This document shows positions 1-64,000 of a stretch of 64,000 nucleotides of DNA, piece by piece. Source of the stretch: Chlorokybus atmophyticus (Eukaryota > Plantae > Mesostigma and Chlorokybus algae); contig RHPI01000140.1 of the NCBI GenBank assembly GCA_009103225.1, forward strand, positions 62,001 to 126,000, written 5' to 3'. The translations under genes were made by a program, and so were the position numbers. The stretch's first letter is position 1; each line of letters begins with the position of its first letter. A model generated the notes under the pieces. That model saw only the letters and a program-made list of their open reading frames with translations. It was not told where the DNA came from and ran no database searches.

Positions 1-1574
1 GCAGTAAGAATCCACTCACCCTCAACCACAAACATAGCACCAAACCAACATCAGAGGCATCTGAGGGGCATCAGCACCCAGCAAATCATCACTCACAGTA
101 TGTTGCTCGGTTTGACGTCCCTGTGCACCACCCCCGGCCTCGCTTCCCTATGCAGATACCTCAACCCTCTCGCCGCCCCGACCGCCACTCTGATCCTCTT
201 CTCCCAACTCATACTCTCCCCGCTCTCGTACAACACGCGCGCCAGACACCCGCCGGGACACAACTCCAGCACGAGCAACACACGCCCGGGTTTATCGGCA
301 CACATGCCGTGGAGAGAGATGAGGTTGGAGTGGCGGAGACGGGTGAGCACACGCAACTCAGTAAGGAACTCAGACAATGCTGTGTCAGTGTTGGGGTTAG
401 TATCATTTGTCTCGAGGCGTTTGACTGCGGCGGTGCTGCCGTCCGGGAAGGTAGCTGTGTACACGGCGCCAAAGTGGCCTCTCCCTATCAGATTGTGTGC
501 GCTGAAGTTGTTTGTGGCGGATTGGAGTTGGGCGTAGGTGTACATCACTTGGCCCTCCTGGCGGTAGAGGTAGCTGGGGCGGGGTGCGGTGATGTCGGTG
601 GTGTGGAGGTGGGAAGCGTCCTGAGTGGAGGAGGAGCGACGGCGGCGGGCGGGACCCAACATGCCGCGGGAGAAGTCGTTGTGTTGTGGGTTGGGGCTGG
701 GGGGGGTGTCGTCATCGTTGGCAACATGACTCTGTTTGTTGCCTCCGGCCATGCGTTGGTAACCGCCACGCCTCGCCATGTAGAAAATCAAAGCACCTGT
801 GTGCGTGTGTGCATTAATGCATGCGTGTGCACGTGTGTGAGTGTGCGTGTACACTCACCGACGAGCACCAAGGTAAGCACTCCCCCGGCAGTCGTCCCAA
901 CAATGACTCCAACATGGGAGCCACTGTCGTCTTTTCCATCCGCCGGGCACGGGCTGCCGAGGCCCGTGACTGTGGTGCCCCCGGTGAGCACCAACCCGGC
1001 GGGCACGGGACCACACAGCCCCGAGTTCTTGGCCACCGAACTGCAGCCGGACACACACACACATGCGTGGGCACAGGCACATGCCAACACACACGTGCAC
1101 GAGATTGCACGCAGGCACGTACGCACGTATGCTCGCTCGCACCACCGTATGCACGCACGTGCACATGCGCTCAATACCAACATGAACTGTGCAACAACAA
1201 CCGACTCTCGGACTTACATCACCGTGAGGTTCTTCAGCCTCGCAATGGACTCCGGTATCTCCCCTTCCAGCCTGTTCCCCTCTAATTCCATCCTCCTCAA
1301 TCCCTCGCACCCCTCCCCGAGTCCGGGCGGGATGGTTCCTGTTAACACATTATCGCCGAGGTCGAGGACTTCCAGTCTGGCGAGGGATGCCAGCTCCGGG
1401 GGGATGGGACCGGAGAAGGCGTTGTCGGAGAGGAGGAGGGAGAGGAGGACAGGGAGGTGGGAGAGGGAAGGGGGGAGGGGACCGGACGGGAAGTTGTCGG
1501 ACAGGTTGCTGGAGGGGGGAGGGGGATGAGGGGCAGGGCGCTTGTTAGCATGCGCCCACACACACACACGCGCG

Positions 1575-1643
<69 letters not shown>

Positions 1644-2402
1644 GGGCACGCACATACACACGCATATGCAAAGTGCGCATCATGCTGCAAACACGAATCC
1701 ATTGTTGCCGCTTGCATCTCTTGTAGCTGCGTGAGATTGCCAATCACCGGGTCGAGTGTCCCTCTCAGCCCCGCTCCCTCCATCACCCTATCACCGCCAC
1801 ACCCCACCACCATCACTCACCATCCACCGTACTACTCCAAAACAGCACCACTCACAGCCTGTTGACGCGGCCGTCGGCGTCGCACCCGACCCCGCTCCAC
1901 GCGGAACAGGCGTCGACGGCGCTGCTGTCGCGCCAGGTACCGAGCGCGGCAGTGAGGAGGTCGGAGGAGGACCACGCATCGCGCAGAGAACGGAGCGCTG
2001 ATACTGTGGAATATGCGTGTGCGTTTGTGTGGGGGAGATGCGGTGGGGGTGGGGGTGGGTGGTTGGGTGCGTGTGCGTGCATGTGTGCGCGTGCGCTTGT
2101 GCTTGTGCGTGTACGTGGGTGGCTGTAGGTGGGTGGGTGAGTGGGTGGCCTTGTATGCATGTGTAAGTGTTTGCACGTGCATTTGTGTGCGCATATGCAA
2201 TTGTGAAACTGGCAATGCGCATGATAGGGGTAAACGAAATGTTATGTGGGCCAAAAACAACCGGCTTACGGTCAGCTTGGTCGATTGCAGGCTTCTGGGC
2301 CAGCGCTCCTGCCAACAAATTTCGTGAACAAAGCACACTTAAGGGGCCACCCACCCAGGCACCCACACCCACACCCACACCCACACAGAGAGAGAGAGAG
2401 AN

Positions 2403-2501
<99 letters not shown>

Positions 2502-2597
2502 CTTCTTACCAGTAAAGCAGCAGTACGTTGCACATATCCACACCGCTCCTACCCCCACCACCAGCCGCCCCCATGAGCATGCACCACCCCCAGCCAT
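1..2597 (-). CDS. LRR receptor-like kinase (signal peptide, LRRNT, few LRRs, TM, IRAK/Pelle-type kinase); 3' end runs off the window
   Basis: Exons read MAGGGACSWGRLVVGVGAVWICATYCCFT|VSALRSLRDAW...CSAWSGVGCD (LRRNT), then plant-type LRRs (LSDNAFSGPIPPELASLARLEVLDLGDNVLTGTIP), a TM segment (VGVIVGTTAGGVLTLVLVG...ALIFY) and kinase motifs (YTYAQLQSATNNFS, LIGRGHFGAVY, AAVKRL, HRDVKPSNIL). GT-AG junctions are phase-compatible where checked. Confidence 0.92.
1557..1640. repeat. (CA)n microsatellite in an RLK intron
   Basis: Direct reading. Confidence 0.95.
2387..2494. repeat. (AG)n microsatellite in RLK intron 1, containing an N
   Basis: Direct reading. The N at 2402 suggests an assembly join, so the length is unreliable. 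Confidence 0.95.
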
Positions 2598-5401
2598 GTG
2601 CACAGTGTGTCCACTCCACACACAGTCCAGCGAGCGGCGAGACCAGCCTAACCCTCACCCTCAGCCTCACCAGGCCACTACTGCCAACATCTGATGCATG
2701 AGGGTAGTCTGCTTGGCCTGGACAAGGAGAAGCCTAGCCGTCTTGTCAAGAGGGGTGTTGATGCGTACCAAGGTGACTCAGAGACACGTACACACATTCA
2801 AGCAGCAGTTTAATGCTGCCACGGAAAGAGACAGACGGCGAGCATGCGTGACTATCTTGTGTACGAGTGTGTGAAGGGTTGTGGGCGGGGTTGATGACAG
2901 CTGGCTTGCGCCTGTTGTCTGCCTTCCCACTGCATAAGCGATTGGATGTAAATCTTCCAACCCTTATGCATGGACTTGATGTGCCTTGTCTTGTCCACAA
3001 GCACTGCTGATACCAATTCACCCTACACTGCTTATGCAAGCCAGCGCCCCCCAGTCGTGTGACGTGACAGGGTGCTGGTGTGTGTCGCTTGACTCATCGT
3101 GAATCATAAGTCATGTCACATGACCCTTCGAGCGAAATGACCGCCCATGAATTGTTGAGTGAGTTGTGAGTTTGAGTGCCTGCTGGCTTCATGACGAGGA
3201 GGTTTTGGCTTCGTTGGTGGGACCTTGCTGCGCGATGGTGTGGTGTCCTAAAGTTGCAAGTTTTAGACACCGCACCATCTCTTTAGAATTTTCAAGGCTC
3301 CCGTTGGAATTTTTCAGTGAGGTTGAGTACTTGTAATCGATGGCAACTTGCAGTGAACTAGTTGATGCCACTGCGGAGCGCATGCGACACGAAGTATCGT
3401 ATTATAAGCATGTGTGCTTATGCAGCATGCATGCAGATGACGTTATGCCAACTGAAACAAAAAAGCAACAGTTGATGCCATGACCATTGTTTGCATTGCT
3501 GTGGTTTGTGAATTGCACTATGTATAATCTACTGTCGCCCGTATGGTGTGAGGCGAAGGCGCCTATCACATTATATGTCTTCGAGCTGCGCTTAATGTTG
3601 AAGAGCGTATCCATATCTATTGACATTGAAGAGCACATTATGTATTAAGCGGCACGAGATGAAACCCGTCAAAGTGAGCATGATGGCGCAAAAAAAATAA
3701 TATGCTTTGCTTGAGGATGGATTGGATATGGATTAACGTTATATGTGAAGGATTTGAATGCATGTATGCACTTGTCGGATTCTTGATTGTGCGCATAGGA
3801 AGAGGAATCCTTACATTTATATATACGTTATTAACGAATACACACCCATGATCTTGCACGCACGCGCATGTAAAAGCTTATAAATCGTATACATTTAATC
3901 GCACCCTCCTTCACCCCCAGCATAATTTGGTAACAGAGGATTGTCCCAAGGAGTACATTGCCTTGCATTGCGAAAAAACAATGTGCGATGTGTTACTCAA
4001 GCAATGTGCGTATGTTCAAGCGCAATAGCTAGTGCTTTTTTTGAGACCAATGTTATAATGATGTCGATGTCTCTTATAGTCGATAGCATTAAATTACGCA
4101 CAATTGCAATATCAATCACCGTATGAGTGCACTCATTTTTAATTTTTAAATTCTAAGTTGTATGTTTCACTTGTAAAATGAAGTTGGTGCACAGGGTTTT
4201 AACATTTCAAATGTGCTTAGATGTTAAAGGTGAAACTTGTAAACACCTGTCACATAAGTACCACTTAAATTTATGTGCATTACATGCAGCGTACCTAAAA
4301 CGCATTCAATTGATTAAATTTATTAGATTTATTAGATTAATCCAATACGGCACGCGAAAGTCGGTGCATTTTTTATTTATGATGTTGTCAATGTACTTTC
4401 ATGCACACATGAATTTCTCTATTATGCGTATATAAATGTACATAAGATCTTAAGTGCTGTTTCAGCATTTTAAACAGATTATAGCAATTGAGGAAGTGCA
4501 TGGCGTTAATGCAATGCATGCTGTGCAGTGGCTAACAAAACCGTAGCCATTTAGTGACGTTGAGAGCGGTAGTTAGCAGAGCTAGCGATTGTGGCGGGCG
4601 AGAGTGGCGGCTGCGGGGTTGGGGGAGGGGGAGTTCTTGTGGCTGCTTTTCATGCTGCAGGTTGGCCGCTTACCAACGCCGCATGTGCAGGTGAACGGGT
4701 TGACAATGCAATGCATGTAGACTGACGGGGCAGGCAGGTCGAGATAGTGAATTGTAGCTAGCCGTAGCCCGGTGCTGAAGTGATTATGTGAGTAATGGTG
4801 TCTGGCTGCAAGTGCTGTTTGTACACACCATGCATGCTAATGTGCTTAACACCCTGCATGTGCTCATTCTAGCCGACCACCTTTACACAAATTACACAAA
4901 CAATAAAATGAGTGCTGTATGCATCATAACTTGTGCGCACATCACGATTACATCAAGGATGGGCATTACAATAATGCAAACACATGCGACTTAGCATACG
5001 ATGTTGGAGCCTCCACCTACTTCATTATGTTGTATTATGAACACAGCATATAGTCTTAAAAATAATCAGCTCAGAGCTCAAGCACATTACTAGAATCACG
5101 CTACAAACTTACTGAAAGTATAACTAATCAAAGCTTTGCTGAGATGTACAATCAAAGCTTTCGGGCATTAACACTAGTTTATGTACATGAGGTTTTTGTT
5201 GTCTTCACCACATCACCTTCGTCGCAAAGGCTTTAACACTATCGTATCGGCAAAAAGGAGTATGCATTTTTCGTGTTATCTTACTTCGCCACAAAAGCCT
5301 TCAATGGCTGAAAAGGCTTCTGCCCCTCACGACTTGCGGGGTGTCTTGTAAGTGGCAAAAGTTTGCCACTCACAGTGCGTGGCTGATATATTTCCCACTT
5401 G

Positions 5402-7448
5402 CTAATGGGTCGTATTCTTTACCACATTGTCAATTCGACGTGTGCTTTGGCTCGCATGCATGGGCATTTGCCCACTCTCATCAACCAAAGGTTGATTTGC
5501 AATGCGTGTCAATAGGAATTTGTAGACAAGTTTTCCTTGATCATTTGTCACCAACATCACCTTCTCCACCAAATATAAGCCCCAATATGTGAACACTTTG
5601 CCACCAATACGTCTTGCATCTCGAGAACCCTTTACTACTCTGTGTAAACATGATGGCGTATCAGTATTGCATGGTCGCTCACATTGTGCATATGTCATCT
5701 ATCATCAGATGCGGATGACATGTGTGGCAAGTAGACCATTGTCCAAATTGATTTCCATGCCACAACCCATCGAGCTTGCAATGCACACCCTGTTGACAAC
5801 ATGGCCTAAAGTCATGTACATGTTGTGCAGCCCGCATATTGTGTCAGCAGACGCATGGTTACACATGGTCCAATTCCTGACTGAAGTTAGTGTACCCAAC
5901 GCAGCTGCCAAAGTATGCAGCTGCCAAAGGCTCTACAAACATGGGACATGCTGCATATGCTGCCATTTTGCATAGAAACAGCAACTTTGGGCAGCACATA
6001 ACTACACAGCCACTCTCCACTGCGAGTCTCTAGGCTGCCACACATTGCCACAAGCAAGAAGGGTGTCGCCGAAGCACGCATAAGAAGAGCTGCATGATCA
6101 CAACCAGCAGCGACAGCCACAACCAGCAATGGCCGTATGGAATGTTGTGCAGCAGAATTCATGCATGCTAAGGGATACTCAACAATCCATGCATGACCGC
6201 GACATCAATATGCATAGTATGGCACTTACCTGACAGGGGATCGCATCTTCATGGCGTTTCTTAAGGCCTTGTTGCCCCGTTTAAGCTCCTGGTCTTTGTT
6301 GACCGGTCCTGCACCAATGAACTCAATGCGGCCTTCACTGTCCAGCTCCCGGTTGTTGTACTCCCCGGCCATGACCAGAGCGGTGGCCACGCTGACACCA
6401 TTGGCTACAACCTTAGATTCAATGCCTCCGCGAAACTGCCGAAAGATGCCTGCCCGCAAGTTCAGATAAGCATGCATGCATGCTGAAGCGCATGCAAAGA
6501 GGACAGAGAATGCACAGTAGGACACAACCACACACAAGCTTTGCTGAGTTGTCTCGTGGTGAACAGGCCGAAGGCCTGGCGGATGCACACTACAAACAAC
6601 TACTGCTTGAACGCATGCAAACCAAAGAGCGACATGACTCATACCTGACACTGCCATTTCCCCATGGTTGTAGAAGCGTGCACCAATGTCCACGCCAGGG
6701 ATGGCACCTGCAGTTGCGACACCAACTATCAGAACGACTCAAGGAGGAGGCAGGGGGGAGAAGGACAAGCCAAACATGCGCAAGCAGAAGCAGCTCACCA
6801 ATGCGGTTGTCCGGGTAAGGCAGCCAGCCCAGCTCTTTCATCCATGTGTAGACTCTGCCGAAGATGGCGGGCTTATTGAGCTCGCGTGCTCCAGCCCTGG
6901 CCGCCACCTCCCTGTCATGGAGCTCGTAGCTGGCCACCATGCGCCTGAACTGCACCAGCGCAGTTTGAGTGCGCACATGCTCCAAGCGTCCAGCCGGCTG
7001 AATATCGCTGCTGCTCCGCCCGTCTTTCTTCTCCTCCGCTTCCAGCACAGCTACACATAGCAGAATGGACGGTTTGTAATCATTCACTAAACATACAGTT
7101 AACAATAGAGACACACGCAACCACCAGGCCCAACAGAACAACAGCTTGTTGGTGCTCACCTTTTCTGACAGCTTCAACCCTGCCTCTGTTGTCCAGCTGT
7201 TGAGGCGGCTTGGGAGCAATGTCGCCGTCGTCGAGGTCGACGTCACGCAGCGGCGATGACGGCGCTTTCGTCAGCTCCTTGCGTTGCGCCTTGGCCAGTC
7301 TAACCGCTTTGCTCACTCCCACAGCAACAGCCGTCGGGTGCCGCTTGTGCTGCTGCTCCGCCTCCAAACGCAGCCTCTTGCTGCTATGGTGCTTGAAGAC
7401 GCCCGGTTCGTCCATGGCCATGCGCAACCGCTTGACATGGCTCGCCAT
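5402..7448 (-). CDS. KYP/SUVH4-like SRA (YDG) domain protein, apparently without pre-SET/SET
   Basis: Spliced exons give WMKELGWLPYPDNRIG|AIPGVDIGARFYNHGEMAVSG|IFRQFRGGIES...ATALVMAGEYNNRELDSEGRIEFIGAGPVNKDQELKRGNKAL...SPVR|VVKG...KVFTYWGLYLVEK...LVYKFLLTRIANQP, which follows the SRA layout. The true 3' end is uncertain. Confidence 0.85.
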
Positions 7449-7855
7449 CTGTAACTGCAGGACAACTCCTGACGAGCCTGCCACAATTTACCCCCGCCTT
7501 AGGGCGAGAGCTTGCACACAGACTAGCACGTTTCCACCAGCCCGTCGGCTTCACTCCAAACCGCTGCTAACCAGTGCGGCCTCACCTCTTGAGCCTCGCA
7601 GTCCCTGTCCCACACCGCCACCACCACCACCGCCGCCGCAGCACCACACAAAGCAGTAGGATGCGGTGTGTGCCAATGCGCAGAGGCATGCGGCGGAACC
7701 TTCCAGAACGCGCCGGCGACGTGACCATTGGTCAGAGATGGATAGTCGATGGCCAGTGACCATCGACCATCGACCATAGCGAGACACTGAGAAATTTGGG
7801 TATCTAGCAAGATACTAACTGGCCGGACACGCTTGCAGACAAGCATTGGGACACG

Positions 7856-8779
7856 ATGGTGGCGTTGCCGTTGCTGTTGGCGGTGGTGCCGAGGCATGAG
7901 CTTGTGGCACGGAGCGGGACGAGGACGGGGCAGGGGACATGTATGACTAGGACGAAGACGGTGTGCCGAGCTGGCGGGGGAGAGCAGGTTGCGGCTGACC
8001 CGGCCGCGCTGCTGATTCAGGTGGTTGTATGTACATCTATACGCTGCATGCATGCGTAGAGTACATCGTGCGTGCATATGTTGATGAACGCATTTTCCGT
8101 GTGCGCCTTGCGTGTAGGCTGCTAAGAAGAGGGATGTGGCCCCCGAGAAGGTGATAGAGGCTCTGCAGACGCTGGAATTGAAGCCAAAGCTGGTGAAGGA
8201 GAGTGACATCCAAGGCAGATGGCGATTGGTATGATACTTATCACAGTACCGCAGCATTCTTATCCACTGTGTACATACATGTGAAGTACCATTTTGTTTT
8301 TTGTTTTGTTTGCATTCGCGCTCGCACATCATCAAGTCACAGCTGCACATGTTGATGCATGTTGTCCAGGTGTTCTCGTCATCCGGGCCACGCTTCCTGA
8401 ACTACACTCCCGTGGAGGAGGACTGCATCATTGATACAAAAGCCAACAGCATACAGCTCTGCACATACTTGCTCCCAGCAGGTTGCTGGTGCTGTTTATT
8501 GAAGAAGTCACTTTGTGCCGTGCAATGAACCTACCACTCGCAGATCTGTTGTCTACCGCTTTCCTTGGGCAAGTTGAGTGGGACGACTCTTTGCGGGCAA
8601 TGCACTTCTCGTTTGACCGGATCCAACTCAAGTCGCGGTTTTTCAAGGAGCCACGGGTCATCAAGAGGGAGGGCCAGTCCAAGAGGACGTACTCATTCTA
8701 CTTTATTAGTGACGACAAGACCACCATGGCGGCTCGAAGCAGCGCCGGCAGCCTCACCCTTATGGGGAAACAGCAGTGA
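7856..8779 (+). CDS. Plastid-targeted PAP/fibrillin-like (lipocalin-fold) protein
   Basis: Transit-peptide-like N-terminus, then AAKKRDVAPEKVIEALQTLE...IQGRWRL|VFSS...; MHFSFDRIQLK; FYFISDDKTTMAARSSAGSLTLM. Four exons with GT-AG ends. Confidence 0.7.
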
Positions 8780-9284
8780 CCAGGAGGATGTACCATATGG
8801 TTTGGTAGATATGCGTGTAGCTTTCAGACATATACAGTAGGACATGGTGTAACGTGTGCAGGTCGCAGTCCTGCACAAAGTGTGGGATGGTTCAACATTT
8901 GGATGCAGGGATTGTGGCATGCATGAGAGTCTGAGGCATGCAGCGCAAGCACCACACTACAGCACTCAGCACTTACATGCATGTCAACTTTGTTGGGTGT
9001 TATTATGCAAGACACATGATGCGGATGCTACTCAACACACGACGACAAAGCATGCTGCATACCTGCGTGTATAGAAACAACTTCACTGTGTACTTACTAT
9101 TGTACATGCCTCCCGGCAATCAAGTTTGGTAACATTGCTAACTGCAGTAATGATACTTTTGCAGCTCACTCAGTGTCACTGCTACACATGCAGAAGTCAC
9201 AATCTGCGTGACTAACAACCCAAACTGCACCCGCAGCAGCAGTACAACACACAGCTGCTAGCCCCACTCTTCCTACTCCTGCTG

Positions 9285-11524
9285 CTAAGTGCCATGTATG
9301 GTGTATTTATCGTACTTCTTGTTCAGGTCAAACACCTATTGAGTGACCCATGCATTAGCTCCACCAGGTTGCAACAAGCATATGCTGAACACGCATGCAC
9401 TGACGCGCATGTGCACACGCGCAGGTGCTGACTCACCTCCCATCGCGATGCAGGAAAGATGTGCTTATTCTTTTCGTACCAGTGCCTTTCCACAATCTTG
9501 CCCGCGTGCGACTGCAGTCGCATATGTATTATCAGCCAACAGCTAATGCTTCATAAATTATCAGCCTGTCATTGAGTCATACCTCGTCCTTCTCTTTTGT
9601 CGCGTCGGCCAAGGCGCGAATGTCGTCATGCACATCAAAGTGGAACAACTGTTGCAGACACCAACAAATGAGTGAAGGTGCTCCGCAGTGAAGCAGTCAA
9701 GTTGAATCCGTTCGCACGCACATGCAAATGCACGCACAGCAACGCACCGGTCCGGACTTGCCGCGGGCCTTGTTGACAATTAGATCGTAGAACGTGAACT
9801 GGTGCGGGATGATGAGGTCCTCTTTGATGTAAAGCAGGTTGTCCACACTAGTGGACCGCACTGACCTGAACTCTGGTGACAGCTGCTTCTGCACTGCGGC
9901 CAGAAACGCCCCCACCGTGTCTCCCTTCCTCACCTGGTGGGGTTGCAATGGACATGTTGGGCAATGTAGCAACAACTTGTCGTTGGGTGTTGTAACTTGC
10001 ACTTGCTTACTGAGATCACGCGTCTATGTCCAGTGCCATCCCAGTAACTGTATGTGATCTCCAGTGGCTCATCTGTGGTAGTGCACGCAACAATAGGGTT
10101 AATAACACAATGCAAGGACACATGCACCAGTGCAGCAACAAGCCCACAATGCGTTGAAAGAACAACGTGCAGCCATACTTTTTATAGCGCGCTGCTGCTC
10201 TTTGTACTCAGCTTCCAACTGTGCGCGCAATCGCTTTTCCTCTGAGTCACGCTCTCTGCATGAACCACCATCTGATGCTGTTATTGGTGGTTGACTGGAT
10301 AACCAATGCTTGTAATTAATAAACCCTGCAAGATTGCACACCTGTCTGGCAGGAATGATGTTTCAACATTGGGGTTCTTTGCAAGCTTCTTGGGCTTGGG
10401 TGCCGGTGGCGCGGTTGAGGGCTCCTCATCATCTTCCTCGTCCCCGCCTTCGTCATTGTCAGCAAACGACAAGCGCTGCCATACAACACAAACACGGTTG
10501 GTGGTGGTGCAAAACAGACTGCTCTAGGCAGTATAATAGGTGTGCTTGCTGGCAGCTCTGTATGTCTGAGAATGTTTCAAGCGCACGCGCACGTACGCAT
10601 ATACGCAGGTATAGTGAGTACGTATGAGTACTTCACGAGCGCAAATACGCACTCACCTCTTCACACTTGCGTACACACAAGTTTGAATGCACATATATTA
10701 GTCGATTGCGCATGTATGCATGCATATAAGCACGCTTGCATACACGTACATGACGGCAGCTGTAGCTGGCGATGCACAATCGTGTTGGTCATATGTTGAC
10801 GTGCTGAAGTTAAGTGATCACATACATATGCCTACGCACACATGCCACAAGCACCCACGCGCATGCCCACAGATGAGTGATGTCCGTGCACCTGGCTGTG
10901 GATGTGTCGGGCATTGCGCTTCTTGGTCTCCTTCTGGAACTCCTTGAGGTTGGCGAGGGCCTGCTGTCTTAGGGCCTCCTGGGCGGCGTACTTCTCGCGC
11001 AGGGACTCGCGCACAGCCACAAACTGCTCCTTCGACACGAGACCCACTGTCTCCACCTTGAACGCCTGCTCAAGCACCTGCCGCGACACAACTAACAACA
11101 CAACATAAGCAACGAGCAGTGGCGGTAGTGCCTGTGCATGCACAAACTACTACCGGACTAGCATGGCTTTGCACAATAGGTCGGAACAGCAAGCATGCAG
11201 AATCTTTACTTACAGCTGACAAACGACAGCAAATCAAACCCAAAACTTTCCACTGCTATTCGAATGTACACAAGCGTTGCCACTGCAAATGAGTGTAGCA
11301 CACATGTCTACGCAAGACACACGCACACACCACTGCGTGCATTTTCGGCTTGCCTCTGAGGTGTCTGAGGCGAACTGGAGTAGGCCGGCCGAGGCGGCGG
11401 CCTTGCCGGTGCTGCGCTGCGCCTCCTCGAACTGCCGCTTCTCCTCCTCACGCTTCGCCGTTAGCCGCCTAATCCTCGCCGTGTCGGCCGCTGTCCCCAC
11501 ATACCCATCGCCCATGCCCGCCAT
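9285..11524 (-). CDS. XCT: XAP5/FAM50 family protein (XAP5 circadian timekeeper)
   Basis: Hallmark motifs [78 protein letters not shown], ending YDKYTIHGT*. Confidence 0.96.
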
Positions 11525-11614
11525 CTCACCGACAAGGACGACAAGGACACTCACGACAACGAAGACAACAACAACAACAACTACAACAACCCCGCCGCCG
11601 CCACCGCCGCCGCC

Positions 11615-11623
11615 TAGGGTTTT
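11615..11623. promoter_or_regulatory. Telo-box-like motif (TAGGGTTTT) in the XCT / RING-PUF bidirectional promoter
   Basis: Near match to the plant telo-box AAACCCTAA inside a ~190-bp divergent intergenic region. Confidence 0.35.
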
Positions 11624-11718
11624 GCTGCACGTCAAAGTCCTACTTGGCAGCATTGTTGGTGTGGGTGTTGTGGTCGGTGTTAGGGGGCGGCGGTGTTGTC
11701 CATGTGAGCGTCAGCACC

Positions 11719-14700
11719 ATGCCTGTGTCCCAGCCTTGGCCTAGCTTGGGGGAGGCCAACCCTGCGCCTCCTCAGCAGCAGCAGCGGCAGGTGGTGAGGA
11801 AGAAGCCTCCTGTGCAGCGACAGCAGCAGCAGCAGCAGCACGTGGATGAGTTTGAGGACAGCGGGTGCCAAATATGCCTTGAGGATGAGCAGTCGGCGGC
11901 GGTGGTGTTTCGTCCATGCGGTCACTGCGCCTGCAAGTCGTGCGTGTTGAAAATCCGACTTCAAAACATCTACAAGGCAAGCACACACAACATCTCAGCT
12001 GCTGAGAGTCATGTGCTTCACCGGTTGCTAGCACAAGCTGCAGTGGCCGGGCAGCAGGGCAGTATATAAATTTTGTAATGACAAGTTGAATGCTGCACTG
12101 ACACAGACAGGCAGCACATGTCTTTCATATGCATGCGTGTGTACCAGTGCTTGGATTTGTGGCAATGTGATTGCGTACGTTTAGTGCATGTCTCCTCTGC
12201 CTGACACACAAACACACACGCGTGCATGCACAATATGTGCTCAGCCGTTGGTCATTCTGTGTGCATACTTTGTCAAGTGTTCCGTGCTCTGCAACCATGT
12301 GCATTGTCGGTCAGCCTCTGTCAAAACCGCACATGCAATGGTTGCGGTTTCGCACTGTATTTATTAGTACATAGTTATCGGGCTATGCCCTTGGCAACCT
12401 GAAGCAAAACGTTCCTCATCTCACGTGTGATTATTATGCTGCTTGCAGTATGTCACATCATGTTTGCTAGTGATCTTCACATTGGACGATCATCACCAGT
12501 GCAGCACTGTATTGCTCTCGGCATTGATTTGCTTATTGCAGTCGGCAGCTGGCGTCCCATGTCCATTCTGCCGCACCACTGTGGAAGGTTACGCCACAAC
12601 CGACGGCGCCACGCATGCTGAGCTTGACACTGCGCTTCACGAAGCCAACCTCCCATGGAACCCTTCCACGCAAGCTACCGCTCTCGAGACACCATCGCCA
12701 TATCTTCCGCTTCCTACTCCTGCTCCCGCACCCTTGACAGCGACTGCAGACTGGACAGAGGTGTGAATGCGTTAGTGGTGTTGGTTGCTTGATTATGTTG
12801 TGACATGTGTTATGTGCGACTGTGTGCAGGTGCATACGAGGAGGGCACGGCCTGCTGTGGCCACTCAGCCAACAGTGAGTACTAGTACTAGCAGCACTGT
12901 GGCTAGCGTGTCATCGCGTGCTGGTGGTAATGCCGGGCGGGTAAACCAAGCGCGCAGAGACTTGCGGGAGGAGATGCTCTTGCTGGATCAGACTATGGAC
13001 ATGGTCAAGCGAGAAAAGCTGGAGAAGAAGTTGATGGTAATGCGGGGACGCTTGTGCATGTGTGTGCCCATGCGTACGTGTGCACATTGCATGCAGTAAA
13101 AGGCACACCAAGTTTACGTAGATAAGCGTGCATATGTATGCGTGTATGTGTGCGCATGCGTGTATTATGCGTGAGAACACCTGTGTGCATGCACATGTGT
13201 GCATGTGCATGTGCATGTGGGCAGTAGGTCGATGTTGTAGCGGACATAGGGCTCAGTGCCATTCCTTCTTTCAGGGAGCAGCTAGCGCGGAAAGGCACAA
13301 GTTCGCGATACGATGTCTGCAGTTGTTACTGCCTCACGTCACAACGATGGCCGAGCACAACACGGCGACTTACTTTCTGCAGCGGCTCGTGGAGTACGCC
13401 AGCACCAACGCCAGCGCCCTGGCCAACCTCGGCTACCGCAACGCCATGAACAACCTCTTAGCAGCCTTCAAACCCAAGCTTGTCGCCCTGGCAAGTCACC
13501 CGCGCGGTAACTTCGCCATACAACAACTTGTGAGTCTCACCACCTTATTGCTATGTAACAGACTGGGGTGTACAAATATCGCCATGTACAACTCGCATTT
13601 CTCAATGTCTCAACAAATGACAACTACTTGCAGATAAACTTTGCCCCGGACTATGCTTTCTTGATGGAAGTGCTCAACATCATGAAGGGCAAAGTGGCGT
13701 TCTTGCTGCTGGACAGGCACGGGTCATACTGCATGCGGGGCCTAATAACCAAGCTGGTACAGTTAGGGAACACTGAGTTTCTCCAGAGGGACGCTGCAAA
13801 TGTCCTTGTGAACGAGCTGGTTTCCGGCGACGCCGTGCGATTGGTACGTGTCATGAACATTATGAAGGAATGGCTTTTGCGGTTTGATGCTGATGATGTT
13901 GTGTGTGCAGGCAAGCACGAATGAGGCATCTATTGTTGCGACCAAGGCCATAGCCAACGCAGACCCATCCTTGCCATCCGTGCGAGCGCTGGCGCTGAAG
14001 TTTGCCAAGCACGCTGCGGAGATAGCCGGCACGCAGGCCGGCAACTGCGTGCTGCTGGCGGTGCTGAAGCTGCACCACCTGCCCGAAGTGCTGCAAATGG
14101 TCCTGCGCAAGCTATGCCCGCGCTTCGCGGAGCTCGCACTCGACACAAGGGGCCTCGGGTATAAAGTTGTCCATGGGTGCATTGGCGCTGAGGCCACGCT
14201 CACCGACCCGACGCTGTCCGGCGTTGTGGCTGGTGTCCTGTTGCAGCCACAGGCGCTTCAGGCCAATCAGGTATTATTGTATGCCACACTACACCAGCAT
14301 GCTTAGCTTAGCTGAAAGAAAACATGTTTTACATGTGTTTGGCAAGTGTACCTAAATGCGCATCACCTGCGCCATATGTATACCAAGAGGGACACATGCA
14401 TACACAGACACCACACTACCACATCTGAACTAGGATCACATGCAGGCCACTACTGCGAAGCACTTAGAACTTCTCATATATGCTGTATCGTTGGTGATTG
14501 ATGAGGACGTGTATGAGTGTCACTGCGAGGCCATGGAGGCGCATTATGGCCCGCACGAGTGGCCCGAGATTCAGCGGATGCTAGAGGCCAGGCGAGGTCC
14601 CTCGGAAGATGTGTACGATGACATGCCTGAGTACTGGAACTCGCACAGCGCCTCTTCTTCTGACTACCCGCCCCAGATGACAAGGTACCCAAACTTCTTT

Positions 14701-16143
14701 CTTGAACCACCGCAACAACCACCGCCACAACAGCAGCACACACCCACATATAGCCCTCGTTCTGACCCTTGGGAGGACGAGCCTCCGTCGCATCAACCAC
14801 AGTAAGTCTGAACTCACAATCAACGAGCATACACGTCTGCTGTTGATGAGTTCGTTGCATTGCTGTGGTGTGAGCTTACCAACGTGTGCAACAGGGCCAA
14901 GCAACCTCTTAGAGCTTCGGAATCAAACCATGGCGCGGGTCTTGCCACTTCTTCAGCAAGGGATTACGCCGAGTCAGAGGCTGCAAGCTTGGCGGAGCGC
15001 TTCTGGCCACATGAGACTGCCCGCTCTTCAGAGGGCACAAGCTGGCGAGCCAACAATTGCTCAGAGCCAACTGCTGTTGCTACTGCTCCTGCTGCTGCAC
15101 AGCCGCCACCAAGCACAATCACACCTGTGCATCAAAGTATAGAGCGCAGCAGCCGAGACATCAAACTGGAGCGGTCACAGTCACACTCAGCAACACCCGC
15201 GGAGCCAACATTGCACTATGGTCGTATCGAGAGCAGCAGCAGCAGCAGCAGCAGCAGCGGACAGGCGCGGTCACAGTCACACATATTGACATTCCCGACA
15301 CCAGCCGTGCAGCATGGTTATGCACAGCACCTGCCCGAACCTGCGATATCCAACCAGCAGAGTGATGATGACGAACTCGCGCTGTTGTTGGGCTCGTTGG
15401 GTGTAAGCTCGTTTCGGCCGCCATCTCTGCAACGTGTTTCAACGCCTATTGCGCCAACACAGCCGGCCTCAACAGCGTCACCGCCTTTAGCCGCGTTGCT
15501 CCCTCATGCACAGTCCCAGACCCAATATTCTCCTCCCCAGGCCATGAAACCGGCCTCTGTCCCTGTTCCTGTTCCTGTGCCCGTGCCCGTGCCAGTTCCC
15601 TGGCCATTATCTGCATCAAGTTCTGCACAGTTTACCACACCCAACATGATACCAACAGTACCACAGGTACGAACATGCACATACACATGCGCACACATGC
15701 GCGCGCACACACACTTGTACCTAGTGTGAGTTTCAAACAACTCTGACTTTATGCGCCTGCAGCCGATTCGGGTGCCAGCACCGTACAGGCCACACATGAT
15801 GCTACCAAGGCCTGCCTGTCAGCCCCCCGTGCCCGCTGTACCACACATGCCCAGACCCGTGTCGCCGCCCAGGCAGCCCCCAGTCCCCACACCCCAACAC
15901 TTGCATCCGCAGTATCAGACGCACCATCACGTGAGCCCCCCACAGCCGGTCATTCAGCACGGCGGTGGCGGGCGCCCACATGTTCCACCGGGGTTTCAAC
16001 ATGCCCAGATGCCAGTCATGCAGCATGACATGGTGCCCCAACCCATCCAGCAGTTGAATCCTCTTGCTCCCCAGTATATTCCTCCTCACGCCCAACAGCA
16101 CTACCTACCAGAACCTCATGTACAGTATTGCCCCTTTAGCTGA
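11719..16143 (+). CDS. RING-HC (C3HC4) + Pumilio (PUF) repeat protein with a Pro/Gln/His-rich low-complexity tail
   Basis: RING: CQICLEDEQSAAVVFRPCGHCACKSC...|CPFCR. PUF-like repeats: HNTATYFLQRLVE, LASHPRGNFAIQQL, LLLDRHGSYCMRGLI, IAGTQAGNCVLLAVL. Exons join in phase where checked. Confidence 0.8.
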
Positions 16144-16853
16144 TAGCATATGCTGTGTATACAGTGGTAAGCGGTGAGTGCATGTGCGTGTTATCGAGGC
16201 AAATGCAAACACGCACGCATGCTTCCATCCGCACTCAAATCCAAAGAGGAAGAGTGGGGGCTCGCAGCGGTGTCACTATCTCATGTGTGCCAGCCTGCTT
16301 GTGACTGTACAATATTGCCAAGCAATGTGCACATGCGTAGACAGCAGGACACATAATGCACACCTCACACACTCACCTGACCGTGCAGCACGTGAACGGC
16401 CTGACTTGCCTGACCTTTTTTTGTAAGTATGATAACATAATTGGATGCACACGGAGCTATACTCCAGCAACATCTCCGTGCTGATTGCTACCTAGTCCTA
16501 GTCCTAGTCCTAGTCCGTGGGTCATTGCATACTGATGCACACGGTGATGCCGTCAAGCAGCAAGTCCCAAGCGGGAATCTGGTGTGCCCTGCTCGCAACC
16601 GTCTCCAGGTGAATGCTTTGGGCTGTAAAACCGGCATGCCGGCCATCTTGATATCCATCTTCTATGTAGAAGCACACCATACTTCCCTACACCACTCATT
16701 GTATCTGAATGGCATTCACCTAACTAAAGCCCTCGCATTCAGCCAGGTGCACAAGTGCAAGTTGTACTATTGTTTTGCCTGTGTCCGTAAGCGAGATGCG
16801 AGCACGGTAAATTTACCACATAAGCATGCCAACGCTGCTACAACACAGTCTAG

Positions 16854-19092
16854 CTAACTTTCGCTTGTGTCGGGAAGCTCAACAACTGCTGCAGTGTGGT
16901 TCAGCCCGCACGACACTTGCAGGACCTTGCGCGGCGCCTGCTTTCCCCCGGGCTGCCCTCTATCTGATACAGAAAAACCCAGTTTCAGCGCAACCAACAC
17001 ACCCACACCCACACGCATGCACACGCGTACCATCTGACTGAACCTGTTGCTCACCCACTGCACCTCCCGACACCCGCATGGGCTGCCACCAATCGTTGTC
17101 ATTGCCAAGACCCTGTAAGTAGTTGAGACTGTAAGACAAGGCAGCCCCATATCAACTCGCTAACATGGTCTCACTCAGAATGCATCCTGCACGCACCAGT
17201 TGGCCACCACCGGAGTCACCACCCTCGCTATATGTACCGACAGACCCGCCCCATCCCCAGCAGTAAAGCTTCCCGCACTCTGAAGCAGAACAGTTGTGTA
17301 TTTGCTTGCACAGTGTTAACGTGCATGCACACGGACGAGCATGCGGACACGTGCACACATTTGCAGGCACATGCGAGCGCATATGCACACACGCACAGGC
17401 ACGCCTGTGTGCGCGCACACATACCAGTGATGCAGGCAGTATGGCGCCATCCGCACGCGATCTGGATGACGCTAACATTGCTCGCGTCAAATGCGCTCAG
17501 CCTCCTCGGCACGCTCTGGTAACCGCTCTCAGCCCCCAACCCCAAACACCCTGCCTGGTCAGTGTAAGAGAGGGCATAATACGCACACACCCGCGCACGC
17601 ACACACCCACACACACGCGTGCAGACCCTCTCACCTGGTTGGCTCCCCACACATAGATAGACCCCCCTCTTGTAATCGCCGCGTTGTGCAAAGCCCCGCA
17701 CGCCACGCTCTCTATAGCCACCTCCGACGGCACAACCTCAGGACTATATTTATCCTCATCCCCACCCAACCCAAGCTGATGGAACCTGTTGTGTCCAAAC
17801 ATGAGCAGCTTCCCGTCCTCATCGACGCACGCCGAGTGCATCTGCCCCGCGGCCACGCTCTCTACGCGCACGCCGCGCAGGGCACGCACGAGGCGTGGCC
17901 GCGCCTCGCAATGGGATGAGAAGAAGTAGTGTGGCGGGGTGCCGTGACCCAACCTGCCGTTGGCGCTCTCGCCAAAGGTGTACACCTCGCCTGTGGATGT
18001 TACGGCTACGCTGTGGGTTGAACCTGCTGCGATGCCAACCACGTGCGCACCAGCCAAGTCGCGCACAAGCATGGGGCAACTTTGTTGGCTTGCATCTGGA
18101 ATGAGGATAAGAACGCTGTCCATGTGTGGGAGCGGATGGTTGAAGGTGTGTGTGCACACGCGNCTGCGTGCCAAGCGTGTGTGCATGCGTGCTTGTATGA
18201 GACTGCGTATGTGCGAGCAAGCTTATGCGTGTATACCTTTCTTGTCTTTGGCTATGCCCAGCTGGCCGTGCGTATTGAGACCGAAGGCCCAGAGGTCCCC
18301 CTGCGCTGCGCATCCCAAACACAGCTGCTCATCAGCTTACCAAAGTTTACATGTTGACATAATTTCACTTTGGCAACAACTACACCACCAATCACTCACA
18401 GTCAATTGCAAGTGTGTGGTTCCCCCCCGCCGCCACGCTCCGCCATGTGCGCCCACCAGACGGGACCAACACCTCCCCAAGTACCTGGCAGGGAGAGAGA
18501 AGAATAATTCTCACCGATACATGTGCATGCACACGTGCATATGTTTGTTGTGTCACCTGACTGGGTTCTGCGCTGCTGCGGCCCAGCTGGCCCTTATCGT
18601 TCAGCCCGCACGTGAGCAACCTCCCCTCGCCTGCTTCGCATATGTAATAATACTTGCTTTCACTCGTTGATATATGTGTGTATGTGAATACTGATCCCAC
18701 TTTCAATGATACAACCGGTTGTTACAACACGAAAATGTACCACCAGTATGCTTAGCTTCGCGCGCGCATTGCAATGCGCATTCACAGCAATGGCTTTGTA
18801 CATGCGTCAAGTGTTAACAGGATTCGTGAGCAAAGACATTGCATGCAGCTGAGGAGGATTGCACACTGATACGCTGATGCAGTACAGCATTTCACAACCT
18901 GCATGCATTACATGCATGTTCCCAACCTGTGATGATGGCAGTGTGCGCTCCGCCGCACGCCACCTGGGCGGCACCGTCACTGCCCGGGACGAGCTGCGGG
19001 TATGACGACGACACCGCGGTGGCCCCCAACCCCAGCCTACCCGCTCCACCTGACCCCCATGCCGCCGCCGCCAGGCGCGCCACGTGGCGCAT
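16854..19092 (-). CDS. RCC1-repeat (BLIP-II/UVR8-like beta-propeller) protein, possibly organelle-targeted
   Basis: About 7 RCC1 repeats: AWGSGGAGRLGLG, VACGGAHT, GLNDKGQLG, IAAGSTHS...FGESANGRLGHG, VAAGQMHS, VACGALHN, IACGWRHT, VSCGLNHT. Confidence 0.92.
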
Positions 19093-19243
19093 ACTGAGCA
19101 CACAGTTACGTCACCGGCGTTACATTTACATATTGCGGTAATGCAGAGAAATGCCGGTGACGTAACGCGCAAGATCTCAGCTGGCGTCATCTAGTTGACG
19201 TGGTCGCCTGGCAGGCGAGCATTGACACGTGGGATCCGCGATC

Positions 19244-19866
19244 ATGGCGGCGGCGGCGGCGGCGGTGTCGGTGGATAGCTGGGTGGTCGGGTCGCCCCTG
19301 AGAGCTGCATCGTCAGTGCAGCGCAGCCGGCCGCAACGGCGGCGGCCAGCTGTGGTGGCAGCTGCGGCCCCGTCCTCCTCTTCCTCGTCCGCTTCCACAG
19401 ACAGGAGGTCGTTGCTGGTGGGGGCGGCGAGCTTGGCGGCCGCGTTCTCTGTGTCCGGGGCGTCCGTGTCTCCTGCCTCCGCGGTGCAGGGCCTCACTGC
19501 GGGACGCGTTCCAGGCCTCGGCAAGCCCGATGCAGATGGCTACAGGTGTGCATCTGTTTTCTCTGTCTCTCTTTCTGACTTCTGTACTCATGGGTGGGGT
19601 TGTTCTCCGCATGCTGAACTTTTGTAATTGTAATTGTCATTTTTGGTAATTCTGAACTATTGTAAATTGTTTTTGTTTGTTTTTAGGTGGTATGTCCGCC
19701 CTGAGGGCAAGAGCGGCGGCCATGGAATCGGCTGGAGCGAGTTGGAGCCTTACAGGTTCCGCGTGGGTCCAGGATGGGAAGAGGTGAGTAGTAATGGAGT
19801 TTTTAGTAGTGGAGTTGTGTGCCAAAGACTCATCAGGTCCTGCACATACATACATACATACATACA

Positions 19867-19897
<31 letters not shown>

Positions 19898-20510
19898 GCG
19901 CGCTTCCATGCAGATGCACACACGCGCAAATGCATGAAGTTATGCATACTGAACTTGTGCTTGTGCACACATACACGCGCCGGCGCTCATGCACGCACAG
20001 ACATGCACCCTCACACACGTATGCACACAGGTGGCAGTGTCGATTGCGGATTTGGGTGGCACAGAGATAGACGCTCGCTTTGAGAACCCTGACCAGGGCA
20101 GGTTGGCTCTGGTTGCAGCGCCACTGGCTCGGTTCGCCGACAATGCTGAGGCTGAGCTGGTGGATCTCGGGGACCCGTTAAAGATCATCACTGCGTTTGG
20201 TCCGGAGCTCTTCGGCACCAATGTCGATGAGAAGGTTGTGTACTCGGAGTCAGTACACATCGGGGACAGAGATTACTATCGGTGGGAGCTGTCGCAGCCG
20301 CATGCGCTTGTGGCTGCTGCAACGGGGTCCAAACGACTGTACTTCGCCTCCCTCACAGCCAACAGTAAGCGTGCAAGAAGCGCATGTGTGTGTTGTCATG
20401 TTGGGTCTGGTTGCTGAGACTGTTGTGTGTGTGCAGCGAGGCAGTGGAAGCGGGCGGGGCCGGAACTGCGCAAGATCATTGACTCTTTCAGAGTGGGCTT
20501 TGCGGGTTGA
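19244..20510 (+). CDS. PPD6: PsbP domain protein 6, thylakoid lumen
   Basis: Transit peptide plus Tat signal (RRSLL...ASA), then VQGLTAGRVPGL, RPEGKSGGHGIGWS, VSIADLGGTEIDARF, AFGPELFG, QWKR...SFRV. Confidence 0.9.
19845..19895. repeat. (CATA)n tetranucleotide repeat in a PPD6 intron
   Basis: Direct reading. Confidence 0.9.
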
Positions 20511-21197
20511 GGCGGAGTGCGAAGGGTTAGTTACTAGACTGTGTGAATTTGTTTTGGAGGTTTGACTGGCATAGACGGACACATACACTTTTTGGTACGA
20601 ATCACTGCGTGTAACGGCTTGGTGTGTATTGAATTGCCCTGTAGCAGACAAATGCACATATCAGATGACTGCCTGCAACGGGGCTCTGTTAAATTTCTCG
20701 AGCACACTATGAAACACAGCAGATCAAACCAGGGCATGTGGTGGATTTTCAGCAGAGGGGGAAAAACAAAAGTTCAACCGCAGCTGCTCCACCACAAGTA
20801 CGTGTATGCATGCAATGCAGCAGTGGGTTGCAGAGGAGTGCAAGGCAAGGTGACAAGGGCACATGGCAACAACCTGCAGCAACCGGGTGCAAGTGACTCC
20901 AGTGGCCCAATAGCAGTTGAGTAGGTACAAGGCTGTGGTTTGCTGCCCCCATGCATACAACACAATTGATTAGATGCTTGCAGGTTGCCAGCACTGCAGC
21001 GATAGCAGCATGCTCAGTAAGCCTGCTACCCCAGAGGTGTGTCAAGCAGTCTCTAACCAACGGTCCTCGTGCAACCAATGGAACCCTGCTGAGTCACTTA
21101 AGTAGCGGTTACAATGAGAGCAATGCGGCTGCATGCGTGCCGCATTGCTTTCAGTGCAACCCTTAGACACGAATACGCAGCATGTAGTGGACTCATG

Positions 21198-24100
21198 CTA
21201 GCTAGCTGGTCTAAACATTGAGCGCATATTCTCGTACGCGTAGTATGCCACTAGTGCACTGGGCACGAGTTTGACAAGGTTGGGTATGGCACCTCTGTAG
21301 TACCCGAGGATGCCTTCCTCTCGCCACACGTGCTTGGCAACAGCTACCGCGCTGGCATGCGCCCACACCCTGTTGCCAACAACAGCCCCTGCCTGCATGC
21401 GGTGCCGGATGGTGTCAAGCGGGTACACTGCAAGCTGTGCAAGGGCGCTGGCGAGGAGGGCTGCGGCGGTTAGGGCCTCACGCGTGGGGCGTCCACTGCC
21501 ATCGTTGAGGCGTGGAAGCAGCGGGCGCAGCACCTCGTATGTGCAGTAATGTACCGCATACATCGGTGCTGCACCCAACAGCGTGGGACCCAAGCCTCTC
21601 CACATGCCGGCTTTGCGCAACACCGATAGCGTGCTGGTTGATACGGCAACGCGTGTCCTAGCTGTGTCGAGTGGATATGTTGCAATGGTTGCAATTGTGC
21701 CTGCGAGGGCGCCTGCGGCTGCAGCTTGGATTGCGGGGAGTCTTTCTCTGTCTAAGTGCTTCGGGGCGGTAGCAAAATGTGCGCCCGTAGCAGCCTCGTA
21801 TATGACAAGCTGGAGTGCAGCTGCGGGCAACACGCGCAGCATGTTAACACCATTGCCTCTGTACAGACCCGTCAGCAGCCTGTCGGCCCTTATTGCAGCC
21901 AGTGCTGAGCGCAACGCCTTGCCTTTTCTGACCTGCAAGACCCAAACAAATCACATGATGTTAGCGCGCTGGAACTATGCTCACAGACAACACCCGAGCA
22001 CGCAAACAACCTGCAGAAGAAGTCTGACACGCTCGACAGGTGCAACAGCAGTGGCTGCTGCGACACTGGCGAGGGACACGGATGCCACATGCCACGCAGG
22101 TAGAGCAGCACGCAGATGCTCCACCATAACAAACGCTGCTGCGGGCTGGTCGGCGCTGGTTGGCACAGACTCCAGTAGCGTGCCCACCGCGCTAAGAGTC
22201 AGATCTGACATGCGCCCCACATTCTTGGCAAAAAGGCGCGGTAGCAGCTCACCCTAACCAGAAAGACAACATCAGTGAGTGCAGAGGACACAACTGAAAT
22301 AATGTCTCACAAGTGAGTCCCATGCAGAGTTAGTCTCACTATGCCATGCCATAACATGCCTCAGAGTGTTCTGACCGGCTGAGCCTTCTGCTTGAACTGT
22401 GTGTAGGACAGCAGCCTATCGTGTGGGCGGCCAAAGAGCATGCGCATGCAGTACAAGCGCTCCCTCTCATCCTCCCAATAAGGTGCCATGACAGCGTCAA
22501 ATGAAGGCGCGTCAATAAATCCTTTGTTGGTGCGGTCTGCGAGTTGGAATGCTATCTGGTAGTGCGAATCGGTGTGATTCATCAGGGTGTCAAACCTAGT
22601 AAATTCCATAAATGAGATGAGGGCTTTGCTGGGATCCCTGTTGGAAGCAGCCAACTTTGAAGCCATGTCAATGATAACATCATCTCGTGCTTCTCTTCCA
22701 CTGCCTCTGAGGAAGGATCTGAAGTCGGCAACAGTCATGTACCGTTCACCAGTGGTGCCATCAGTAAAGGAGGCATTCGCATTGAATATCTTATGAAGAG
22801 TTGTACGGCTGACATGAGCACTGCGATAAACACCGTGATGGAATGCTTCTCCGCTGATAGCCCACATGCGCGTGTCCCGCTTGGCAGTTACAGTTGCTCC
22901 CCGCGGCGTGTCAAACATGAGCGCAAGCTCTCCAAAGCTCTCACCATCACGAAGGGTTGTGACGAGAGTAAAACCGTTATCGCCATCAGAGGGGTGGTGT
23001 ACAGTCATAGCAACTTCTCCAGATGCCACCACATAAAAGTTGTCGCCAACATCACCCTGTTGAAATAAAGTCTCCCCAGCACGCAACGACACCGGAAAGA
23101 AAGCCCCGCTCAACTGTCTCAACTCGGCATGCAACATGCCTCTAAACAAGAAGTGTTCAGCGAGGTAACCCGCCAGCTGTTCCTGCTCCCACTCTCTCAG
23201 CTCACCATCATGCCCATCATCTGCACAGGTTGTGTGACCAATAGTTGCAAGCCAAAACCTTGCATGCGCAAGCCAAAACCTTGCATGCGCGTGCAGCCTC
23301 TGACCTGGCTGGGGTGACGATGTGCGTGTCTGCTTGGCCAACTGCTGTTGTGCATGAAGTGCAGTGCTATACGCAGCACGCGGGGCACGCCATAGAAAAA
23401 CATCTGTTCTGTCAGAAGCACGCAAGGTTGCAATGCGCTGCGCTGTCAAACCCACAACGGTACTTGTGCCAAAGACGCCCCCTTCTTCAAGCCTCGCCGC
23501 CACACTCAAACGCTGCCCAGGTAGACTGTCACTTTCGTCCACGACCAGCCGTTCCACAGTGCCCGACTCAACCACATACATGGCATCACCATAGTCACCT
23601 TCGTGAAAGACAACCCCGCCCTTTGGTACAATAAAAGGCCGAAAGGAGTCTATGAGCTGTTCCCTTAGCTTGTCCTCGCGTATGCGAGCCCAGACTATGG
23701 TGTGGGACAGCGCACGTGCAACCAACTCGCGAGCAGCGCCATGCGGTGGCTGATCAAGGCTACCACTGTGAATGCTTTTGCTATGAACACCACTCTTGTC
23801 CTTGGGACCACCACGCACATATTCCTCATCGCCTAGGCGGGCAGAGCCGAGGAGGTGCAGGTTGCTTGGCTGCTGCTGGGAGGACCAGTCTTTGGGCACG
23901 TATCCCGATGATGCAGGAAAGGAACCGAGTAGTCCCAATGCTTGGTATGCAGCTGCAGTTAGCTCGCTGCAGAACACTGCACTCAAGTCTTCCTCTGAGT
24001 CAAAAGCAGACGGACTGCAGGACGCAAGCAGGGCATCGATTGCTGCCAGCTCTGCTGCAGTTGTGTCGCGCTCGGTTTGCAATGAGAGGCGCTGTAAGCG

Positions 24101-25217
24101 AGTCAGCGTGCGCTCGCCAAGAGCTGCATCAAGTGACGCAAGCTGTGAACACGCCAAAGGCCATAATGTGGGTGCTGCACTGCCAACAAGCTAAAGCAAA
24201 GTTGATGAGGCATGTGCTCCACTGCCCACCAAGATACCTGCTCTGCGAGGCCAAGCCGCTGTGCAGTGAGCCGCTCGCGACGCTTCTTTGCAGGAGGATC
24301 TGTTGTCACCAAACATTAGCACTTTAAATGCATTTGTACGGTTACGTAGTGCTGGAGTTTTCATGCATTGCGGCTGCTTGCCATGCGTGTTGTTATACAA
24401 CGTATTTATCCACTACAAGCAGTCAAGACGTGCTGCTGTTTTGCCAGGAGTGATGAGCACATGCACATGCACCTCAATTGCATTGGAGACGCCTAGACTT
24501 ACCAACTGCAGCGCGAACGAGAGACAGCATATTGCGTTCATAGGGGACACCAACTACCGCCTTCTCAAATGCCAGTAGCCTTGCACGAAGTGCTGGTGTG
24601 CGCACCTGCGTGTCAATGTTTCGCCTCAACACGTACTTGAACATGCAAGACTTGAAGGGTCTGTTGTAGTGCGCAACTTGGATTGCATGCATGGCATCCA
24701 CATTGGCGTCAATGCAAGCATTACCGCATGCATTGCCTCCAAGTGGATGGTAAAGAGGCATGCATTCAGGACCAAAAGTTACCGCTGACAATCTGCGTAT
24801 GGCAACAGCATTGCTGCGTGTGCGAGCGAGGCGGTCGCTGAGGGGGTAGCTGGTGACGCCGTTGAGATTGGCCTCCAGCAGCCGGAGCTCCCCAGGGCCA
24901 GGTCCAGCGACCACAACGCCGACATGATCCCACTCGGAGTTGGAGAAAGCCTTGGATGCGGCGCAGATGAGTGCTCCGTACACGCTCATGCGCAAGCAGG
25001 CCCTGGAGAACAGCACTATGTCACCGCTGTCCAAACCAGGGGGCACAATGTAGGAGGATGAAGGAGAGGAAGATGAGGTATCTTCCTCAATTTCGCCAGC
25101 AATCTTCTCAGAATTTGAACCCTCCTCGGCAGCCGCCACCGGCACCGGCGGCGGCATTGCAGCCCACAACAACAACGACAATGACAGTGACAATGACAAT
25201 GACTCGTCAACAAGCAT
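21198..25217 (-). CDS. Multidomain fusion: permuted NlpC/P60 (YiiX/YebB-like) amidase + 2 cNMP-binding domains + Aralar/citrin-like EF-hands + SLC25 mitochondrial carrier (~1086 aa)
   Basis: Seven exons (25217-24783, 24605-24503, 24299-24238, 24142-23305, 23220-22376, 22253-22011, 21932-21198) with GT-AG ends sum to 3261 nt in one frame. Motifs: GDIVLF...WDHVGVVV...LLEA and FCSEL; VFHEGDYGDAMYVVESG and FQQGDVGDNFYVVASG...FGELALMFDTPRGATV; LISFMEF...YQIAFQLADRTNKG; PVERVR, PLDTAR, PLDTIR, LYRGNGVNMLRVLP. The start codon could instead be 25157. Confidence 0.82.
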
Positions 25218-25235
25218 GCTACTGACCACTTTGAG

Positions 25236-25244
25236 TTAGGGTTT
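25236..25244. promoter_or_regulatory. Telo-box (TTAGGGTTT) in a short divergent promoter
   Basis: Exact reverse complement of AAACCCTAA, ~20 bp upstream of the putative ATG of the carrier-fusion gene. Confidence 0.45.
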
Positions 25245-25387
25245 GGAGTTTCTGATCCGAGTCGACAGCAAGGTTGTATGGTGCTGCTGACTGAATCCGG
25301 ATCACGGTACGTGACGCCATATCGGCGGCGACGTCTGCGGCGGTGGTAGTGGTGTGGCCAGGGGTATAGTGTAGGGTAGGAGGCGTA

Positions 25388-25774
25388 ATGGCGCGGCAGG
25401 AGATGCCTTGGGACGCGCTGGTGGTGGAGATCAAGCGGCGGGCGACGGTGGCGTGGATGGCCGCGGCGCAGCGGCGACTGAGGGCTTCTGCGGAGGCTGC
25501 GGCCCGGACCGCTGCGGCGGCGGACTCCCTGCGCTACAAGCTGCCTTACATGTACAGTGTGCTCGACGCCTCCACCGCCAGCTCCCCACTTGAGAACAGC
25601 GTGCCTGCCGATCGCATGCAGATGTACAGTGAGCCCACCGTCGAGCACCACCACTCCGTTGACCCGGCCAGGCGGCGGCACCACTTCCGCAATCACCAGC
25701 TGGGCAGACGGGCGGTGCTGATCGCCAACGTTGCGCTCTTCACCACGCTGTTCTGGCTCACGCCGCACTTCTAG
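25388..25774 (+). CDS. Small intronless protein (128 aa) with a C-terminal hydrophobic segment, unknown function
   Basis: ATGG context, GC3-rich codons like neighbouring genes, C-terminal RRAVLIANVALFTTLFWLTPHF*. No family recognised. Confidence 0.6.
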   Translation: MARQEMPWDALVVEIKRRATVAWMAAAQRRLRASAEAAARTAAAADSLRYKLPYMYSVLDASTASSPLENSVPADRMQMYSEPTVEHHHSVDPARRRHHFRNHQLGRRAVLIANVALFTTLFWLTPHF

Positions 25775-26714
25775 TGGAGTGAAGTGCTGCGAAACAATTT
25801 TGTATATACCTCTGCTGTATGCGTCCATGGTTTTGCTGGCAAGGAGGGTTTCCTGTCCGCAGCGCAGCGCTGCTATGGAGGAAAGCCGCCCCATGGCCAT
25901 CTTTTTCTTCTTTGCTTCCTTGCGCAAGTAGAAAGGTAGTTTAGCAGCAACGGGCTGTCTGCGAGCACTTAGCGTACAGTGCGGCAAAGTGGTTGACTGT
26001 GCAGTACAGCATGTACTGCTATCTTTCTGCTTACGTGGTGTGTTTTCAATTGCTTACCCAAGCAGGTCTGTGTGTTATCTGTATGGAGCAGTCGCTGACT
26101 CTATGTGGTGGCGTTGTATACGGATTAAGCTGAAAGGAAGGTCGACCAATGCAGCGGGCCTCTATTTGTCTGTCTGCAGTAGTATCATGTGCGCGTTCAG
26201 TTCTGTGCTATGATGTGCTAAACTGCAATACACACCCGCAATCTGCGATGCTGTTGTCATGTACAGCACTAGGATGAAAATTTGCAAACATGCACAACTA
26301 TGTGAACATGTACTTGTGCGCGTGCACACAGTAGGAATATCTCACTGTGCAACGAACAACTGTTGCATCCACGTCGTACATGTGCACCAGGCATCATCCA
26401 CGCCAACTCTTACAGGCAGACATCCGCCCAAAAACACAACGTGCAGCATACAACCTTCACCATTGGTCAGGCACACAAACTAGCAAACCAGCAACTAGTT
26501 GGCTGCTGAGAAGCAACTTGCTGTGCCATGCACCACTGCCGCAGCGGCCAACACACCTGACAAGAATAACTATACACAAAAGTTCAGTCCTAACAGCTGT
26601 ACAAAGCCAACAAGAAGTTGACCAAAAGAACAGCTTAACCTACTCAGCTTGAAGCTGAACACCCGCTTAGTGCAAGCCTCCCAAAGCTCCTAGAAGCATA
26701 CCATTGTGAGAAAC

Positions 26715-27224
26715 TCAGCTTGCTGGCTGCTGGTGCTTAAGCTCGTGGGCGGTGAAGGCAGCGCACAGCTTGCGCAACGCCGCCGCCGTGTGCTGCAAGG
26801 CATTGAGCTTGGTGTCCCTGGCCATGGCCTGGTGGTCGTCGCCGTGGGCGGCGACGAGGCGGCCGATGTAAACTCGCTGCATGGCTGTGAGGCGGGGCGG
26901 CGGCCCCACGCGGGGGACGGCGCCCAGCGCCCTGGCCAGCTCCCTGGTGGCGTCCTCCTGCAGCTGCTCGTCGCCCACTTCAGCCTGCTGCCTGGTCGTC
27001 GCTGCGGCCCGGGAGGATGGCCGAAGAGTGGACAGGCCGAAGGCGGCGTAGTTGGCGGCAGCGGTAGCGGCCGGGTCCCAGTCAGCGTCGCCGTCGGCGG
27101 CGAGCACAGCCGCCGCCGCCTTAGGCAGCTGTGGCGGCTTCAATGGCCGCTTCTTCAAGTCTCGCTTCAGGGCCACCCGCACCGGCGCCCTGTTGCGCTT
27201 CGCTCTCCTCCTCGACCCTGCCAT
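26715..27224 (-). CDS. NOP16: Nucleolar protein 16 (60S biogenesis)
   Basis: MAGSRRRAKR..., WDPAATAAANYAAFGL, RLVAAHGDDHQAMARDTKLNALQHTAAALRKLC. Confidence 0.88.
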   Translation of the reverse strand: MAGSRRRAKRNRAPVRVALKRDLKKRPLKPPQLPKAAAAVLAADGDADWDPAATAAANYAAFGLSTLRPSSRAAATTRQQAEVGDEQLQEDATRELARALGAVPRVGPPPRLTAMQRVYIGRLVAAHGDDHQAMARDTKLNALQHTAAALRKLCAAFTAHELKHQQPAS

Positions 27225-28038
27225 CCTCCTCCTCCTCCTCCACCTCCTGCGCCGCCGCCGCCGCCGCCACCGCCGCCGCTGGCAGCACTGCACGCTAACG
27301 TGCTGGACTATGTTGATATCTGAAGCAAAGCCAGTGTAACAAATCTGCGCGGCGATATCGCGACACTTACTGCTATATACAACCCAGCTGCGGACTCGAT
27401 GTAGTGTCCTTGCATGCATGAGACAACCGACCACACAAGTATAGCATGTGCAAGAGTGCAAGTGTGGAAACAAGCACGCAGCAACATAGAAACATACACA
27501 CTGGCAGAGCAGCATACCTCTTCTGTACATGCGCGCGTACGCATACTGGTAGTACTGAGGCAAGGTGAGGGGTAGCGTAGGCAAAGTGATTTTGAGAAGT
27601 GAGGTGAAGCGAGCTGGGACAGCAAGCGCACCACGACATTGTGCACATCAGGCATACGCACAATCTGCATTTTGTGATGACAGTTTCTATAAGGATTGAT
27701 CAGTGCAGATGTGGGCCTGGTACACTATAAACACCGCATGCATACAACGCACGCACGTACAAGCACACGCCCGCGCGCGCAAACAGCGGTTATATCATTG
27801 CAATGGTGACACCATTGAACTTCAAGGCAGGCAGCTGTCTGCGCAACAGGCGGCAGCAAGCACAACAAAAAAGTCATCAGATGAAACCGAAAGCTGCATG
27901 CACGCCAGGCACACCACAACCTGTGCACATTCACCATTACCACTGCCAGCGTCTACACTGCAGCATGTGCGTCCTTCACGCAGACACGCATGTGCGCAAG
28001 CGTGCACACGCATACACAACGCAGCTGAATGAGCAAAA

Positions 28039-31000
28039 TCAATCCATGTCTGTAGCTCTGGTGGCCAGGGAGGTGACCAGCCGCTGCAGTGCTGCGATCT
28101 GCGTGTCCTTCTTTTGCAACTGCTGCTGCATGGCCGCCAGCTGCGACGAAACGTTTGCTGCCCCACCGCCGTTGGCATTGCCTGTCTCGCCACCTGTTGA
28201 CGCTCGCCTTTTCTCCGCACGCCTCTCGGCCGCTCCCTTGCCTGCACACAACACTGTTTGTTAGATGATGGCATTGTGACTGTATCCTCAATGCAGGATG
28301 GTACGACTACCACAAAATCACCTTGCTTCTGCTTCTTGGTGTCTTGAGGTGCCGAGCCTGGAGTTGCTACCATGTGACAAGGATGTCAATAACAACAAGT
28401 TACGCCACAATCAACTAACACAAGACAACAAACCAAAACAAACCAGCAATGTGCAACTTACCCGTCATGGTTTCAACGCGCGGCTGTGCTTGTGCAGGCG
28501 GCGGTGTGGACACGGGAGCAAACTTACCCATGTTTGCATCAGTGCGTGGCTGCGCTTGTGCGGGTGGCGGTGTCGACAAGGGAGCCTCTGTTTAACCCAA
28601 CCACAGCCTCATTAGACGGGAGTACATACCAACACATGCACATTATCAAGCTGAACAACAAGCCCACCCGCAGAACTTTTCATCCTTTTTGCATCCACGC
28701 TGTCGGACAAAGGCAACGCAGCCTGCTCGACGCTGCCGAGGTCTTCAATAGGTTTGCGCTTCTTGTCCCTCTTGTTGTTCTTCTGTGCACTCTCTGCCAG
28801 CGCAGAGGCAGCATTGCCATTGTTGTTGGGTGCCGAAGGCTCGGACGTGGTTGCCACGACTGTTGTGGTGGTGGTCGTGGCCGTCGTCCTTGTTGTTGTT
28901 GATGGAGCGGAGGGGCCCAGATCCGTCTTGCCAAAGGTCTCGCCGTTGTGACACGCCATCTTGCGCACACACACAATTGAACCTACGAGGACATGTATTG
29001 GTACACCAATGATAGTGGGGGAAAACGGTGCGCCCATAGGACATGCCATCAATCCCACACAAGCACACCTGTGCTTGGTAGAGCAGACATCTTCTGATGA
29101 CGTCCAAGTGAGTCTTTCCCCTGGTTGCCCCGCAACCGCTTGAACACCGCATTGCAAGCCTCCACCGACTGCATAATACAAACTGTCAACGTACAACAAC
29201 ACTACACCGTCTCCAACGCTAGCATAACACACATCCACCCGCACCTCAAACACGGCGAGGGCGGTGCCAAAGTCCTTGCCGGCAAAGTCAAGGCTCTGTA
29301 TGTCCACTTTGAGTTTGGCGCCCTCCCCATCTGACGGCTCGAACAGGGCCACCAGCGCCGCTTTCGACGTCTGGGGCGGGATGCGGTGGATGTACAGCTT
29401 GGACAACAGCGCCTTATCCACCTGAGGGAGAAGAACGGAGGTGACATCTCATAACATACTGACTGCATGCATGATAACAGTGGCACTAGAAGAGTGGAGG
29501 GGGAGAGAGAGAGAGTGCCAAACCCAAACTCAAAAACCACATTTACGTATGGTAGACACAACAGCGACTATCTACATACCTAACCTCACAAGAGAGAGTG
29601 CATACCCACTTTTAGACACTCGTACATACACGCTCCCCGACATCACTTCTTGAACATGTTAAGCAATGCTACAACTGCACATGCACACGCACGCACAGCC
29701 ACGCACACTCTTACGCACATGGGCGCACATACACTGCACCTTTGTGCACTTCATGCGAAGCACATGTACAACCATATCTGTTCACCTTTCCGGGTGGGGG
29801 TTTCAGCGGTGGTGCTGGCGTCTCCCTTTTCAGCTCTTCGATCACAAGTCTCATGGGTGTGGACGCGTCCTCGACGGAGTCGTGCGGTCCCGCGGTGTTG
29901 TCGGTGCCAAATCCACGGAAGGCGACTTCGGCCGGGAGGAGCAGGCGGGATAGGTCCGCCAGAGATGGCACCGCGCCGACCAGACCCTCGTAGGTGTAGA
30001 GAAGGGCCGTGTCAATCACGCGCCGGTGGTCGATCTGAAGGGCTGGGAGACACGCATGAGGTGACAGAGGGATGTGATGAGAGTTTCACCAACAGCAAGT
30101 GTTTGGCACTACATGTACATGTAAGCACTTCAACAACACTATAACAACAACAACACTCGCATGCAGACAAGCAATTACAAGTGCAGGCGTGCAAACGTAC
30201 ACACACTCGAGTGCACGCCCGCATGACGTGTACATGCCTGCGTGCGTGCGTGCCAGGGCTTGTGTGTGCGTCTCAACATGCACATACCTGTCAAGTCGTG
30301 ATGGAGAGAGTGTCCGACAAGAATCGTCCCCGGTCTGTTGATGAACCTGAAGACGGCTCGTTGAGCGTCCTTGTGGTTGAACTCAGCTTTCTTCACGTCC
30401 TCCGCCGTGACACCTAAACACTCACATCAGCAAACACGATCGACCACTACAACATCAAAGTCATGCCACCTTACCAGTGATATTGGTTCGGTAGTCCGTG
30501 ACAGTCCCACGTGGCCGCACGACCGCATTAAAGAGGACTTTGAGGTCGCGGTCGACGACAGCCACGCGCACGAGCTCGCGGTGGTTGCCGTCTGTCGCGC
30601 ACATCTCGCAGTCGATGCCTATTAGGATCGGCGGAGAGGGCTCTTCCTGCGCGGTACCCCGCTCGCTGCGCTTCCAACCCTGGTGGATGGGTGCACGTTG
30701 AGTTGATAAAGTTGTGTACACATACGTGTGTGTGCACTCGTGAGTACTTGGATGGTAAGGATGTGTTTGGCGCTTATGGATTAACAGACACATATGTGTA
30801 CACGTACAAGTATGTGCGCATACTCAATGCGTGCGTGCGTGCGCGAGAAGGTATGCTAATCACATTGTGCTGTGGCTGTATTCGTGTGTGCAACCTCTTA
30901 CTCTTTGGTCAGAAGGAAAGTCATAGCTGCTTGGAAACTTCGGATGTTGTTTAGTCCTCTCCACTAGAGCCTACACGTGTTGCATGCCATTTGATTCACT

Positions 31001-32002
31001 CCCGTACGTACCTGCAGGCGCGTAGCACGTCGACAAAACACGCTCATCCTTGAGACCCACCTGCTCCTTGGTGGCCCGCCATGGGTCGCTCTTCTCCGCC
31101 TCTGCGAGTGCTTTTCGCTCGTAAAACCACTCTTTCTTCCTCTTCACCGCCTGTGCAAGGGACATCACCAACATGACAAACACCGCCACGCACGCACGCA
31201 CGCCATAACACACATCGCAAGAAACACCACAAACATGCGCACAACCTTGTCATCTTCGGGGCTGTTCAGTGTGGCAACAAAGCCCGCGAGCGTTTGCCAG
31301 CTATGCTTGCCCGGGTCCCCGGGCACGCCTCCCCCTTTCTGCCATGTGGGCTGAACCCTTGTGGCCAAATAACTCTGTGGAAAAGACAACAAAAACAACA
31401 AGAACCGCAGCTTTGCTTTGTGTCACAAGTGAGGGAGTATGAAGATGATGATGGAGTCAATGCATGCATTGCTGCTTGCCTTCCAGTCGCCATATTGCCC
31501 GGCTGTGTTGGAGCGCTGAAAGTCCTTCACTATCCTTACCAGCAGCTGAGGAAGGAGTAAACATGTTTTGGTCATGCTTATGTGATTTGGTGATTATCAT
31601 GCAGGCAGTTGCAAACGCACACAGTCGACCATGCATACACGTGCAACTCCCGTGCAACTCCATAAAAACCAGCTGATATGCTGAAAGGGAGCTTGAATTG
31701 CGCATGCGCGGGGACACAGATATGCAAGATGCGAACTACTGGTCTTGTGTGTAAACGAATGCCGAGGACAGCTGGCAGCTGAATGCACTGACTAAGATCC
31801 AGTGTGCAAAGGAGGGCAAACGTTGCAATGTGTCATGTGTTTGACATTGGTTGTTGTTAAGGACAGGACCACAACAATATCAAGGCATGGCGGGGCCAAC
31901 GTGAACAGCATTGCTTGCTCTGAACTACTTTTGCCACAAGGTTCTCACTCTCACCTCCCTGTCGCGGCCTGTGAACCCAGCGACCTCCGCCGCTTCCGCC
32001 AT
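28039..32002 (-). CDS. SDN: Small RNA-degrading nuclease (SDN/REX-family DEDDh 3'-5' exonuclease with RRM-like domain and C-terminal coiled coil)
   Basis: IGIDCEMCAT...ELVRVAVVD, VTDYRTNITG, ILVGHSLHHDL, VIDTALLY, HDSVEDA; N-terminal GDWK|SYL...DPGKHS; LYIHRIP RRM-like segment; C-terminal KKDTQIAALQRLV. Confidence 0.9.
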
Positions 32003-32925
32003 GCTCCAGCCAGACAGCTCAGCAGTGGCGCACCTAGCCAGCCAGTGCAATAGCTGTATGTTGCTGTGACAAACCAACGTGCGACTACACCGTTGCCGTC
32101 GCCGCCACTGCCGCCGCCGCCACTTCCTGCGCCGGCGTGGAAGTTGTGCACCCTTCCCCCTTCCAGTAGCGGAAGTTCCTGAAGTACATGATCATGAAGA
32201 TCATGTTGGCAAAGGCACTATGATGGAGCGCTTAAAAAGTCTTGGAGCGCCCATGTTTGAGTCTTTAATGAGGACTTTAAGTTGAAGAAAAACATGTTTA
32301 ACACACCTACAAAGTTGAAGTTCATAACGGTTGATTGTATGGGAAGGGACGAAGAATAAATATCAATGAGCCTTGGTTTGAACGAAGAAAGCCGACGCAA
32401 AAATCTCTGGGTGGCAAGAAGATTGCATAAGAGATTTTCGTTCGCAGGTAGTAGGGTGGCATTTGTTAAAATGCATGCCTCTCTCTCTCTCTCTCCTTTG
32501 CGCCGCTTGTCAAGGACGCATCATCGCCTCCTGCCTGCAATTTACATATTTTTTATGCCGTTCGTGGCTGCTGCGGCCTCCTTCAGCGTCACGGTTGCAT
32601 AGCACATAGTGCACTTGGTGTGTTGTAGAGTTGGTGAAGGCTGCGGAGGTGATAATTATTTGCTTGCTTGTTAAGCCTAGTCCTTGTATGCTGTGTGTTT
32701 GCGCACTGAGCACGTGCGTGTGGCCTTAGATGACTATGCTGTATACTCTATGCATGTAAGCTGGTACCGGTCGCATTATGCCGTGCAGACTCACACGCAC
32801 ACTCACACGCAGGCGTAGGCGCACCCACACAACGCATACACCCACCAACGCATGATTTGTAATATTGATTGTTCTCCACCAACACCACCACATTTACCAC
32901 AACAACATTATAACAGTTACAACGG

Positions 32926-33247
32926 CATCAACAACTTGTTGATGTAATTGGTGTTTGAACACCAATTACATTACCCCATCAATAAGCATTATAATGGACG
33001 CGTGCCTTATGCAAACCACAGCAAGCTTTTGCGTAACAACTTGATTAACAAAAGTTAATATTATTATGAGCAATATATTGCTAATATGTGGCGCAAGTAG
33101 CATGTGTTATAAAAGGCATTAACAGCATTTGCCACCTGAAGGCATACTATGCAGCTAGTGGCAATTACCAGAGGTGGTGGCTATGAGAGCCCGTTACTCA
33201 TTACGGTAACTTATATTTTGAGTCACGGGCTCTCATAGCAACCTCGG
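32926..33247. other. AT-rich cluster of short perfect inverted repeats and hairpins
   Basis: At least six stems read directly (see findings). Confidence 0.8.
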
Positions 33248-33749
33248 TATCTCAATGCGCAACTATGTGTCGTATTTATTCTCATTACATCATTGCTCAG
33301 CCGGTTGCAATTGATGACAACAACTAGCGCTGAAATGATGTCATAGCGTTGAGTCAGACACTTCATCAAAGCAACATCAACCACATGTTGTCACCCCCTT
33401 GCATTTCCTTGCACTCGCTGTACTCCTTTTGATCAACACATATTGCACCCAATAGCATCAAAATCGACCTCTCCTGCTCATCATTCCACAAGTTCACAAT
33501 GCCCTCTTTCAATAAGGACAACAGCTGAAGCAACAGCAGCACCGTTACCGTGCGCTGAACGCTCATCATGCGCATCTAGCACTCCTACTCGCTTACACAA
33601 CCACAACATGACCAGTATCGTGCTAGAGGAGTCCACCATTGTGACACGAACTGCACACCACACGGGGCGGCCAATTCAATACAAAATTCAATACAACACT
33701 ACGTTCATTGGCCCGCAACAGTTGTGCGCGCCGCATGCGCAGCTTATCT

Positions 33750-40860
<7,111 letters not shown>

Positions 40861-41044
40861 CACATGCATCTCTCTGGAAAAGTGGGTAAGACCTTTTGGT
40901 TCTAATGCACGTGAGGAAAGTTGTCATGCACAACAGGAACAACGCCCATTGCTAAGCTAACCTGAACAGAAAAGTCAGCAATTGCTCATAGAAACAGTTA
41001 CTTCATGCTTCAATGGCTACTTTACAAGTTCAACTCCTATGCTC

Positions 41045-41710
41045 TTAGGTGGGACACCGTTGGCCCCTTGCCACATAAGCGAGCTCGGACGATACAAATA
41101 TTATGTATCCACCTAGAAATGTGCCATAGCCTATCCAACCAATAGAAGCGGAGATTGCTGCCGGCCAGAAGTAACCCAGTTGGAGGGTCTGAACGTCATC
41201 AACTCCAACAATAACAACAACAGCCAAATAACACGATGTAAAATACGCGAGCCCTATCAGCAGTGACCAGCTGGCCAGTATCCTTGTTGCTTTGAGCTTC
41301 ACTGTGTGGCTCGCATTGCGTAGCCCTACTCCAGTCAGCAGGTACACAGTCAGCAAAGTGAAACCGAAAACAGCATGCCCGTATAGTGGCAGTACATGAT
41401 GACCTTGCAATCCGTATGTGGAGGCCACAGCTTGCAGTCCCAAGTACTGTGTAACCACCGCAAGCAGGCTGACCGACATCACGACCATGTCTTGCAACGA
41501 GTGGGTGTTCAGCATGTCCAGCGCTAGAGGCACAGCGGTTGGGAACAACACTGTTGTAAACATGAAGACTTGCATCGGGCTGCAGATGAAGTTGACAAGG
41601 TAGCCTTGCGTGATGGCCAGCAGTCCAGTGATGGAACTACTCAGCGCAGCCACTCGCGCAACGGCGTTCAACTTCTGTTGGTGTTCCTCTTTGGTTAACT
41701 TCGCGGACAT
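41045..41710 (-). CDS. Uninterrupted 221-aa multi-pass membrane protein ORF, unknown family
   Basis: Five to six hydrophobic stretches (e.g. VMSVSLLAVVTQYLGL, AVFGFTLLTVYLLTG, WSLLIGLAYFTSCYLAVVVIVG). It may have an upstream exon at 42190-42475. Confidence 0.6.
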   Translation of the reverse strand: MSAKLTKEEHQQKLNAVARVAALSSSITGLLAITQGYLVNFICSPMQVFMFTTVLFPTAVPLALDMLNTHSLQDMVVMSVSLLAVVTQYLGLQAVASTYGLQGHHVLPLYGHAVFGFTLLTVYLLTGVGLRNASHTVKLKATRILASWSLLIGLAYFTSCYLAVVVIVGVDDVQTLQLGYFWPAAISASIGWIGYGTFLGGYIIFVSSELAYVARGQRCPT

Positions 41711-42623
41711 CGAGCTGGACGCCAGCCGCCCCTGGCAACATCAATCTCATGGTAGTCAACAGTGTTGATTCTCAATGACAACACGCACATTGAACAATGG
41801 TTTAACTCCATGCTGCACCGCAATCACCTGCGCATGCATAATCAAGCACTGCACTTACCAGGAGACAGTTGTAACTGACGAACAGGATTGCAACGACTGT
41901 CATGCATGCGTCAGCCACCAACTCATTGGGTGCAAGGAAACCAAAATAGGGTGGTGTGCTGCAGTCTCGAAGGCCATTCTCAGCCATCAGCGACTGACAG
42001 TCCACGCAATGCCTGCATGAATCCACGGATGCAGGCAGCACGTGGGTAGAATACGAGGTACATGAGAAGTATGTCGTAAGCCGCACGCATACACAAACTG
42101 CCATAAACAATTGCATTAGGAAGCTTTTGACAAAACCCTATGTGTCCGTATGACTCTTTGCATGCGTACTTGTGAGACCAATATAAGCACATCTGAGAGA
42201 TGTGACATCTCTCCTGCTTTGATGAACAAGAGCCCCAAGCTTAAGAAGGCACCCGCACACATACGACACCAAGCAACCACATGCCACACGATGTCAATTC
42301 GTGTCAATTGATCATGCCAACCGCAGCCCTCCAGCAAAGAAGCAATGCTGCCACTCCCTTGCATGCTTGCAAACACACCTACACTAACGATGATGACGAC
42401 CCATGAACGACGAGCGCACCTGCGCACTCCGCGGACAACGCAAAGAAAAACTCCAGCGCCCCTCTTCTTGCTCACAGAGCCTTCACCCGAGCCTTACCGC
42501 CCTCTACTCCAACACCGACATCGCCCACGAGTGTACAGTGAATTGCCGCCCCGGCCCCAGCAGGCGTTGGATTGCCTGAAACAACGCATCGGTGCCGCTG
42601 CCGTCGGCGAATGCCCAATGACG

Positions 42624-44860
<2,237 letters not shown>

Positions 44861-44986
44861 AGGGTATAAGTCAATCAGCATTCATGCTCAATCATGCGGT
44901 GCTTTATGTCAACACTGTGCAGCTATCAGCAGTCAGCAGTCTGCACATGCACCAAACACAAGGCAATGCAGGCGGGCGCCACAAAT

Positions 44987-45032
<46 letters not shown>

Positions 45033-46570
45033 GGCCTGAAGCTATACACCCAAGCCAAGTGCTGCTATGTGCAGTGCAGTGAGCTGACGGTAGTGGGTGG
45101 TTGGCGGGGTTGCTGAGGTGATGTGTGACCGATCTGTGGACCACAAAGTAGAGGCAGAGGGAGGCAGTCAGTTGCTTGCTGTAGGAAGGGTGGTGGTGGT
45201 AAGGACGGTGCAGAGCAGTGCGGTGTTGTGAGGTGGTGTGGATGTGTGTGCTATGTCCCCGCTCCCCACGCCCACACTTCCTTCCCGCCAGCTTTCGTGA
45301 CCGCAGCGTGTGTGGCGGCCGTACGTGCTGGTGCTGCGGGTCTGTCTCCTCAACAGTGTAAGACCTGTCAACTACACGGCGCGCAGGCCCCAAACACGCC
45401 CACAGCCGAGGCACAGGCCATTCGGCAGTGTGCGATGATCGCCAACGGTCAGCTCCAATGGTCAGTCAAGCACAATCGGACCAAAGGACCAGACCTCGCA
45501 TGCATGCATACTCGTGGCCTTGTATACAAGCACTGGAGGGTCGACAACGCAATGATGCACACACAGCCCCAGATATCTCACTTGGCATGGAGCCGGCGTC
45601 TGTGTGTGGCAAGGTGGTAAATGTGGTGGTGCTATCGAGCCAAGCACTTCAGGTGACATTGCCATACACCGAACGCACCAATACACATGTGCACGTACGC
45701 GCACGCGCACACGCATAACTGCACACACGTCCAGCTGCACAGACAATGCATGCACGCATGGACACTGATACTGACTACGAATCCTGACTGCACGCATAGA
45801 TGCACGCAGACCATGCATGCACCATGCTTAATACATATGATAGGGCTTTTGCTTGCGCCAGCGTGCCACGATGCATGCTCTGATCACTGCCGCGCCTATC
45901 TTGTACACCATGTAAATTAGTAGATTAAGAAAGAATGGAATGGAGTTGACCACTGTCTGATAGTGATCATACATGTGCTCCACACATACACACATAATCG
46001 CAACCACAGCAGTTTACCAACACGCGTAGCCGTTGACTCCCACGCCCATCTACATCCTGGAACACATGTGCGGTGATAGAGAGTTAATCAGATGTATCGG
46101 GAGTGCCTCCGAAGTAGGAGGCCATACTGTTCGGCGGAAGCATTGAATGCGCTACTTGCAGCCTCCTCTGCACAGCAAATGTACACAGGGTTTAATACAC
46201 AATATGCAATGCGCAAAAATGTTGCGACAACATGCTCCGCACTGCACCAACCAAGTTGTCACTATGTTGCACGCAGTGTAATAACACCCCTCACAGCACC
46301 AGTGACTGCTATGGGCTTTGAATTTTGAAAAACATGTGTGAGTTCATTGCTGCGAGAAGCAAGCAATGCATTTGTGTGTTCCTCAGGGGTTGTTGCGTCC
46401 AACACAAGCTTACAATGATGAAACAGGTCCCTACCTACCAACCCATCAGCATCGTGCAGTCCAACTGTGCATGCTTGCAAGCGTTTGGGCGACTTGCCAA
46501 ACATGTAGCTGTACTGGTTTGTAAGGGGGTATACAGCAACAAAACTGTACAACATGCTGTTGCGCCAACA

Positions 46571-49500
46571 TCAGTATCGGTCTGTAACAACTGCGGCTGC
46601 AACAAAACTGCGTCCGGAAGAGGCGTTAGCTGGGAGATCAACATAGCTCCATTCGTTCTTTGTTATGGTGTACTTCTCGGCTGTCGCCGTGTTCATTTGA
46701 CCACAAATGCCCCCCAGTACATAGATGTCATGGTTGATGACGCCAACAGCACAGTAGGCACGAGGTAGCAGAGCAGGCGCCAGAGGGTACCACGAGTCCA
46801 TGCGAAGGTCATACACCTGAGGAGGTTCAAGGTGACGTCACCTGCTGTTCTTGACCAATGACATGCAGTCAGTTGAGAAGGCTGCAGAATTTCACCTCGA
46901 CTGTGTTGAGAATTGACCCGTTGAAGCCGCCAACAGCATAGAGGTAGTTTCCAACAGCGGCCACTGCAGCAGTGCCGCGCGCTTCCAACATGTCACGAAC
47001 AGGCGTCCAGCTGCCCTCTCGCGGGTCTGAACAGCATTGCATGGTAACAACTTGTATGCATTCACATTGTGGTACAGTACAACATGGACCATGCACATAT
47101 GCATGCGACACTAGCACTTGCTGATGGCATTAGTAATGATAGTAATGGTCTCAAGTGGCAAGCAGAGTACACACCAAAGCGCTCCATGGACTTCAGGTAG
47201 TTGGTGCCCTCAAATCCTCCAACGGCGTAGATGCAATGATCGACCGTTGCAGCGGAGACACAGTAGCGACGTTCACTCAGGCTCTTGGCCAGCATCCATT
47301 CCCCGCGTTCAGGATCAAAGAGCTCAACCACACTCAACTGTTGCGTGGCATTGCCGCCCCCAAGCGCGTATACTCGCCCATCTAGGTCTGCTGCTGCTGC
47401 CAAGGACCCACGTGGTACACTCAATGAAGGCAGCGTCGACCAGCTGTTCGCGTGAGTGTCATATCGCTCAACCGAGCGGAACACCGCACCTCCGTTACCA
47501 CCACCACACACGCCACCACACACGTACACGTGTTGCTTGACTGCAACAGCACCGCAGTACCCACGCCCTGCAGCCATAGGTGCCCGATCCTCCCATTCGC
47601 CTGTGGCAGGTGAGAATCGTGCTGCGCTTGAGTACCATGTGCGTTGCGGTGAGAAACCGCCGATTATGTACATATCTTGACGAGGTGGCTGAGACGCAAT
47701 AGTAGGCAGGGACACATTGGTGCTTGGCATGAAGGACAGTGCCGGAGGAATGCCTCGCAGAAGTGCCACTTCACTGCGAAGTGCAGCAAGCTCAGCGTTG
47801 GTGCGCGCTTGCGCGGCCCGCAAAGCAGCAACTTCGGCCTGCAGAGCATGCAGCTCGCTGCCCTCTCGGGAATGCGCCGCCCGGATGGTCTCTTCCCGAA
47901 ACTGCGCTATGCCAGCGGCGCACATTTGCAGGTGTCTTTGCAGGCACGCACTAGACGCCATGGCATCCATCTGTACGCTATCGCGCTCACGCTGCAGCAT
48001 GACCTGCTCCGCCGCAGCATGACCTGCTCCGCCGCAGCCCGCTGCATCAGCACCTGCGTCTCCGACAAGCTTGCTTTCTTTTGCAAGGGCTGAGCAACAC
48101 CTAGCGCAGCTGACTCGGTTGGTGTCGAGTCTGTCACCTCTGCTGATGACAGTGGCTTCGACACGCTTGTGGCGCTGTCATCTGCTGGTGCATCACCAGG
48201 AGTTGGTAACCTTGCATCTGTAGAGGAAGCACTTGCCAATGTGGCAGCAGCAAATGCGTTGCCAGTCACGACGGGAGCCGGCAGATATGGCGCAGGCTTG
48301 TAGGTGTTGGCTGTTGGTTGCTCTGATGTTGAAGCAGCAGACGCGCTGCCAGTCATGGGAGCCGGCCCAGGTTTGTGTGTGTCGGCTGTTGATTGCTGTG
48401 TATCTACATCTCTCATGCTGTGTGCTGAATCTGTGGCTGCAGGTGCCAATGGAGGGGATGAAGAGGGCCTGAGTGCTGTTGATATGCTGTTGGTGGCAAC
48501 CGGTGCTGACGGTGAGTCCTTCTGTGCGTGTGCTGATGGGGGCCTGACATCGAGACCACTTGATGTGGGCCTGCAACACAACAACCAAAACTGAATGTTA
48601 ACCGACGCTGACATACCAATCCCTTTGTGCTACCACACATGGAATGCTCACCTGTGCCTTTCAGCCTCCATGCGCGATGTTGTCGAAGCGACCTCATCAC
48701 TATCCAACCTGCACCCAGATCAAGCAATGCAGATTATACTAAATGCCAAGCCACAGTCACACGCACTGAAGCTGTTTGCATTGTTTGGCCGGCTTGCCTG
48801 TGTGCATAGTCTGCAGGAGGTGTGGCGGGTGTACTGCTTGAGCTTGGCTTATCTGATGCAGGGTTACTGTTGCGCACGCCTTTTGCTATGGGAGGTGTTT
48901 GTGGCTTGGAGTTGCTTGCTGAATGCTCAGCCACTTGTGAATAGGGAGGACTAGCAAGCGGTGAATAGCCATTTGCGCTATCAGTGCTTGGTTCTGCTTG
49001 CGCCCTTTTCTGCAAACATGCACAACATGAGAGTGCGCCAACCAAATGCAGTTGTAGTACATGTGACACGTAGTAGTAGTACATGTAACATGGTTGTAGT
49101 AGTAATACAAGTGTTAAGCGTAAGACGGGGCTGTTGACCGAAACATTGCTTACCACCCATGCATTGACAGGTTTTGGTGTGGCTGGCTTGACGGATCCAT
49201 TTTCAATGGCTGCAGAAGCAAGCGCAGGAGCTGGAGCTGAAGGCGCTGACTTTGGAGCGGGCAGAGCTGCAGACGGCGTCCCCATGCGTGCAGACTGTGG
49301 CATCCGCTTACGGAAAGCCTCGTGGAGCCATTCAACCTGCTGGGCATCAAGCTCAAACATGAAGTGCTTGTCTGTGTAGTAGTTGTCGATGATGAAATGC
49401 TGAAACTCCTCTTCTGTCAGCGGTGGGGGTTCAGCGATCCGCTTCACTTCAACCTGTGCTTGCACCGTTGAGCTCAAAGCCAACATGAAAAACTGCAGAA

Positions 49501-49886
49501 CACAGCTTAGCATGTGTGTTGTTGCATTACACTTCTGAACGAACCTGCGCCGGGTAAGATGTCGGCGTGCTCCTACCACCAGTCCAGCCATAAGGGTTGA
49601 TGTTGGTGTTGCCCTCCGTGACAGCCTGGAAGACGCCGTGCAGCTTGCGGTCGGAGTAGTTGAAGAGGAAAATGGGCATACCGGGTTCAATCCACTGCAC
49701 ATACTGGATGTGGATCTGCGGCAGGCCGAAGATGCGGCCGATGAGACATTCGCGCATTGTGTCTTTAGTGCAACCAAATATCACGCCCGCCAAATTCTCC
49801 TGCCCGAGATTGCGGAACTGCACATGCACCCTCCTCTGTAACGTGTCACCATAGGTGACGGTCTGCGTCTTGCGGCCCGCGCCCAT
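46571..49886 (-). CDS. DCD domain + coiled coil + Kelch-repeat protein
   Basis: DCD: LAGVIFGCTKDTMRECL...FGLP...PGMPIFLFNYSDRKLHGVF...YPAQVR. Six Kelch repeats (MYIIGG, VYVCGG, VYALGG, IYAVGG, LYAVGG, IYVLGG). A 20-nt duplication near 48000 disturbs the frame (see findings). Confidence 0.92.
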
Positions 49887-50726
49887 GGTTCAAGCAGCTC
49901 ACAAGCCTTCACACCAACTCTTCTGCAATGCACTCAAGATAGATCAGCCACAACACAGGACAGTCTACACACTTTTTTGCTGCCATGGTTGGCAGATGGG
50001 TTGACTACAATAACAGTAACAGCATTGCAGCTGTGCACTGGCGGAATGGTTGTACCAGCTGGCATGCATGCCCAGTGGATTAGCAACCAGCAAGCATTTG
50101 GTCTGAGAGGTTCAGTCAGCTGTGGTTCGTGCACAGCAAATCAGAAAATCTGCATGGCACTAACAGTGTTGACAAAACAACGCGTTTGCATGTCACTAAC
50201 ACTGTCAACATCAGAATGCGTTTGCTTCACTCGCTTGCTATTACTTCGGCAGCACTGCATTGCTCTTGCAATCGCTCACCACCAACAAGCTGACAGTGAC
50301 AAGAGTTCGGCAAGCTCCCTTCACGATAGGCGTAAGTGCGTAATCGTACATCGCAGCGAAGTAGCTGGACCAGCACAGCAACTCTCCGCCAAGCAGTAAC
50401 GCTGGCCTGGAAAGCGCCGCCCAGCAACCATGAACATGCAAAGGCCAATCACAACAGGCGCGCCATTGCCAGTGGCAGCAACTTAAGGCTGAGCAGCATC
50501 CCTTCAAGCATTCCTTGCAGCACCGCTGGAGCAATCGACTAACGCAACAGCAATCCCGACAACGCCCACACCGCCGCCGCCGCCGTCGCCACCTACGCCT
50601 TCTTCTTCTTGGCGGGAAATCTCTGACTCTAAGCTAGCACCCTCGATATCAGTCTCATGTCAACGACTTACTGGCGCAGTTGGATATGCACGGCTGCTAG
50701 ATATCAGCAAAATTCTCAAGATCTAG

Positions 50727-50740
50727 CCCTAACCCTAAAC
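50727..50740. promoter_or_regulatory. Telomere-like repeats (CCCTAACCCTAAAC) upstream of COX5B
   Basis: Telo-box-like sequence ~90 bp upstream of the ATG. Confidence 0.35.
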
Positions 50741-50825
50741 GGACATTTGCAGCTGGCATAGTGTGCCAAGGTGTGTGGGGTTGGCAGCGGCGGCGGCGGT
50801 GGGGCCGGCGGGGTGGGGGGCGCCC

Positions 50826-52099
50826 ATGGCGACCGGCGCTTTGAGGCGCGTGCTGAGGAGCTGTGCGTCCGTGGGTTTGAGGGGAGTGTCGTCGTCTTCG
50901 GCTTCGTCTTCCCGCGCCGTCTACTCATGCACGCCAGCTGACCTGATCGCGCCCCCTCTGCGCCGGTTGGAGGCCTCAAGCCCCTGGCGCCCCGTATTTG
51001 CTTCGTATGCAACCGCAGTCAAAGGTCAGTTGTAAGTGATGACTTATATATCACTTCAGCACCTTTGCCCATGTAGCTGGGCACAGCTGTTGCCTTGGAA
51101 TAGAAATGAAGTTGCATTGGTTAACGGTGCCGTGAGGGAACTACCAGCATCCATTGCATGTTAAAATGATTGGTTTACGTTTATTAAAGTGACGATTGCT
51201 GATAGGTTGGTATACAACCATTAGGTATCGTGCTCTCTACCACCGGGGCACTGACCGCTTGTCATTGCCTTAGAGCAACTAGAAAGATACGCACTTTGGC
51301 ACTTGCACTTGACGAAAAAGGGACTTTTGATCTGCAGAAGTGTCGCTGACTCCGGAGCAACAGAAGCGGCTTACAGAAGAGTATGAGCATGTGACGGGTC
51401 TGGAAAGAGAGGAGGTTGAAGCTGAGCTTGCGGTGCGTTTCTTCGGTAGCTGCCTTGTTGACCTGCAGTGCATTTTACACAACAAGTACGCTGTATATAT
51501 GTCCACCACACCTTATCAACTTTGTTGGCAGGGCAAAAACCGATTTGATTCAGAGGTTCCCCTGCGTGGACCCTTTGGAACAAGGGTAGGTTGCTGTTAA
51601 ATGCGCGTACAAGCATGTAATGCTGTGCATGCTTCTAACTAATAATTGTGCAACAGGAAGCCCCATTTGTAGTGGAGTCAGAGTTTGATGAACGGACAAT
51701 TGGCTGCTCCGGAGGAGCTGGAGGTAAACTTATTCTTGTGGTTGTGGCCATGATATGCATATCGAAGTGCTGATGTTGGGGGGGCATTCGCAGAGGAAGA
51801 GCATGACGTGATATGGTTTAAGCTTCCCAAGGACACCCTATTTGAATGCCCCCTATGCGGACAGGCTTTTAAGGTAAAGTATGCGTTCCGCAAGGGCTCT
51901 CGTGCCTGACCTGCAGTGGATGGCAGCCAACTGTTGTTGTCCTCGCGTGGAATATCTGTTGGGTGTGGCCCTGATAGCAGCATAGATGTGACATATAGAA
52001 CGCGCATTAGGAGCGTGGTACCTATGTCTTACTTTGTTGCATGCTCTCTCGCAGCTGAAAGTTGTTGGCGAGGGAGGCTCTCCTGGCGGACACCATTAG
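50826..52099 (+). CDS. COX5B: Cytochrome c oxidase subunit Vb
   Basis: Arg/Ser-rich presequence; HVTGLEREE, GPFGTR|EAPFVVESEFDERTIGCSGG, EHDVIWF, FECPLCGQAFK|LKVVGEGGSPGGHH*. Confidence 0.95.
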
Positions 52100-53233
52100 C
52101 AATATCATGCGACAAGGACAGGCTCAGGCCTGTTGATCTACTCCCCGTCAGACATGTACCACATTGTAGAGTTGAGTTGTGCTGGTATTAGCAGACAGAT
52201 GTGTTCTCGCTTTGTGGCTGGAATGCACTCTAGCCGTTTCCGCCAGTACAGCATGAAGTCAGCAACGGTATCAGCTGCTTGCGGTGTGCTTACTAATGCA
52301 GAGAGCTGTTCCTGCTCCCTGGCCAGGCGCTGCTCAAGATCATACTATTACTGTATAGTATAGTATGCAAGCATTGTGGCATGCATGAGATTGTAGCAAA
52401 CATGCATGCAGTCCGCACACTACACCATCGCACTCTTATATCCACCACCGGGATGTTCAAGTCCACTACTTATCTACCTTTACTACTGCCCATACCCCGT
52501 GCAACACACGGCCATGCCGCAGGTGACTGAGCATGTATGCATGCTTGCATGGCTATCGGGGTGTTAGCAGTAGTAGGTAGAGTAGGTAGAGTAGCCCGGT
52601 GGTGAACCACGTGGTAGTGTGAAATGTGAGTGGTATGATTTGGGGATGGTGATGGTCGCTGTGCATGAGCATATGCCACGCGCATTGTATGTACATGCAT
52701 GCACGTGTAATTACCTGTACAACACAACTGTGTTCATCATAGTGCAACATTGTTATTGGTTGAGCAAATGCTCTCTTCTGCACGGCTAGGCATCGTACTG
52801 TATGCTGGAATGGTTCTTGCTCAATAGCCCCAGAAGTTCAGTTATGCTATGCACCATTAGCTTGCGCACTGCACTAGTGCTTGATCAAGCACTAGTAATT
52901 CACAAGCCACCATTTTGCACGCTGCTGGTATTGAGGCATGCAGCTGGCATGCATGCTTTGATCAGCTACACTGCACAGGCAGCTGTTGAAGCAGGCTCCA
53001 GCGCTGCATAGCGCTTTGGGATTGCTTGATCTTGACTGTGCGTGTACATGCAAACCCGTCATATGCCCAGAGCCGCTGCAAGGTTTGCAGCTCACCACTG
53101 CTACATCTCACACACACACTTCATACATGACCGATTGGGTGTTACTACTGTGATGTCATAAATGCATGTTGCGATACACCAACTTGTGCATTGCGCAAAG
53201 CATGACAACATACCGACTGTCCAAACCTTGCAA

Positions 53234-54950
53234 TCAATACATAATTACACGCGTCTGCTTGTCAACTGTCAAGCCTTGCAGATGCCTATGGTAGAAGTCC
53301 CAAAAGTCGGAGCGTACCTCTGGATAGTCCAAGAAGACAAACTGCTTTGCATCAACGTGCATGTCGAGAATGACAAACTTGAGTTTGCCAAAGCTCAGAG
53401 CGCTGGTATCCGCCAGCTTGGCCAGGCGATTGGGAGTGCCAACGCCTATGCAGACACTTTGCTTCAGCAACTCCACCTGCTCCTCTACTTTGAGGTGCTT
53501 TGCGAAGAGTTTCACCACTTTGCACGCGCGCGCCATGTCGCCCAGCCCTCGTATGATGTCCACGCAGCGCTTCGCTGAGCCGGACACGATCAACATTGCT
53601 GGGCTGCCAACATGACCCTGCAACACCTTCTCCCATTTAGGACACAATTTCTTTAGGTGGCTTGCGAGCTTGTCCAGCGCGTGTGGACTTCCATCATCGT
53701 TGACCCGTATGAAGCATGCGGCTGCAAGCAAGTTGTTTGAGTAAGCAAGTGTGCTTAGTATTGAGTATGTGTGCGAAGCTGTGAAGAAGTTGCTGAATGT
53801 GCAAATGACACCTTCCAGCTGTTGGTGCTCAAGTACGGAAAGCTTTGGCCCCATGTGTGCGGCAAAGCGTGCATTGAACCAGCTGGCCTGCTCTTCAGCA
53901 CTGCAGCTTGCAATTGCGCCGCTCAATAGCCTCTCATTTATGCCATCGTCTGCAGCCTTAACCTACAAAATGACAAAATACTTAGTAAGCACCAGAGTGC
54001 ACACGCACGCTAGCACGCACGCAAGTAAGCACGCAGACATATGCATGCGCATACACGCTTACCTTCTTGCGCTTGCGCTTCTTCTGGCCAGCAGCAGCTT
54101 GTTCGCCAACTGCAGCACCGGTGTCCTCTTCGTCACTCTGCCCGCTGATATCGGCATTGTTCGCATCATAATCACCCATGCGCGGGAGCTCAAAATTGTC
54201 CTCAGCCTCACCACCTATCTGCGTCAATGCAGACTGCTTCGGACTCTTCTTTGCATGCTTTGCACTCTGCGTCTTCTGGCGTTTGGGCTGTGGTTCTTTG
54301 CTGGAATTGACTATTTGCCGCTCAGGCGAAGGAGAAAACTCTGCGTACATGATGAGCTCATCATTGGCATATGCTGCGAACGCCAACACAACCTTACGGT
54401 ATGCTCTCAAATGCAGTTGCAGAAGAGTTTATTTTCTTGGCATGTGCAGCAAAGAGCGCAAGCATGCATATGTACATGCCAAGAGAAAAAGCAACATGAC
54501 CATTCATCATTAGCCAGTCACGCTTGTCATAGCAAAGCAACCAACAGCGGGCCTGCCTGCATGTAGAGTAAATTAAGAAAATATCGAGAAGAACAAGAAC
54601 AGAAGTTGTATAACAGGAAGCACTGAGAATACCAAAAACAACCACCACAACACCATGCTCATTGAGCATTGCTCAACCACAATATCAAGTGATCGCACTT
54701 ATGTCCAACTACATCAGTATGCCTGACCTTCGCTCTTCGCTTTCAAAGCTCCTGCAGCCCTCCCACGCCCCCTCCCAAAGCCCCCTCGCCCTGCCGCTTT
54801 GCCTCCCCTTGCATGCCTCCCCCTCCCCAACCCCTTCCCTCCTGCCCCACCTCCTGCGCGTCCCCCTCGCCCTCCTCGCCGCCCGCCCCGCCCGCCTCCA
54901 CGTCCACCTCCTCGTCCACCTCCACGTCCACCTCCACGCCCCTCTCCCAT
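53234..54950 (-). CDS. CMSS1: Cms1/CMSS1 (90S pre-ribosome factor) with an N-terminal RGG/GAR segment
   Basis: GSPAMLIVSGSAKRCVDIIR, KLFAKHLKVEEQVELLK, IGVGTPNRL, LDMHVDAKQF. The upstream RGG exon joins in phase 1 (KAKSEA|YANDEL...). Confidence 0.85.
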
Positions 54951-56020
54951 CTCCTCCTCCTCCTCCTCCTCCGCCGCCACCACCACCGCCGCCTCAGTGC
55001 CAAATACAATTTGCGACAATCTCCTTGAAGCCGGCCGCCTCGTTATCAAGGTGAAGCAAACAGATATCGCTTCCCTTAGTTGCCACGCGTCGCGTTCTCA
55101 GAGCTTTTCTGCTTGAACTGAGGTTGATATATTCACTGGGGTGCCAATTTGCACTGCCAAAGCGTTGCGATGCGCAACTTATTGTTGTAGTTGCTGTCGC
55201 CGTCGTTGTCGCTGGCAGAGGGGGCTTTGGCGTTCGGTCGGATGCGTGGCGTAGAAAAGCTAGCCTGATCGCTAAACGTAAAGGCGGGGATGTCGTCCAT
55301 CTTCGGGAGCGGGTTCAAGGAGATAAAATGGTGAGTGCTTACAGTTGGTTACAGCTCGAGGCTGCTACTGTTGCTTGCTGCTCTGCTTAAGCTTGGCAAT
55401 CACATGCGACCTTTTGTCCAGTTGTTGCTCTGCAGCATATGCTTGCACTTTAGCTAGTTGGCGTGACTCGCAATTGTCGTGTCACAGCGTGCCAGCCTGC
55501 TTGCTTGCTCCTAAGGCAAGCTGTTGGCTGCCTCAACAGTCACCAACACCTAGCCTAGTAACCGCATGTAGTCCAACTGTTGTAAGGTTTGTTTTTTGAC
55601 GCATGTGTATAGCCACATTGGGCGTACGTATGTGCACGGCGTGGTGAAGCTTGATACGCTTGCTGCCGTCGTGGCTGAGTTGGTAGCTTGTGTGTGCAAC
55701 GTTGTGTGGGGTGGGGAGTCTTTCATCCCCGAATTAGAAATAGTAGAAATTTGTCAACTCTGCCGCTGCCGGCATGCCAGCATGCGTATAACACGCTGCT
55801 CGATTCAAACGCATGGGTCTCAATCTGGGCCGTCGGATTGCCGATCCGACGGTCAATATTGTGCGGGGTGCGCAAGTTGGCCGCTGTTAGGGATTACAGC
55901 TCAAGATAGGATGAGTACATGTCTGAGTCGAGAGAAAGACTACTTATTGCGAATTGGGTTGAAATGCATTGTCCCTGCTGTATCTTACCTTTGTGCAGTG
56001 GGACACTATGTGTTAGTCAG

Positions 56021-58794
56021 ATGCTGGGTGGTCACAATAAAGTATCTTCACTGTGTCTCAGCCGTACGCATGCATGTTTTAAGCGAGGTGACGTTTGTTG
56101 TCTTGCACAATGTGCCTCACTCAGTGAATGCAAACCACGCAGCAAAACGGCACTGAAGATGTGTCTTGGGCGCATTAAGCTGCTGCGCAACAAGAAGGAG
56201 ATCGGGCTGCGGGGCTTGAAGCGCGAGATAGCAGAGCTGTTGCGTGCCGGCAAGGAGGACTCTGCTCGCATTCGGGTACATACCTTCATAGATGGTTTGG
56301 TTATGTGTTCATTTGTACAGACCAGGCGCGTTTGCGTGCATGCATGCGTGCGTGCGTGCGTGCGTGCGTGCGTGTGCATGTTCTTTTCCTTGTGCTTCAC
56401 TGTCAACAGAATAGTAGTTACTTGGTCTCTGAGCTATGCATGTTCAGGTGGAGGCCGTAATTCGCGAGCAGGCGACCATGCAAGCGTATGACGTACTTGA
56501 ACTCTTCTGTGAGCTTCTGAGCGTCCGCCTCCCCATCCTTGCACGCTCAAAGTAAGTGTGTTGCCTCGCGACTGACATTATGGTCACTGGTAGCACTGAG
56601 ACGCAGCTTCGAGGCACATTCAAGGCACGCTTTGCTACGTGGGTCTTGCCTGATAATGTGCACTGTGGGTCTCACATGGAGTGTCACGCTCCATGCTCCA
56701 TGGCTAGATGAACAAAAAGTTGCCATGCGGCTTAAGTAGTATTGTCACTGTCGAACACTGATGCATTAGCATGACTCGCCTGATGGTTGAACTTGTATGG
56801 CTCCAGCAAACAGCCATTTACATTGCACTGCACTTGCAGGGAGTGTCCACCCGATCTTCAGGAGGCGGTTGCGAGCATCATCTACGCAGCTCCTCGCTGC
56901 GCTGACCTTCCAGGTGCGGCCCTTTCTTCCAACTTTGACAATCGAAACAACAAGTGAATATTGTAAGCGTTTGCAATGAGCAACCACAGTGTCCTGACCT
57001 GGCGCTCATGCAGAGCTCACTACCTCCCGAAGTCAGTTTGGACACAAGTTTGGGAAAGAGTTTGTTGCTGCCGCGCAGGAGCTGCGTCCTGGCTGCGCTG
57101 TCAACCGCGTGGTAAGCAAGCAAAGGTCCACATAAACACATGAACCTTTGCAAGTCCTGGACAGAATGAAGTGGTGTAACATGCATGCCTGGTCTGTGCA
57201 GATTTTGGAGCAGCTGGCCATACGTGCGCCCGCGCCAGAGGTGAAGCTGGCGGTGCTGAAGGACATCGCAGACAGCAATGGCATCGAATGGGACTTCACT
57301 GCCACCGCGTACGCGCTGAAAGCGCAGCCGTCAGATCTTTTGGTGAGTGTGGTCTCGACGTGTGAGAAGCAACATCTTGTATGTCAAGAGTGAGTTGTGA
57401 GGTGGTTGTTAATCTTGCTGAGTGCTGTTTTGCCGTAGGATTCACGTCACTACTCTCAGCAACCGCAATACACACCAGGCCAGGTATGGTCCATGTGCGT
57501 GCATGCGCGTGCGTTTGTGCATGGTGTTGCTCACTCTTATGTGGTGATGCATGCCAGACGTTACCACCAGCCGTCCCGCCTCCGCCCGCTTCATTCCTTG
57601 ACGACCTCGGCACGCCCCCCGGGGGGTCGCCCATGGCACCCTCTCCGGTCTCAGGCACAGGATCCACGCCGTTTAGACCTGCTGCACCACCTGCACAGGT
57701 ACACATGCGCATACATGCGCACATCCACATGTGCGTGCGCGCACGTACACATGCGCGCACACACGCACACACATGCGCGTGCTCGACCACTGTAGCATTA
57801 TGACTCCTCTCTCCTGTTTGGCAGTCACGCAACTCATTTACATCTGCGCCGCCGTCTTCCAGCGGCACAGTCAAAGCCACGCAAGGCACGCAGACTGCGT
57901 CTTTTGAAGGTGACTACGCTAAAGTCATGTCTTTCATGTTGAAGTGTGGTGTCTGATTGCTGTCTGATTGTGTCTGATTGCACAACTCCCACGCAGACCA
58001 ATACTCGGACGTGCACGCTGCAGCAAGAGCAGCAGCGGCTTCAGCAAACAGAGCTGCATTGGCTGCAGCCGCTGCTGCTGCGTTGGCTGGACGGCCATCA
58101 GACGGCTATCCTGATGACGGTAATGAGTGCAGCGTATTCTTGTGTTGTTGAAGAGTATGCGTGTATTTGTATTAGATGCTTGATGTGTGTGTTCTCTCTC
58201 TCATGCAGACCCCAACACGCCGCCAAGCTACCACCACTCGACAGCTGCCGAGCCGCCACCCGATAAGTGGTCGCAGCAAGACGAGGACATGTACAACGCA
58301 TTCATGAAAGGACAGGTAACACAGGAGCAATCAGCCGATCAATTCAATCTCAACCTGCAGCGTAGCAAACACAACGGCAATGCGTGAACCCACATCTGTA
58401 CACAGACGCGCGCATGCACATCATTCGCTTGTCAACACCCAACATGCCTGCGTGCATTAAAACGATGCTCCAACCTGCAATCAGAACACCTGCAACATAA
58501 TAAATGTCACTCTTTTAGGGTGGTGGCGCTCCTAACAATCTGGACACCAGAATGGGTTCCTCGCAAATGGGACCTTCGGCCCCATCATCAGGGCCCAATG
58601 AGGTTCCTTCCCCAACTGACCCCGCCTCCCCGGGACTCCACCTGCCCTCTCCTCCCTCAGCTGGTGCAGTTGACAACAATACCATCAACAACAGTAGGAC
58701 TCCTCCTGCTGCAGGGCCACCACCTGCGGATGATGATCTGCCGGACTTTGACCAGCTTGCCAAGCGCTTTGAGGCGCTGAAACAGAAACGATGA
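56021..58794 (+). CDS. IST1: IST1 (regulator of Vps4, ESCRT-III associated); 5' end uncertain
   Basis: KTALKMCLGRIKLLRNKK, EIAELLRAGKEDSARIR|VEAVIREQ, AVASIIYAAPRCADLP, LFGHKFGKEF, C-terminal MIM-like DFDQLAKRFEALKQKR*. Confidence 0.92.
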
Positions 58795-59765
58795 TTGTGG
58801 TGCTGTTGAGTCTGAGGTTGGGTGTCTATGGTGTATGTTGAGATGATGCAGTGATGGTGCCGGTGGTGTTGTGGTGGTGTGTTGTGCATAAATGCATGGT
58901 GGCCTGGCTGGAACAAATGACCCGAAAGACAATTGCGCATTCGCATCACACCACGCATGCAACACACCTCACAGCGCACGACACAGTGTGTACAGGAGGC
59001 AGAGGAGAGTGGAAACACACATGCAGATGTTGTGAATGACAGCAGTGGTGCACCATTTGCAAAAACAAACACGTGGCGTGCACATATACAGCATCAGTAC
59101 CAATGTGTCAAGTTATATGGGGTCTTGTCAGGCTTTTCCTTAATAACATAGACAAACCCTGCAACGGGGTGTATCCCGTGAAGTGTACCCGGGCATAGAC
59201 TGTCCATGTGTAGCTGATGCAGAGCAGCATTACAACGTAGCACTCAAGCAGGCATAACAGCAACAGAGCCAGGCAACAAGAAAGCGATTAAGCGGCAAGG
59301 ACAACTACACTATGTGCGGGCAAGAGGAGGGCGAGGGCGGGTGGGCAGCAATGCAGGGATAGAACAAGCGGCAAAACCGCAGCCAACCAGTAGCCGACCT
59401 GGCAGTACAGTAACCGGTTAGCCCAGGTCTGCTCAACACCAACACCAACGCAGCAGAGACGACAGCAGGGCAGGGCAGGCAGGGCAGGGGAGGGGATGGT
59501 GGGGCGGGATGCTGTGCTTGCAGTGTGCTGAATGTTGGCCGCCATGGCCGCCAGCAGCGGTCTCCGAACTGTTAGTGTAAAGCCGAAAGCCCGAACTGCA
59601 TGTGTATGTACAATTCAATGTATCAACCACTATAATCACCAGTATCTAGCACAGTGAGAGTCTGTAAGATGAGCCAGGCATAACAGCAACAATATGTTGC
59701 AAATGCAGTTGCACAGGCGTTTACATCATCTCTGCTCCAGTCCCAATGGTAGTACCATATTACAA

Positions 59766-60856
59766 CTACGAGTCCAAGAAGTTTGCCGCCATCAGCAGCT
59801 CCAGCGCAATCTCTGGTTCTATATGAAATTCAGGGAAGTCCTCCTCAGTGCTGCGACAAGCATCATGTGAATAAAGCGTCAACTGTGCGGAGAGTTTGCA
59901 TGTACGCACTACGTTCATGCGAGCTTGCATGTGTGCCTGCGCGTATGCATACGTACATCCATCTGATGCTTGTGCAAGCTCATCTTGATAACATGGCTTT
60001 AGCATAGTCTGATGAAATTACGTGCACTGACATCGCGCAGGCATGCGTGTACGAGTGCATGTGCATGTGTGCGTACAAGTTTGCAGCACACCTATTTGAG
60101 TAGCGCAGCTTGTAGTGGAAGTATTGGCACACTTTCTCCAGTATGGGTGTCGATATCTCCGGAAAGCGCACTTCACCTAACTCCGTCTCAGTGAAACTCC
60201 CTACCAGCATACACCGTTATACGCGTAACTGAATACACCACCGCAAGATTGCACAAATCAAGAGAAACATCCAGCCTAGCCTAGCAAGTGACTTACACAT
60301 AATGCACATAACATGATGTGGAGGACGTGTAAAACGTGTCAGTCGGCACTGGCTTGTATCAACAGCAAATTCAACACTAGCAACATCTAAGACAAAGTAA
60401 ACACATAACACACAACCAAGTCTGTGCAGCTGTGCACATGCACCAACAGGCCACTGCTGGCCGCTAATTCCTTCCATATCGGTGTTTTTTATGCACAGTC
60501 CAGCGCTTCAATTACTCCCGTCATTAATGAGCAGCACCAGCATTTTTGACACCAACAACAACCACCACAATTATGACGACTTTGATGATGCTGATGATGC
60601 TGATGATGATGCTTTCGCTGATGACACGGCAATGTTGACGACCACAACCAATAACGATGATGTTGGTAATAATTCTGTTGATGATGCCATTGACCATAAC
60701 AATGCGAACAATAATTAAGATGATGATCGCAGTTGACTTCTCACCTGATGACGAGAGCATGTTTTTGATGGTGTTTGAGACCATGGCTGCGCGCTTGTCC
60801 ACGACGAACTCAAACCCCTCCGCACTTATCAGCTTCACCGTCTCAACAGCCGCCAT
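59766..60856 (-). CDS. ELOC: Elongin C
   Basis: VKLISAEGFEFVVDKRAAMVSNTIKNMLSSSG|SFTETELGEVRFPEISTPILEKVCQYF|...FPEFHIEPEIALELLMAANFLDS*. Confidence 0.97.
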
Positions 60857-61550
60857 GAGGGGGAGAGGCGAGCTGGCAGGATGGGTTAGAGTGAGACTGT
60901 TTGGTTGAGGAGGAGTGTGAGACACAGAGTGTACACAGAGTGGCCAGACGACGTAGGGTGCTCGAGACAACAGCATGCAAATATACAGCACAAATGCAAC
61001 ATCAAAACGGAAAAAGGTGTGTGAAACTAAACAGCTAGTCGCACAGACAGAACACGCGACAAACCATCAAAGAACAACCAGGCCGGTAACCAAGCAAGCC
61101 AGCAAGCAAACAACCACATACACAAGCAACAACAAACAGACAGAAATAACAGCAGGTGTCGTACCTTTAAGCACGGGAACAGGCGGCGCTTGATAGCCTA
61201 GAGCAATCACAGTAACCAACACTGTCAAATCAAGCTAAGAACGCAGAACCTTGGGGAGTTGATGAAGCTGTCCAATGGGCTCGTTATCACAACCATAACG
61301 CAAAGGCACACTTCCACCTTCAAGGCAAGCGAGCAGCAACAAGCGTTACAGTAGAGCCTGCTGAATGCCAATGCATAGACTGGGAAGTATGCGGCTTGTG
61401 CGAAGGAGGCACAAGCCGCACTATTGCAGGAGCGCCACGTAAGCAGCAGTGATCTCCCGCCAAAACCCGCAGGCGGCGGCGGCTGACTAGGAGCAGGAGG
61501 AGGAGGACGAGAAGCAGGAGTCCGGCAGGAGTTGGAGGAGGTGAGGGAGG

Positions 61551-64000
61551 ATGGCGCCGGTGAGGGCGACGAGGAGGCGGACGCGAGCTGCGAAGGAGGA
61601 GGCTGAGCTGGAGAAGGAGGAGGACGAGGCAGCTAAGGTCGAGGACGACGCGGAGAACGACTATGAGGCGCTGCGGGAAGAGCGCATGCGGAAGAACCGG
61701 CAGGTGGTTGTTGTCATCGTCGTTGTTTTTGTCGTGGGCAATGCATGCTTAGTACAGGTCGGCCCAGCCTAGAGCAAGCATGCAAGTGGGGTTTGGATTG
61801 ACACTTGCTTTCATGCTTGGCAAAACCAAGTCGCCACCAATACTTGACAAAACAACGTTATACACACGTCCAGCTTGCAACACTTTCCTGCTTACACGCC
61901 CAGGCATGCCGCTGTGCTGTTCAGTCAATTGAACATCACACGCACTATGGTAACAGAACGGTGCACGCTATCAGACTGTGCTGCATTTGTTGCACAAAGT
62001 GCATAGTACTGCAGCACCATCACTTGTTGTTCAGTGCACATGGAGTGAAGCACGCGTTGATGGACTTGCAGCGCAGTATACTGTCCATTGCTATAATTGT
62101 GTCAGTGGAACAGCGTGGTGTTTTCACTTTCTATTGCATGCTTTCGGTGCATTGCCACTCGTCCTCCCTATTTGAATATAATTAACACCTGGCTTCGTTC
62201 TTTCTATGCATTGCCTGCATGAGCGCTGGTAGTATAGCACACATACATTGCCTGCAAGAGCAGTGTACATGAAAGTGCATGTATTACTCTGCACTTGCGC
62301 AACCACTGCATGTATCGAATTATTGCTGTACGCTTGACACGTTGAAGTTGTTCTTGTTGTTGTCGTTGTCTTTCTCATCAATGCGATCGTACAATTGACA
62401 ACATGACGCAACTTCCCAGGTCATGGAGTCCCTCAATCTGGTCGCTGCAGCTGAAAGACTCAAGGCTCTTAAACCCAAGTAAGAACACTCAACACCCTCA
62501 TATCTTTACCTCATCATCATCATATTTATCATGATCGTCATCTTGAATATTACCATCAGGCCACAGCAAACCAAGGCTCAAACCAAGCGGCCTGCTCCTT
62601 CGGCCGAGCCGTTGCGCCGCTCACTTCGCACGCGCAACATTGCTCCTCCGGATGGCGCCGATGGGTCCGCTGCCGCCCATGACACCGTGCTTGCCGCAGC
62701 GGAGGTAGCAGTGGGTGTGCGCGCATGTTGGCTTTTGGGCGTGTGCGTGTGCATGCTTGACTGCGCGCGCGTTCATGCGTGCATTTTTGGTACGCCATTG
62801 TAACGTATGGTGTGGTAAGTTATGGTGATATTGAGCTGTGTTGCTCGCTGCAAATCACTACAGGACAGTACAGTGTGCGGGCCACAGTAGACTACGTACC
62901 AGACTGCACACTGCGTCATGCAAACTACAGTGCAGTGCCATGACATTGATTCACTAAGCCGCATGCCAACATGGTGCCACTCAGGACCCGCGCGAGAAGA
63001 GGTTGGAGGGCCCCGTGTCGTTGACTTTAACCGTCAATGATCTTTGGGACGACACCAGTTTAACCAGATTTGTAGCTGAGTTGCCCTCAAGGGTGGGTGA
63101 TCATAGTCAACGTCATGATGGGAATAATGACAAAAGTAGTGATTGGGATATAAGCGCGGTAGAGCTGCGGGGTTGGGGTGGCGACGACAATGCGCAGTAT
63201 TTGTCCCAACATAAAAGCTTCAAATGGGAGGATGTTGGTGTTAGGAAGGTTGTGCCAGAAAGGATATATTCCCTCACGCTTCACCCGTCTGCCGAGAAGG
63301 TATGTTGTTGAGGCGAGTTATGCATTGTCTGCAACCCCCACTCAGTTTGTACCACCAAACCTTGACGACAATTGTCGCTTGTCATACTGTTGTTTACAGA
63401 GTCTCTACATGAGTCATGTATCGTAAAACTGCACAACATAGGGGAACACATTATACGTGTGTGTGCAATGTTGCACATGGGCATATCAAGCATGGGTGTC
63501 TGCCTGTGTAGATGTATTATGTAAGTGCATGTGCTGATGCATTTATGCCAGGTCTTGGCGGTGGCTGGGGACAAGTGGGGCCGCATAGGCTTCTTTGATA
63601 TCTCGTTAGCAACGCATGGTGGCGATACGGACGTGGTGTTGACGCTTAAACCACATTCACAGCCCGTCACGCAGATGACACATTCCAGAGACGGTATAAG
63701 AGAAAGTATTGTTTTGTGGTTGTATCTTTCGTATGTAAAACGACTTGTGTTCATGGACATAGAGTCATGGTGTGTGTTATTGTGTCTGATGCATGGCGAT
63801 TGACAGTGTATGCATGCCTTCTGTCAAGTACTCAAACCACAATGCCAGCTTCATGACAAAGCAGTACTGGTAACTGACAGTGCGTGTGCAGGCTCGAAGT
63901 TATATAGTGTGAGTTATGATGGAACCGTGCGCTGTCTGGACTACAAACAGCCGGTGTTTCATGAAGTCCGCGTCATGGAGGAATGGCTCACGTACGCATG
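61551..64000 (+). CDS. WDR76: WDR76/CMR1-like WD40 protein; 3' end runs off the window
   Basis: DYEALREERMRKNRQ, LRRSLRTR, RKVVPERIYSLTLHPS, VAGDKWGRIGFFD, KLYSVSYDGTVRCLD. Confidence 0.88.

Follow-up and report, generated by a model that had tools for sequence, protein, structure and literature searches.

A gene of Chlorokybus atmophyticus predicted to encode an organelle-type carrier joined to tandem cyclic-nucleotide-binding domains and a permuted papain-like domain

On the minus strand at 21198-25217 of the window (the whole stretch of 64,000 nt of Chlorokybus atmophyticus DNA that was analysed) lies a gene of seven exons with a predicted product of 1086 aa which, as judged from its sequence, belongs as the Chlorokybus orthologue to a conserved and uncharacterised family. 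We consider it probable, at roughly 0.6, that this product is an APC-like carrier controlled by cyclic nucleotides through a PKA-R-like sensor, with a probably active, lipid-directed C92 domain and with Ca2+ control probably lost; substrate, location and gating are those that we infer. The original prediction had set out the order C92, cNMP-A, cNMP-B, EF-like region and three carrier repeats, which Pfam bore out, and the fusion that it had claimed is transcribed as a single unit and conserved among distantly related eukaryotes.

If intron 3 is set at 24143-24237, the seven exons splice to a single open frame of 1086 codons, in agreement with the seven GT-AG exons and the frame of this length that had been predicted, and from residue 21 on this frame is the same as the public C. 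atmophyticus model Chrsp387S00874 (protein P0001). The two differ in the start Met, as the first in-frame ATG is located at 25217-25215 (minus) and the public model begins at the second ATG (25157), giving a product of 1066 aa. A 3486-nt RNA contig (run X1) spanning 20924-25186 joins all seven exons and removes six GT..AG introns, so that one transcript carries the amidase/cNMP part together with the carrier part. The features are as follows.

24783..25217, minus strand: exon 1 CDS, acidic low-complexity N-terminus and first half of C92 (Pfam); the RNA contig covers 24781-25186
24503..24605, minus strand: exon 2, C92 segment with the oxyanion Tyr167 (RNA junctions)
24238..24299, minus strand: exon 3, 62 nt, opens the helical-hairpin insert of C92 (DPPAKKRRERLTAQRLGLAEQ; RNA junctions)
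24124..24142, minus strand: 19-nt segment, exonic in the in-frame model and intronic in the sole RNA contig
23305..24123, minus strand: remainder of exon 4, hairpin, C-terminal half of C92 with Cys258, linker and cNMP-A
23221..23304, minus strand: intron 4, 84 nt, in frame and free of stops, with a 23-nt tandem duplication inside
22376..23220, minus strand: exon 5, cNMP-B followed by four EF-hand-like helix-loop-helix motifs (Pfam, alignment)
22011..22253, minus strand: exon 6, linker helix LLPRLF... and carrier helix 1 with PVERVR (22040-22023)
21198..21932, minus strand: exon 7, rest of carrier repeat 1 and repeats 2 and 3; TAG stop at 21200-21198
20924..21197, minus strand: 3' UTR, to the limit of the RNA contig
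21933-22010, 22254-22375, 23221-23304, 24300-24502 and 24606-24782, plus intron 3, minus strand: introns, all GT..AG in the RNA contig

Intron 4 is spliced out in the RNA, yet ORF scans read through it.

It is very improbable that an adjacent amidase/cNMP gene and an EF-hand carrier gene were wrongly merged in this model. Such an artefact would account for the long ORF stopping at the TGA at 22361-22363 and for the halves appearing as separate ORFs in a plain ORF scan, but it is already contradicted: the RNA contig removes this TGA by splicing 22376 to 22253, which links the halves, and across distant taxa the same colinear architecture recurs in over 15 independently predicted proteins as well as in sequences derived from transcriptomes. 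Transcripts ending at that TGA, or separate transcripts for the two parts, had been named as outcomes that would speak against the fusion, and both are contradicted by the joined contig.

Introns 24300-24502 and 22254-22375, which had been proposed for checking, were likewise recovered in the RNA, whereas the third, 24143-24237 (95 nt) in the long-frame model, was not, since the contig removes 24124-24237 (114 nt). The acceptor AG in the RNA contig (24125-24124) lies 19 nt downstream of the in-frame acceptor AG (24144-24143), and this splice form leads to a frameshift and a stop after 206 aa. We regard it as quite unlikely, though worth weighing, that splicing keeps the Chlorokybus gene largely switched off, or that the gene is decaying, so that the prevailing mRNA would encode a 206-aa fragment lacking the catalytic Cys and be a probable target of nonsense-mediated decay, while full-length protein would be rare or conditional. 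The frameshifting junction in the sole RNA contig over intron 3 is consistent with such a state, as are the decayed EF-hand, the carrier deletion and the long branch described below. Nevertheless, about 880 codons past the shift stay open over four further exons and retain the Cys, the cNMP-B cassette and the three carrier signatures, which would be unexpected unless the long frame were under selection, and exon 3 together with the 19 nt aligns gap-free with the conserved hairpin of the orthologues. The in-frame junction was not seen in the one RNA contig spanning intron 3, but assembled contigs drop minor variants, so that its lack there is no evidence against it; the predicted junction is taken from gap-free colinearity with the orthologues and not from RNA. 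A model that skips exon 3 and uses an acceptor at 24123 (1059 aa, in frame) was ruled out because exon 3 encodes the conserved hairpin motif DPxxKQERERL. The frameshifting alternative acceptor also raises the question of control by unproductive splicing in Chlorokybus.

The domain-architecture search suggested with the original prediction identified the same architecture in at least ~16 clusters at 50% identity, among them red algae, oomycetes and other protists. The clusters derive from Mesostigma, Cyanidioschyzon, Cyanidium, Galdieria, Rhodosorus, Phytophthora, Achlya, Lagenidium, Papus and Euglena, and the family spans streptophyte algae, red algae, oomycetes, a rhizarian and Euglena. The orthologue from Cyanidioschyzon merolae shows 36% identity across 97% of the length (E 1.5e-168), and C. 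merolae BAM83499.1 carries the automatic name 'similar to mitochondrial calcium-dependent solute carrier'; in the tree, Chlorokybus and Mesostigma are sisters with support of 100/100. The family was found only by an exhaustive HMMER search and a full-length query, and a word-based search with the 609-aa ORF piece returned nothing beyond the protein itself and cNMP proteins of a generic kind. Besides, fusions of cNMP domains and carrier without C92, with or without EF-hands, were observed (P0097, P0210 and Atlas clusters commonest in diatoms and chlorophytes). Literature searches for the architecture, for Peptidase_C92 and for the member accessions yielded no description of such a carrier. To this extent the combination is undescribed, as had been claimed, but the architecture is not a one-off, and its members have long been in databases under automatic names.

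The N-terminal domain scores 29.9 bits against a cut-off of 27 for Pfam Peptidase_C92 (full protein), with orthologues reaching up to 45.7 bits. A phmmer search of PDB sequences with the N-terminal 300 aa gave noise only, and the family profile found YiiX at E 0.011 only, so that a fold search was needed to settle the assignment. Using the AF2 model of the domain (pLDDT 80), Foldseek against the PDB returned 3KW0 (BcPPNE) and 2IF6 (YiiX) as the only significant matches, at probability 1.00. The residues concerned are His98 (24926-24924), Glu115 (24875-24873), Tyr167 (24542-24540, in VPYE) and Cys258 (23971-23969, in FCSEL), all on the minus strand, and the His and Cys codons are exactly where they had been predicted. 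C258/H98/E115/Y167 align with the catalytic Cys128/His49/Glu64/Tyr115 of YiiX (PMC3142127) in the permuted order His-Glu-Tyr-Cys, and alignment reveals that the set is kept in all family members possessing a C92 domain. Alignment and model further place a conserved helical hairpin of ~70 residues between the catalytic Tyr and Cys, with the motif DPxxKQERERLHALL shared with the orthologues (DPPAKKRRERLTAQRLGLAEQ in Chlorokybus). We predict that the domain, with its complete Cys-His-Glu-Tyr set, probably works as a thiol amidase or acyltransferase and that it would act at the membrane surface on a substrate of lipid-like nature.

Pfam cNMP_binding matches two stretches downstream of it (4.8e-31), and residues 295-603 of the full-length model find PKA regulatory subunits as their best matches (Foldseek Swiss-Prot), in line with the tandem of PKA-R type that had been proposed; an RIIa or other PKA-R-specific domain was not found by Pfam in the full protein. 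The phosphate-binding cassette of cNMP-B, FGELALMFDTPRGATV (22936-22889), is canonical here and likewise family-wide, while that of cNMP-A, FGTSTVV...QRIATL (23473-23423), keeps the Arg and has Thr in place of the Glu, which is absent from cNMP-A across the family except in oomycetes (alignment). Because the cNMP-B cassette is canonical while cNMP-A lacks the ribose-binding Glu, we take cNMP-B as the effective sensor, which would result in a cAMP/cGMP-controlled carrier in Chlorokybus and Mesostigma. Fusions of CNB domains to the lipid hydrolase patatin were common among the matches of the cNMP searches.

The EF-hand array of the original prediction turned out to be EF-hand-like only. The AF2 model contains four helix-loop-helix motifs in this region, all Pfam EF-hand models stay sub-threshold in Chlorokybus (15-18 bits vs cut-offs of 25-30), and the best loop, DRTNKGFIDAPS (22537-22502), has no acidic ligand at position 12; neither Pfam nor the family alignment yielded a canonical EF loop in Chlorokybus. 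The red-algal orthologues pass the Pfam EF-hand cut-offs, and their single canonical EF-hand corresponds to the EF3 loop that is degenerate in Chlorokybus and Mesostigma. Since this hand has decayed in both, we surmise from the sequences that Ca2+ control was probably lost in the two algae. Gating by cyclic nucleotides and Ca2+ together, as first suggested, is therefore at odds with this protein, whose EF loops are non-canonical. A profile of the EF region matched the Aralar/citrin N-domains 4P5X/4P5W at ~3e-21 and MICU1/2 at ~4e-13. Ca2+ binding by Aralar uses EF2, and the canonical site of the red-algal members is EF3. The linker helix that follows is conserved, with the family motif ILPxxFxxDxxxLxxHM.

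Three stretches match Pfam Mito_carr (E 4.7e-42), and the AF2 model of this part consists of six long helices and short matrix helices. The PX[DE]XX[KR] signatures of helices 1, 3 and 5 are PVERVR, PLDTAR (21674-21657) and PLDTIR (21422-21405); in the cytoplasmic network [FY][DE]XX[KR], YEVLR and YENMR are present, and helix 2 has YEAAT without the basic residue. In repeat 2, Chlorokybus is ~16 residues short of the orthologues in the matrix loop and helix; with this deletion, YEAAT and a long branch, no carrier of the family is more eroded than that of Chlorokybus. Residues 581-1063 of the full-length model, whose pTM of 0.44 leaves the mutual arrangement of the domains unmodelled, have Arabidopsis APC1-3 and SLC25A23/24 as best matches at 20-23% identity (Foldseek Swiss-Prot). 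By sequence the best solved relative is the ADP/ATP carrier, the word-based carrier-domain search and the Atlas feature searches did not name a subfamily, and several members bear the automatic JGI KO name SLC25A23/24/25/41. The contact points R / G[VA] / K presumably resemble those of ADNT1/APC, which we treat as a lead only. The substrate would most likely be adenine nucleotide/phosphate, in an APC/ADNT-like manner, and by analogy with APC/SCaMC and AGC the N-terminal region may sit at the intermembrane-space/cytosolic face and control access to, or cycling of, the carrier.

Whether the carrier is the output at all has to be weighed, since the C92 domain could be the output and the carrier its anchor. 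The protein would then be a cNMP-regulated lipid amidase/acyltransferase, comparable to CNB-patatin (NTE), that is tethered by the carrier to an organelle membrane or coupled to the conformational state of the carrier, which would not itself be the regulated element. We hold this to be unlikely but deserving of attention, as no other functional residues of the family are conserved as uniformly as the catalytic His/Glu/Tyr/Cys, while the sensors are present in some members and lost in others, and the C92 residues are intact in Chlorokybus next to an eroded carrier. The common CNB-patatin fusions point in the same direction, as do eukaryotic C92 domains, which are recurrently joined to PH/PX modules that target membranes and to transporter domains of other kinds (sugar-phosphate transporter, EamA), and lipid-type S1 pockets and membrane association have been argued for permuted NlpC/P60 enzymes (Xu et al., 2011, PMC3142127). 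On the other hand, the family has for the most part retained the carrier signatures and the two salt-bridge networks, as a working transporter would, and the existence of cNMP-EF-carrier relatives without C92 (P0097, P0210 and the diatom/chlorophyte Atlas clusters) implies that the sensor-carrier pair can stand alone.

Returning to the controlled carrier as the preferred reading, we tentatively speculate, with less than even confidence, that the family as a whole comprises organelle carriers in which direct cAMP/cGMP binding gates adenine-nucleotide/phosphate exchange, that C92 modifies a membrane lipid or an acylated partner in the same switch, and that sensors were swapped between lineages: red algae would combine Ca2+ and cNMP, oomycetes would use two cNMP sites, and Chlorokybus and Mesostigma would use one. 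The regulated mitochondrial carriers known to us so far, APC/SCaMC and Aralar/citrin, sense Ca2+ by N-terminal EF-hands, and our literature search found no studied carrier with a built-in cyclic-nucleotide sensor or catalytic domain. If true, the proposal would mean a direct, kinase-free cAMP/cGMP route to mitochondrial metabolite supply. Lineages differ in which of the Ca2+ site, cNMP-A and cNMP-B they have retained or lost, and this makes the family a natural experiment in how sensors are gained and lost. To the best of our knowledge no substrate has been established for the bacterial YaeF/YiiX enzymes, and the family gives YiiX/C92 enzymes a fixed cellular context. It is present in testable organisms, namely the genetically tractable Cyanidioschyzon merolae and Phytophthora, whose species are crop pathogens.

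Compared with known systems, the protein shares with APC/SCaMC (SLC25A23/24/25, Arabidopsis APC1-3) the succession of an N-terminal EF-type region, a linker helix and, at the C-terminus, a three-repeat carrier, but two cNMP domains and C92 lie upstream, the Chlorokybus member lacks a canonical Ca2+ loop, and the EF region is nearer by sequence to Aralar/MICU than to the calmodulin-like APC domain. With Aralar/citrin (SLC25A12/13) and MICU1/2 it has in common the motif ASV..G..YMT..DF and the way in which the first four helix-loop-helix motifs are arranged; in contrast to Aralar/citrin, there are four such motifs and not eight, homology is confined to Aralar residues ~20-159, the protein ends at carrier helix 6 with no C-terminal helix, and the carrier shows no specific AGC likeness. 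The resemblance to PKA regulatory subunits, two consecutive cNMP domains with FGELAL....PRGATV in cNMP-B close to the PKA-R form, is confined to the CNB tandem, as there is no RIIa docking domain, no kinase partner is implied, the CNB module is covalently linked to a transporter and an enzyme, and cNMP-A lacks its Glu outside oomycetes. YiiX (2IF6) and BcPPNE (3KW0) share all four residues, the permuted order and the fold, whereas the hairpin insert and the placement of C92 within a membrane protein set the family apart. Finally, in the likewise uncharacterised cNMP-carrier fusions, the cNMP domain(s) precede Mito_carr as they do here, but C92 is absent.

Reading and ORF listing on the minus strand at 20800-25600 showed four long ORFs that lie in different frames, and Pfam scans of the separate ORFs returned Peptidase_C92 (weakly), cNMP_binding (twice) and Mito_carr (three repeats). 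In public databases, the central ORF is matched best by P0001, a 1066-aa protein of the early-diverging streptophyte alga Chlorokybus atmophyticus (EukProt/JGI, Chlat1 gene Chrsp387S00874). Assembled RNA contigs from four runs of Chlorokybus were placed on 20600-25800, and a single 3486-nt contig from run X1 spans 20924-25186 as seven blocks, with GT..AG on the minus strand at all six implied introns after the stated cut offsets of the alignment.

21198-25217, minus strand: carrier gene of seven exons
24606-24782, minus strand: intron
24300-24502, minus strand: intron
24124-24237, minus strand: intron 3 as spliced in the X1 contig
23221-23304, minus strand: intron 4
22254-22375, minus strand: intron
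21933-22010, minus strand: intron

The gene is transcribed as one unit. Transcripts ending at the TGA at 22361-22363, or separate transcripts for the amidase/cNMP and carrier parts, had been named beforehand as results that would speak against a single gene; the TGA lies inside an intron that is removed from the X1 contig, and both halves are carried on the same RNA. That two genes were merged by artefact can be regarded as effectively excluded. Intron 4 (84 nt) is stop-free and in frame and holds a 23-nt direct duplication, gcgcatgcaaggttttggcttgc x2; if it were retained, the linker separating the two cNMP domains would grow by 28 residues with the frame kept.

When the exons are translated as joined in the X1 contig, where intron 3 is 114 nt long and exon 4 begins at 24123, the frame shifts past exon 3 and ends at a stop after 206 aa. 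With the 95-nt intron of the original prediction and the public model, exon 4 begins at 24142 and the seven exons give a clean frame of 1086 codons, whose product is letter-for-letter P0001 from residue 21 onward. A third, in-frame option, in which exon 3 is skipped and 24123 is used as the exon start, yields 1059 aa and was rejected, as it loses a family-conserved segment: exon 3 together with the 19 nt encodes DPPAKKRRERLTAQRLGLAEQLASLDAAL, which aligns without gaps to DPxxKQERERLHALL..K..QL.EI.REL of the orthologues. Because of this gap-free alignment, the 1086-aa form, rather than the frameshifted or exon-skipped alternatives, is judged from sequence to be the conserved coding form. Splicing in Chlorokybus could instead be unproductive, with the mRNA using exon start 24123 near-exclusively, as the frameshifting acceptor in the RNA contig would have it; however, the ~880 codons beyond the shift are free of stops and functionally intact, which speaks for selection on the long reading frame, and assembled contigs, of which a single one covers intron 3, lose minor variants. 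We consider unproductive splicing unlikely. The predicted intron at 24143-24237 thus agrees with the orthologues and the public model, but not with the acceptor seen in RNA.

Three further features of the window accompany the carrier gene.

25367-25800, plus strand: neighbouring gene, ATG at 25388
37722-39420: near-perfect (GA)849 array
42931-44621: near-perfect (TC)845 array

The neighbour is marked by an RNA contig that starts at ~25367 and is more abundant than the carrier contig, and its product reads MARQEMPWDALVVEIKRR... Since the two genes stand head-to-head with first ATGs only ~170 nt apart (25217 for the carrier), a short bidirectional promoter between them is suggested. The two arrays, nearly equal in length, inverted and ~3.5 kb apart, make GC and AT skew extreme at 38-44 kb. 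They could be genuine inverted microsatellites on either side of an element, or else a product of misassembly.

On the full protein, Peptidase_C92 scores 29.9 bits against a curated Pfam cut-off of 27. With twelve orthologues as input, AlphaFold2 gave a model of the C92 region (pLDDT 80) that has only two significant matches among solved folds: BcPPNE of B. cereus (3KW0) and YiiX of E. coli (2IF6), the pair that represents the permuted YaeF/YiiX family among structures. The YiiX catalytic set of Cys128, His49, Glu64 and Tyr115 (Xu et al., 2011, PMC3142127) maps to C258 (FCSEL), H98 (WDHVG), E115 (LLEA) and Y167 (VPYE) of the 1086-aa protein in the profile alignment to YiiX and the family alignment, and codon mapping puts the catalytic His and Cys exactly where they had been predicted. 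All four residues are kept in every family member having the domain; the stretch from Tyr to Cys is occupied by a family-conserved helical hairpin of ~70 residues, compared with 13 residues in YiiX. AlphaFold DB cluster matches to the C92 model revealed recurrent fusions of C92 domains with PH, PX and SPX modules in protists (oomycetes, alveolates, ciliates and haptophytes), as well as with sugar-phosphate-transporter and EamA transporter domains, pointing to C92-transporter fusion as a wider, unexplored theme. A C92-domain protein of Plasmodium, PF3D7_1121500, is a listed candidate mitochondrial protein (PMC8550323), a second hint that eukaryotic C92 enzymes may act at mitochondria.

The cNMP_binding model covers two stretches of the full protein (4.8e-31, Pfam). 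In the full-length structural model (pLDDT 76, pTM 0.44), the domains are confident and their arrangement is untrustworthy; among Swiss-Prot models, the best matches to residues 295-603 are PKA regulatory subunits. Nearly all of the family has a canonical cNMP-B cassette, FGE[LA][SA]L....[PR]R[GAS][AS]T, which reads FGELALMFDTPRGATV in Chlorokybus. In cNMP-A the Arg is kept and the Glu after FG is found only in oomycetes, the Chlorokybus cassette being FGTSTVV...RIAT. EF-hand models reach only 15-18 bits on the Chlorokybus protein against Pfam cut-offs of 25-30, which they exceed in red-algal members and metagenomic kin. There, one loop, EF3, is canonical (e.g. DRNNSGFIDAEE); it is degenerate in Chlorokybus (DRTNKGFIDAPS, with Lys at position 5 and Ser at position 12) and in Mesostigma (DEANRGYISSSD), and unalignable in oomycetes. 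By profile, the nearest solved relatives of the EF-like region are 9K6M (2e-25), a 371-aa 'EF-hand domain-containing protein' given no name, then the Aralar/citrin N-domains (3e-21) and MICU1/2 (4e-13). Ahead of the carrier, a linker-helix motif, ILPxxFxxDxxxLxxHM, is conserved in the family and would sit where APC structures have the amphipathic helix docked on the EF-hand lobe.

Mito_carr covers three stretches of the full protein (4.7e-42, Pfam). The same model comparison identified whole ATP-Mg/Pi carriers, Arabidopsis APC1-3 and SLC25A23/24, as the best match of residues 581-1063 (20-23% identity), and the carrier profile lies nearest to ADP/ATP carriers among solved structures, which include no APC carrier domain. 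PVERVR, PLDTAR and PLDTIR are retained along with two of the three cytoplasmic-network motifs; in the Chlorokybus protein, ~16 residues are missing in the matrix loop and helix of repeat 2 and ~4 in repeat 1.

An exhaustive HMMER search with the central ORF followed by Pfam scans recovered the order C92, two cNMP, (EF) and three Mito_carr in ~16 clusters at 50% identity, and a full-length word search yielded others.

Members of the carrier family
Mesostigma viride: 1388 aa
Cyanidioschyzon merolae: BAM83499.1, 1222 aa, 'similar to mitochondrial calcium-dependent solute carrier', 36% identity over 97% of query, E 1.5e-168
Cyanidium caldarium: 1198 aa
Galdieria yellowstonensis: 1094 aa
Rhodosorus marinus: 1083 aa
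Lagenidium giganteum: oomycete
Achlya hypogyna: oomycete
Phytophthora fragariae, P. rubi and P. cinnamomi: oomycetes
Papus ankaliazontas: rhizarian
Euglena gracilis: 5'-partial transcript

The nearest C92 folds in AlphaFold DB are the 1196-aa R7Q7H8 and the Rhodosorus protein. The ESM Atlas contains one 66-member cluster with the full architecture, Oomycota being commonest, and cNMP + carrier clusters without C92, commonest in diatoms and in chlorophytes. In a maximum-likelihood tree, whose long-branch rows (Papus, Euglena, metagenomic) are unreliable, Chlorokybus and Mesostigma pair (100/100) and adjoin the red-algal group, with the oomycetes apart, which fits an ancient inheritance that was for the most part vertical. 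Sequences of predicted members have been public for a long time, and every module is of a known kind; the names given to members are all automatic ('hypothetical', 'Cyclic nucleotide-binding domain-containing protein', 'Mitochondrial Carrier (MC) Family', KO SLC25A23/24/25/41). No description of the architecture was found in the literature searched, accession queries included, a coverage outside which many subscription papers lie. The value of the finding is the family, more than the single, somewhat eroded Chlorokybus copy.

In carriers such as AAC, APC and AGC both termini are on the intermembrane-space side, and on this topology the ~790-residue N-terminal region would face the intermembrane space/cytosol, within reach of cytosolic cAMP/cGMP. 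By analogy with APC and AGC, this regulatory region may control the carrier. As cNMP-B is the only intact sensor in Chlorokybus, cNMP control would be expected and Ca2+ control would not; the idea of dual cNMP/Ca2+ gating in the original prediction survives for cNMP, given the canonical cNMP-B cassette, but not for Ca2+ in Chlorokybus, with its degenerate EF3 and sub-threshold Pfam scores. The APC-like structural match and the KO names indicate that the substrate is probably adenine nucleotide/phosphate; the carrier contact-point residues presumably resemble those of ADNT1/APC, which we take as a lead only. The C92 domain is likely to be an active enzyme whose substrate is a lipid-type amide or acyl compound, as argued for permuted NlpC/P60 enzymes (Xu et al., 2011, PMC3142127) and in keeping with the recurrent PH/PX and transporter fusions. 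A serious alternative, albeit a rather improbable one, would make the enzyme the output under regulation, with the carrier mainly an anchor or partner.

The Chlorokybus protein belongs to the mitochondrial carrier family and presumably operates in the manner of regulated SLC25 carriers such as APC and AGC. It has neither the canonical EF-hands of APC nor the eight EF-hands of AGC, and its likeness to PKA-R is limited to the CNB tandem; its agreement with Peptidase C92 extends to sequence, residues and fold alike.
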